From contig RSEE01000073.1 in NCBI GenBank assembly GCA_003971905.1, positions 186,001-250,000 of the forward strand: a stretch of 64,000 bases of DNA, read 5' to 3'. This DNA is from Moniliella sp. 'wahieum'. Taxonomy: Eukaryota. The position numbers and the translations under genes are program-made. Each line of letters starts with the position of its first letter. Position 1 is the stretch's first letter. The notes under the pieces are model-generated. The model did not search any database, was not told the origin of the DNA, and was given only the letters and a program-made list of their open reading frames with translations. Positions 1 to 64,000 of this stretch are shown here, piece by piece.

Positions 1-926
1 AGGGCACCACGGTGAACTCCGACCCGTGGTCCAAAGCTTCGGACAAGGCTTGCATTTCAATTCGGTCGTTGGTGGGGAACGGAGCTTTGACCCGCACCTC
101 GGTATCGGAGATGACTTGGACTACCGTTGCCGTTCCACTGCCCAATGGTTTGGGAAGCATAATCTGTCCACGCACTTCCAGCTGCTCGGTGAATACCGTA
201 CCTTGTCCCACGACCAGTGTCGGGTCAGACGAGGAGACACGGACTGTGCCTTTTCCCGGCTTGGCATTGTCAAATGCGCGGGCAACCGGGACTAGAACGC
301 GAACCGGTCAGTGTCCATCAAAACAAAAACAAAAACAACAAAAAGGGAAACGAGCGCAACCTACTTCCTTGCATGGCCCGAGCAAAAGCACCGACAAACA
401 ACCGTTTCCAGCTCTTCTCGGCCGTGACAAAGGTAACGTGTCGGCCACTGGCGCGGAGAAGCTCGGACGAGACGACGGCCGGGTCGAGGAACTGGTTGGC
501 ATGCGGTGCACACACAAATAGCACCCCATCTGCTTCTCCCGGAGCGGTGGCAACGAGGGGGATGCGGTAGATCCCGCGCGTCTCCACACACCGGAAGAAC
601 ACATGCAGCACGATTCTCCACAGCGCAATGATCATGTCAAGCGACTGGACTGGCGTCAGGATTGGATTGGATTGGATTGGATGGTTTCCCCCACACTACA
701 GGAAGAAGGGACGTACCATGTTGGCTGGGTTGAGGCCCGAAGCAGCAAAGAAACGCACCAACGCCGCCTTGACAGAGGGGGGGAGATTGGCATCGACAAA
801 GTGCGGAGGCAAGAAGGGGATGGAATTGAAGAACTGGGTTAGGGAGAGCTGGGCGGCATGCTGGGCACGCTCCGCCCTGGAGTTGGCAGGCGCAGCGAGT
901 AGGGTGGACCCGGGTGACACGGGCAT
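1..926 (-). CDS. SCT1: Glycerol-3-phosphate/DHAP O-acyltransferase (Sct1/Gpt2 family), 5' part; continues beyond the window start
   Basis: Exons MPVSPGS...NPANM (926-~716), IIALWRIVLHVFFR...LFVCAPHANQFLDP (acyltransferase motif I, HxxxxD)...FVTAEKSWKR, then PVARAFDNAKPGKG. One intron contains a (GGATT)n repeat. Confidence 0.88.
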
Positions 927-1919
927 GGCGAGGTGAGGCCTGAGGGGTGGTGGGGGTGGTGGTGGTGAGCTGCTGGGTGGCGTTGGGCTCCCATTTGTAA
1001 TTTCCCCACCGGGCAGACCCCGCTTTTTTTAGGGGTTAGCATCCACCCAACCCCACAGGCGTGGCAACGCGGCAGGCCAGCCCCTACCACGCTGGGTTAG
1101 ACGTTAGCCGGTTAGAACTGGCCTGGCGGGTTCAAGTTGAACCGCCGCCCATCCTTTCATTTTTGCCCATTTTTGCCCCTCATTTCGGGCGGCCCTTCCG
1201 GTCCCTCAGCCGGCGGGGGCCGGTGGAGCTAGAGGAAGCCAGACGCTGCTCCGCCTGAGCGCCCTGCCGCCCATGTGCCGATGTCACTACGCCGTGGAAC
1301 ACGTAGACGCACGCCCAGGGCAGAGCCAGGAGCACCGACAGTCATTATAGCCTGCTATACTTGTCGCGGCCGTCTCGTCGCGTAAAGAAAGAGTGCATCC
1401 CTCAGGTGCCCTGCAGCCCGTCGGGCGCGCGTGACGTCTAGGTGTATACTGATGCCATCTAAAGGTGGCATCCAAAGGCACGTGTCGGGCAGACGCGTGC
1501 TCCCTGTGGGCGTGGTGGCCATCGAGGGCAACGTGCAAGGCCTGCAGACGGTTCGCATCCTGGTCCGCAAGCCATGTTCAGAACCGACCAATGGGAATTC
1601 CCCACCTATAGTTTCTTGGTCGCTTGTTCCGAGGTTGCGGCAACCTACGCAGATGAGAACGCGGGCCATGGGCGTGTCAAAGCCCCTTCGATAGAGTGTG
1701 TGCGGATCCAGAGAGCCAAGATATGGGAACGTAACAAGATTCTATAGGCTCTGCCACCTCGGCCTACAGTACCGACCCGATTGTTCTGTTACGATTCCTC
1801 GCCCACCCACCACCGCCATCTGTCTTTTCTGCTCTCCTCTGCGCCCAGGCACGGTTCCTTCTTACCCTACATAGGCAACGTGCCGAAATACCATGCAATA
1901 TGCGTCCCTCGGTCCGGGT

Positions 1920-2767
1920 CTAGGCAAACTCGGGGCGGCAAAAGTCACCCGGTCCATAAGGCTGTACAAAGAAACACGTTAACTCGTGGCCAGCAAGCAA
2001 GACAAGGCAAACAATTTCCAAAGACATACCTCGGTGGTGAGCGTTTGTTGGTTGCCGAGGGGCTCGGCACTGGTACGGCCATTCATTGGACCTTCCTTGA
2101 CCGTCTTGCCCGCTTTGAGGTCGTCCAGCAGCTTGACGACCGTTTCCGGGGTCAAGTCCTCGTAAAAGTCATCGTTGATCTGGATCATGGGTGCGTTGGA
2201 GCAGGCGCCGAGGCACTCCACCTCGACCAAGGTAAACACCTTGTCGGCTGTGGTCTGACCGGGCTGGATGCCCAAATGCTTGACGATCGCTTCAAGGATG
2301 GCGGTGCTGCCCACCCCACCGAGCATGCACGGGGTGGTGGTGCAGAGCTGGAGGAAAAATTTGCCCACGGGGTCGCGGTTGAACATGGTGTAGAACGTCG
2401 CCACCTCGTACACGCGCATCGGCGGCATGTCCAGCAACTTGGCCACATAGTTCATGCAGCTCAGGCTCGTCCACCCGCCGTTCTGCCGCTGCGCCAAATC
2501 CAGGACGGGGATGACAGCTGCCTTCTTGTACTGGGGCGGGTAGCGGGCGATGACCTCGGTGGCCTTGGCCATGTGCACCTCGTCAAACTCAAAGGGGATG
2601 CTGGCATTGTTGATGGGCGAGTCGCGGTGGACAAACAGGTGGTCGGAGCAGGCGGGGGCAGAGGAGGCGAGGGTGCGTGCGGCCATGGGCACAGCGGAGG
2701 CAGCCGTGCGCGGGGCGAGCACCGCTGGGCGCAGCAGCGTGCGGGCAGCAAGACGAAGCGCAGGCAT
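1920..2767 (-). CDS. NDUFV2: NADH:ubiquinone oxidoreductase 24 kDa subunit (NuoE/NDUFV2), mitochondrial
   Basis: [33 protein letters not shown], and 2Fe-2S ligands CTTTPC and [10 protein letters not shown]. Arg/Ala-rich presequence. Short last exon [13 protein letters not shown] after an intron at ~1963-2028. Confidence 0.95.
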
Positions 2768-3246
2768 GGCAAGCGTTGGGGATTGGTGAGGCAGAGCAGA
2801 AGCAGCGCCCACAGCCCAGGGACGCAGCCAGCTGTGGGGGGCTGCCTTTCCGTTCCACTCGGGCGGACAGGCCAGGCCAGGACAGGCCAGGACAGGCGGG
2901 GGGGCGCAGGCATTTGTAATCTCTCGCCCTGGGGATTACGTCAGCATTCTGCACTGCTCGCCATGGTAACATTTCATTCGTTTCACCCCCGGTGTGTCCG
3001 ATTCGCTACAGCGCGTGTCACCGGTCACCCGGCTCCCCCCGTCCCCCACACTCCCGGTCCCTGTTTTGGGACGCGCTGGAGGATGGAGGCTTGCGCGTGC
3101 CCACCAACGAGTCGGTACCACTCACTGCACCTTCGACTACTCTTCATGGGCAGGGGTATGATCGCGTTCCATTCCGACCTCGGACGGTGAATAAAATGAG
3201 AAAGATAGAACGTGCAATACATGGTCGCTTGCCGCCTAGGCGCGTC

Positions 3247-4502
3247 TCAGCTCACGGTTTTCGCATCTTGGTACGCCTTCAGGTCGGCCTTGGCCTCCTT
3301 GTACCATTTCTGTCCCGTCCATCCCATCCAAGGTTAGTTGGCTGTATTTTGTTTTACTCGATACAATCAGGGGGGAACGCACCAAGTACACGTCGTTCAG
3401 ACTCAAGGTCAAAATGGTGTGAGGCGCAATGCGGAAAAAGTGAGCTGCCGAGCCCTTGTAGTAGCCCCGGAAACCCTCGGCCTTGGCAATCTTGACCAAC
3501 GCATCGATCGGGCCGCTGTACAGCGTACCGACCCGCCTGCCCGTCGCGGGGTCGATGTGGGTAGGCTGGTTCGAGACGCGGGTCAACACGACATCCATTG
3601 GCTGCATCATGGTCAGCACCACGCCGCCGGCAAACGCAGAGCAGGTGAGCAGCGTGAGGAACGGATGCTTGTCGCCGGCCAAGATGTTGAGCGGGTTGTA
3701 AGGGTTGGCGTGCGGGTCAATGGCAGCAATGTGCGACTTGGCCCAGTTGTACGACGGCAGCTGCACCGTACTCCCAGACGCCGTACGCAGGATGTTGGAC
3801 GTCACACCCCGGGCCAGGCCTTGGAACCCATCCAGGTGCACGATGGTCCGCAGCGCGTCCAAGCCATTCTTGTAGTGCCGCTTCTGCTTGCCAATATCAA
3901 ACACGGGCGAGTAGGCCTGCATACGCGCCTTGACCAGGTAGAAAGGGTTGCCCATCGTCGCCCCAATCGCACCCGACGTGGCGCCGGCCATGAGCGCCGT
4001 CGAGGCATACGTCTCGTCCGGCCGAAGACCAAAGAGGGAATTGTACGTTTGCCGCAGCGGCTCGTACGTGCCCAGACGAGCGCCGTTCATCGCCACCTGG
4101 TACACCGCAGCGACACCAAGACCGCGCTGCAGGCCCCGCACTCCCTCGGCGCGGTAGGTCTTGCGGAGACAGTCGACAAAGTTGTTAAAAAGCTTGGGAA
4201 TCGGCTTGCCATCCGCTGTTGTCGCCTTCTGCAGCTCGCCCTGCAGCTGCATCCGGGTCTTGGCCACCTCTGCAGAGGGACAGAATAGGAATATGTGCGT
4301 TAGAGCAAGGGTTTGAACCCGCCAAGGATCAACACGTACCCATCGGGTTGGTCGCCAACACGGCCGTCACGGCTGCTGCCGAGCCCACAGCAAAGCCCTC
4401 GGCGGTACTGAGTGGAGTCTTGTCGCCCGGGACCTTACGGACCGGGTTGGCATCCGGACGCAGCTCATGGTACACGGGGTCGGTAGAGGGGCTGGTGGAC
4501 AT
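3247..4502 (-). CDS. OAC1: Mitochondrial carrier, oxaloacetate/sulfate carrier Oac1-like
   Basis: Carrier signatures TNPM/EVAKTRMQLQGEL, NPFYLVKARMQAYSP and QPMDVVLTR. YQVAMNGARLG and RIAPHTILTL are typical of Oac1. Introns at ~4273-4338 and ~3310-3381. Confidence 0.88.
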
Positions 4503-4950
4503 GGCGTGGGTGGGCAGTGGCGGAGGCGGTGGCAGAGGCGCGGGTGAGATGAAACTGGGCGAGCATTGAGATCCAATCTAAGTGAGAAGAAGTGAGGCCG
4601 AGGGCGGCGGGTGGGCCGGGTAAGCGTGGCCTAGTGCGCGAGCTGTGCGCTGCTGTGCCTGGTAATCTGCTGTGGCTGCTGTGGCAGGCTGCCTCTCTGG
4701 CTGTGTCGCTGAGGCTCAGCGGCTGATTTGGTTGCGGTGGAGCATCGGCCCGGCACGGCGCTGCAGCGGGGGGGCGGGCATAGGAGGGCATAACAAACAC
4801 AACAAGCATAAGGCCGACAGCCGCCTATGGCCCATGGCCTTCGGCCTCCTCGGCCTCTCCCGGGTGCATTCAAAACATTCAAATTGCGATAGGGGGAGAG
4901 TGGGTGACGTCATCCTGCATGTGTGTTTGTCCCCTGGTCCATGTGCCAGC

Positions 4951-4985
4951 ATGATGCATGATGCATGATGTGTCATGCATGATGG
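4951..4985. repeat. (ATGCATG)n palindromic microsatellite; a second array lies at 48555-48580
   Basis: atgatgcatgatgcatgatg at both sites. Confidence 0.75.
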
Positions 4986-6060
4986 CTGACACATCTGTGA
5001 GCGGAATCAAATTTCAAATCAAGTGGGTTTTATGGGGGCTGGGCCGCCCACGCGCTGGCGGCGCCGACAGATCCGTGGGGGCTGCTAGCCCAGCGCCGCA
5101 GCACGCCGCAGCACGCTCAACATCCGCGGCAACGCGCGACGCGGCATTCCGCTATAACGCAACCCATATCTTCTCCTTGTGTCGCCTTGCTGCGGCCCGA
5201 GAGGGATGCTTTAGGCGCTACGGCATCCACCAACACTCGAGCGCATATGCCGAGAGACCAGCAGCCCCGTTGATTGCATTCGCATTCATCGTCACCGACC
5301 ATCGACCATCCGGGTCCAGCTCGCTACCACATCTCCTGGTCGGGGGCGTGTCGGAAAGAAACAGGAGAGCAGGGTCCTGGCCTAAAATTCTGAAAACCAA
5401 TCCCTTCCGCCTCTTGCCGCGTGCCGGCTTCCGCTTGCTCCCGAAAACCGGGCTTCATGCGCCTCATGCATGACCGGTTGGCCATGCATCTGTCACACAC
5501 CTGCCTCATGTCCAGCAGTGTGTCAACATGGTTGACTTGATCCACCACGAGCCCATCCGCCACCTGTCCCGGGCACAACTGGAACCGACCTCATTAAACC
5601 ATTCGCAGTAGCGCTCGCAGCCGCTGGTTTCTTCATGCTTCACCACCACTAGCGTCCTTTCCTAGTTGTCCTTAGCGTAGCCCATCAGCTACCACAAACG
5701 TGGTCCCACCCAGTTGGCAAGTGGTTGGTAAGTGACGTTCGACGTTTGACGTGCAAATAGTATAGCGCCCAGCCACCAAACCTCCGAACTAATCTCTCCA
5801 CAGCCGACAGCGAACAGCGCACCGACATTCTACACGCCAATCTAGCTCGAAGACGGATTTTCATGCGAGAGACCAAAGGGGGGCGGGGGGCAGGGAGGGA
5901 TCGTGCATCGTGCGAGCAACGCGCAACACGCAACGCGCAACGCGCGACCCGCACTATGTGCAGCGGGCACAGAAGCGGCAGCGTAAACGGGATATATTGC
6001 TGCCAGGCAACAGCAGAGCATACATGCATGGCCATGCACGAGAGCAAGAGGCCCCGAACG

Positions 6061-7348
6061 CTAAAATGCCTTGCGGTGGATCACTCCCGGGTCCTCCGAG
6101 TACTCCTCGGAAGAAACCCACATCTGAAAGTTGGGTCAGTTGAGTCGGGGACCAGGCTACCTACCAAGCAAGCGAGCAAACCGGAAAGAAAACAGGGAAA
6201 AAAGCAAAAGACGTACCTTGCGGAACGTGCTGAGGCCCGCCAAAATCGACCCCCCGATCCAGGTGGAGTACTTGCGCTCGGGCGGAGCATAGATCTTTAG
6301 CTTGGTGTCCCTGCTAACAAGCGCACGGGTCTCGTTGAGCAGTCGCTCACCAAACCCACGCGTCAACGTCGTGCCTCCCGATAGGACAATGTTGGCATAC
6401 AAGTCCCGCCGCAAGTCCAAGTCGACGCGGAAGATACTGTCATATACCACCTGGTGCACCCCAGGATACTCGAGTCCGACCAACTCGGGGTTGAAGAGGA
6501 TCTCTGGTGCACGGAAACGTTCCGGGCCAAGCTAAGCAAAAAATGGCAGTTAGTTCACCTTTCCCCCCGCAGCAGAAAGAACATACTTTGATGCTGTTCC
6601 CGTCTGGCAGTTTGAACTCTTGAGTTTCGTGGGAAGTGCCGACGTTGGTCTCCTCCTTGGCTGGGTTGAGGGCAACGTAACAGCATTGTTCTTTGATCTG
6701 TCGCACCACCTCCTTCTCGGCCGAGGTGTGGAGGTTATATCCGGCCCGACGCAGTTGCATTTGCAGGTGTTCCGTCACATCCCTTCCTGCCACGTCGATG
6801 CGGCGGATAGCATGGGGCATCGAGAAGCCTTCAAACACCGGCACGACATGGGTCACACCATCTCCCGCGTCGAGGACCAGGCCCGTTGTGCGCCCCGTTG
6901 AATAGAGGGACAAAACGGCCTGGATGGAAGTGAAGAGGGCAGGGACATTGAAAGTCTCGAAAAACACCTGGGCAGCAACCTCGCGGTTATGCCGTGGGTT
7001 GAGCGGGGCCTCGGTCAGCAAGACAGGATGTTCCTCGGATAAGGTCTGGAGCTCCTCGGCATAGATATGGGCCCAAATGCGTTCCATATCCTCCCAGTCG
7101 GTCACAACCCCATGTTCCATCGGGTAGCGGATCTTGAGCAGTCCTCGGAGCTCCTGCGCACGACGACCAATAAACACGTCCCCCTCAATGGCACCCGCCA
7201 TGACGCGCGGGTGCTTGGGCCGGCCCACAAACGAGGGGAAGAAGCAGTTGGGTTGCTCTTGGCCGGCAAACCCACTTTTGATGGTGCCCGATCCATTGTC
7301 AATGACAACGGGCTGGTTGGTAAGGACGTCGTCAAACTCGCCAGGCAT
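6061..7348 (-). CDS. ARP1: Actin-related protein 1 (centractin, dynactin subunit)
   Basis: [71 protein letters not shown], and last exon [20 protein letters not shown]. Two introns. Confidence 0.95.
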
Positions 7349-7915
7349 GCTTGGGGATGGTCGGGGGCAGAAGAGCGGCACTCACGCGGGCGCGCGCCAA
7401 TCCAACGATGGTGGGGCTGGTGGGGCCCTGAGCCCGCTGGCATTGGCGCCACGCAGTCCAACTCCGCCTCCAAATTCCGCCCCTTGACCATTCAACGTTG
7501 AACGTTCAATTTCTCTGCCCACTGGAGGCGAAGGAAGCACCGGTCTATCCTAGTACTACTTTTAAGGGCACAGGGAAGAACAAGGAAACCCCAGGCGAAA
7601 TCCTGTAGGCAGGGGAATGCAGGCTGGGTGCAAAACTCTCGAAGAGATGATCCATGACAAGCGTGGTTGACACGTGAAAATGAGCGAGCCACATTTCCAC
7701 TTTCCAACGGACACGGCAAAAAGGGAACTATGAGTGTAGCCACTGAGAAATTACGCCTATGGTAGGCGGCCAGGTCCATGGCCCTTGGTCGAGTTTTAGA
7801 CCTTGCAAGCCATTCCATGAGTATAGTAGCAGCATGCTATACTTCACACGTCTTCTCTATGGCCAAATCTCGCCAGGTGACAAGAATCGATTGACGATGT
7901 GGAGGAATGGCAGGG

Positions 7916-10900
7916 CTACAAAGGCGTTTTACGCTTGGGGACCGTCTTCCCACGGGCAGATGGCAGCTGGGAATCGTCCACGATGCCCAGTTGGCTCTCC
8001 TTGAGCTCTTGTGCTTGCCGTTGAAGGTACTGGAGGCCTTGTGAATTATACCCCAGCAGCGCCTTGTTCTTTGCCAACGCGCCCCGCAACGTAGTCCGCA
8101 ACCTTGCAATCGACGTGCGCATCAGTTTGTTGCTCACGATCTGAGCATGATATGTCCGCATCAAGAAAAACAGGATACGGGCGGACAGCGCTACGTTCCA
8201 TTCCTGCGAAACGTGAGTTAGTATCGAGCACTCGATTGGTATCCGCCATAGCAATCCAACAGGTCACAACATACCTTGTCAAGCCAAGTGTCGAGATAAT
8301 CAAAGAGCGAAATAACGTGGCTGAAGGGAAGGATGAGCAGGACATCTGTCAACTGCGGTCCCGGAATTTTTTCCACCATCCTGAACACATATCGTGCGGC
8401 TGATGGTTCATCCCCAGCCGCCAATCCAGCTAGAAGCACAGCACTTCGAGGCGGTGGGAAGGGTGTAGCCTGAGCCCGCTGATCGGCATCGGCCACCTCG
8501 ATGGCCTCGATGAGTCGTTCTCCGGTCGTCAACGACTCGCCACCTGCGTTGGTCACCGTAGTGGCCTCTACAGTAGGCAACTCTTCTCCTGCCCCGCCTT
8601 CGTCTCGGCTGGCCAGTTCACCAATTCTGCGCTTCTCGTCGGCCTCCCGCCCAGCCCCAGCATTCTGGTACACTCCTCCAGCTCCTTCTCCCGCTCTTCC
8701 TCGAGGAACAACAGTTCCTCCGTCTTCTCCCATACCCGGATCGATCGGTCCGCACCGCCCGTCACCGTGCGCTTCCCTTCCGCATCCGTCGTGAGCGCAA
8801 ACACGTCTCCTGAATGCCCGCGGAGGACTTGGACTTGCTCTCCATTGTCCCCATCCCAGTACTTGACCAACGAGTCTTTGCCAATTGTGAAAAGGCGGTG
8901 GGAGGCGCCTTGCCGTCCACCTTGCAGCCCCCCGCCTTGCTCACCCCGTTCGAATGACACTCCCATCACACTGCCGGCATGAGCCGGGAGGGAGCGGTGG
9001 CAATCACCAAAGTCGAGCCCCCAAAGCTTCACACTCTTGTCTGCTGACGCGGTGGCAATCAGTTTACTGTCCCCGGAAATGCTTAGGCTCAACACAGGCA
9101 GCTTGTGGCCGTAGAGCGAAAGGAAAAACTTGAACGTGTCCGCATAAAAGATCTTGACTGTACTATCCAGCAGCGCAAGCGCCAACAGTCGTCCATCGGG
9201 GGAGTAGGCGGAGGCAAGGATGTCTTCCTTCATCTTGAGGGTCTTTTCGTGCACCAGGCGCAATGGGTGGGGGCCTTCGTTCGGCCCATCCTCCTCTTCC
9301 TCTTCTTCATCATCCGAGTCGGGTTCGTAGGAGAAGGACCATACCTTGGCGCACTGGTCTGCGCCGGCACTCAGCACACCCTGGCCATCCGGACGCAGCG
9401 AGAGGGACCACACAGGTTTGCCTTCATGCGCATCAATCACCTCCACCTCATTCCCTGATGCCACGTTGAACGTGCGCAACGTGCCATCCTTCCCTCCTAC
9501 CACCACATGCGTATCATCAGGTAGCCAGACAGCACATAGCGCATACGACCCCATCATTGTCCGTAATGACTGTCCCGAAGCCACATTCCAGATCTTGACC
9601 AGTCCGGCACTGCAGGCAGAGAGGAGGAGCTGGCCGTTATGGCTGAGGGAAAGGGTGCGCACCTCAGCCCGATGGCCTGGCAGGTCTAGGGTGTAAAGCA
9701 ACGAGCCCTCTTCCTCCTCCTTCTTTTCTCCCTTGCTTGCCTTGCCGGGAGACGGTGGACTTCCAACGCATTGTCATGCAGCGTAAAGAGAATGGGGTGC
9801 GATGATCCCTTGGCGTCCGATGCCCCTGGCCGGTCGGCAAATGCAAACGATCGCACCCGGCCTCCCTGTGGTCGAACCACTTCTCCAGCCTCGATCAAGT
9901 CCATCCAGCCAAGTACCGCCTTCGTTTCGGCCTGCTTGCCCTTTTCTGTTACCCTCTTTGCGCGCCGGAGCAATTTCTTGCGCATGTCACCTGCACTGCG
10001 GAACGTGTACGTTTGTAAGGTCCGGTCCGAAGCCAGAACAGCGAGTTGCCGTGTTTTCGGTTCGCCAGCCGGGCTGGGACAAAGCCCACTTGGGCAATCC
10101 GCCGGGTCGAAGTCGTAGGCAAGCTGCCCTGCAACTCAATCGATACACTTGGTAATTGCACAGCTTCTTGGTCTGTTCCTGCGGCTGTTCCGTTCCCAGC
10201 CGATCCCACCGGGTGGGACTGGAGGCCCGACGACCCTTCGTCCACAAGTGTAACTTGCCACACCTTGGCCTGACCCTCAGTGCCTCCCGTAATCAGCACT
10301 GCCGCATCGTCCACCAGCTCGGCTGGGGGGAGCGTGTTGCACCCTGCCGCTGCCACGCTCCACAGTTCCTCCTCTCCTGGGGCAAGGGTAGCAACGGCAT
10401 GTTGAAGCTCCGTATCCCACACCTTCAGCAGTCCATCTTGCCAACCGAGACGAGGAGACGCGAAGCGGCATCGGGCGCGACAGGTGGGCCTCCCACCGCT
10501 GCGAGTGGAGGGAGGAAAACCAGATCTGTAATAGGGGCCTTGTGGCCATGCAGCCTCACCACGCCAGCCTCGGCCACAACGTCCCACAGGATGACAGTCG
10601 TGTCGTTTCCAGCGGACGCGAGCCGCATTCCGGACTTGTCCCATGCTAGCGCGCCCACTGCGCCCTGGTGGCCGGAAAACGTCAGGCGAGGGGTTTGCGT
10701 ATTGGCCTCCCACAAGCGAATGGCGCCATCGGCATACCCCACCGCAAAAAGGTTGGGGTCGGTGGGGCAGAGGGCAAGCGCAGTGACATGGGCCACCACG
10801 CCCAACTCATGCCACACGGCCAACAACTCGTTCCGCCGCACGTCCCACACCAGCACATCCTCCAGCGCCGCCACGTACGCGCGCTTCCCATCTCCGCTGA

Positions 10901-10979
10901 GAACCGGGCGCACGGCGGTGTTGCTGGCAATCAAGCCAAACACAGCCACCGGCTCATGGCGGTTGTACGAGCGCACCAT
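7916..10979 (-). CDS. UTP12: U3 snoRNP/SSU processome WD40 protein Utp12/Dip2 (WDR3); several frameshifts
   Basis: N-term MVRSYNRHEP..FGLIAS, LFAVGYADGAIRLW, STVKIFYADTFKFFLSLYGHKLPVLS, KLWGLDFGDCHRSL, and C-terminal Utp12 domain (LFFLMRTYHAQIVSNK...LGYN). The 3' end is approximate. Confidence 0.92.
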
Positions 10980-11354
10980 CCTGCTAGCCGGTCGAGTGGT
11001 GGTGGTCGATGGGGTGTGAGGGGGCGGGGCGAGGCTCGGCAGGGCAAGAGGAAAACAGGCCGAGGTGCCCAAAAAAAATTAGCGCGGAATCCGGCCAGTT
11101 CCGCCTCGTCAGGCTCCAACCCAGAGGGCGTAGGAAGTGAGCGCCAGTCCGTGGCCGAGGCGCTGAGCCTCACATGTGATGGTGATGTGATGTAATGCCA
11201 CACCGGCGCACCGACAAGCACTCCACGGTGCGTACGTAAGCCCATGCCGTGTCGCACGGGCCGGGTGTGCGGCGCGGGTCGTAGCCCAGGCGCCGAGCCT
11301 CGCAGTTTCCCCTGGAGATTTTAGCCCTTGTTTGCCACCTTCGCCACCACCCCC

Positions 11355-12647
11355 ATGTCCGCCCCTCCGTCCGCATCTGCTGAGCCCCCCGCCCCCGCGC
11401 TGGTACCGTGGTGGGCGAGGTCAACGGCCTGCCTGTCACGAGTGTTGGCAAGAAAGTGCAGGTGATTGGTGACCTTCCGCGGCCCCCCCCACGCCGCGCC
11501 TGCGCCAGAGTCGGACGAGGAAGCCGAGCCTGGCCCCGAGCCGGACCACGCGTCCGCATCCGAAGAGAGCGAAGGGGAGGAAATTCCCGACTCTGCCTTG
11601 CTGGACGGGTACGACCCGGAAGAAACGACGTATATTGACCTGACCCACATCCGCCTCCTGTCGTCCAACCTGCGCGGACTCAATTTGGCGCGCTTCCCCA
11701 AGACAGAAAAATCTGTGCCTACGGCAGAACGAGCACCAAGGTGTCAGCCAAGGAGTCGGTCGGATCGCTTCCCCACCTCAAAGAGTTGGATCTCTACGAC
11801 AACCAAATTGATAAGATTGGGCACCACGTCTTTGAGGGCACACCCGAATTAGAGTACGTCCGGCATCCTCTCCCTCAGAGTAGGCTGTGGTTGACTGACG
11901 CCAATGCAGGACCCTGGATTTGTCCTTTAACAATCTACGCCACATCCCGCCCGTTTCGTACCTCGGACAGCTTCATACTCTTTTTTGGTGCAGAACAAGA
12001 TTACGCATGTCCGCCCACTGGACTTGGCACCGCCACTTCAGCTCTCCCTTCGCTCCCTTGAGTTGGGCGGGAACCGACTACGCTCCCTGGAGAATCTCGG
12101 CGAGCTGCCAAATCTAGAAGAACTCTGGGTGGGCAAGAACAAGATCACCAAAGTTGAAGTATGCCTTTTCTCTGATTTTAGAGTGTGAAAGATGGAAGCT
12201 GACATGGGATCGGCGGGTTGGCAGGGTCTGGAGAAGCTCCACAAGTTGCGCATCCTCTCGATTCAAAGCAACCGGGTGACCAAACTTGAGGGTCTGGAGC
12301 AGCTCACCAACCTGGAAGAGCTCTACATCTCGCACAATGGTCTGACCCAGCTCGAAGGGCTAGAGGGCAACACGAAGCTCACCACGCTGGACGTAGCGGG
12401 CAACCAATTGACTGAGGTGACCAACGTCTCCCACTTGGCAAACCTGGAGGAGTTCTGGGCCAACAGCAACAAGATCCTCGACCTCAACCACATCGACCGT
12501 CAACTGGGGCCCACGCTAATGCCCAATCTCAACACGGTCTACTTTGAGCTGAACCCGGCCCAGCGCAAAGAGGGACCGGCTTACCGGCGCAAGCTCATCC
12601 TTGCCCTGCCCCAAGTGAGGCAGATTGACGCCACGATGGTACGATAA
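11355..12647 (+). CDS. SDS22: Protein phosphatase 1 regulatory subunit Sds22 (PPP1R7), LRR protein; introns and frameshifts
   Basis: LRR repeats LKELDLYDNQI, LDLSFNNLRHI, LRSLELGGNRLR, LEELWVGKNKI, LRILSIQSNRV and LEELYISHNGL. LRRcap YRRKLILALPQVRQIDAT. Confidence 0.92.
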
Positions 12648-13402
12648 GAAGTGTTTGCTGTGAGGGTGCTGCATGTGCGCCCATTTGCAATGTGCATGCC
12701 AGCTAGCCAGGGGAGCTTGGTGGGGTACAGGGAGGGGTAAGGCGCGTGGAGTAGCGGCAGGAGCGCTAGATCGTTAATGGGCTCAGCCAGCCATGGGAGA
12801 AAAACAGGTGGCAACGGAGGCAATGGTGCGGGGGCGGCCGGCAAGGTGAACGATCGATAACAATGTTCAGATTTCAAACGTTCGAGATTCAATGTTCACA
12901 TTTACATTCAAACTTGCAAGTGACGCAACGAGCTTCCAGCTTGGCGTGGCGGACTTGAAGCTTCACGAAGCTTGTTCCGACGCGAAGCGTAAGTGTGGCA
13001 GCTGCGAGCACCACACTGCCGCGTGCCGCCCAAATTTTGTGAGCGCACGTGGATGACGGAGGGCATGCGGGCGCAGTGTATGCATTTTCACCCCCCGGCG
13101 AACCCTGGCTCGGGGGCATCGAACGGCTTGCACTGCCGTGGGGCTCGGGGACGCCAGAGCGGCAAGGCGCCATCGCTTCCGCAGCTGCCCCCGGCCGGCG
13201 CGCTGCCGATCGAGCTGGGCGATCAGCAGCATGGGCCGACCCAGTTCCACGGCAAAGGGGCCGCCTGCCTGCCTGCCTGCCTGCTCGGCCCCTTGCCTCG
13301 GCCGCCCGCCCGACAAACAATGCTTGATCCATCGCGTGAACCACCGGGGCTGCCCGTCACCTCCACCACCGCTTCCGCCGCCACCCCCATCTTGCAGGCC
13401 GC

Positions 13403-14412
13403 ATGCCGTTCCAGGTCGGCAACTACACGGGCCTTTGCGAGGAGGTCCCTCCTGCCCTGTCGCTGCTCAACACCGAGGCCGGCATCGTGCTACGTGCTAT
13501 GCCCGCAGCGTCCAGCTCGGCAGCACCCTCGTCTTCCAGGTGGTAGTCTTCCTCCTGCCTCTTCTCCTCTTCTGCCGCCAGAATTGACTGGGCGTCGCAA
13601 CAGCACATGTGTGATGCACATCTTTGCCGTCTTTATGGTGCTCATTATGCTCTACCACATCCGCTCCAAGTACACTGCTGTCGGCCGCCGTGGAGATTAG
13701 TCTCTTTTTCTGCCTCTACATCATCGAGGAAATCCTGGGCATCTTTCTTGACTGGCGCGTCATCCCCACGTAGGGGCGCCTACCTGTGGATCGTCTCTGT
13801 TCACGTCGGCCTCGTTCTTGCCTTGAGCTGGGTCTCATGGCCAATGGGTTTGTCGGCTTTCAGTTCTGGGAGGACGGGACGCGGCAATCCCTTCTCTCCA
13901 TGTACGGCTCTACCCCTGGTACTTTGGGTCGTTGGCTTTGTCGTGGGGCGGCTACCTTCAAGGGATGGGAGGCGCTTAACCCACAACACCACGTCGGGCA
14001 TACGTGGTCCACATGATCATTCCTTTGGTCTTCACCTCAATCTGGCTTGTTACCCAGGTCTGGATCGTGCTTCGTACCCTCGACACTCTTTGGCCCCTGG
14101 GCGACCTCGCCTTTGCCACCATCTTCTATGTTGGAGGCTGGTGTTGATGGGGGGTGTCAACGGACGTGTGCACCGGAACAAAGCATTACGTCGATGGCCT
14201 CTTCTTTGGACGCTCGCTATCCTTTTTGCCATCATGATGGTGTACAAGTTCTGGGACGCATCCCAAGAGAAGACCTCGAGTTCAGCGTCGGTACCAAGGT
14301 TGCTGCCTGGGAAGTCAACGACATCTACTTGGGCTCCGAGACCGACTCGGTCATTTCCAAGCCCTTAGGGGGACACCCTCGACTGGCCAAGGCTGGGTAC
14401 CAACCGTTTTAG
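13403..14412 (+). CDS. CHS7: Chitin synthase export chaperone Chs7, copy 1 (many single-base deletions in this assembly)
   Basis: MPFQVGNYTGLC start, IMLYHIRSKYTAVGRR, ANGFVGFQFWEDGT, MMVYKFWD, EDLEFSVG. Intron at ~13543-13603. Colinear with the copy at 44129-45158. Confidence 0.88.
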
Positions 14413-15069
14413 TTTTAATTTGCTGCCTTGTTCCCCCCTCCCCTGCGCTACTGGCCTCCCCTCTTCAAGGAAATTGTGTCATCCATCCCGTCATGAGAGA
14501 ACCTATCCACAGTATGCGCTCCTCCCTATTTCTTGCTCCTGCCCCGCCCTTCCCCCCCTCCTCGCACCACCATATCACAACCTCGCCGTTTGTTCTTTGA
14601 CGTATTATCGTTTGGGGTATATTGTTCTACTGTCATATTGTTGCCATCATCGACATCTAGGATTGGTCGCGTTGGGCTTGACGCTTGAAGTAGCATAATC
14701 GAACACTGTGCCTCTTTCCTTCTCTGCCATTCTCGTCGCGCGGGGTATACCAATCTTGTATTCCCTTCTTTCATATACGGCTTAACCACCAAAAGCGCGC
14801 GCACATATCGCGTCTCTGGCCCTGCTTGTCTATACGCACGATCATCCTCAGGCGGTCTAACCCCCTATAGCGAGTCAGGCAGGCCTTAGGGCCTTAGGCC
14901 CCCCTTGCCGCGGTCACCGTCAGCCTTGCGACGGGGGGGAAACACAACTCGTATGCGACTACACCGCCTTGCAACATTGCAATACCGCCCGCGTCCATTT
15001 TTTTCTGTTTCGCAGTTTGGCTCTGGCCAAATTTTTCCTGCACCACCCTCTGCACCACGTAAAGCCACG

Positions 15070-16768
15070 ATGGGCGACAAAGAGAGCAAGAAGGACCTCA
15101 AGGCGGCTAAGAAGAGGCCAAGGCCGACAAGCCCCACAAGGAAAAGAAGGAAAAGAAAGACAAGAAGGAGAAGAAGCGCAAGGCTGACGTGGACGCTGAC
15201 GTTACCAAGAGCGAGGAAAAGAGCGTCAAGAAGGCCAAAAAGGACAAGAAGGCCAAGGAGCAATCTACCGCTCCGGCACCAGCAACGCCCTCTGGAAAAA
15301 AGGGACTACCTACGCCTGCCGATGTAGCTGCAGCTGCGGGTGATGCAAGTGTGTCCAAATCGTTCCTCGAAAAGAACCACATTACTGTCGAGGACAGTGC
15401 GGTGGAGGACAGCAAGGCTTCGGACGCCGTGGCATTTACCCGCTTTTCTGCGCTTGACTCCCTGGTCGACCCACGGATCAGCAAAGTTCTTTCCGACCAG
15501 AAATTCCCCGCCCCCACGCCCATTCAGGCTGCTTGCTGGCCCCTCCTCCTTCAGGGCAAGGACATGGTAGGCATTGCCGAGACTGGGTACGTCCTGCGCC
15601 CCTGGTAATAGGGATCTGAAGTACACATGACTGACATGAAGACAGTTCGGGCAAGACGTTCGCCTTTGGCCTTCCTGCGGTGCAAGCTCTCCTTCGTGAT
15701 GGCAAAGTGGACACGCGTGGGGGGCCCTTGGTGCTTGTTGTGGCGCCTACACGTGAGCTGGCCCAACAGACGGCCGAGCAGCTGGAAAAGCTCGGCCATG
15801 GGACGGGGTTGGGGGTATTGTGCCTCTATGGCGGCGTGGGGAAGGAGGAGCAGACACGTGCCCTTCAAGGTAGGAAGGCTGCTGCACCTGCGATTGTGGT
15901 GGGGACGCCAGGGCGCTTGTTGGACTTGGCGCGAGACGGATCGCTGGTGCTTTCGAACGTCAAGGTGGCTGTGCTGGACGAAGCGGACCGGATGCTGGAT
16001 AAGGGCTTTGAGCCTGACATCCGTGCCATCTTGGGCATGACCCCCTCAGAACAGCGGCAGACAGCTATGTTCAGTGCAACCTGGCCGCCAGCGGTGCGCA
16101 TGCTTGCCGACACCTTTCTCCGGGACCCGATGCGTGTCACAGTTGGATCAGCCGAACTTGGCGCCAACAGGAGGATTACCCAGACGGTTCACGTGCTCGA
16201 GGGCGGGTGGGTCAAGGACCGGAAATTGGACGAGGTCTTGCGGCAGTATTACGCAGGCAAGGGCCACAAGAAGACCGATCGTATCTTGGTATTTGCCCTG
16301 TACAAGAAGGAGGCTGCCCGGGTTGAGCAGCGTCTTGCCCGCAGTGGGCATCAAGTCCGCGGCATCCATGGCGACCTGGGTCAGCGCGACCGAATGGCCA
16401 ACCTGGCTGCATTCAAGGACGGATCGGCACCCATCCTGGTTGCCACCGATGTGGCTGCACGTGGCCTCGATATTCCTGATGTGGAACTCGTCGTCAATTA
16501 CACCTTCCCCCTCACGGCGGAAGACTATGTGCACCGCATTGGACGAACCGGCCGTGGCGGACGCGACGGCGCTGCGATTACTTTTTTCACGGACGATGAT
16601 AAGGCGCATGCGGGCGAACTGGTGCGCATCCTAAAGGACGCCAATCAAGCCGTGCCCGACGAACTGATGAAGTTCCCCACCACCATCAAAAAGAAGACCC
16701 ATGCGGCGTATGGTGACCACTTCAAGGAGTTCGTCCCAGGCAAGGCCAAGAAGATAACCTTTGACTAG
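15070..16768 (+). CDS. DBP3: DEAD-box RNA helicase Dbp3 (pre-rRNA processing)
   Basis: Lys-rich N-term, Q motif FPAPTPIQ, GIAETG/SGKT across an intron (~15587-15644), PTRELA, LDEADRMLDKGFE, FSAT, RILVFALYKKEA, HRIGRTGR, and a typical C-term KKKTHAAYGDHFK...KKITFD. Confidence 0.95.
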
Positions 16769-18278
16769 GTCACTCGGGTCGCAGGTCCTTCGGCTCCTCA
16801 CGGAGTCATCGTGCTGCTTGTTATGTACTAAAACATGAAGATAGAATATCGATTGTGTGCAAGGGGCGGAGTTGTAAGGATGTGTAGCAAAGTCCTGCGC
16901 TTGACGTACGTCACGTCCGCCCACTCTGCTCGGCGAGGGAAGGCTAATGAAGAAGTAGGTCGCTCTTAAGCGTGTAGGTATGGAGCTGACATGAATGCAA
17001 CTCTTCAGCCAGTGCAGTCGCTGTACTCGTGGGTATATCGAACCCCCCTCGGTCGCAAGCTACAGAGGCTTGACTGCTGGCAGGATCTGGCCAAGGTCTG
17101 ACCCAGCAACGCAGTCCCTGCCATACCACATGGACACGCGGGGAGGAAAGGAGGAATCACCATGCATGCAAAACATGAGCAGCACCACCGCCGTGTCCAT
17201 CAACAGGAGATTAGTGAGAGCGACTTTCCTCTCATCTGCTACAGTACATTCGATCGTAAAGGTGACCCCCTTTTGACGGAATGGAAGGCAAGACTACTCC
17301 CATTACTTTCTTGTCTCGCCTTAGCCCTTCTGCTCCTCTTTCTCCGCTCCTTCAGGCTGAAACTCATTGGTGTGCACTTTTATGTACTACTACAGGAGAT
17401 CTCGGGGTTGAGCTCCAGTTATACTACTCCTTCTGGTCACCAATCAAGATAACTGAGGGTTAATCCTTGTAACCGTTCTTCGGTCCACCCGTTCAATTCC
17501 AAGAGACGGACAAGCGAAGACACTGCGGACAAGGCTGCGTCAAAACTCCGCTCCCCAGTAGAAGTGGGATATTGCACAGGCGAGGGCCCTCCTGGCGTGA
17601 GGCAGGTAAGAGTCTGCGCCCCATATCCGCTTCCTCCTTCTACAGCTGTCCATCCCACTTCCGCAACAAGCCAACATCGCGTCTCACCGCGAGCGTACGT
17701 CCTGCGCCACCGCAGATATACTGAACACCATTATCGGACAGCAAAGTGCCTACACGCTGTGATTCAATTGGGGCTCCAGCATGGCGAGGACCCTTTCGAA
17801 CAAGGTGCCAAGCACTTCAGTGCCTGTCAGACATCATAGATCCCCCATCTCACTCCATCGGTCAGTGATGGGTCTAAAAAGCCGCCCCCGCAAAACAGAG
17901 CTAGGCAGCTCTGACGCTGTGATGTGGGTATTCGTAGGGTGCGGGAGACCCCCCGCGGGGAATGATACAGCAACTTCCATGCGATGATAGTAGTATGAAT
18001 GCCTACCAACCTTTGACGAGTATTCTCCAGATCCTGTCCCCCTGAAACACGTAATTGACCAATTGGTTGCTATCTCAAACTCGATCTCCACATCCAGTTT
18101 CAGCCCCATCGCTTCGTGGACTACTCATCCTGGATGAAAACATCTGATAACTGTAGCGAGTTCGTACTCGTCGACAAAACGGGGTTGTCGTCTGTCCATA
18201 CGTCATCTCACTGATGGTTCCAACTGAATCCATGGATGGTTGAAGTTTGGGACACAGACCCGGCGTTCAACGTTCACG

Positions 18279-19537
18279 TCAAAGCTCCCAGCGACCAAAC
18301 ACGCGGCTGTTGTAATGACGAGGTTAGTATCCCCTTTTCCACACAGAAAGCCAACGTACTCAAACACAGCCATGATCGTCCACTTGCGGTTCTCTGCTTC
18401 GGGGAAGACAAGCGAGCGCGGGCCATAGAAGACTGCGTCGTCCACTTCCTGTGGCTTGCGCGGGAGACAGTGCATGAACTTCCAGTTGGGGTTCGCGCCG
18501 CCACGGGCAGCCAGGTCCTCGGTGATCTGGAAACCTTCAAAGTCGCGCAGACGCTGCTCCTTGGACGCCTCGTCGCCCATGCTAATCCATGTGTCGGTAA
18601 CCAGCACATCTGCACCTGCCACAGCCTCTTCGGGGTTGTGGGTCCAGGTCACCGTACCGGGGCGGTACCCCCTTTGGCAAACGTTTCGTCCTCCGGAAGT
18701 TGGGCCATCAATTTGTCCAGGGTAGCGAACACCACGGGATCCTTCGCGTACATCCCCCCTTAGGAGCAGGCGCAGCAACCGAAACATCGATCCCAAGACG
18801 AGGGAACGCAACCAAGATATCGTTGAGAATGTTGTTGCTATCTCCGATCCAGGCCACCTTGAGCCCGGCAAGGGCACGAAGCGACGTGCCGGCCGGGCTG
18901 GTCAGCTGCGCATTCGACTCGAGGTTAGGGAAGTGCTCCGTCATAGTGAGGAGGTCGGCCAAGATTTGCGTAGGGTGGTAGCGCGCAGAAAGGGCATTTA
19001 CCACCGGCACAGCCGAGTTTTTGGCCAGCAGCTCAATATCTTCGTGCGCACCCACACGGGCCATGATCCCGTCCACCATGGAGGAGACGACCTTGGAGGT
19101 ATCGTACAATGTCTCGTTGACACCAAGTTGAATGTCGGAGGGGGCAAGGAAGAGAGGGTGTCCGCCGAGCATGTTGACCGACGTTTCGGAGGCCAGACGC
19201 GTGCGAGTCGAACGCTTGGTGAAGAGGAGCAACCGTCTGACCCGCCAGCGATTGAGGAATCACATCGTTTCGTCAAACCCCTCGTTCTCCCTCATCGCCG
19301 CCGTGTCCGAGCGAGAGAGATGGCCTTCTTGATCGCTTTGAACTGGCCGGCTGTGTCGATGAGGCTCTGGATCTGGCCAACGTTGAGGTCGGCAAGAGTG
19401 AGCAGCGCGGGGGGCTTGCGCGGCTCGAAGGCAGAGCGGGACGACGAGAAAGCACGCGCGGAGGAAAGCGTGGTGCGCAGAGCAGGGGCGCCCTGACGCA
19501 AGGCAGACAGGGCAGCGCGTGTGGGCAGCGAAAGCAT
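18279..19537 (-). CDS. ARG3: Ornithine carbamoyltransferase, mitochondrial; frameshifts
   Basis: FTKRSTRTR (carbamoyl-phosphate binding), [42 protein letters not shown]. Presequence [14 protein letters not shown]. Last exon RVFGRWEL*. Confidence 0.95.
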
Positions 19538-19836
19538 TGTGGCGGCGGCAGCGAAGCTGTGGGCGTGGATGACGTTGGGAAAGGAAGAAAGGTGGGGGGC
19601 GGAGAATTTCAGTCCGCGCACAGACGGAGTTTTGAACGCGGCCCGGCCCAGAGAAAAAAATCCATCGACTGACTATGTTTTGACTGGACTGACCGTCAAT
19701 ATTAACCCACTCTGAACGACTTTCGGCAGTTTTGGCGAGCGGAGGGCTTAGCTCATGCGCTCACGAGCCTCGTTTAAGGTGAGTTGCTACCTGGCCAGGT
19801 CGTCGCCGACTACCACCCCCATCTCCGTCACTTCCT

Positions 19837-21143
19837 ATGCCCTCTCGCCCAGCACTGGTGCGATATGACGTGCCGCCCTCGTACGCGGATTTTGCGCGCG
19901 ACTGCCTTGCCCCTAACCGGCCCGCACTGCTCCCAGCGCCATAGGCCATTGGGGCGTGCACACCGAATGGGGCATGCGGGCCAGCCCACCCTCTCCCGAG
20001 GCTCCCGCCGCGAAGGATGGCTTGGATCCCGTCTTTTCTGTTCTTGCAGACAAATACGGGGACCACGAAGTGCCGGTGGCGGAACAACATCGTGACGCCA
20101 GCACCGAGGACCGGACGACGAAACCGTTGCGGGAAGCCATCGAATTGATGAAAGGCGAGGGGGATTGCGTGTACTACGCCAAGGATTGGCACCTGTTCCG
20201 GCAAGAGGATGAGCTCCGCCATCGGACCAACACGGCTGGGGAACTATACGAAGTGTTGCCCTATTTTCAAGATGATTGGATGAACCATCCCGATGTGACG
20301 CGGGGACGGGACGACTTTCGGTTCTGCTATGCCGGGCAAGCTGGGACGCAGACTGTGCTCCACGCAGACGTGTACCAATCGTACTCATGGTCGACCAACT
20401 TGGTGGGTACGAAGCGCTGGAGGATGTTCCCTCCCCATGTGGTGCGTTTCATGCGACAAATGGACAAGGAGACCAACGATCTACAACCCGAGGAAGAACG
20501 AGAGGCTCGAATTTCCCCCCTGGCCCGTACAGTGGAGGAGATGGATAAATGGGCTTCTGCCGGTCGTTTGGGGACCTTTTTCGCCCCCCAGCTGGAGGAA
20601 GGGCATGCAGGTTGGCCTCGCTGGGAACGAGCACGACAAGAGATGATCGAGTTCACCCAGGCTGCAGGGGAGACGGTCTTTGTCCCATCAGGCTGGGTGC
20701 ATGAAGTGCTCAATCTGACGAGTTGTGTATCCATCAATCACAATTGGTGCAATACTTACAATCTTCCGGCCCTCTATCGGGCTCTGGCGGAAGAGATGGA
20801 GGATTTGGAGCGCAGCATGGACGATGTGCGCCAGCTCTTGTTGGAGAGCAGCTCCACACCCAACGGTTGGCGCAAAGAATGGGTTCAAATCATCCAAACA
20901 GTGTCCAAAGCTGACTTGGGCTGGGGCTGGGACGGTTTTTGGACCATGGTCTACTACAATCTTCGAGACGCGGACAAGGGATCGAACAAGCCCGATCCCC
21001 AGACGATGGTCCTACCCACTGTCCGGAAGTTACTAATAGCGTTTGCTTTGCGGGACGAGGCATCATATCTACCACCCTCAATGCTGGAGATGGTAGAGCA
21101 CTGTCGTCATCTGGTGGGCCTGCCGCCAGTTACATCTATCTGA
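19837..21143 (+). CDS. JMJD4: JmjC-domain 2-oxoglutarate/Fe(II) oxygenase, JMJD4-like
   Basis: YYAKDWHL, YFQDDWMN, DDFRFCYAG, HxD in TVLHADVYQSYSWSTNLVGTKRW, and VFVPSGWVHEVLNL..CVSINHNWCN. The N-term (SYADFARDCLAPNRP) lies in another frame from ATG 19837. Confidence 0.88.
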
Positions 21144-21711
21144 AATACCCAATGCATCCCCCCGTCTCTAATTCGCGCGATTGTGTTGTTTTGCTGGCCG
21201 GGGAAGGGAAGAGATGAGAAAGGCAGAAAAGGATGTTAGCAAGGCTCACATTAATACTGATGCGAATGGACGAGTGAGGAGGCTCTCGAGCGGGAGCGGA
21301 GGGCAGCTCGGCTCCTGTGTGCTACGAACCACATCAGAACGGCAGGGCACAGAACGTTGTAGCTGTTCTTCTTCCTCAGATGTCAGGCAGCCCCAGTCAC
21401 GGTAACGAGCTTGTGCGCTGTTGGCCCACAGACGGCAGTCTGGGACCACGCCTCAAGCGGGGAGACAAATGGGTAGATGGATGGCCCCGAAGCGCAAGTC
21501 CAACCAAGCGGAGCAATTTAACATGTCACGTGATTGCAATGTTCAGGTGGATTGAACCGAACGGTGGGCGCGGGCAGGCGGAATGGCGGGGCGGAAGAAG
21601 GCGGCGGGCTAGGCCTGGCCTGGTGCGGCTCGTGGCGGCGGGAACCAGGAGCGGCTACCATCCCCAGTCAGGCGACGCAAGGGTTAACGCGAACCTCCCG
21701 CCCTGGCCCCA

Positions 21712-24700
21712 ATGTCGCGCGCAGGCAGCTTCGACTCGCTTGCCACCAGCACCAACGACGGCGACTACCCCGACGACGACGCGTACTCCGCCGCAGGCGC
21801 ACGCCAATACAGCCCTGTCATCGACGATGATGACGATGATGACGACGATGACGACGACGATGATGGCGACGACGTCGACGACGATCACGAGCGTGATCCC
21901 CGCGCCCGCCACGCCCGAGCCAGCGACAACGAGGATGACGAAGACGAAGATGGGGACGAGGACGATGAGGATGAGGATGATGATGAGGACGAGGACGAGG
22001 ACGAGGACGAAGACGAGCCCCCCCGGCCACGCCCCTCGGATGCTGCCCGCCTAGCCGCTGCCCGGGCTATCGCCGCATCACGCGCCAACTCGCGGTCATC
22101 GTCCGCACAGCAGCCGTCGCCACTGCCCCACTTGCACTTGCATTTGCAGCCTCAAACGCAGCAGCGCCCCACCAGCCGTCCGCTCGGATCCAAGTCCGCA
22201 TCTGCGCCCCGCAATCGCACAGGACGCACCTCGGGCGCAGCCGCGACAGGCGCTGCTTCTCCTGGGGTGGATCCCGAGCTGTGGAAGAAGTCCAAGTCGT
22301 CCAAAGCGTTACCGCTGAAAGATGCCTTGGAGCGTATCGTAATTCAAGCGGGGCGGAAAGACGTGTACAGTTTCTTTGCCGAGCCCGTGGACACCAAAGC
22401 CGTTCCCATGTACCGCCAGATCATCACTCACCCCATGGATTTTGGAACCATCCGCACCCGCATTCAGAACGGCCACTACACCACGGTCGTTGCCTTTGAG
22501 CAAGATCTTATGCTTGTGTTCAACAACGCCATGACCTTCAACCCCCCCAATTCGCCGTACCATCAATCCGCGGACCGTCTTGCTCGCTGGGCCGAACGGG
22601 CCATCCCACGGGAAACACAGTACGCCATCACGCCAGCTGAGCAAGAGCAACTTGATCGAGGGAAGGATAGCCTAGCTGTCGCTGCCCCGGGTGCAGCTGC
22701 CCTCGCGGCGGCCCAGGATGAGGAAGCAGTATCAGAGGAGGAAGGGGAGGAAGAGGAGGAGGATGGTGACCGCCCCTCCACCCGTGCTGCCACCCCTGCG
22801 GCCAACTCCGCGGCAGCCAAACCACGACGCTCCTACCGCCCGCGCCAGTCGGCCGCTAGTCGTCCATCGGTCCACCACACTCACCCCGTCCCCCTCCAGT
22901 TCCTACCCGATGGGAGTATCGACCCGTCGTGTGGTTCGGACGTGTCGCTCATCCCCATCCTGCAGCACGGCTGGGAAGCAGTCTTCTTGAAGCGCAAACC
23001 CATCCCCCTCAGCTGTACGGGCAGCAATCCTTGCGGCTGAGCAGGCATCGAGAGCGGAGCAACCTCGGCTGTTTTCAGTTCAAGCGGTTCCGGTTGAGAA
23101 CTTAGCGGACCTCCCTGCGGGTAATGGGTCGAGTGCACGTACGATGGCTCTGTATCCCCCTCGGGCAGGATACACCAACCCCGCCGGAGACAAGGTTGAG
23201 GTCAAAACCTACATCGAGACTGTTACTTCTGCCCAGCCCGTGCCACTTCGTGAAACCGAGTGGCCACCCTTGCGCCCAGACACGCGTGGTACCCAACCTG
23301 CCCCGGTCAAATCCAAACGGAAAGGAAATGTCCCAGTGCACCTGCCCACTCGGGTGGCTGGAGCCATCCCGGATTCAAGTAAGGCTACAGTGGCCAACTG
23401 GGGTCTGGAGGAGGGCAGTTCGTCTGCTCCGCCACTCCGGTGGCCAGCCGTCGACCCTGCATCTCTTGTGTTGGGCCGTAAGACCGGGATGGAGCTGGCC
23501 TGGCCTTTGAGCTGGTCCGCTGTCACTGCCAGGCCCTCGAGGCAGTTGGGCGCCCACGACGTGGGTCTTGCAGGGACTTGGGTCCCTGGATCCATGGTTT
23601 CTGCCCAAGGAGTGTTACCTTCCCCCCCCAACGCCCTCAGGGACCAAGGGTTGACGGAAACGATTCTTGAACAGCTGGGAGGGAAAGCGTCAGCGAAGGC
23701 CAGCCTTACTCTTCCAACTGCTCCTACCGATACTACAGAGAATCCCACCCTTGAACTGGCACAGACGAATCCTTGGGAAGCTCAAAGTCAACTGCAAAAG
23801 GCAAGGCGGTCCAGTCAGGAACGTTTGGCCGGCGCCTGGACCTCCGCATTGGCCCCAGCTGTCCCGGCCGATATGACACATGCAATGTGGACCAACATGT
23901 ACCGTTCCTACCGTCCTGCTGTGGCCAACATCATCCAGGCGGGCGATGGTGCGACGGAGGCGTTACGTGCTGGAATCTATGGCGGAGCAAAGGGGGAAGC
24001 CTACCTCCGTTCGGTTGCCCGGTTTGTTGCTGCTGCTGCCGAAGGAGTAAGGGAGCGTTATGGCCGCTCCCCCGAAGCTGAGTGGGATCCCGAAGGGCAA
24101 GACATGGTACTCCCTCATGAACCCGATGGAGGCGAAGAAGGTAAAGATCAACCCATTTTTGCCTCTCCCAGCAGGAAACGTTCACGCTCCATATCGGTTA
24201 TGAGCGAGCGAGGCAGCAAGCGAGCTCGTACTTCCGTTCCGCCTCAGATCAAGGTGGAAACGTCGGGGGCGGCAACGGATGTTGCGCCTCTGGCTGCGGA
24301 GCCAGAGGAGGCGCAGCCTGCCGTATCGACGTATGTTTCTTCCTTGGGGGTGCCGCTGGTGGCGTATGTACGGGACATGGTGGCCGAGCCCTTGACGCAA
24401 GGCTGTCTTTCCGTTTTGGACGAGGTCGCGGCTGGGTTCAGCTTGGTGGGCTCGGGGTTGCCTGATGAAAAGCCGGGAGAGAGGCGGCCTGACCTTCCGC
24501 CTCAAAAGGTCGCTCAACTGGCACTCGACCGGGCTGGAGTGACCCATGAGGCGGCCCAACGCGATCGGGACGAAGCGGAGTACTGGTCGGAGCTCAACAA
24601 GGAGCTGGAGGGAGTCGAATTGGGTGTGCCCGCATCCGAAGCCGAGGCGGTGGGGATGGCACGCACGCCCTCGATGCCCGGCTTGGCCCCTCTGGGCTTA

Positions 24701-25216
24701 GCTACTGCTACTGCGCTGGCCGCGTCCTACACAGATCCCGGGCTGCGGATGCGGAGGGACGAGCTGGTGCGCCTGTTTGGCACGAGGATGGATGTACGCG
24801 AGCTGCTGCGATCGGACGAGGAGTTGAAGGCCTCCTTTGTCGCGCCTGTTGGGCAGACGAAAATCGAGGTCCCACGGGTCAAGGGCCTGCTGCCCACAGC
24901 CCTCCCGCCTGTTGCAGCCGAACTGAGTCTGCCCCTGACGGGAGGCGGGCTGGATCGTGAGTCAGCTAAGGCCGCGCTTGACGCCACGGCCAAGATCATG
25001 GTGGAGCTGGGAGTGCGTAAAGCGCCCGTCGAAGCCGACCGCGCGCTGTGGCTGGACCAGATTCGACGGACCTTGATTCAGACCGCGGTCTGGGGCTGCC
25101 CAGCTGCCGATATGCGTGCGCCCATCGCTGCGGAGGTGGTGAAGCGGGTGGAAGTCAATCCGCCGGTGCGGAAGGAGGTAGAGGCCGTCTTGGCCCAGGC
25201 GGCGGCGAAAAAATAG
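21712..25216 (+). CDS. Bromodomain-containing protein (BRD7/9-like), acidic N-terminus; one frameshift near 23000
   Basis: Bromodomain KDVYSFFAEPVDTKAVPMYRQIITHPMDFGTIRTRI..Y..FEQDLMLVFNNAMTFN. The frame of ORF 23144 is open back to ~23010, so the two ORFs join at a C-run. Confidence 0.8.
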
Positions 25217-25604
25217 TTGTACGCAACACAATTGTACGATCTCACCTGGGCTGCGCCCGTTAGTTGGCAGAGCGAGTGGGGGGGTATAGGTATCCCAAGG
25301 TAGGCACGCTGTGTCCGGGCGGCAGATAATCGAGAGGGCCAAGCCGGGCGCCACGGCCAAAAACATAATGTGCTTCCGAAGAGCGACTCTTCTGGTCAAG
25401 ATTGTCATCCTTGTGCAGGGACCATGCTAATCTTCTCTGTATTGTTCCAAGTTTAACGATAGCAAGCCGAAGCTTGCACCGCGTCAACCGTGATAAAGGT
25501 AGGTCTGCCAGCGCAACTGATATCCAGTCGTCATGTGAATCGTAATTGACCCACCGTCCATTCACTTACACATAATTTCTCCAAATCCCTGTCTGCACCA
25601 GTGA

Positions 25605-28600
25605 ACACCTTTTCTCTTCGTCTCATCGACAAAGTGTATCAAGCCTAGGTCCCCGCTGGTGCTGACGGCCCCTCACGCCACCTCGGCTAAGCGGCGCATC
25701 AAACGCGGCGCAGGGGCACTGGAGCGCGCAACCCAAGCGCGTCGCACCGCTTCGGGTGTCGGTAGGAGAACCTCTGAACATCCGCCTCGCAGCGCAGACG
25801 ATGATGTGCATATGACTGCGCATCGTCCAGCAGTACAGCTGAGGCAATTCGCTCCCCCTTCATCTTTCCAGCCCCACGCTACATCCCCCCCCCTCTGCCA
25901 TCGGTTGCAGTCCGGCTCTCAACAAGCCCCCCACCCGACACGGCCCACCCCTATCAAATGGCCCCTCGGTGATGGGAAGACATGGTATGGCCACTTGTCC
26001 GCCACAGATGGAGCTTTTATGCAGGTCTTGTGGCCACCAACGCGGCAATACTCAATCGAGAACTACCGAGGTGGTTGCTGGCCGCGCTTCCGAGTGCGGG
26101 GCGGATATTTCGGCGTTCAATCTATATACGTGGATGCTGTCGTGTTTGATGCAATCCAGCATAACGCCAACGTGGGTGGCCCAGCGCTTTCGGTCATTGG
26201 CCATCGACCGGTCATAAAAGGGGGGCTTGAAAGGGTTGTATGCATGCTCGCCCCCACGGGCAAGAACAGCACCGTGAGGTATAATATGTTTGAAGCGCAC
26301 CAATACACCGATTTCTCAACGCGCGAGGCTCCCGACCCAGTCACCATGGCCGACCGCCTCATTCGGGAGGGCTGCCTCAGCCGCGCAGCAAGTACCCTCG
26401 TCGGCCAATCCACCATTGCCCCTCTCACCCCCGAGACCCAGGCAAGCCTGGAAAAGCTCCACCCCGTTGGAGAGGCGAACCCCTTCAGCCTCGGCCCGGG
26501 CACAGCCTTTGGCAACACCACCACCCGCACTCGTCCCACCCACACAGGCCGCGTGGTACCGCCGTGCACCACCCTCACCGACACGACGGACAGTGACCGC
26601 ATCGTGGTGGACTTGGACGAAATCGACTTTGTTGCTTTGATTGCCACATTTAGAATCGACGTTGGGGCAGGTCTATCCGGGTGGACCCAGCCCCTCCTAA
26701 AAACGACCCTTGAATGCAAGCGCTTCGTCGCCTTTCTCACCGCCCTCACCAAGAGTATTTACCACGGCACTGCCCCAGGACGCGAGCTCCTGTTGGCCTC
26801 CCGCCTTACCCCCCTGGAGAAGGCATCGGGCGGCATCCGCCCCATCGCCTGTGGGGAGCTGATCTACCGCCTGTGCGCCAAGGCCATAGCTCGAGCGATC
26901 TCCCCCAACAGCTGGCTTCTCCCCACCCAGTTGGGAGTAGCATCCCAAAACGGGGTGGAGCCTATCGTGCGGATGGTCGAGCGCATGACAGCGCCAGGCG
27001 GGGAGAACGATGCGGAACTGGGCGACTTCAGCCTCGTCGCCATGCTCGACTTTACCAACGCCTTCAACACTGTGCGCCGTCGCACACTCGCCAAGGCACT
27101 CCATGCCTACGCCCCCCATCTCCTCACCTTGGGCCGATGGATCTATGGTTCCCCCACCCAGCTTTGGGTTGCGTCGGGCGGAAATGAGACCAGCGTCCTG
27201 TCGGCAGAGGGCGTGCGGCAGGGCGACCCCCTCGCCCCCTTTTTCTTCTCCATCGCAGTGCGGCCCACGCTAGAGAAGTTGAGCATTGCTCTGCCGCCGG
27301 GGCACCTGGTGATGGCATACCTGGACGACATTACGATTTTCGGTCCAGAGCCAGGCATTACCGGCCAAGCCGCGGAGATTTTGGAAGACGACGCGTCAGG
27401 CCTCAAGCTCAACCTGCGCAAGTGCGTCGAGTGGGACCAGGACCAGATTCGGGAGGATGGTCTGCAGGTTCTGGGCACTTGTGTGGGAGGGGTAGACTGT
27501 CGTCGATCGTGGCTCCGGGCCCAACTGGCCAGTCTGAGGGAGAACATGCCTAAGTTTGATGGCATCACCCGCCAGGGACGTCTCTTACTATGGCGGCTCA
27601 GCACTCAGACCAAGCTGCGCCACCTGCTCCGCACCATGCAGATGGAAGGAGAGCTCGACGACGTGTTGGCCGAGATTGATGCCTTCATCTGTACGGAGTT
27701 CAGACGGATCCGGGGCGACGAGGATCCCCAAGGTGCCAAGGACGACCACTTCGACATGCTCATGAGCCTGCCTCTCCGGCTGGGAGGATGTGGCAGCCCG
27801 CTTTACTCGCATATCGCGCCCCACGCCCGTGCCGCGGCCAACGAGGTCAACGACTATCTTATTACCACTTATGTTGACCGTTCGGGACCGCAAACGGCAA
27901 CGGCCAACGCATTTACGAGGCAACGCCAGCGCTGCCGCGAGATGTGGGAGCAAAGTCGACAGGAGCTGCTCCAGAAGCTGGACGCTGCCGATGGTCGCCA
28001 TGTGGTTGAGCACAGCAACCCGCTGAGCCACAACTGGCTCTCCGCAAAATTCCATCCGTCCCGTACCTTAAGCTCTCTGACCAGGAGGTCCGGGTGGGTC
28101 TCCAGCTCCGCACGCTGTGCCGCACCACGCGCAGCAGGTGCAAGTGCGGTGTCATGTCCTCGCTGGAGCACATCATGTCTTGCACCCGCACCCAGGCCAA
28201 GTTTGGTGCGTTGCATGAGGCAGTGCGGGAGCCCATTCTCCAGCTCATACGCTCCATCCCCGACACTCACGTCCGCAACGAACCTATGGTGGAGGACGAG
28301 GATGGGACGAGGCACGGACCGAGGTCACAGCGCACCGACTACCGTGTGATGGGGCCTGGAGCACTGGGAGGAACCGGAATGGAGGTCGACCACACGCTGC
28401 GCGACACGGGAACGCATGAGGCGCAGAACGCGTACCGGCGGGTGGTACACGAGAGCACTGCGTCGCCTCTGGAACGCCGGGAGAAGGAACTGCTTCGACT
28501 GCTTGAACAAGCAGAATGCGACAAGAACGCCAAGTACCAGGGACGCACTCAAGAGACGTTTTTCCCCCTGGTTTTGACGACGCGAGGATACTACGGCACC

Positions 28601-28880
28601 AAGACAGCGGGCAAGTTGTTTGCGCATTGGAAGGAGTTGGCTACCAAGTCTCAGTGGAAATGGTTCCTCGCTCGGATGTCAACCACGTTCATCCGTGTCC
28701 ACACGCGCTACCTAGGGTACGGGACCGGATGGCGAGAGCCGGAGGGTCCTGATATCCTAGCGATCCCCCTGGTTCCTTGACCTTAGTGGCGCTTTCAAAC
28801 AACCCCCAAGATGAACGGTTCGGTTTAGACGTAGCGTTCCCCCTGTCCCAGCCTTAAGCTCTGTCAATGATATGAATTCA
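25605..28880 (+). mobile_element. Non-LTR retrotransposon of the CRE clade (Cnl1/MoTeR-like): RT + CCHC knuckle + restriction-like endonuclease
   Basis: Intronless ORF with LTPLEKASGGIRPIACGELIYRL, DFTNAFN, GVRQGDPLAPFFFS, YLDD and LPLRLGGCG. After one frameshift (~28060): CKCGVMSSLEHIMSC, HEAVR (RHD-like), RTDY..EVD, KNAKY, FFPLVLTTRG. Element boundaries are approximate. Confidence 0.9.
25659..28780 (+). CDS. Reverse transcriptase-endonuclease polyprotein of the CRE-like element
   Basis: ORFs 25659-28349 and 28094-28780 are joined by a frameshift. RT motifs include YLDD, followed by a C-terminal REL domain. Confidence 0.88.
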
Positions 28881-29257
28881 GAAAGGAAGAAAATGAAGAG
28901 ACGCAATTTATAGAAAGAGCTAAGGTGGCTGTGGCCGGATCAGAGGGAACTGTTGTTCTTCGTTTGACCGCTGTAAGAGTGAATAGGTACAAGAGAGCTG
29001 GTGCTCAAAAGGACAAGTATAGAAAGGAAGAAAATCCAAGACAAAGGGTGTGCTCCAGATAGAGAAAAATGCGGCCGGTTTTGTTAGTGGGCAGAGGGAT
29101 CTCTCTGGCAATTGCATGGGCCATCCAATCGAAGGCGCATGTGTAATACCGAACAATGCCAGAAGAACTGAATGGCGGGGACCAGCAGAAAAAGCGAGGA
29201 CAGTTCAGTCTTCCACACAAGAGCCCATGAAGGAAAGGCCACAGGTGAGAGAGGGTG

Positions 29258-30270
29258 TTAAATGGAATTCAGAGTAGGACCATTGGTAACCGATGCGTAG
29301 CCGACGCAGTTGGAGCTGTGCGGAGCCGGGTGCGCAGACGGGGCGGGCCATTGTGTTGGTAATAGGTGGACAGGGAACCGTTGACAGTGTAAATCCCTGG
29401 CTTCTCGCCAGCGTCGCCGTCACACTCCTCGAACACCCCCCGTCGTAGTTGGCCGGCATGGCCCACATACATCCCATCTCATCGTAAATGTGCTGGCAGT
29501 ATTGTCGCGAATCGTCAGTTTCGCCCCAGACGCATGCCCGCACACAGAATTCCGACGAGGAAATGAAGCTCATCCACTCGGGAAAGCGTTGGTAAAATCC
29601 CCAGAGGGCGTTGGAAAAGACCAACCCGCCCCGGGTTGCCAGAACCAGTCGCACCGTGAGGGTCCAGCTCGCCACCCTCGTCGCGGGGCTTGATGTTGAT
29701 CTTGGTAAAGTCACCCTTGCCGGTTACCTGGAATGTGGAACGTGGTGTCGCCGTCAGCACATCCATACCTCTGTAATATGTATGTAATCCGTCGTATTCG
29801 ACGAACTGTGGCATGGAAACGTACCTGGATATAGTGGGGCGTCTTGAGGAAGTGGGCGCCAGTGATCGTACCGTCTGGAATGAGACGGGTACCATAGCCT
29901 TCCTTGAGACAGTACGAGACCATGACCTCCTCAGATTCCCCCACCGTCTCTCCCGGGCTGGGGAGACCCCACAAGCAGAAGTCGGTAACACTGACAAGAG
30001 GGTTAGCTATCAGGGTGGGCGCGGGTCGCGGCTCGGCAGGAGACGAAAGGGGGGAAGGAGAGCATACCTGTTGATGAAAAGGTTGGCGCAGGCGGCAGTG
30101 GGGTTGGAGGCTCCATAGCGGGCAAGACAGTCGTTGTAGCCCTGCTCACCCCCGGTGGGGTCGACCTTGGCGGGCAGGTTTTCAGGGGTTAAGTACAGGC
30201 CGTTGTACTGGTCCTGGGCCCAGGCTACGGCAGCCACCAGGAGCGGGGTGAGGACAGCGAGACGAGCCAT
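29258..30270 (-). CDS. Secreted Cys-rich protein of the basidiomycete MP88 mannoprotein/macrophage-activating glycoprotein family
   Basis: Signal peptide MARLAVLTPLLVAAVAWA. Motifs DFCLWG, YCLKEGYGTRLIPDGTITGAHFLKTPHYIQVTG.GDFTKINI..DEGGELDPHGA, EWMSFIS..EFCVRAC, YCQHIYDEMGCMWAMP. Two introns and several frameshifts. Confidence 0.82.
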
Positions 30271-30500
30271 GATAACAAGTGGAAGGCAGGGGGGCGAAAA
30301 CGAAACCGAATGGGAGGATCCACAGGACGGGGCAGGCGAAGGGGTGGGGAGAGAAACGGGATGGTGGTGGGTGGGTTTTATACCCAGCTGTACGATCCCC
30401 ACTTGAGCTTCCCTCGCGCCCCCGCGGCTCTGCCCAGCTAGGGAAGGGCACTTTTGCTTGTTCATCGTAGCAGAGTCCCTGCCTCCCTATACCGAGCGCA

Positions 30501-30536
30501 GCGCTGAGCTCAGCCTGAGCGCTGAGGCTGAGCAGG
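30501..30536. promoter_or_regulatory. Candidate upstream element GCTCAGCCTGAGCGC (also at 35035 and 55207, near-match at 1248)
   Basis: An exact 15-mer inverted-repeat motif that I saw only in intergenic DNA, 140-320 bp upstream of ATGs. Confidence 0.45.
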
Positions 30537-32208
30537 CATGCCTCGCCCCCAACACTGCCGTCGAGTTACATGCTCTCCAACACGGCCGCGAGCAAGGATC
30601 ATCGAGATCATCAGGCGATCCAATATCCAATGCCAACCCAGCGCCAACCAGGCGGGGAAGCACGGGCCATCACATGCAGCACAGGGATATACACACCCCC
30701 GACCGCCACCAGCACTGGCCCTGTGTTCTCCCCGTGCCTAGCGTGCCATGTGCCATCTGGCGTCGGGGCATGGCGCCTGTCTGCCCTACTGGGATCGACG
30801 CTGGACCTTGGGCGCTGTGGCTTAAACGTTAAACACGTTAAACGTTAAACAAAGGCTAGCACCGGCTTCAGCACTCCGGCAAGCTGCAAGCTTCTCATGA
30901 TCTCATGCCCTTAATTGGCCTGCTTCCCACCCCATCCTCGGCGGTAGTCTTCTAGCTTCAAGCTTCAAAGCTTTAAGCTTCCAGCTCTTCCCGCCGACGT
31001 CATCGAACTACACACCCAGTCTCGACACACTCATCCTCTCCAGTCGTGTCGTGTGCGCGGGGGCGCGATTTCTCTGCTCTCCACAGGCGCATGGCCAAGC
31101 CTGTTTAGATCTTAGCTGAAGCAGGCGCGAATGAGGTCTCCCCTTTCCTCCACTTGGACCTTTTCCCTTGCTGTACCCGAAAAAACGGCAACCCTCTCCC
31201 CCCCTCTTCCAACAATTCGGGGGTGTGGCCTGTGGGCTTTCCTTTGCACCACCACTCCTGTTGCGTACATACATGTACAGTGCACAGTTCGACTCTACCG
31301 AGCTTGAGCGGCCCTGCGTCATACGCGTCATATCATGTAACATCACATGGCGAAGATTGTGAGCCGACGGTCCTGCTCTCTAGAGCTCATTCTACCAATC
31401 CGTCCCATACTGGCACCAACTGAGACCGAGTTGTCTTCTGCCACTGTATGATCCACTCGATCCACACCCTCCCTCAGATCCTCAGATCCTCCGGTCTCCC
31501 TTCTTTCCAAGCATGCATCACCTTGAAACTTGTATATGCGGTCAGCCGGTCAGATCTCAGAGACGACGCATCGTATGTAAACTGCATGTAAACTCTGGAC
31601 GCTCAGACTCAGCGGCCCCACCCGACCCCCCCACGAATCCTTTTTCAGCACGTTGTGGCAGCTGCGCTGGAATCCAGTTTTTGTTTGTTCGAGAGGGCTC
31701 GAGACCTTCTCCCGTACACGGTTGTGGGCCCTTCCACCCCCCACTGCGAACCAGGCGAACGGTGCCCAAGGCGCTAACTATTCGGACGGCTCTGTAGTAC
31801 CACTAGGCAGAGTACCGACTGCGGAAGTCACTAGACTAGAGGCCGCGTTACAGAGTATACACCTCGCCCACGCCACCAACCAAATGTGGGCGTCACTGTC
31901 TGGCGGTCAGTACTCTGCTTTAGCTCCATGTCTCTGAAAAAGCAGCCGAAGACGACCAGCGGGATACTAGTTACTGTCCAATCCAAGTATCTGCCCCAAC
32001 ACACAAAAGCACAACCCGAAACGTATGCATCGTTGCGATGCCTCGACACCATACTGTCGAGGCGACTGGCCCGCGCGGCCACCAACCCATTCCCGGACAA
32101 ACTAGGTAACCAGGTCGCAAAAGAGGAAAGATCGGTGCCCACAGGGGGGCATTCGCATTCGCTGTCGCACACCTCACCCCTCCCGTGCACGCTTTACCAG
32201 GGCTGGAA

Positions 32209-33587
32209 TCATTCATCAACGTGCTCCCTCGCCCCATGTACGCTCCCGCCTTCGCTCGCCGCCCCGATAGCGCCCATTCGGGTCATCGTACCGCTCCTCC
32301 CCTCCCGGGCACGCGGATCGCGCTCGTACCCGCGCCAGGCGCGAGAAGGTGGCGAACGCGAGCGTCGACGCGAGCTCCCCATCCCGCCCCACCGATCCTC
32401 CGGCCATCCACGCTCACGCTCACGGTCCAGACGTTCACCACGAGTCATGCGGTCAGGGCGATCGGGGCGGTCAGGGCGATCGGGGCGGTCAGGGCGCTCA
32501 GGACGGTCAGAGCGGTCGGGACGCTCCACGCGCTCAGGACGCTCCAGGCGCTCGGGTCGCTCCATGCGCCCAGGACGAACAGGGCCATCAGAGCGCGGTA
32601 AACGCTCACGAGGTTCGGAACGATCTAGGCGTTCAGGGATATCAGGACGATTCAGGCGTTCAGAACGCTGGGGGCGGTCGGGACGGTCAATGGGAGCAGG
32701 GCGGGGAGGACGATCAGGAGGAGGGCCAAAGTCATTGTAGCGCTCGGAACGGTCGTCACGTGAGTTGCGACGCACCGGGGAGCGAGACCGACCACGGGCA
32801 CCACCAGGCATAGCCTCCCCTCCACCTCGTTCGTCAAGGTCCAACCGGTCGCGGCGGTCGCTTGGCTCCCCTCGGTCACGGCCCCAGCCGCGGGTAGGCA
32901 CGTCTCGATCTCCCCGCGCAAGACCATTGTCTCCCCTCTGGCTCTCCTGCCACCCGTCCTTACGGTCATCGCGGCGGATTCCCCACCGTTCGTCCCGTTT
33001 GTCGCCCCACCCTCTGCGGTCCCGCTCCCACCCACGGGAGAGCGGGGGACGTCCCTCCTTCCATACGCGGATGCGCGGTCGTACTCTCCGCCCTGCGCCT
33101 GTTCGCGCTCTTGGTTGAGTCTGCGTTGGGCCTGCGTCGGTCCAAACCAAGCCGCATGACCAATCTTGCTGATCCCCCGACGCACCTCTTCCCACGACGA
33201 CAGGTCCACCTTGACAACCCCATTATCGATTTGTCCGCCGTGCATGCAGCGCACCGCATTGCGCGCGGCCTCTTCCGGGTCGCGCAGGGCGTCGACACCA
33301 AACTTGACGTACGCCGTGCCACGGGACGAACCAGACTTGTGCACCACCACGTCCACCCTCTCCACCGCACCGTACCACTCAAAAATCGAAAGCAAGTGCC
33401 GCGGGGCGACGTTGCGCGTCAGCCCCTGCACCCGCGCCACCGTCAACTTGTGTTCCTCGGCCGACGCTGCCTCGTCCCGCGCGCGAGAGGGTGGGTCCGA
33501 GCGAGGACGCGGGGGATGCGACTGGGACCCACTGGGGCGGCGCACGCCCGGCGCGGGAGAGGCGCGACGCTCCTGCTGGGCATCCAT
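32209..33587 (-). CDS. RNPS1: RRM protein, RNPS1-like (EJC/ASAP splicing factor), with an Arg/Asp/Glu-rich tail
   Basis: RRM ARVQGLTRNVAPRHLLSIFEWYG...SSRGTAYVKF...AVRCMHGGQIDNGVVKV matches the RNPS1 pattern (LTRNV..H..EIF..YG; MHGGQIDG). RS/RD-rich C-term follows a frameshift. Confidence 0.72.
32455..32680 (-). repeat. Coding 9-bp tandem repeat encoding (RPD/RPE)n
   Basis: + strand units tcagggcg(a/c) and tcggggcgg; the peptide reads RPERPDRPDRPDRPDRPDR. Confidence 0.85.
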
Positions 33588-35180
33588 CGTAGCGTCGGTC
33601 GGTCGGAGAGGAACGACGAGGGATGACGATGTTGCGGCACTGCCGCTGCCCCCAACCCACCCCCGGCGCCTGCTCCTCCGCCCCCCGACCAAGGCCGCTG
33701 CGGATTAGGTCAGCATGCGCTTGGACCCCGCCGTCGAGCAGGGCTGCATTTGAAACCAATACCAGGGGTTCTCACTCTCATTCATCAACGTTCAACGAGC
33801 ACTCCACGCTTCGCTTTTCCACAGTCCGTCGCCCTCGCCCATCGCAAGCATTCCATTCCGCCCTTGGACCCCGTGGATTGCTACCCCCCACGCAATCCAC
33901 GCAGCGGGAAACACCGTGTAGTCAATGCGTGCGTATTCCCCAAAATAGGTCTCCATTAGCTAATTCGGCCGGGGAAGATGTGGGGGGGAGAAGGAGCCAA
34001 CTAGAAAAGTGCGCTTTTGAGGAGTCGACGACGGTGACTCGATGGCCTTGAAGCTTGATGCCACTCTGGATATGGCCAACCTTGTTTCGGCCGTTCTGTG
34101 TTGTTGGCAAACAAGCCCCAGACGGACAGCGAGCGAGCTGGCGTTCCAGACAACAGGGGACACCATGCGGCCATTACGTGTTACGCCAACAACAAACAGC
34201 AAGAGACACAGCGTCGATGACAGAGGCGGATGGGAAGACCCCACGAAATGCTTGTGACTTGGCAAGGCAACAGGGACCTGTGGGCACAAGAACGAGGGCA
34301 AGGAGGGCAGCCGAGGCAGTTGCCGTGCTGTTTTTGGCCGCGGTGACGATGTGCTCAATAGGAATGGCCTTGCTGATGCATGGCTGATGAGCGTCGTCTG
34401 GTCGAGGGAGCGCGATCGGTGGGCACCGTGTGCGCGATCTGGCGAATGTGTGATGACAAAGGCGTTTGTAACCAGGCCACGAGCTCAGGGCGCTCAGGCC
34501 GGCCGGGAAGCGGGGGCCCGGTGCTGTCTCTGGCGTGAGGCCGAGGCCGGAGCATGGGCTGGGCGAAGCCTCCCAGCAAAACGCGGGGGAGGACACTGCA
34601 CGTGCGCCGGCCTGCGCTGCGTCTGCTACGCCCGCACGGGGCCAGTGGCGGTGGCCCTGTGTGGACTGGAGGGGCGGGCGCAAAGCGCACAGGTGCCTGG
34701 GCGGGGGCGACCTGCGTGTGCAACCCTATCTGTGGGCGTGGTAAGCGTGATGGGGACGCATGATGTGTGACGTAGTGTGCGTGGCGCGGCAGGGGGGCGG
34801 TGTGCGGGCGGTGCAGCCGGGCGCCAGTGCCGGGTTCTGCCCCACAGCGACGGGCGGACACTGGCGCGGGGCGGCCGGGGCGCGCACCTGGGGCCGGTGG
34901 GGCGCGGGGGCTGTGTGTGCTGGGCCCTGCGCAGCCACGGCGGGGACGCAGGCCGAGAGCGGGTCGCGTTTAACCCCGCTCGCGGGCCGGCGTGGGCACG
35001 CTCTGGGCAGGCACGGGCGGGCGCTGTCTTCCTGGCTCAGCCTGAGCGCTCAGGCTCAGCAGCCCAGCAGCCCAGCAGCCCAGCGCAGCCACACCCGCCC
35101 GCCGCTGCCCCTCCCCATCAGCGCCCAGCCCAGCACCGGCGTCTGTCCCAGCGGCCACCGCCCTCCAACCCACCACCACC

Positions 35181-36858
35181 ATGCTCTCCTCGGTCTCCGG
35201 CCCCTCCGCCACCCCCCGCGGCCTCTCCCCCGCCATGCCCCCCGTCCACACCCCCGACATGCGCCCCTTCCCCCCGCTCCCCGGCGCCACTGACCTCCCC
35301 CGATGCCTGTCCCATACGAGGGTGCGTGTCTCTATTCCTGCCCCCCGTTGCCCGGCTGACCCACCGTCCTCCCCCAGACTTTGAGGTCGACCTTGCTCTG
35401 CCCGACCAGATGACATTTGCTGAGCTCGAGGCCATCCTCGCCGGCGAAGGCGCTGTTCCTGAGGACGCCGACCTGCTCGCCTCCCACCCGCACTTTGCTA
35501 CCGACGCATGGCCCTTTGCCCTCTCGCGTCCCGCCTCCCCCTCGGAAATGCGCCACTGGCTCACGTCCCGACAAGCCTCCCGCAACGCCTCTCGCGTTGT
35601 CTCTCGCGCCGCCAGCCCAACACGAGGCAACCCTTCTCCCGCCCCGCTTCCCCCGCACCATGTCCCCACTGTCCCCGCCCCCGCCCCCGCCCCCGCCCCC
35701 TCCCGCTCCCGCTCCCGCTCCCCCTCGCCCCCACCCCTACTACCGCCCTGCCCCCCGCCTCTTCCGCTCCCGTACAAGATCTCCCCCGCGCTGCCCCGGC
35801 GCCTGAACAGGCGGCCGGCACGACCACCCCCACCCGCACCCCTCCCAGCCGAGCCAACACGCTCAGCCCCGTTCGCTCCCCCTCGGCCTCGCCGTCGCAT
35901 GATCCCAAGGCCTTGGCCGGGACTGAGGCGATGCAAGTGGACGAAGCGCCTGTGCCTCCCCCTCCTGCGGTCGGCTTTGCGTTCCCGCCTGCGCAGGATG
36001 CCATGGGGCTAGGATTCCAGCCCGGTGGCGGGGGCGGACTGTTTAGTGCCCAAGAAAAGCAACTGCTCAACAGCTTTCTTACCGAGTTGGAATGGGCCTT
36101 CCACCCTGACTTGCCGGCGCATATGCCGACGTATGCTGCGCCGCCGCCCACGCAGCCGCCTGCCCCACTTGCTGTCCCGCCCCCCGCGCCCCCCTGCACC
36201 AAGGGAAAAGAAGGCCAAGGTGGACCTTGACACGAGCAAGAAGCGACGGCCCAACCCTTCTCCACCACAAGCCACCCCGGCCCAGTCCGGCCCGGCGCCC
36301 AGCACCTCGACGCCTTCCACAGCCGAGCAGCCGGCTACCCGGCGCTCTTCGCACATTGCCTCGGAGCAGCGCCGAAGAGAGAACATTCGCGCTGGCTTTG
36401 TTGAGGTGGTGGAGCTGCTGGAGCTGGGGCGCAAGTACGGTGCTCGCGCCCTCGGGTTGGCAGCTGGCGCCGGGACGGGGGTGGAGGACGAAGGGCTGGA
36501 CGACCGATCGGATGAAGATCGGCATGTATCCCCGTCGGCCTTGTATGCGATTCCGCAAGGTACGGATGGCGCGTTGGCCGGGCCGGTGGATACGGCCGCA
36601 TTGGCCGCGGTGCCCATCCCGGCGCCCTCGAGGCGAAAGAAGCGCTCGCGCGACGTGGATGATCATGCGGGACGCGGCCGTGGGCGCGGCGGGAGTGCCG
36701 GTGGCGAAGCCGGCAGCAAATCCGCCGTACTCTTCCAGGCCGTCGACTTTCTTACTTGGCTCGAGGGAAGGAACGAGCTGCTCGAACGACAATGTCAGGC
36801 CCTGGCCGCTTTGTTGCCCGACCATATGCGGGAACAGGTGGAACGCTCCCTCCCTTGA
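35181..36858 (+). CDS. bHLH transcription factor (Ino4/MLX-like basic region, long loop), Pro-rich N-terminus
   Basis: Basic helix RRSSHIASEQRRRENIRAGFVEVVELL and helix 2/zipper SKSAVLFQAVDFLTWLEGRNELLERQC. Intron at ~35322-35378. Frameshifts in C-runs. Confidence 0.82.
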
Positions 36859-37832
36859 GGCTCGCGTTGAGCCCCGGCCTGGTGGCCTGCACTACTCGGA
36901 CCCAGTCTAGTCCTAGCCTCGCCGACCGGCCTGACACGGACGTGTGGGAGCTCATGAGGCATGGCGCATCATGCATCCTGCATCCACCCCGTTCAGTGGG
37001 CACGTCCGTGTGTTCTTTTCGAGTACCCTCTATCGCATCTCCCTTTAGTCATTCATTCTGTGCTGTAGAAGTGGCCTGGGACGAGCAGGAGGGCTGGGGA
37101 TGCAGTGGGGCTCCGAGCTTGGCCCGCGCGCTTGGTGCTTATAAGAAGGCGTTTGCTAGCCGGAGGAGATCGATGATTAGCACATCACGTGACCGGGGAC
37201 CGGGTTGGCGCGGTGCGTGGGCCGGCAAAAAGGTAGGGGATGCGTGCGTCGTCGATGATCGTCTCGGGTGTTCTCTGGAGTAGCCGGAAGGTTTGAGAAG
37301 CAATTTGACATGTGGCCACCGCAGCGGGTGGCAGGCACATGCCATCTCTCCTGTCCGCCACTTGAGCTTGCTTGGCCGAGGTACGTTGAGGCTGAGGCGG
37401 GGGGAGCCGAAGACGAAAGCCACACATTCCACATTCCACCGTGTGGCCAATCGTCAGCGATCATCGTAGCCATGTCACACGCCAGCGAGCCAGCCAGGCG
37501 GCGCTGCTCGCAGGACAGATGGGCAGGCGGGTCTGCCCCATGCGTCCCCACACTGGCCCAGCGCACCCGAGCGAGGCGAACCCTAGCCGCGTCTGCTGGC
37601 CGCCAGGCGAGTGTGGCGCGGCAGGAGTGGCCCCGGACGCAGGCCGAGGCACGGCGGCAGCGCCACGCTGGCAGCGCACCCAGCACGCTGGGCGCTGGAA
37701 ATGCTGTCAGCAGCAACGCAGCTGAGGCGCAGCCGCCCAGGCCAGAGCCACTAGCATCCGCCCGCCGCTGCTCCCCAAGTCGGGCTGTGCGCTTCGGTTC
37801 TCCACCCGGCACGCACGCACCACCTACGCCCC

Positions 37833-40289
37833 ATGGCCTCCCCCCCGGGCGCTGTGCCCGCCGCCACCCCGCCCGACGCGCCGCCGTCTGCTGCGCGGCG
37901 CAGTGGCCTGATGAGCGCCCCCTTTGGCCGCGCCAACCGGTACAGCGTCACCGCCCTCTACAGCCTCGCCGCCGAGCAGGATGTGGATGTGGAGGACGAG
38001 CTTGCGCGCACCCAGCGCCGCCTGCGCCTCCTCAAGGCCCGCATCTCCGCCCAGAGCAAGAGCAACTTTATGCTCGAGCGCGACGTGCGCTTCCTCGACT
38101 CGCGCATCGCCCTCCTCATCGCCAACCGCATGGCCCTGGACGAGCAGACCGACGTGGCCCAGACCTTGGAAGACCCAGACGTCCAGTCTGGCTACGCACT
38201 CGACGACCGCAAGACCCAGCAGTACGCCAACTTCTTCTTCCTCCTCCAGTCTGAGCCGCGCCACATTGCTGCTCTCTGCCGCCTCGTCTCGCTTGCCGAG
38301 ATTGACACACTGCTCCAGACCGTCATGTTTACCCTGTACGGCAACCAATACGAGAGCCGGGAGGAGCACCTGCTGCTTACCATGTTTCAAGTACGTCCCC
38401 CCCCTCCCTTCCTGCTGGCCGCGCGTTTGGGCTGACCTTGGTGTGTGCACCGTTCGCGCCCCGGGCTGCTTTGCTCGCTTGCAGTCTGTCCTCTCGGCCC
38501 AATTTGAGATGGCCACCGACTTTGGCTCCCTTCTCCGCGCCAACACGCCCGTGTCACGCATGATGACCACCTACACCCGTCGCGGGCCCGGGCAGAGTTT
38601 CCTCAAGCAAGTCCTCGCTGAGCGGATCAACAGCTTGATTGAGCACAAGGACCTGAACCTGGAGGTCAACCCGCTCAAGGTGTACGAGCAGATGATCAGT
38701 CAAATCGAAGAGGACTCGGGCAGTCTTCCGCCCAATCTACCGCGCGGTGTGCCGGCTGAGGTGGCGGCGGCCAACCCAGACGTGCAAGCGATTGTCGCGC
38801 CTCGCCTTACCATGTTGATGGAGATTGCTGGCAGTTTCTTGCAGACGATCATCAACTCGATCGAATTGGTTCCGTATGGCATCCGGTGGATCTGCAAGCA
38901 GATCCGCTCCCTGACCAAACGAAAGTACCCCGACGCTAGTGACGCCTCGGTCTGCTCCTTGATTGGCGGGTTCTTCTTCCTCCGCTTTATCAATCCGGCC
39001 ATCGTCACGCCCCAGGCATACATGCTTGTCGACGCCACTCCGGCCAAGCATCCTCGTTGCACGCTCACCTTGATTGCGAAAATGCTGCAGAACCTGGCCA
39101 ACAAGCCCAGCTACGCCAAGGAGGAGTATATGATTTCACTCAATCCCTTTGTCGAGGCCAACCACACGCGGATCAACCAGTTCCTCAATGCGCTCTGCGA
39201 CGTGGGGGACTTTTACGAAACGCTAGAGATGGACCAGTACATGGCACTGAGCAAGAAGGACCTGCAGATCTCCATCACCCTCAACGAGCTGTACAACACA
39301 CATGCGCTCGTTGCTCAGCACCTCGACGTACTCGCCCCGGGCGACAAGCACCATCTTCGGATCGTGGTGGATGAGCTGGGGCCTCCGCCGGCGCAGGTGC
39401 CGCGGAACGAGAACCGGAGCATTGAGCTACCACTGTTTAGCCGGTGGGAGACGCCGATCCAGGACCTGACCACAGCGCTCATGTCGGAAAACAATGTGAC
39501 CTCGAACGAGATTCTGTACATGGAGACCAAATCGCTCTTTGTGCAGATGCTGCGGATCGTGCCGGCTCTGGCCGAGCCACGACCGCTGGCACTGCAGTTG
39601 ATTGCCGAACGGGCGGCAACCAGCAAAGATGCAGCGATGGTACGCCGTGGGATCAAGGCCAAGGAGAGCTGCGAGAGCTGGAGGAACTCAAGATTGTGGA
39701 CCGGAGGGACGGGTATGCGCTCATGGCCGACGAGGTGGAGGCCGAGCTGGCTCACCTGGGCAATATGCGGGAAAAGATGGTGCAGGAGATGGCTTCGCTC
39801 GAGGCGGTGTACCGAACGATTGGCGAGCACAATGCGTATCTTCGCATGCAGTTTGACGCCTACCGCTCCTACCTCCACAATGTCCGCTTGACTTCCTCTG
39901 CCGGCAAGGACGGCAAGGCGACGGCCGCAGTGGGCGTGGGTTGCGTTCAATGGCAAGGAGCGGCGGGCGCAAAAGTCGTCGGCCCAAGGCCCTTACCGGT
40001 TCACCCATGCGCAATTGGAGAAGGACGGCACGATTGTAGAATCTTCCGTTCCCGAACCCGCCGGGCCAACATCTTCTTTGCCCTCTCCTCTCCCTCGCCG
40101 GCCGCGTTCCTGATTGCGCTCCACTACAAGGGGCGGGAGAAAGCGATCCTGGAAATGGATCTGAAACTGGACGATTTGCTGGAGAAGCAGAAGGACGAGG
40201 TGCAATGGCTTGATTTGGAGTATGTCAAACTCGATGTGGGCAAGGTGCTTCACCTGCTCAATCGGACATTTACCAAAAGGGGTCGGTAA
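37833..40289 (+). CDS. GAP1: Ras GTPase-activating protein (S. pombe Gap1/Sar1-like; RasGAP + RasGAP_C)
   Basis: SLLRANTPVSRMMTTYTRRGPGQ, VPYGIRWICKQIR, GGFFFLRFINPAIVTP (FLR motif), LIAKMLQNLANK, and C-term LKLDDLLEKQ..LDLEYV. Intron at ~38391-38483. Confidence 0.93.
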
Positions 40290-40841
40290 CCCCGATTTCC
40301 GATTTGGTTGTAGCGCCTTGCCCCTTTTGTAGGGACAAGAGGGGCGTGCCCATCTGTGTTTTGTTTGTTTTCCTTTGCTGTTGGCTCCTGATACCAGTCT
40401 CATCGACTCCCTCCCTACTGTCTCTCTTTCGCCCGCTTGTGCCCGGTGGTTGTACATTCATTCCCTCATCTCCTGCAAGCATCTTGTATAGCATGCGCCT
40501 ACACGCACACCAGCAAGCTCTCCTGCCCCCGGCCGCCTCCACCTCGCACCCCAACCTCGCCCCCTCCGATCCCTGCCTTGGCGTACCATTCGGAACGATA
40601 GACTGTAAAGGCAGGGCTAGATACACGTTGCCTGGGTTGGTGCTCTCAACGAAGAGCGTCCGATGTGGGCCCTGGCCTGCGGGAAACGTTCAACGCGCAG
40701 CCGCTCAACGTCAACCCCGCAATGGCGAACTGCAATGTTCACGTGCCATGCGCTCGGCGCAGCGGGTGACGTGGAGGGTGTGCGCCGGGGGGAGCGTGCG
40801 CTGCGCTGCGCTGCTGCTGCCGGCTGCCTCCACCGCCGCCG

Positions 40842-42004
40842 ATGAGCTCGATGGCCGCCGCCGCCGCCGCTGCCGATGTGTCCGCTGCCGCTGCCGCCGC
40901 CGATGCGCCGCCAGGCGTGTTCGTGTACGGCACGCTCACCCACCCGCTCATCCTCCGCCGCGTGCTCGGCCTCCCGCCCACCGAGCGCCTCGAAGTGCGC
41001 GCCTACCCTGCCCTCGCCCCGCTCCACGCCGTGCACCATGTGCGCGGCGAAGACTATCCTGGCCTTTCCCCGTCCGTCGCCTCCGTGGACGGCGAGCCGC
41101 TCCCCCCCGCCGCATGCTTTGCGCGCGGGCTGCTGATTGATGGTCTCACCCCCGAGCACCTGCGCCTGCTCGATGCGTTTGAGGCGGACGAGTACACGCG
41201 CGACGTGATCGACATTATCCTCCTGACGGCTCCACTCCCGTGCCCGACACGGCCTCCCCGCCCCGCCGCCGACCGAGGCTGACAAGGCGACGGAATCTCT
41301 GCTTGCTACGTTCCAGCTGCTCGACGTGGCTGCCTCTGCGCTCTCCATGGCCCCCGACAGCGCTGACGATCCCGACCTGCGCCGCACGGCCCAAGTGTAC
41401 CTCTGGACCGCTGGCGAGGACAAGCTGATCCCTTTGACCGAAGGCCGGGCGCACAGGGGCGCCTGGCGGCTCGAAGCGTTTGTCCAGCACAAAGTGGAGG
41501 AATGGACGTCAACAGCGGACGATAGCGAGCTCTTTACCGCTGTTGACCGACTGCGCTTGGGCCTGCCTGAGCCGGCGCCCGCGCCGCGCGCGCGGCGTAC
41601 GAGGACGACGATCCCTGGTCTTCCGGCCCTGGCGTTGGAGGCGACATCCCCGCTGCCGTGCGAGTCGCTGCAGCAGCCGAGGCTGGCGTCGACGACGATC
41701 CCTGGGGCACCCCACGTGCCTTCACGCCCGACCCGCATGGTCTGACAGCAGCCGTGGCGGCTGCTTCGGTCGCGGCGGCCGTGCCGCGTTCTTCCCTCGT
41801 CCCTCCTCTCACCCCGCCACCCCCGTCGGGGGAGGAAGACCTCGAGGCACATGCCGGATGGGGAGATGGCGCAGCGGAGCCCGAGGAGCACGAGGAACAA
41901 GGCGAGCGATTTGTCGATCCGGACGAAGACCATCGATACTTACGTTGGGCCATGCGATTCGTCACACTGGGCCTTTGCCGAGGGCTACACCAATCTTAAC
42001 AATG

Positions 42005-42042
<38 letters not shown>

Positions 42043-43441
42043 GTTTTTGGATACTGGGGTGAGGAGTATGTACTGACGCGCAACAGGTTCGTTTGGCGCG
42101 CCTCCCAAGGAAGTACGACACCTTTATCGCTCGATTCAGGAGGAGGTGGATGCAAATCCGGATCTGTTTCATCGTACTGCGTTCCCCCAGCAGCTACGCA
42201 CATTTTACCAACGCATCGCACCGCACCTGCACTGTGCGCCGGCAAACCTGTGCATGGTGCCCAACGCGACCACCGGCACCAATGCCATCCTGCGCGACTT
42301 TCCCTGGCGGGCCGGGGACGTGGTGGTGCTCACGAGTCTGGGCTACGATTCAGTGGAAAAGACAGTACGGTACGTGCAGGACAGCTTGACGCCTCGTCTG
42401 GGTGACCCGGCGCAGGGAGAAGAGGGCCAAGTGCCGCGCCTGGTCACCGTTCCGCTCGTGCTACCAATGAGCCACGATGATGGTGGCCAAGGTGGAGCAG
42501 GTGCTGGATAGCCTGCCCGCCGTCAGCCAAGATGATGGTGATGGATGCGGTGACGAGCAAGCCGGCGGTCCGAATGCCATGGGAGCGACTCTGTCAACTT
42601 GTCCGCCGCCGCGGGATCTTTTCCCTGGTCGATGCAGCGCATGGCATCGGCGCCATCCCAATCAACATTGAGCAGGCGCAACCGGACGCATTGGTCACCC
42701 TACCGAGCAAGTGGTGTTATGCGGCGCGGGCGGCCGCTGTGCTCTACGTCGCACCGGACCAGGCGGGCCGGGTGCCATTCAGCTCGGTCCCGACCAGCCA
42801 CGGGTACGTGCGCCAGGCGCAGCTGCAAGCGCTCCCGCCTGCCCAGCGCGCGCAGTCGTGGCAGGCGCAGTGGGACGATGCAGGGACGACCGACTTTGCC
42901 CACTTGCCAGCTGCGCTGGGCGGGCTGGACTTTGCCGAGACGCGCTTGGGCGGCCTGGAGCGCGTGCGCGCCTACACGACGTACCTCGCCCGCGTTGGTG
43001 GGCAAGCCGCGGCGCACATCCTCGGCACAGATACCTTGGATGGCGGCGACGCCGACTTGGCCGACATACCGATGGTCAATGTCCGCTTGCCACTCAACAA
43101 GGACGTCTGGGATGAGACGTGGATGCGGCCGGGCGGGGTGAACGACTATGTGGAGCAAAAGTTGCTGTGGTTCAAGACGACCATTCCGCTGTGCGAGTAT
43201 GTCCTGTTCTTCTGTTGGGGGCCTAGGAGGAGGAGGAGGGGGAGAGGAAGCAGAGGCCAAGCCAAAGCCAAAGGCACAGACACACAGGCAGAGCTGACCC
43301 AAACGTACCAGACACAACGGCGCACTGTATGCGCGCTTCTCGGCGCAGGTGTGGCTGGAGCGGGGCGACTTTGAGTACGGCGCGCGCGCACTCAAGGAAA
43401 TCTGCCGCCGCCTCAACGCAGGTGAGGCGCAGCTGGAATAA
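40842..43441 (+). CDS. Apparent fusion: AIG2-like gamma-glutamylcyclotransferase domain + linker + class V PLP enzyme (hercynylcysteine sulfoxide lyase Egt2-like)
   Basis: GGCT/AIG2 motifs: VFVYGTL, HHVRGEDYPGL, LRLLDAFEADEYTR, TAQVYLW. Egt2-like motifs: YTNLNNG/SFGAPP, MVPNATTGTNAIL, DAVTSKPAVRMPWERL, LVDAAHGIG, SKW (PLP Lys), YARFSAQVWLERGDFE..ALKEICRR. There is no intergenic gap between the two parts. Confidence 0.75.
42010..42040. repeat. (CT)n microsatellite inside an intron of the Egt2-like segment
   Basis: About 15 CT units after the GTAAG donor. Confidence 0.9.
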
Positions 43442-44128
43442 AACAACAGACTGCTCAGGACTGAGTGAGAGTGCGATCGCCTGGCTCCGCTTGCTGGGGG
43501 GTCGGGCGGGGGGGGTCTGGCCGCGCGCCAAGGGCCAAGGGGGAAGGGTCGAGCTACGGACTGGCCAGCGATTACGGTAGAGATGGCACGGTGGTGGAAT
43601 AGCATAGCTGATTCGGATGGGGATGGTGGGGCGTCAGTCGGAGATGGACATCGTAGGCAAGCGCCTTTATCTTCTTCCCGGGCAACTGTGGAGGATCATG
43701 TATCGTGCCTGCGTAGCCTCCCCCCCGCGCATCTGCCACTGGGAGCCGCAGGACCGTCGCCTGCCCGCGCGCTGATTCCGACCGTGCCGATCTGAAGACG
43801 GATGAGGGTCTGGCTCGGCTCCCTTCGCCTCCTGTTTAACGTCCAACATCATCAATGTACACCTCTCTATCTCCAGATACAGTACCGCTCCTCTGTGGGG
43901 CTACAAGCCTTGTGGGCGCGGCACGATCGCATGGATGGGTTACAGAGAACGGGGCCAAGGGTCAAAAAAAATACAAGGATGCAGGTAGCGACGTTGCCAA
44001 TGGCGGGGTGAGGATGTTGTGCGAGGTGCAAAGGTCATGAACAGGGAAAAGGGGAGGCGTGAGAGAGAAGGAGAAGAAAAAGGCAACCGGAAGCGGGAGG
44101 CGGGAGGCGGGAGAGGCGGCAAAGATGG

Positions 44129-45158
44129 CTAAAAGGTCTGGTAGCCAGCCTTGTTGGTTTTGGTGTGGGAGGTAGCTAGCAAGTGATGGGGTTTGGAGGT
44201 GAGCGAGTCGGACTCGGAGCCAAAAAAGACTGGGTCCTTGACTTGCCAGTTGGCCAGCTTGCTTCCGACGGAAAACTCGAGGTCTTCCCTGGTGATGTCG
44301 TCCCAGAACTTGTAGACCATCATGATGGCAAAGAGGATGGCGAGCGTGCCAAAGAAGAGACCGTCGACATAATGTTTGGTGCCTGTGCACACGTCCGTTG
44401 ACACGCCCAGCATCAGCACCAGCCCGCCGACGTAGAACACCGTGGCGCAGGCCAGGTCGCCCAGCGGCCAGAGCGTGTCGAGCGTGCGCAGCACAATCCA
44501 GATCTGGGTCACGAGCCAAATCGCAATAAAGATAACGGGTACAATGAGATGAACGACATAGAGCCCCACGTGGTGCTGCGGGTCGAGACTGCCTCCCCAG
44601 CCTTGAAATGTGGCGGCGGCAACGACAAAGCCGACGAGCCAGAGAAGCAGGGTCGAGGCGTACATGGAGAGGAGCGACTGCCGCGTCCCGTCCTCCCAGA
44701 ACTGAAAGCCGACAAAGCCGTTGGCCATCAGGCACCAGCTCAGCGCAAGCACCAGCCCCACGTGCACCGCCACGATCCATACGTACGCGCCCGAGTAGGT
44801 GGGGATGATGGCCGAGTCGAGGAAGATGCCGAGCACCTCCTCGACAAGGTAGAGGCAGAAGAAGAGGCTGATCTCGCGGCGGCCGACAGCGGTGTACTTG
44901 GAGCGGATGTGGTAGAGCATGATGGCGACCATGAAGAAGGCAAAGATGTGGATGACGCATGTGGCTGGGGGGGGGGGGTCAGTGGGGGGCGGGGGGGGGG
45001 GCGAGCGACGCACCGCACTGGAAGACGAGGGTGGAGCCGAGCTGGACGCTGCGCGCATAGCACGTGGGCACGATGCCGGCGTCCGAGTTGAGCAGCGGGC
45101 AGGGCAGCAGCGCCACCTCGTGGCACAGGCCGGTGTAGTTGCCCACCTGGAACGGCAT
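44129..45158 (-). CDS. CHS7: Chitin synthase export chaperone Chs7, copy 2 (intact)
   Basis: MPFQVGNYTGLCHEV...; intron 44965-45013; IMLYHIRSKYTAVGRREI, ANGFVGFQFWEDGT, HYVDGLFF, MMVYKFWDDITREDLEFSVG; multiple TM segments. Confidence 0.93.
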
Positions 45159-46043
45159 CGAGGCGGTGGCGGGCGGGCGTTGCTGCGGCGGATGGGCGGG
45201 GGGGGGGTTCCTGTTACCGGTTATGCATTATGGCGTTTGCTCGCCCCGCCACGCCGGGGCCCCGCCGACAGCACGACCCCCCCGCACAGCGCCTGTCTGC
45301 CCGCTGCGGCGCCCTCCCGCACCCCCTGCAGCAACGCCGCTGGGGTGGGGCGCCTCGCATGCAGTTACGTAACCACGCCCTTGCTGGTGCTGCCTATCTA
45401 CTGATCTACTGGTGTTGGGATCCACATTGCCCTGGGAGACTCCCATCCAGATGTATACCAAGGTTCGGGTCGAGACAACCGTGCCATCTGCCATCATGTT
45501 GATGGACGGATGAATCGACGATGCCCATACATTCATCCTGTGTTACGGTCGTGACTGGAGAGCATCTCAATGGTAACAGGAGTGTTGCGTGTGCAGTGTG
45601 CATGTTTCCCCCCTCGACTCTTCAGTGTGGCCCTTCGGCTCACTCCAACTACCTGAAAGCAACAAGGGAAAGAGGGAGGCTTGTAAACATATATCAATTA
45701 CCACATCCTGTGAGGCACACTAGAAGCAGGAAGGAGGATAGGTATAGGGCGAGAGGACGGTGTGGAGTGTGTGTGCTATTGCGCGCAAAGTTATCAAGAC
45801 GTGTGGGTACGGGTGGTGGTGTGGGTGAGGGCGGAGGGGGGTGCAGTGCAATCCATGCATCATGCCGTGGGGTGTCTCGTGGCGCATGGAAAGAAAGCAA
45901 TATTATCAGGACAAAAATGGAACAGAGAGAGGGGACTCGCCTTCTCCTCTCCCTCGGGTAGACAAACAGTGTTCCCCTCGCATCAACGGCAGTACCAATC
46001 TTCGCTTGCTGCTTGTGGGTATGGTGAGGGGGCGAGGGGTGGA

Positions 46044-47898
46044 CTAAGAGGAGGCATGGGTACTGGCCTCGGTGTCCACGTGTAAGTGCAGCGCCGGGAA
46101 AGAGGAACGCTTGCTGCTGGGCAGACGCAGGCCAGAGTCCCCCTTGGACAACGCGCGCTTGCGCCCACAAACCGGCTTGGTCCCTGTTGTAACCGTCTCA
46201 TTGCGGGAGCGCCGCACCATTGCATCTTCCTTGAACGAGGGCAAGCGACTCAGTGCGGCAGAACGTGCCATTGAGTGTTGGGATGCAAGCTTGGTTCCTC
46301 CGTCAGCTTCACAGTCACTAGGATTCAGCGAGGCGGGAAAGGACCAAGGCGGGGTAGGAAGGGAATGTGTGTTGAGGCCCAACGCGTTAGGTGGAAGAGG
46401 GCGAGAAGGCACAGTGTTCCTGCTCGTGTCCTGTTCCAAAGGAACAAGGGAGGAAGCTTCCTTGTTACAGAGCCGAGTCAATCCTTCTCCTCCTCCTTGA
46501 AGCGGAGGGAGGGAAGAGGAGTACTCTTGCTGACCCGTCAAGGTTGAGGGGACAACAGTTTGATCGAGAAACCCGCGCGGTCGCTCTACCGCGGGCGGGG
46601 GGTCAAGGGCTGGAATCGTAGGCGAGGGTTGCGATGTAGGTTGCAACAAAGCGAGGGTTAACGTTGAGGACGTGGGAATGTTGTATTGCCGTGCAGCTGT
46701 AAGAACAGCCGTGGTGCGTTGCACATTCTCGGGCTCGAGTGCGATCTTCTCGATGCAGGCTTTCTCCTCAAAGAGAGGGTACAGGTCGGTAAGAATATTG
46801 TACTCTTTTGCCAAGGCTTTGGCGCGTTCAAATTCGATCCTACGATCCATATATACAGACAGGTTGGCTTTCATCCGAACGATAGGGAATGGGGGGGGGG
46901 GACGTACCACACACCCTTGAAGAAAAGGGTGCCTGTCTTGACCACTCGTCTGCCTGGCTGGTGCTTCAAGAGACCATCGCGCTTGCCGCGGGTCAAGTGG
47001 CAGAGGTTGAGCAATTTGGTGCCATTGATCATATCGTTATCTGTGTTTGGGGTTTCAACGGTGCGTCAGTACATATCCTGTTCAGGGCAGAACCGACGAG
47101 CAAGTAGGGAACGGGGGCAGGTCGCGTACCGCACCGTCGGGCCACGATTGTGCCATGCACGCAGACTTGGAAACAAATCGTGCCTTCGTCTTGCCACAGC
47201 GTGGAAGAGAAGCGGGTGGAGTAGGGCGTGTTGAGAGAGACGAGGGCGCTGGAGCGCACCGGGGACTGGCTCTTGGAGGAACTGCTGGTGCTGCTTAGCA
47301 CCAGAGGGGATGGCTCTCCGCCCATGTCGTGGGCCAAGGCGTAGTAGCTCTCATGGGTGTCGGAGGAGCGGCGCAGGGGCAAAGGAAACAGTTCCTCCTC
47401 TTCCGAACGAAGCCACGAGGGCGGAGGGGGGTCGGAGGGACCGCGCTCCGGCAGCATGCCCTGGCTCAAGGGGAGGAAGGAGAGGGAGCGGGAGGCGGGG
47501 GCGGGTGCCATGCGGCTGCGGTGCTGAAGGCGGGGTACAAGTATGGCTGCGGGCGGCTGGGTAGGGTCCAGTGCTGTTGGGGCAGATGCTGCGGGGGTGT
47601 GGGTGGGGGACGGGCGCGGGGCGCGGGTGCGAGGGCGCGTACAGATGGGCAATGCCCGGCGGGGGCGGGGCGGGGTGGTCGCGGGCCAGGGGGGGAGGTG
47701 CTGGGCTGCAGCGTCGGTGACTTCCATTGGGAGAAGGCCGCGTGGCGGGGGGCGGGGGGCGGGATGCTGCTGTCGGGGGAGGAGAGGGACGGGGGGGAGG
47801 GGGGTGGAAAACGAGGTGCAGGTGGAGGCCGACTTCGCGGTGGGTTTATATGTTGTGGGGACTGCAGTGCATGCACGCCGCCTGCGCAAGAGGCGCAT
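46044..47898 (-). CDS. APSES (KilA-N) transcription factor, StuA/Efg1/Ust1 subfamily, divergent
   Basis: RFSSTLWQDEGTICFQVCVHGTIVARR / DNDMINGTKLLNLCHLTRGKRDGLLK..RRVVKTGTLFFKGVW / IEFERAKALAKEYNILTDLYPLF across two introns. The start codon is uncertain. Confidence 0.85.
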
Positions 47899-48734
47899 GT
47901 GGGAAGACGCCCGCCTGCATTATTGCCCGGTGCTTGTCGTCCACACGCCGCGGGCGTCTGCGCTGGCCGCCCTGGGCAGCAGGCCACTGTGGGCAGAGCC
48001 ACACGCGAGCTCTACGCACTGCAGCTCTCCGTCTGGATTAGCGCGATTCCCGCTTCCTCTGCTTGGGCTGGCCGACGCAGACCGCACCGCACAGCAGCAG
48101 CGCTGGGATGTTTGCCCTAGCCATTAACCATGATAGACCAGAGCCCATCACCATGCATTATGTGGTGTATCCCCCGGCTCCGTCCCACCTCGTTCTCTGT
48201 CCCAGGAAAAACAATCCAGGATCAAGTCTTTCCCGCCTGGGAGCAGATGAAGCTTGGAGCTTTGCGACCACATGGATTCTGTGCGTTTTGGTGTATACAC
48301 CCCACACAACAACGTTTTATGCTGAAGGTGCTGACGCGCTGACGCCAGAGGTACTTTGTTGCAAAAGCAATCGCCGCTATCGCCTCGCAGGCATGAGTTT
48401 GGCCAGCGCGGCACCATCTCGGCTTGGCGGGCAAGTGGCCAGAAAGAGTATGTGTGACAGGCGCATATATATAGGTCAGCGGACGGAAAGAGCACTGGGC
48501 GAGACAACGATGTGCATGAAGACAGTGTTGCAGCACCTTATATTGTTCCTGTGCACGATGCATGATGCATGATGCATGATAGCTCATCGCACAGCTGCCC
48601 TCTTCAGGCCGACTGGACACGCAGGCGGGAAAATGAAACTGCAACACAGCGGAAAGCGCCAAGGATGAATTCCGCCCGTCGCTTGGCCAGGTCCTTGGCA
48701 GAATGCCATCGCGCACCTGGATCACCACCACACA

Positions 48735-49510
48735 ATGGCCACCCACGGCAGCGTCTCTGTCCGGCATCGCCGCGAGATTCTGACCGAGGAGGAGGATGCT
48801 TCCATTGGGCGTCTGGGTCCAGGTACGCTTCTGTCCCCCTGGCTACGCAGTGCGGTCACTGCTTCTTTTCACCTCTCCTCCCCCCATTCCCGGCGCCGTC
48901 AAGCTGACCTTGTGACTGCACAGAGTTCACCGGCACCAGCTCCATCAGCGGCAGCGTCCAGCCACTGCTAATTTCCGAGGTGCGCCTCATTCTTCAGCAG
49001 CGCCAAGATGCCGAGGGGGCGGAGGGTCAGGCGGAGCGAGACTCGAGTAACCCGTGTGTTTCTTTTCCGATTGCTTCTGCGCGCGTCTGCTAACTTGCTT
49101 TGCAGAATCTACAAAAAGACGATGGATTACGTCGAGCTCTTCTCACGCTACAAGTCGCTTGATACTGTCAAGAGTGTTCGCGAGTAAGTGGTGTGGCGGT
49201 GGGTTCATCTGGTACTGACATTCCTGTTCCAGGGAGCACCTGCACGAGGTAACCGTTGAGGATCCCGACGACGTGATGGAGGACCAAGGCCTGGCCCTGA
49301 CCGGCTTTGAAGCGGTGCAATTGGCCGACTTGGCGATTGATAATGTGGAGGAGGCCAAGACATTGATCCCAACGTATGTCTTCCTCGTTCCTGCGGGTTG
49401 CGTGGTCAGGTTTACTAATTCTTTCTCCTTCAAGCCTGGCAAGCAAGGACGATGCCCAACTGAACACCTTGTTGCAGGAGTTGGTCAACGTGCGCCGGTT
49501 CCAAACATGA
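48735..49510 (+). CDS. RPB4: RNA polymerase II subunit Rpb4 (5 exons)
   Basis: EEEDASIGRLGP/EF, LLISEVRLIL, IYKKTMDYVELFSRYK, FEAVQLADL..DNVEEAKTLIPT/L, LNTLLQELVNVRRFQT*. Four GT-AG introns. Confidence 0.9.
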
Positions 49511-49870
49511 GCAGCAGTTGCCTTGTTTTCCCAATAGCCCCCGGTTTTCGCCTCTCGTGGGCAGAACTGTAAAATACATGTATTCTTTCTCAACCACTTG
49601 CCAATGTATTCTATGTAGTTCATCGGCGGCGATGACCGTCTCTGGTTGTGCGCCGCCCCGGCCAAAGCAATAACGACCAAGCGAGCGGCAGCGAAGGTGG
49701 TAGGACGTACTGGAACGGCGTGGTAGGTGCGGGACTTCGAAGAACCAAGTGTGAAATGTTCAAGTCCGGAGTTGCGTCTGGGTCCGGGGGGCGGAATATA
49801 AATGGGGACTTTCCAAAACGACATCAGCTTTTTTTTGCGTTGGTGAACTACGAGGACAACAACCACAACC

Positions 49871-51549
49871 ATGTCGCCGCCACCCGAGTCCCAACCGAAG
49901 CAAGACGAGTTCTTCCGCCCCATTGGCGACGTGGTCGAGAACCCAGAGGCACCCGCTCCTGTCGAGGTGAATGATGAGGATGACAAGGAGCTGATCACCG
50001 GGAGTGAGCTGGTGCAAGAGGTCGAGTCGTTGTGCATGAACTGCCACAAGACGGGCGTCACCCGCCTGCTTCTCACCGCCATCCCTTACTTCCGCCAGGT
50101 GGTCATTTCCTCGTTCTTCTGCCCCCACTGCGGCGAACGCAACAACGAGATCCAGCCTGCCGGCGAAATTCAGCCCAAAGGGGTGCTGTACACGGTACAT
50201 GTCACCCGCGCTTCGGACCTCGATCGGCAAGTGGTCAAGGCCGGTACGGCGACCGTCTCGATCCCGAACTGGAGCTTGAGATCCCGCCCAAGAACGGCCA
50301 GTTGACCACCATCGAGGGGGTCCTGTCCGACACGGTGCGCGATCTCGAAATCGAGCAGCCTTTGCGCAAGCACATGGCTCCCGAAGCCTATGAGAAGATC
50401 GAGGGCTTGGTTAAGCGCATTAAGGATGTGCTTGGGGAGACGGACGAGGAGCTGCCGGTTGCTTCGGGCGAAGGAGTTGCCGGACTCAAGTCCGAGGTGT
50501 GTGGGCTGCACCTCGTCGGGGGCCAAGACGGGCAAGTCGGCCGACCCAAATCGGGTGTTTAGCCCTCTGACTGTCCGCCTTGACGACCCGACGGGCAACA
50601 GCTTTATCGAGTTCCTCGGCCCGGCAGAGGGTCTGGGCGCCAAGGATGCCAAGTGGACCAAGCGCGACTACCCCCGCACGGCGGCACAGAACGAACAGTT
50701 GGGAATCGCACCGCCGCCAGCAGAGGAGGGCGAGCGGACGATCAAGACGACGAATGTTGCTGACGATGGCAACCTGACCAGTTACGAGGATAATGAGGTC
50801 TACTCGTTCCCGGGCACGTGCTCCTCCTGTGGTGCGCCCGTGGAGACGATGATGCACAAACTCACCATTCCTTACTTTAAGGACGTCATCATCATGTCGA
50901 CCAACTGCGACCGGTGTGGCTACCGCGACAATGAAGTCAAGGCGGGCGGCGCGGTCTCGGCTCTTGCTCGCCGCATTACGCTCAAGGTCGAAGACGCCGA
51001 CGATCTTTCGCGGGACGTACTCAAGTCGGACTCGGCTGCTCTGGAGATCCCCGAGATCGACCTGCGTCTTGCTCCTGGCACGCTGGGCGGTCGGTTCACT
51101 ACCCTCGAGGGCTTGCTCCAGCAAGTGTATGACGAGCTGAGTGAAAAGGTTATGAACGCTGGTGATAGTGGCGCTTCGCGTGGTGTGGAAGCCGATCGCC
51201 TCGAGAGTTTCCTTGGCAAGCTCAAGGGCGCAATTGCCGTCGAGTCGCCCTACACGGTTGTCCTGGACGACGCTCTGGCCAACAGCTACATCCAGTCCCC
51301 CTATGCCCCCGATCCGACCCACAGCTGACCTTGGAGGACTACAAGCGGACGTGGGACCAGGACGAGGATCTCGGCTTGAACGACATCAATGTCGACCCGG
51401 ACCAGTACCGCAAGGAGGGCCCGGAGTTTGAGGCATGGCAAAAGGCACATGATGAACATGAGCGCCAGCACGAACTGGAGGTCGAAGCCAAGGCTCAGGC
51501 CCCGAACGCGGCCGGGGAGGAGGCTAACCCCCAGCCCTCAGCGGCTTAA
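49871..51549 (+). CDS. ZPR1: Zinc finger protein Zpr1 (eEF1A chaperone); frameshifts
   Basis: Two ZPR1 modules: ESLCMNC..GVTRLLLTAIPYFRQVVISSFFCPHCGERNNEIQ and FPGTCSSC...IPYFKDVIIMSTNCDRCGYRDNEVK. Also GTLGGRFTTLEGLL and EDLGLNDI. Confidence 0.95.
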
Positions 51550-51896
51550 AGCCAAATCCATTTCTTGCTTTACCTATGACTCACGGCCTACTATAGTTGG
51601 TGCAGTCGTGGGTTGCCTCTACTAGTGATAGTGACTTTTGAATCCATAGATGTGCCATGAAGGTTGCCGAGTCGCGGAGTAGCGAGGATAAACTGCAGAA
51701 GAGGTAGACCAAGCGATTTGGACGCAGGTCGCTCATCTACCTACGTGCGGCTCATTACAGATGGATGTTCCAACCCTCTGAGCTATGCGGGTTAAAACGT
51801 ATGAATTGTGTAGGGCACTTTGACAGGGAATCATTCGCAAGTAGGGCCCTAGGTGGCAAAGAGTAAACGGGAACGTGTAATAGGGCAGGAAAAGTA

Positions 51897-54800
51897 TTAC
51901 TTTTTGGCCTGGCTCGGACTTGCCCCCGCCCGGATCTGGGCCATGAGCGACGTGGCGACCATTTTCTGGATTTCATCGTCGTTCATCCCTTCATCGTCTT
52001 CCATCTCCTTGGTGGGTTGGCCCGGCTGGTCGTCTGATACGCGCTTGGCCAGTTCAAGCTTGCGCGTGCCAAGGTCATAGATCTGCTCGTCAATTGTTCC
52101 CTGGGAGAGAAGGCGAATGACGGTCACATCACGTGTTTGACCCAGCCGGTGGGCGCGGTCGACAGCCTGCTTGTCATTGTGGGGTTGAAATTTAAGTCTT
52201 GATCGTACAACACCACCAGGTGGCGGCTGTGAGTTGATCCCCACGCCCCTGCGCGCGTGGTCAGAAGGAAGACGGGAATCGCTCGTCTTTGGTGAATTGG
52301 TTACTAGCTTTTGCCGGTCCTCGACCCGCGTTGCACCAGTAAAGCCAAGGTACTTGATCCCCAACACCTGAAGCGCTTCGCACAGAATATCTAGCACTGT
52401 GGTGAACTGCGAGAAGAGTAGTACCCTTTCACCCTTGGACATGGCTTCATCCAAGATCTTCCGCAGGGCCGGACCTGCGCTGTCGAGCCACGCATCGAAG
52501 GAAGAAACGTGTTTCCTCGTGTACTAGGAACTAAGTCAGTCAAGTGTGTCACTCAAGGAGTAGCACGTACCGGATAGGAATCAGCCACCTGGCTTAGAGA
52601 GGAGTCGGAGTGATGATGGCAAAGGTCTTCCTTGACATGGTCCAGCGGCTCGTCTGCGTAATCCGGGTTCTTGACATAATCCCGCGCCAGCGCCTCGATT
52701 TCTTGCGGTTCAAACCTGCGACGAAAGAGGAGCGGGTGGTTTGCTGCCTTGCGCACAGTCCATCAGGATTGGCCTGACTTGGCCGCCGCCGTCGCGTTGG
52801 CCTTGGCTGTCTTGCCTTATTCTCTTGCCCCTCTAGAGCGCTTTTCCGAGCACCAGTGAGGACATCGGCATACACCTGCGCTTGAGCGGGCGTCATATCG
52901 CATCGAATCACCCGTTCCGTCTTGCTAGCCAATTCGTGCGCAAGCACATTCTCCTTCCTCCTCCGCAGTACGAATGGCTTCATAAGAGCCTTGGCCCGCT
53001 CTACCCGCTCGGTACTGAGAAGGCTCGAGTTGGAGGAAGAAAGTCGTTGGCTTGGCTTTGAAGATGGACTCGAGCAGCTCTGAGTCAGCATCGTTAAAGT
53101 AGTTGGGCAAGATGAAGTTGAGCAACGACAGCAGCTCTCCCAAATGGTTCTGCAGTGGCGTGCCAGTGAGCAACAGTCGGCGCCGGGCAGGGATGCGCAT
53201 CAGTTTTTGGTAGCGCTCCGAACGCCGATTCTTGAGCATGTGCCCCTCATCGAACACACAGACATTGAACTGGCGCTTGCGGAAGAAACGAGCATCATAT
53301 TTGCCAGCGGATCCACCCGAACTGGCCATATCGTACGTGGTCAATACAACGTCCAATTCACCAGCATCCTGCTGATCGGCAATTTGATCTCGGAGGATAT
53401 CCCTCTCTTTCTGAGACCCCCAGTAGACAGCCACATGCAATCCACCGTCCCTTTTGGGGCTCGCAGCCACTTCCAGTTCTCGTCGCCAGTTCTCCAACAC
53501 CGATGAAGGGGCGATCACGAGATGTGGGCCCGGCTCCCCCCTTGCTTTGAGAGCAAGGAGGAAAGAGATGACTTGGACAGTCTTGCCGAGTCCCATTTCA
53601 TCAGCGAGAATGGCAGAGAGGTGGTGTTTGTACAGGAGGCTCAGCCAGTTGATCCCCGTGAGCTGATACGGTTTCAACTGAAACTGCTCCGACAATCCTC
53701 GTGGCTGCTCAGACAGGTAGCCTTCCTGTCGCGCTTTGGCATTGGGAATCCGGGCGCCCCCCTCATGTTGGTAATGTGGGGTCTCCAGGGCCCACCTTTG
53801 CATGTCCTTTAACAGGCGCCGACCCACCTCTTCCACCCGATGGAGGATCTTGTCCACTTGCTGGTAGCCAGCCATCACCTCCACGCATGTATGGAAGAGA
53901 CGAGGGCTAACACCCTTGGCTGCGCGGTCGCCTAACTTGTCGTCCACCTCATCTTCATCTTTGAATGGACGCAGCGAGGCAATAGTCGCAGCTTGTGCAG
54001 CGCTGCACCCGATCGTCTCGCACAGGGCAGTTTCGCTCGCGGAATTGAACCACTCGATCGCACTGGTCATGTTCCTCGCACCGCCATCGTCACTCTCTTC
54101 TCCGGAATCAATCTCGATCACGTCATCGTGGTCACTGTCGGTGGGAATGAGGATCGTTGGCGGGCTCTGTGCCTTAGTCTTGCTCGGAAGTGGTTTGTTC
54201 TTCACGGCGGGTACGGGCGACAAAGGGAAAGGACTCCTCAAGGAACTAGCGCCAGGGTGAGGCCGGGGCATGCGGGCGGATCCATTGGTGCCTGAACCAC
54301 TTGTGTCAGGGGACGAGGGGTCAGTTGATACAGCCCTGGAAGACTTGGGGGGCCCACGACGAAACTTGCGAGTAGGCATGATCTCTTCCACTTCCGCCTC
54401 TTCTTCCTCCTCCTCCTTGCGTTGGGGCAGGGCAGAGTAAAAGCTAGGCCGGGTCTGGGGTTCCCGCTTGACGGGTGGAGGGCATGGCTACTGTTCCTCA
54501 CATCCCTGCACTGGTTCAGATGCGCCGTTGTCTTGTCCTTGTCCCAGCCCCTGGCAGCCAACGTGGCCAAGACGCTTTCGGAACGGAACTCGTCAAAATG
54601 GGTGCAGAGCTCCTCGTAAACTGCGCGATGCGCTGATGACAGGGTGCCGGCGGACACCTTCCTTTCCTTAGAGCGCCTCCCCAACTCAGAGAGCGTATCG
54701 GAAGCACTGCTGTTGTTCCGGGTCAACGTTTCTTGCACCTCGGCGAGGAGAAACTCGGGATAGAGCGCGTTGATGCGCAACGCCTTGGCCCCACCGTCGG

Positions 54801-54930
54801 GCGTGGCTTTGCGGTTGCTGGCACGTGGCGGGAATAGATGGTGGTTGCCAGAGGAGTCAGAGTCTTCGGGGCTCCGCTTGTGACCGGCCAGCGGCTGTGC
54901 CTTGAAACGCTTCAGGTCGGGCGGTGGCAT
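51897..54930 (-). CDS. FUN30: SNF2-family chromatin remodeller Fun30/SMARCAD1 (Fft-like); several frameshifts
   Basis: LKPYQLTGINWLSLL, ILADEMGLGKTVQVISF, FDEGHMLKN (Fun30-type), LLLTGTPLQN, KPFVLRRRK, RKAANHPLLFR, RVLLFSQFT, PHNDKQAVDRAHRLGQ. Confidence 0.9.
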
Positions 54931-55359
54931 TCGTCGGTGGCGGTGAGGGAGGGTGTGTGGCGGTTAGGTTCATCCCCGATCTAACGTTCCACTTCGATCT
55001 CCCGACTCGCATTTTTTTTCAGCCGCGTCGCGTTTTCCCTGCCTGGAGTCTAGGGTTATCGGTAAGTCATTACGTGGACTACGCGTGCAACATGTAACGT
55101 GCTTCACGCTTCAGGCACTGGTCACGCTAGTCAGCAATCGATTAATCAGCCTCCATTAAATATTAACCGATAATCATTAATCGCGTAATCGATATCATTG
55201 ATCGATGCTCAGCCTGAGCGCGTTCATCCTCACGATGATCAACGATTGGGTTGGGTCCTCTCCAAGCTTCAACTTTCTTCACCCTTCACCAACCAGCCTG
55301 TAAGGCAAATCCAATCCAATTCATAAACTTGTCCATCCTCTTAATCATTGCGACCATTC

Positions 55360-56588
55360 TTACAACCACCGCATCACCTCCACCTCCAATACCATCCGGC
55401 AGTTGTCCTTATCCGGTAGCCAGACGTCCGTCTGCATGGGTGTTAGCCGGGGGGATGGTGAGGGCTTGGACGATGGCAGGTCGTCCACGTCTGATTGGTT
55501 GAACGAACTAGAGCAGGCATGCTGAGTCTGTTCTGCCATAGGGAATCCCTCCGATTCGTCGAGATCGAACGAAAAAGCGAATCCGGGGTCCTCCTCCGCC
55601 TCTTGCTTGGAGGGGTTAGGTATCTTGATGGGCCGGCAGTCCGCGTGCGCAGGAAATTTCGGGTCACTATCGGCCGACAAGGCCAGGCTGAATGCCGAGT
55701 CATCCGGGAAGGGGCTGATATCCTCCTCTTTTTGTATCGGTATGCCCAGGGCAGCTTCAAGGTCCGAATGGTCGAAGACCCCCATTCCCTCCCGTTCGCG
55801 GCGGATCATATCGAGCTTCCGACGCAGACGGCGAGCTCGGGCAGCATGCCGTTTCTTGTTGAGCTTGGGCTCTGCGTCATAAGCAAGTGGGGGTTCTTCC
55901 GTCCCCGTCTGGGCTGCTACCACGGCCCTCATCACGTGTAGGCTCGGGCCGGACGGGCGCGAAGACCCCTGCTCTTGGGTGCGAGTGAGTTCAGGCCATA
56001 GCCCCGCAAATTGAGAGGGATAGAAGAAGTCAGAAGCGCGCGCACCATCTCCTCCGACAGAACCTGGATCGCATCCCCATCTTCCTCGTCAATTCTCAAG
56101 GAGGGCGAGGGGCGCTTAGTCCAAAGAGGAACATGGTCCTTTCGGATCGCCATAGCACGCACGATACGGAGCGTTACCCTCTTTCCCGAGTCCGTAGCCC
56201 CCGGAAGAGGAAGCGCATCAGGTGCCGACAGAGAGGCCACCATCCGATTGAGGCAGTCCAAGCTCCTGCTCATTATTGAAGGTGGGACGCCTGCACAGGC
56301 ACCATCGTCCAGGATACCGAGCATATAAGTTGCCGCCTGAACTGGGGCTGGAGACGGACTCTGCCCCAATCGCCAAAGCAGCTGGGTGACTAGCCGCTGC
56401 TCCCGTTTGGGGTTGGGGTCGAGAAAGAGCTTGTACTCCACGCTGCCGCACGCATCGGGTTCGGGAGGAAAAGTATAGTAGTTGCTCCCCTCTTTGACAA
56501 AAGCGAGCGCGTCGGGAGTTCCATCAGATAAAGAAAGTTGGTCCATGTCCTTCTCAAAGGACTGGGATGTTGGTATTGGCACGGCCAT
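55360..56588 (-). CDS. Protein with a GTPBP1/GTPBP2-type N-terminal domain but no GTPase domain
   Basis: FPPEPDACGSVEYKL..RLVTQLLWRL..ATYMLGILDDGACAGV..MSRSLDCLNRMV parallels GTPBP2 PPE..GNIEYKL..HLVTQMKWRL..AVYQIGVEDNG. It is followed by low-complexity sequence ending RMVLEVEVMR. One frameshift at ~55950; the 3' end is uncertain. Confidence 0.7.
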
Positions 56589-58011
56589 TGCGGCGAGTAG
56601 AGTAACGTGGGGGGGAGATGTGTAGGGGGTTAGGCAGGGGGCGCGGATCGTATGAGGGATGATGTTGATCGTGTTCGATAGGTAGCGAGAGAAGTGCGGG
56701 CCGATGTGTTTCCCAGGTTGGCCATTGCCAAGGGCGTGGTCGGGCGGGAAAAAGTGGGTAGAGACGGTGGTGGGAGAGGAGACGGAGAAGGGGGAGACGC
56801 GACAGTGAGTCAACAGTCCTTTAACCCATCTGGCTGACTCGAACGTCAAGCACAGCAACGCAACTGCGCGGAATTGCTGGCGACTCCTCATTTCAAATGA
56901 AATGTCTCATCAATAATTCCGCTGTCCCCTGGAAATTGCTTCTTGTATAACCTCAGGCTGAGGCCTCCTGGCCTCATGCCCATGGCTCATCGATCCTCTT
57001 CATTGTGACACCACGCCCGGAGCAGCCAGCCTGGCGACGAGGTACGGGCTATGGCAAGCTGTGGGAGCCAAAGCGGAGCAAACAAGGAGGCAGTGACTTG
57101 GTTGTGTCGGGCTTAATATTAGGTGCATCGGCTTCCCCACTTGCCCAACTTATCCTGGCCGGCAACCCCGCCGACCCCGCCGGCCGATTCCCCACGGTAC
57201 TCAAATTTCAAAAGCGATTAAGCTCTGGCATGTGACACGTGACAGATGATGCATACTGGCGAGCGGAACACGCCTGGTTCCGCAAGTCCTGCCTCCACCA
57301 GTCAGAACATCTTCGCCTTTTTAAGGTCGGCCTGACTGAACTTTCCTCTCTTTTTTCTTGACCCCACCACCACCAACCACGAGATCCAACAGCAATTCAC
57401 ACTGCACTAATTCAAGAACGTGAGCAAGGCCTGTGCAAGGGACAATGCTCAGCACTGAACCTGGATGAAGGGTGAAGCTCCAGGTCTTCAGTCCCCAAGA
57501 GTAAGATGAAGCGCGCCTGTCCGCGCCATGTTGTTGGACTGTCGGTGCTGGAGCATTTCTTTGATGAGATTCAAGCAGACACTAATGGCCCCCAGTAGAA
57601 GTCTCCCTTTATGCTCCTATCGGAGGGTTGACCGGGAAAGTGGGGCCAGACGAAAGGACCGGCATGTCCGGGCTCCAGGCATACTATCCAGGGCAGCCGT
57701 TTGCTACGCTGCGCTGGCTGATCGCAATGGCACATCTGTCTAATTTATGGTTTTGGTTTTCATCTGAGTCTCCACCCTAAATCCATAGCGTTTGTAAACC
57801 TTCCGTAAAGTGCACAGGAAACGCTCGACACCTATCTGAACTGGAGGCAGTGCGGATGGATGCGGATGAACGCAGTGGACATCGAGGCCAATCGTTTCTG
57901 AGATTTCTGCTCCATTCGTAGCTTCCGCGAAATGCTGGGCGCCTACCAGGCTCTGCGAGCTCACCCCGTGTGAGTGCTGCTCATGGCAACCCAATCAGGA
58001 ATTAAATACGG

Positions 58012-58232
58012 TGTCGCCAACAGAGGTCAAGGGTCAAGACCCTCTGGCTCCGTCCATTTGCTCCAAAAAACGGGGTCGAGCTCGAGTGGATGTGAAGAGA
58101 GTGGTATATGTGAGCGATCGATGAACCATCTCCAATGCGACTCTTCCGCAAGTTCCTTCCAGTGTGCAAACCTCTTGTGGGCCATTTTCGTGGCATGTGT
58201 GTACCCGCCCGGCGCATCGTGCACGACCGGTG
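58012..58232 (-). mobile_element. Degenerate, 5'-truncated 3' remnant of a CRE-like retrotransposon
   Basis: GYTHATKMAHKRFAHWKELAEESHWRWFIDR..KWTEPEGLD aligns with the C-terminus of the element at 28.6-28.8 kb (GYYGTKTAGKLFAHWKELATKSQWKWFLAR..GWREPEGPD). The post-stop DNA is also similar (ttgacc..tggcg). Confidence 0.8.
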
Positions 58233-58462
58233 ATCGGTGATCGGTGACGGTGACCAGGCGGAGGAAATGCTAAGAATTCACCACAACGGAAACATGAAAC
58301 GTTCAACTTCCACCCTTGACATGTAATTCCGCTTTTCGGGCTGCGGAAGGCAAAAAAATCTTTTGAGCGACTCGAGTTGACTGCTTGACTCGTCTACTGT
58401 GCCCCATCTTCCCTTGCCTCGAAACTCAAGGCCAGCAACCACCACCACCACCACCACCACCC

Positions 58463-59780
58463 ATGTCTACGCCCGCCGAGAAGCCCTCTGCCCCCGAGGC
58501 TGCCGCGCCTGCTGTGGCCGAGTCGTCTACTGCGCCTACTACTGCGCCTGCCCCGGCCATGGACAAGGATGCGGCCAAGGCGGCGACGGTCAAGCAGATT
58601 GAGTTCTACCTCTCGGACGCCAACTTGCCCTTTGACAAGTTTCTGTACCAGCTGTCTCAGAAAGACGACCACTGGGTGCCTCTTTCGGTCGTGTCAACGT
58701 TCAAGCGGATGAAGCCGATGGCCTCGGCTTTGTCTCTGGAGGAGATGGCAGCTGCTCTTGCGGAGAGCTCCAAGCTTGAGGTGGACGAGAAGGCGCTCAA
58801 GGTGCGCCGCAAGACTGCGCTTCAGCCGCAGCCTGACTCGTACAAGCGCAGCGTGTACGTGAAGGGGTTCCCTTTGCCCGCAGATGGCGACAAGGAGACG
58901 CCCGAGCTTCAGGAGAAGATCGAGCAGTGGTTCTCCCAATTCGGCACCCTCAACTCTGTCCGTCTACGCCGTGAACAGCCATCGCGTAAATTCAAGGGCT
59001 CTGTCTTTGCCGAGTTTTCGACCCAGGATGAGTGCGACGCGTTCCTTGCGAAGGATGTGGCGTCTATCCCTCGTTTCCAGGACGACCTGGAATTGACGGT
59101 CATGAGCAAGGGTGGCTACTGCGATATGAAGATGAAGGAGAAAGGGATTGACCCCGCTACGCAAAAGTTCTCTTCCAGCGGCCGAGGGTTCAATGCGTTC
59201 CGGGAGTCCAAGGACCGGAAGGACAAGCCCAAGTCTAAAGTGATTGAATTTGAATTTTTGGGCAACCCGCTCACTACCACTGAGGAGGGCAAGGTCGACC
59301 CGGAAGCCCTGACTGTGCCGGACGATTCGGTCTTGCGCTTCACTGGTGCTGGCGAGGGGGGCAACTGGCGCTCGCTTAAGGAGACTCTGATCGCCATTTT
59401 GCCCACTGCATTTGTCGAGTTCCCTGCGGGCGCTACTGAGGGGGCGGTGGGCTTCCGCCAGACGGTGACCGACGAGCTGCTCGCCAAGATCAAGGACGCC
59501 AAGATTGAGGTGGGAGGCGCGGCTGTGGAGTGGGCGCGGGTGCCCGCTGACGAGGCCAAGAAGTTTTTCCTCGAACGCGCCAACTTCCGTGCGGCTACGC
59601 TCCTGGACCAAAACAACCGGGATGCAGGCTCGGGTCGCGGCCGTGGACGTGGACGTGGCGGGCGTGGGGGCCGGGGTGGCCGTGGTGGTGGCCGCGGCGG
59701 CCGGGGGGTTCAACAAGCGCAAGGCTGACGACTCGAACGCCCCGCCTAAGGTGGAGAAGAAAGCCAAGACGGATGCCTAA
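58463..59780 (+). CDS. LHP1: La protein (Lhp1/SSB): La motif, RRM, xRRM and RGG tail
   Basis: KQIEFYLSDANLPFDKFL, WVPLSVVSTFKRM, RSVYVKGFP, KFKGSVFAEF. RGG box with a frameshift leading into KRKADD..KKAKTDA*. Confidence 0.93.
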
Positions 59781-59943
59781 GTCGTTGGCCGTCTTGGGCC
59801 AATGTCGTCGATCGCCTCGTTGTGTTTGAACTAGAAAACTACCCTTCGCATCCTATCCGTTCCCACATGTAGATGACCTCATATTTGGATGCAATGGCTG
59901 CGTGAGGGACGTGTAGATGATGTCTCGTAGCCTCACATGCACC

Positions 59944-61650
59944 TTACACTTCACCCCCGTCGTTCCTTTGCCACGCTTCAACTTCGTGGAACACCTCCAC
60001 CGCCAAGGCGCCCGCTACGCCTGGGGTGACCTGCTCAGCATAGAGCAGCGCCCGGCTCAACGCATCCACAGTCGCCACCCGGACCTCAGGCGTCGGAGGA
60101 GGGACACCTGGCACAGTCCCCGTCTCTGCGGGCGCATCCAGCACGGCTTCCCGCAACCGCTGAAGCACAGGGACGAAAATGGTGTCGTACGCACTAACTG
60201 TTTCCTCCTCCTCATACACTTCGTTCGTCACCTCGGGGCGCGTGTCGTGTCCCGCCTTTCGACGACTCCCCATGCGGAGAGAACCAGCGCCCTCCATGCG
60301 TTTGCGCACCGACCCAGATCGTGGCGCATGGTTTTCGTCCGTAAAGTCCCAGTCTCGCTGCCCCCGCTCCTCAGGCACAGCACGACGAACGGTGTTGCTC
60401 TCTCCGGGGAGAGCCGTTGCAGCCCGCGCTCCGCCCGCAACACCATTGGTCACTGTGCCACGTACCTGAACGGGGGGATTAGGGGTATGGGAACTGGGAG
60501 GAAGGATGGGCTCGTCGAGCGGGGCAGGCCGCGGGAGCGTGCCTTTCTTCATGGTTCCAAAGTCCCACTCCTCCTCTTCGCGACGTAACTCTCATCCGCC
60601 ACGGGCGGGGCACGATCCTCTTCTTTATGGTGCTCCGCCTTGTATTGATCGAGCCGGTCGATGAGTTCGGTCAGGTAGGACGTCTTTTTGGCCTGCCGGA
60701 TGAATTTGTGTCTCAGCAGGTCGGAAGCAGTAGGGCGCCGTGCTGGATCGCGCTGGAGGCAAAGACCGACAAAGTCTCGAAAGGTGCGGGAGAAGGATTC
60801 GGGCAGTTCAGGTGGGGGATTCTTGGGGATCAGAAAGAGCACCTTCATGGGATGGAGTTCGGCGTAAGGCGGCTCCCCCATGGCCATTTCGATGGCGGTA
60901 ATTCCCAAGGACCAGATGTCGGCTTTGGCGTCGTACCCCGACTGCTTGATTACCTCCGGGGACATCCAGTAGGGAGTGCCAACAAACGTGTTCTTCTTGG
61001 TCATCGTCGCTGTAAGCTGGCCTGACACGCCAAAATCGGCCAGCTTGACTTCGCCAGCAGATCCAAGCAAGACATTGGCTGCCTTGACATCACGATGCAA
61101 TTTTCCTTCGCCATGGAGGTACTCCAGCCCGCAGAGCAGGCCCCTGCACACAATGGCAATGTAGGCCTCTGGGAATCGACCTGGCTTCATCTGTTTCCTT
61201 GGTGAGTACACGCGCCAACTGACACACACAAGGGAAGGGAGAGGCACATACCAAGTCAGAGCAGCTCCCACCGGAGCAAAATTCCATGACAATCCAAAGC
61301 TTGGAACCCTTGAGCCAAGAGCCATAGTACTTGGTCACAAAGGGGCTGTCGAGCTGGGAGAGAATGGCGATCTCCTGTTGGATGTCCTCGATCTCATCCT
61401 GGGCCGCTTCCAAGTCAATGATTTTGATGGCAACCGGGTGTGGGTGAGTTTAGAAAAGCCCTTGTACACCTCCCTGATCCACACAATAAACCCCTGGCGT
61501 CAGTGTGCCGCGTGGCAAGGGCAGAGCAAAGAAGGGGCCATACCCAAACGACCCGTGACCGATCCGGTCTTGGAGCACGTAGATATCGGTGGGGTCCTCG
61601 GACGGGCGGTTGCCTGGGCCCGCGTGCGAGGGCGTGCGAGCGAACGCCAT
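59944..61650 (-). CDS. Ste20-like germinal-centre kinase (MST3/STK24 group; Don3-like)
   Basis: [96 protein letters not shown]-term [15 protein letters not shown]. Introns present. Confidence 0.9.
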
Positions 61651-61810
61651 GTCCACCCAGGCTGGCAGTGGTGGCGGTGAGAGAAACCTGGTGGTGGCTG
61701 CCACCACCTGATCAACACAAAATAGAAAGCTCCACACGGTGGTTTGGGTTTCGTTTTTCCGACATCGGAACGCGCCTACAGGACGGGTAATATGCGAAGA
61801 TCCAAGCAAG

Positions 61811-61914
61811 GCACTCGTGATCAAGTGGTTAAGATGCAACTTTCCCATGTACTTGGGGTTCCATCACGAGGACTAGCGCAAGTTGTTGCCCGGGTTCGAA
61901 TCCCGGCGAGTGCA
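61811..61914 (+). tRNA. tRNA-Gly (anticodon CCC) with a 32-nt intron at 61848-61879
   Basis: Acceptor GCACTCG/CGAGTGC plus discriminator A; D arm ATC-AAGTGGTTAA-GAT; anticodon stem CAACT/AGTTG with TT-CCC-A and an intron after position 37; T arm CCGGG-TTCGAAT-CCCGG. Mature length is 72 nt. Confidence 0.93.
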
Positions 61915-61919
61915 TTTTT
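61915..61919 (+). terminator. RNA polymerase III oligo-T terminator
   Basis: TTTTT immediately after the tRNA 3' end. Confidence 0.8.
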
Positions 61920-62387
61920 ATCATTTTTCAGTGGCGTTGATCCCCACAGTGGTAACTTGTTCCACAACTACACCCAACTGCACCACAGTCTGTGGAATAA
62001 CCCCTGAGTAGTGACTGTGGACATACCGGTGCGCGCCATCTCTTGTCAAGTGCATGTCAAGCTGCGCAATTGGTGACTCTGACATCCTGTTGATTGCGTG
62101 GTGTGGGGAACGTTGACGGTTTGCTACGTGTAATAATACGACCTTGATGATTATTGCACTCCCATCTTGTTTCCAGCTGAGTATGGCTTGTGGACGAGAG
62201 GAGCGCAGCTTGAGGGGCAGAAGTCCAAGAGCTGTTCAGCTAGAGACAGAGAAAGGGAACTGAGTGGTGGTGGTTAAAGTGTGCTGACGTCATCGGCTAC
62301 TGGACTTGTGTTTTTGTGGTCCCAGCTCGAGCAACCAACAAGCTGCAATGCGCCTATGGCCAACAACACTTGTCTGCCGCCATCATC

Positions 62388-63401
62388 ATGTCCGACTCGG
62401 AGGAGGACTACATGTCCGCCGCCATCCTTGAGCAAGCAGAACAACTTTCCCAGGCCACTTCGCGCAAACGCCCTCGCCGTCCGCCACCCCCTGCGCCCCC
62501 AAGTAAGCGTACTCCCGCCCAACAAGCGGCCCAGGAACGCACCCTCCGCGTCCGCGGGCTCCAAACCAGTTTGCTCCCTCCATCCCAGGCACGTCCTTCT
62601 CCGAGTAGGGACGACAGCTCCACCAAAGCGAAAGATGGGGGTTGTTTGAAAAATGACGCCGAGGAGGAGAGCGGGGGCGACCGAAGATCCGCGTCTCCTC
62701 CCCAGCGCGCCTCGGAAACAAAAGGCCCGCAAGGCGCGGCTTGGCGCCAGCTTTTGGCGATGGGGTTCAAGCCGGGCGGGCACCTGGGTGCGCGGCCATC
62801 GGAAGGCGGGTCGGATCCGCTTCCCCTTGATGAACGGAGACTCAAGGGGGGGCAACATGCCAAAGCGGGGATTGGGGCGGTGCCGCCAGAGGAACCTGTC
62901 GCTCCGCTCTTGGAGGAGGTGGAGGCAGAGCAGGCTGAGGAGCAGGCTGCGCTGCAGCGCAAGCAGGAGGACGATTTTCGTGCCCGTCAATCGGCCATGC
63001 TGGAGGAGCGGCATCTAGCTGCACTTTTGCGGCGAGCGCGTAGTGCGGTGCTTATGCTCGACGAGCAGGCAGGCTTGGGCTGGAAGCCATTATGGGAAGA
63101 TGCGCCGCAATGGACGGAGAAGAAGCTGCAGGAGGCGATGCGGCTGCCATCGCTTGTGCCGCTGGGGCAGGAGACGCGGGATGAAGGCAGGGCGGAGGCA
63201 CGGGCGGTAGAGGAGGCGGAGGAGCGGGAGGAAGCGATGGCTGGATTTGCTGCGCTGGGGTTGGAGGAGCAACTGGCTCGCACGCTCGCCTATCTGCGCT
63301 CCACCCATCGGTTCTGTCTCTTCTGTCGCGAGCAGTTTGCGTCGGCCGAGCTGCTGGCCAGCACGTGCCCGGGGCCGGGGGAGGAGGAGCACGATGACTA
63401 G
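62388..63401 (+). CDS. GPATCH11: G-patch + DUF4187 protein (GPATCH11/CCDC75-like)
   Basis: N-term SEEDYMS, G-patch AWRQLLAMGFKPGGHLG..AGIG, and C-term LAYLRSTHRFCLFCREQF..CPGPGEEEHD. Confidence 0.85.
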   Translation: MSDSEEDYMSAAILEQAEQLSQATSRKRPRRPPPPAPPSKRTPAQQAAQERTLRVRGLQTSLLPPSQARPSPSRDDSSTKAKDGGCLKNDAEEESGGDRRSASPPQRASETKGPQGAAWRQLLAMGFKPGGHLGARPSEGGSDPLPLDERRLKGGQHAKAGIGAVPPEEPVAPLLEEVEAEQAEEQAALQRKQEDDFRARQSAMLEERHLAALLRRARSAVLMLDEQAGLGWKPLWEDAPQWTEKKLQEAMRLPSLVPLGQETRDEGRAEARAVEEAEEREEAMAGFAALGLEEQLARTLAYLRSTHRFCLFCREQFASAELLASTCPGPGEEEHDD

Positions 63402-64000
63402 AGGACTAGAGACTAGGGGACTGGATGACTCGGCGACGCCAGATACGGGATGATGGCAGAGGCAGACCAGGGGGTGGGGTGGACGTGTGGGGGTGGCTTG
63501 GATGCGACGACAGGGGAGAGAGCACATGGTTGCCCGCGTGTGTAAGTCGCTGCGCTGAGTCTGATACGGGCATGTGTATACTGGTGCACTTGGTGATGAC
63601 TAGCTGTGACTACGCACAGCCCATCCTCCATGCGGCCAGTCAGACTAGTCAGATCGAGTCAGATCTCAGACGCGGCAGAAAGGGGTTGCTAGGGTTGGTA
63701 ACCCTAAGGGTGCCCACCGGCAGCGTGACAGGCAGCGGCTGTAAATGATTTATGATCCCAAGCGCCCCCAACGGCGGCCGACGCGGCGCGTGGGCTCGAC
63801 GCACACTGGCGCTGTGCGGGGGCGGGCGCGCAGGCAAGGCGGGCAAGCGGCGCGGCTAGGGTTGCTGCCGGGGGCCGTGGCCGGTGGGACGCAGGAGACG
63901 GTGGTGCAGCACGGCAGGACGCCGCGGCCACAAGCAGCCGCCGCCGAGTGGCAAGAGCAGCCCCCAGCAGCACGCACCCCCACCACTCCGCCCGCCCTCC

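Follow-up and report, generated by a model that had tools for sequence, protein, structure and literature searches.

A predicted fusion of a gamma-glutamylcyclotransferase-like domain with an Egt2-like C–S lyase in Moniliella and across Basidiomycota

The gene at positions 40842 to 43441 on the forward strand is predicted to encode a protein of about 800 aa, in which a gamma-glutamylcyclotransferase-type (GGCT) domain is joined to a PLP-dependent lyase resembling Egt2. The window analyzed in this study, 64,000 nucleotides long, lies on contig C73 of a Moniliella sp. 'wahieum' assembly (69.5 Mb in 223 contigs), on which the genome-wide searches were performed. As far as sequences tell, the fusion is real and widespread in Basidiomycota, not unique to the source genome, and both catalytic centres are kept (the GGCT Glu; the PLP Lys, Asp and Tyr of the lyase). 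We give an even chance to the reading that the protein is bifunctional, its GGCT domain deglutamylating gamma-glutamyl-cysteine S-conjugates to expose their alpha-amine before the C–S bond is cleaved by the tethered lyase.

Organization of the fused gene

The AIG2/GGCT domain and the Egt2-like lyase recognized in the first-pass annotation were both recovered by Pfam searches, PF06094 at 40842-41276 (E 1.9e-7, 32.1 bits against a cut-off of 22.8) and Aminotran_5 (PF00266) downstream of it (E 7e-5, 22.4 bits, in the longest uninterrupted stretch). The TLGHAIR/WAFAEGYTNLNNG and linker motifs were confirmed as well. The features of the gene are as follows.

40842..42004, + strand: exon 1, with the GGCT/AIG2-like domain, the linker and the first ~20 lyase residues; intron-free, with five single-base assembly losses
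40911..41560, + strand: GGACT/AIG2-like cyclotransferase domain with a helical insert, ending in W..F....K..W and AVDR elements
40926..40937, + strand: YGTL substrate-binding loop (GGACT Tyr7-Leu10), predicted from likeness to GGACT
41181..41183, + strand: predicted catalytic Glu (GGACT Glu82 position), conserved in the aligned relatives (see below)
41561..41945, + strand: coding acidic/Ala-rich linker with two DPW motifs, 41610-41618 and 41697-41705
42005..42086, + strand: intron 1, 82 nt, phase 1, with a CT repeat; GTAAGC...TACTGAC...CAG, splitting NNG/SFG
42087..43196, + strand: exon 2, Egt2-like PLP lyase core, with two assembly shifts (~42480, ~42526)
Within exon 2, + strand: DAAH at 42631; S-K-W at 42706-42714 (PLP Lys 42709); PTSHG His at 42799
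43197..43311, + strand: intron 2, 115 nt; GTATGT...CTGAC...CAG
43312..43441, + strand: exon 3, with the ARFSAQ motif (carboxylate-binding Arg position) and the stop TAA at 43439-43441

No gene cluster was found around the fusion locus, and its neighbours resemble housekeeping genes.

Reading frame and assembly frameshifts

A search with the GGCT half of the window found P0003, a 398-aa protein with 78% identity. P0003 and P0004 represent a relative present in independent Logan assemblies (3 and 4 contigs). The GGCT domain, the linker and the start of the lyase all lie in one open frame in P0003, and a frameshift-aware alignment of the window to this protein gave 294 identical columns out of 397, allowing five single-base losses in exon 1 (~41220, ~41270, 41593, 41946 and 41963). 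The rest of the relative's lyase is carried by P0161 and P0173, whose contigs share the longest sizes of P0003 and P0004 (3837 and 3839), and which match exons 2-3 in four pieces with 71-86% identity. The frame had previously been described as broken only at ~41590 and ~41940-41960; these shifts were found at 41593, 41946 and 41963, but four others had been missed (~41220, ~41270, ~42480 and ~42526).

Both introns have a canonical donor, branch and acceptor, with GC contents of 49% and 58%. Intron 1 lies within NNG/SFG as proposed before, and P0003 and P0016 also run into an intron at this position, after NLNNG in P0003. An additional intron placed at ~41240-41316 was rejected. This stretch, with 70% GC, aligns in frame with P0003 and is read as coding because it is bracketed by the losses at ~41220 and ~41270.

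Seven shifts in ~2.4 kb of coding DNA are alike to the background of the assembly: a neighbouring gene contains 8 private non-triplet indels per 2.5 kb, some of them probably intronic, and the two Egt1 copies differ from each other by 37 non-triplet gaps over 3.2 kb. The shifts might also be signs of gene decay or of two neighbouring genes, with a genuine stop codon at 41743-41745, since the GGCT frame read without the 41593 shift ends in a TGA at 41743. This frame, however, has no likeness to P0003, whereas the shifted frame resembles it and includes both DPW motifs. Given an error rate equal to the background, the lack of in-frame stops once the shifts are corrected, and many intact fusions elsewhere, we consider this alternative extremely improbable.

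The earlier observation that no terminator or promoter separates the domains also holds, as the linker contains neither AATAAA nor TATA and its GC content (71%) resembles that of the GGCT exon. One DNA sequencing run with a small share gave two exact 151-base pieces, 41375-41525 and 41646-41796, among the 8 pieces listed of 26; none spans a frameshift, and they play no part in the argument. The single frame of P0003, the two-domain relatives, the Atlas cluster and the metagenome contig L021 described below support the view, already taken at first pass, that the window encodes one fused gene of a GGCT domain and a lyase.

The GGCT/AIG2-like domain

The GGCT domain of the window keeps the YGTL loop and FEADEY, which cover the catalytic Glu82 and Tyr88 positions of GGACT. 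The Glu82 position is Glu in 113/113 aligned relatives, chosen by likeness to P0003, and YG[TS]L is nearly invariant. Among solved structures, the GGCT profile matched Arabidopsis AIG2-like proteins best (E 2e-30 and 1e-27). It matched human GGACT with E 7e-4; the Glu falls on the E82Q site, and the E82Q mutant entry scores lower. Foldseek matches of an AlphaFold model of P0003 to AIG2-like, ChaC, GGACT and GGCT proteins denote the GGCT fold. Plant AIG2-like proteins (PDB 2JQV, 2G0Q) and human/mouse GGACT (3JUB/3JUC/1VKB) share YG[TS]L, LD.FE with the Glu, and the following Tyr, whereas the fungal domain possesses an insert of ~50 residues and a fused PLP enzyme. The window's PF06094 match was the sole one in the source genome when the best candidates were scored.

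The substrates of GGACT are gamma-glutamylamines, not gamma-glutamyl amino acids. Its catalysis involves Tyr7-Gly8-Thr9-Leu10, Glu82 and Tyr88 (PMC2954230), and the mode of action of plant AIG2-like proteins is called unclear in 10.1101/2025.01.15.633182.

The lyase domain and its SKW motif

The best solved match of the lyase is N. crassa Egt2 (E 6e-49), followed by LolT, and the fold is type I. Foldseek with a full-length fusion model also ranked N. crassa Egt2 best (E 3.8e-44). N. crassa Egt2 (PDB 5UTS/5V12/5V1X) has the same fold, ~35% identity and key active-site positions kept, whereas the fusion adds the N-terminal GGCT domain and has NLNNG where Egt2 has NLNHG. By N. crassa Egt2 numbering, counted by hand with an offset of 7 residues set by the Y134F entry, the Tyr134, Asp221, Lys247, His276 and Arg438 positions are kept in the window's lineage, and changes are seen at His246 (to Ser), Gln224 (to His) and Phe304 (to Asp). 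We take His276 and Phe304 to be functional sites of N. crassa Egt2.

The replacement of the usual HKW by SKW before and at the PLP Lys, reported at first pass, is present in the window, P0161 and P0162. These three form a clade with support of 100/100 and a long stem (0.71), and the fusions outside this lineage that reach the motif keep HKW. We regard SKW as a real, lineage-specific change. Since many fold-type I enzymes carry Ser just ahead of the PLP Lys, the SKW form is possibly still active.

With the EgtE equivalog model TIGR04343, four lyase-bearing proteins scored 21.7-38.6 bits against a cut-off of 400. Scores with the IscS/NifS equivalog TIGR02006 were 15-33 bits against a cut-off of 643, which leaves the lyases outside NFS1/IscS. 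LolT is a Mannich cyclase, and its presence in the same family shows that Egt2-like proteins have other activities.

The linker

From the last Trp of the GGCT domain to the NxNxG of the lyase, the linker comprises 32-244 residues (17 of the 18 fused rows measured). Both domains in a full-length model of P0055 have a mean pLDDT of 89, with the linker below 50 and a pTM of 0.70. The model fits a flexible tether, not a tunnel, and channelling between the domains, as formerly suggested, is unsupported because the linker varies over this range and is poorly ordered. D/N-PW motifs were found in 9 of the 150 listed matches described below, paired in 8 and all in long-linker forms; one of the nine, P0013, ends inside the linker and is counted as a presumed fusion. 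We take the motifs to resemble AP-2/EH-binding motifs. The paired DPW/NPW motifs may have been gained in smut-like lineages, tethering the protein to trafficking adaptors.

In a rival reading, two unrelated activities, e.g. a gamma-glutamylamine cyclotransferase and an Egt2-/LolT-like enzyme, stay joined for co-expression or co-localisation, perhaps by way of these motifs. The restriction of the motifs to long-linker forms, the length and low order of the linker, the existence of each half as a stand-alone protein and the membership of LolT in the same family all conform to this reading. However, what the first domain type releases is just the kind of compound that the second takes as substrate, and a shared pathway would more easily account for retention over distant classes; we therefore consider unrelated activities unlikely.

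Distribution of the fusion

HMMER searching over 1.84 billion representatives gave 216 matches, 150 of which were listed. Both Pfam domains were present in 12 of the 27 matches scanned, which were chosen as top or long ones. A lyase profile, for which 8 of the two-domain proteins supplied part of the input, matched 14 of the 150 listed, and the N-terminal lyase motif adds P0003, P0012, P0016, P0066 and P0078. At least 19 proteins are thus fused by profile or motif among the 150 matches listed of 216. No lyase part was found in 131 of the 150 listed; they include probable exon fragments and complete-looking stand-alone GGCT relatives (P0014, P0063, P0029, P0035). The pairing is not obligatory, since many close GGCT relatives appear stand-alone. 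When each half was used alone to look for longer homologues, the yield was poor (2 and 1 matches); it was the full HMMER scan that revealed the fusions.

Fusions that carry a taxon name were found in Mixia osmundae, Sporobolomyces (2), Wallemia mellicola, Cryptococcus sp., Tulasnella (2), Auriculariales sp. and Rhizoctonia solani, which presumably represent several basidiomycete subphyla. An ESM Atlas cluster of 144 members (99% PF00266, 95% PF06094), all eukaryotic and mostly from Basidiomycota, has the same two-domain architecture, from which the window form differs by the long DPW linker and SKW. The cluster was automatically named 'Cysteine desulfurase NFS1', which is misleading and ignores the GGCT domain, and the NCBI entries are called 'PLP-dependent transferase'. 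Given the Pfam-scanned fusions and this cluster, the architecture is already in databases without comment, which answers the earlier question about domain databases: it stands there under generic names only. Independent of gene prediction, the raw metagenome contig L021 encodes both domains in one uninterrupted frame; in the metagenome scan, the lyase part was found at 1 of 56 loci, with the other 55 unclassified.

The fusion is not described in the available full-text literature on Egt2, AIG2, cyclotransferases and ergothioneine, a body that leaves subscription journals outside, nor is it mentioned in the accessible parts of PMC10282164 and PMC10858013. Fused forms may appear in the supplements on RtEGT2 (PMC11089744) and on the lecsl trees (PMC10013852).

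A GGCT tree constructed with FastTree (97 of 151 rows kept) was poorly resolved. The first version of a one-clade test gave p 3e-5, a value confounded by two fragments of uncertain fusion state. With P0163 and P0169 dropped, neither grouping was rejected (AU p 0.15-0.35; P0161 and P0162 labelled as fused by inference). These trees do not establish that the fusion arose only once.

Relation to ergothioneine biosynthesis

The first-pass annotation had proposed the fusion as a counterpart of mycobacterial EgtC and EgtE. As a dedicated replacement it would act on the main ergothioneine route, with Egt1 using gamma-Glu-Cys, and the reaction order would be the same as in mycobacteria if the substrate is gamma-Glu-hercynylcysteine sulfoxide. 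The source genome does possess Egt1, the Egt2-like lyase keeps the Tyr134, Asp221, Lys247 and His276 positions, and fungi are noted as lacking EgtC (PMC5066259, PMC4020840). EgtC itself is a glutamine amidotransferase-type hydrolase that releases glutamate (PMC5790434), and the fusion lyases remain far below the EgtE cut-off.

Two Egt1 copies were found, on contigs C64 and C90. Their C-terminal motif, NWYQTPYPY, resembles the Ustilago maydis counterpart, which points to a probable smut-related basidiomycete, and was compared with NWYQRNYPY of N. crassa Egt1 and NWDHPIRR of M. smegmatis EgtB by eye against a paper's supplement, because phmmer gave no C-terminal alignment to EgtB structures. Trp415, Asp416 and Arg420 are among the listed substrate-binding residues of EgtB (PMC4768315). 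Since the ending is NWYQTPYPY and not NWDHPIRR, the Asp416/Arg420 pair is absent. The motif is of the N. crassa type, whose Egt1 uses cysteine (PMC5790434, PMC11089744), and the source-genome Egt1 looks like a cysteine-using enzyme, not one using gamma-Glu-Cys.

Contigs C13 and C30 of the genome each carry a further Egt2-like gene, which has NAHKW and is unfused; no GGCT domain was found in the 9.5 kb around each (~5 kb upstream). Matches on C1, C25, C52 and C84, considered as further lyase copies, turned out to be neighbour genes. The basidiomycete Egt2s checked, characterized or predicted, are unfused in the accessible sources: GfEgt2 has 477 aa (PMC7437059) and U. maydis UM04128 has 465 aa (PMC4020840 supplement). 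In Flammulina (F. velutipes), Egt1 makes the cysteine product according to a review (PMC11993508). With a cysteine-type Egt1 motif and unfused Egt2-like genes, the main ergothioneine route needs no fusion, and in the window's lineage the routine lyase work probably falls to an unfused NAHKW paralogue. The replacement of EgtC and EgtE is therefore very unlikely. The separation of fused from unfused genes is not clean, as two trees place the C13 copy with the fused lyases of the window's lineage (support 99/99 and 88/90). This copy may thus be a former fusion that lost its GGCT domain, with neither grouping statistically decided.

Proposed function

A PLP lyase requires a free alpha-amine, which gamma-glutamylation blocks; the simplest reading of a GGCT domain joined to a C–S lyase is therefore a machine that works in two steps. 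In the first step, the cyclotransferase would remove the gamma-glutamyl group of gamma-Glu-Cys(S-R) as 5-oxoproline, freeing the alpha-amine for the aldimine. In the second, the tethered lyase would beta-eliminate to pyruvate, ammonia and R-SH, or R-SOH where the substrate is a sulfoxide. The likely substrates would be gamma-Glu-Cys conjugates of glutathione turnover or detoxification and gamma-glutamyl-cysteine sulfoxides, with a possible side role in clearing gamma-Glu-hercynylcysteine sulfoxide made by Egt1 in error. For intact glutathione conjugates, a peptidase that takes off the glycine would be required in addition, and the fusion gene includes none. The fused lyase has diverged in the window's lineage through His to Ser before the Lys and Asp at the Phe304 position. 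Some observations speak against the two-step reading: among solved GGCT-fold structures, the closest are those of plant AIG2-like proteins, with their unclear mode of action, and of GGACT, which acts on gamma-glutamylamines, and many close GGCT relatives such as P0014 and P0063 appear to stand alone.

In gliotoxin synthesis, the downstream peptidase and C–S lyase are GliJ and GliI. There, the GGCT enzyme GliK also takes gamma-Glu off a glutathione S-conjugate before C–S cleavage, a two-step precedent encoded by separate genes of a secondary-metabolite cluster (PMC6923255), whereas the fusion is one chain with no cluster around it. Shiitake Leggt and Lecsl, which lead from lentinic acid to lenthionine, perform deglutamylation and then C–S lysis of a gamma-glutamyl-cysteine sulfoxide (PMC4460571, PMC10013852). 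Lecsl shares the D..H and N.HK PLP motifs with the fusion lyase, but the shiitake route uses a gamma-glutamyl transpeptidase, and no GGCT domain is reported for Lecsl (497 aa) in the available text (PMC4460571). BtrG is a further precedent (10.1101/2025.01.15.633182).

Lecsl, an unfused basidiomycete relative, is reported to act both as a sulfoxide lyase and as a cysteine desulfurase (PMC4460571), which would suit a catabolism of gamma-Glu-Cys itself: GGCT would split gamma-Glu-Cys and the lyase, as a cysteine desulfhydrase or desulfurase, would yield H2S or sulfane sulfur. Plant L-cysteine desulfhydrase clusters also occur among the Atlas neighbours at 0.89, which serves as a lead only. The best structural match, however, is Egt2, whose substrate bears a large S-substituent, and we judge this alternative unlikely. 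We thus keep the two-step cleavage of S-conjugates as the preferred reading. Its extension, that an ancient, Basidiomycota-wide single-chain deglutamylase-lyase forms an unrecognized route of gamma-glutamyl-cysteine S-conjugate breakdown and gives the AIG2 branch its first concrete substrate class, is put forward tentatively and with clearly less confidence than the bifunctional reading.

Significance

Papers on fungal ergothioneine state that fungi lack an enzyme for taking off the glutamyl group, and for AIG2-like proteins no substrate is settled. Their conserved joining to a lyase of the Egt2 type offers a Rosetta-stone hint on both points and opens the way to a direct, cheap assay. When 'Egt2' is picked by BLAST in basidiomycetes, the match may come from one or the other of two different genes, a point of importance for engineering ergothioneine strains and for work on mushroom sulfur aroma. 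If the fusion also clears gamma-Glu-hercynylcysteine sulfoxide, it would supply the missing fungal EgtC function and link the glutathione and ergothioneine pools.

Domain combinations and linker motifs

The linker of the fusion carries paired DPW/NPW motifs, at window positions 41610-41618 and 41697-41705, which presumably resemble adaptor-binding motifs. These motifs are retained in nine of the 150 homologues among the matches listed, all nine being long-linker forms. Two related homologues, P0009 and P0018, have an acyltransferase domain (PF01553) and GGACT on one chain; this is either another fusion or the result of gene models being merged. The homologue P0019, with BRCT, GGACT and Aminotran_5 domains, is probably a merged gene model, because the two genes are separate in the same cluster (P0175 and P0177).

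Repeats and duplicated genes

The window also contains a repeat and a gene pair with copies elsewhere in the genome.

25605-28890, plus strand: repeat resembling a non-LTR retroelement; its 914-codon frame contains a reverse transcriptase domain (PF00078, E 8e-17)
about 14000-14360 and 44190-45000, both minus strand: two copies of one gene, 78% identical

About 40 scored copies of part of the retroelement-like repeat, with 90-96% identity, were found in the genome. The gene pair, which we take to be a Chs7-like chitin synthase export gene, has additional copies on contigs C43, C155, C39 and C34. A 160-bp dispersed repeat lies at positions 2390-2550 of locus L019, with at least about 28 copies of 91-94% identity among the matches listed.

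Copies of the flanking regions

The fusion was found as a single copy in the assembly, in the window only. Further copies of its two flanking genes are located at C43:492500-504199 and C155:40300-51999 (loci L088-L091), with 85% and about 80% identity to the window and 92-96% identity to each other. On both contigs they are separated by about 11 kb with four other genes, labelled by eye as a kinase, a membrane protein, a CAP-Gly protein and a GRAM/VASt-like protein, and neither GGCT nor the lyase was found in this interval. The assembly has the look of a hybrid or polyploid genome whose copies have lost different genes. The surroundings of the unfused Egt2 also recur in diverged form (about 80%), at C1:385000-399900 and C25:420000-433200; the flanking genes are kept there, and the lyase was not seen in the 8 kb examined.
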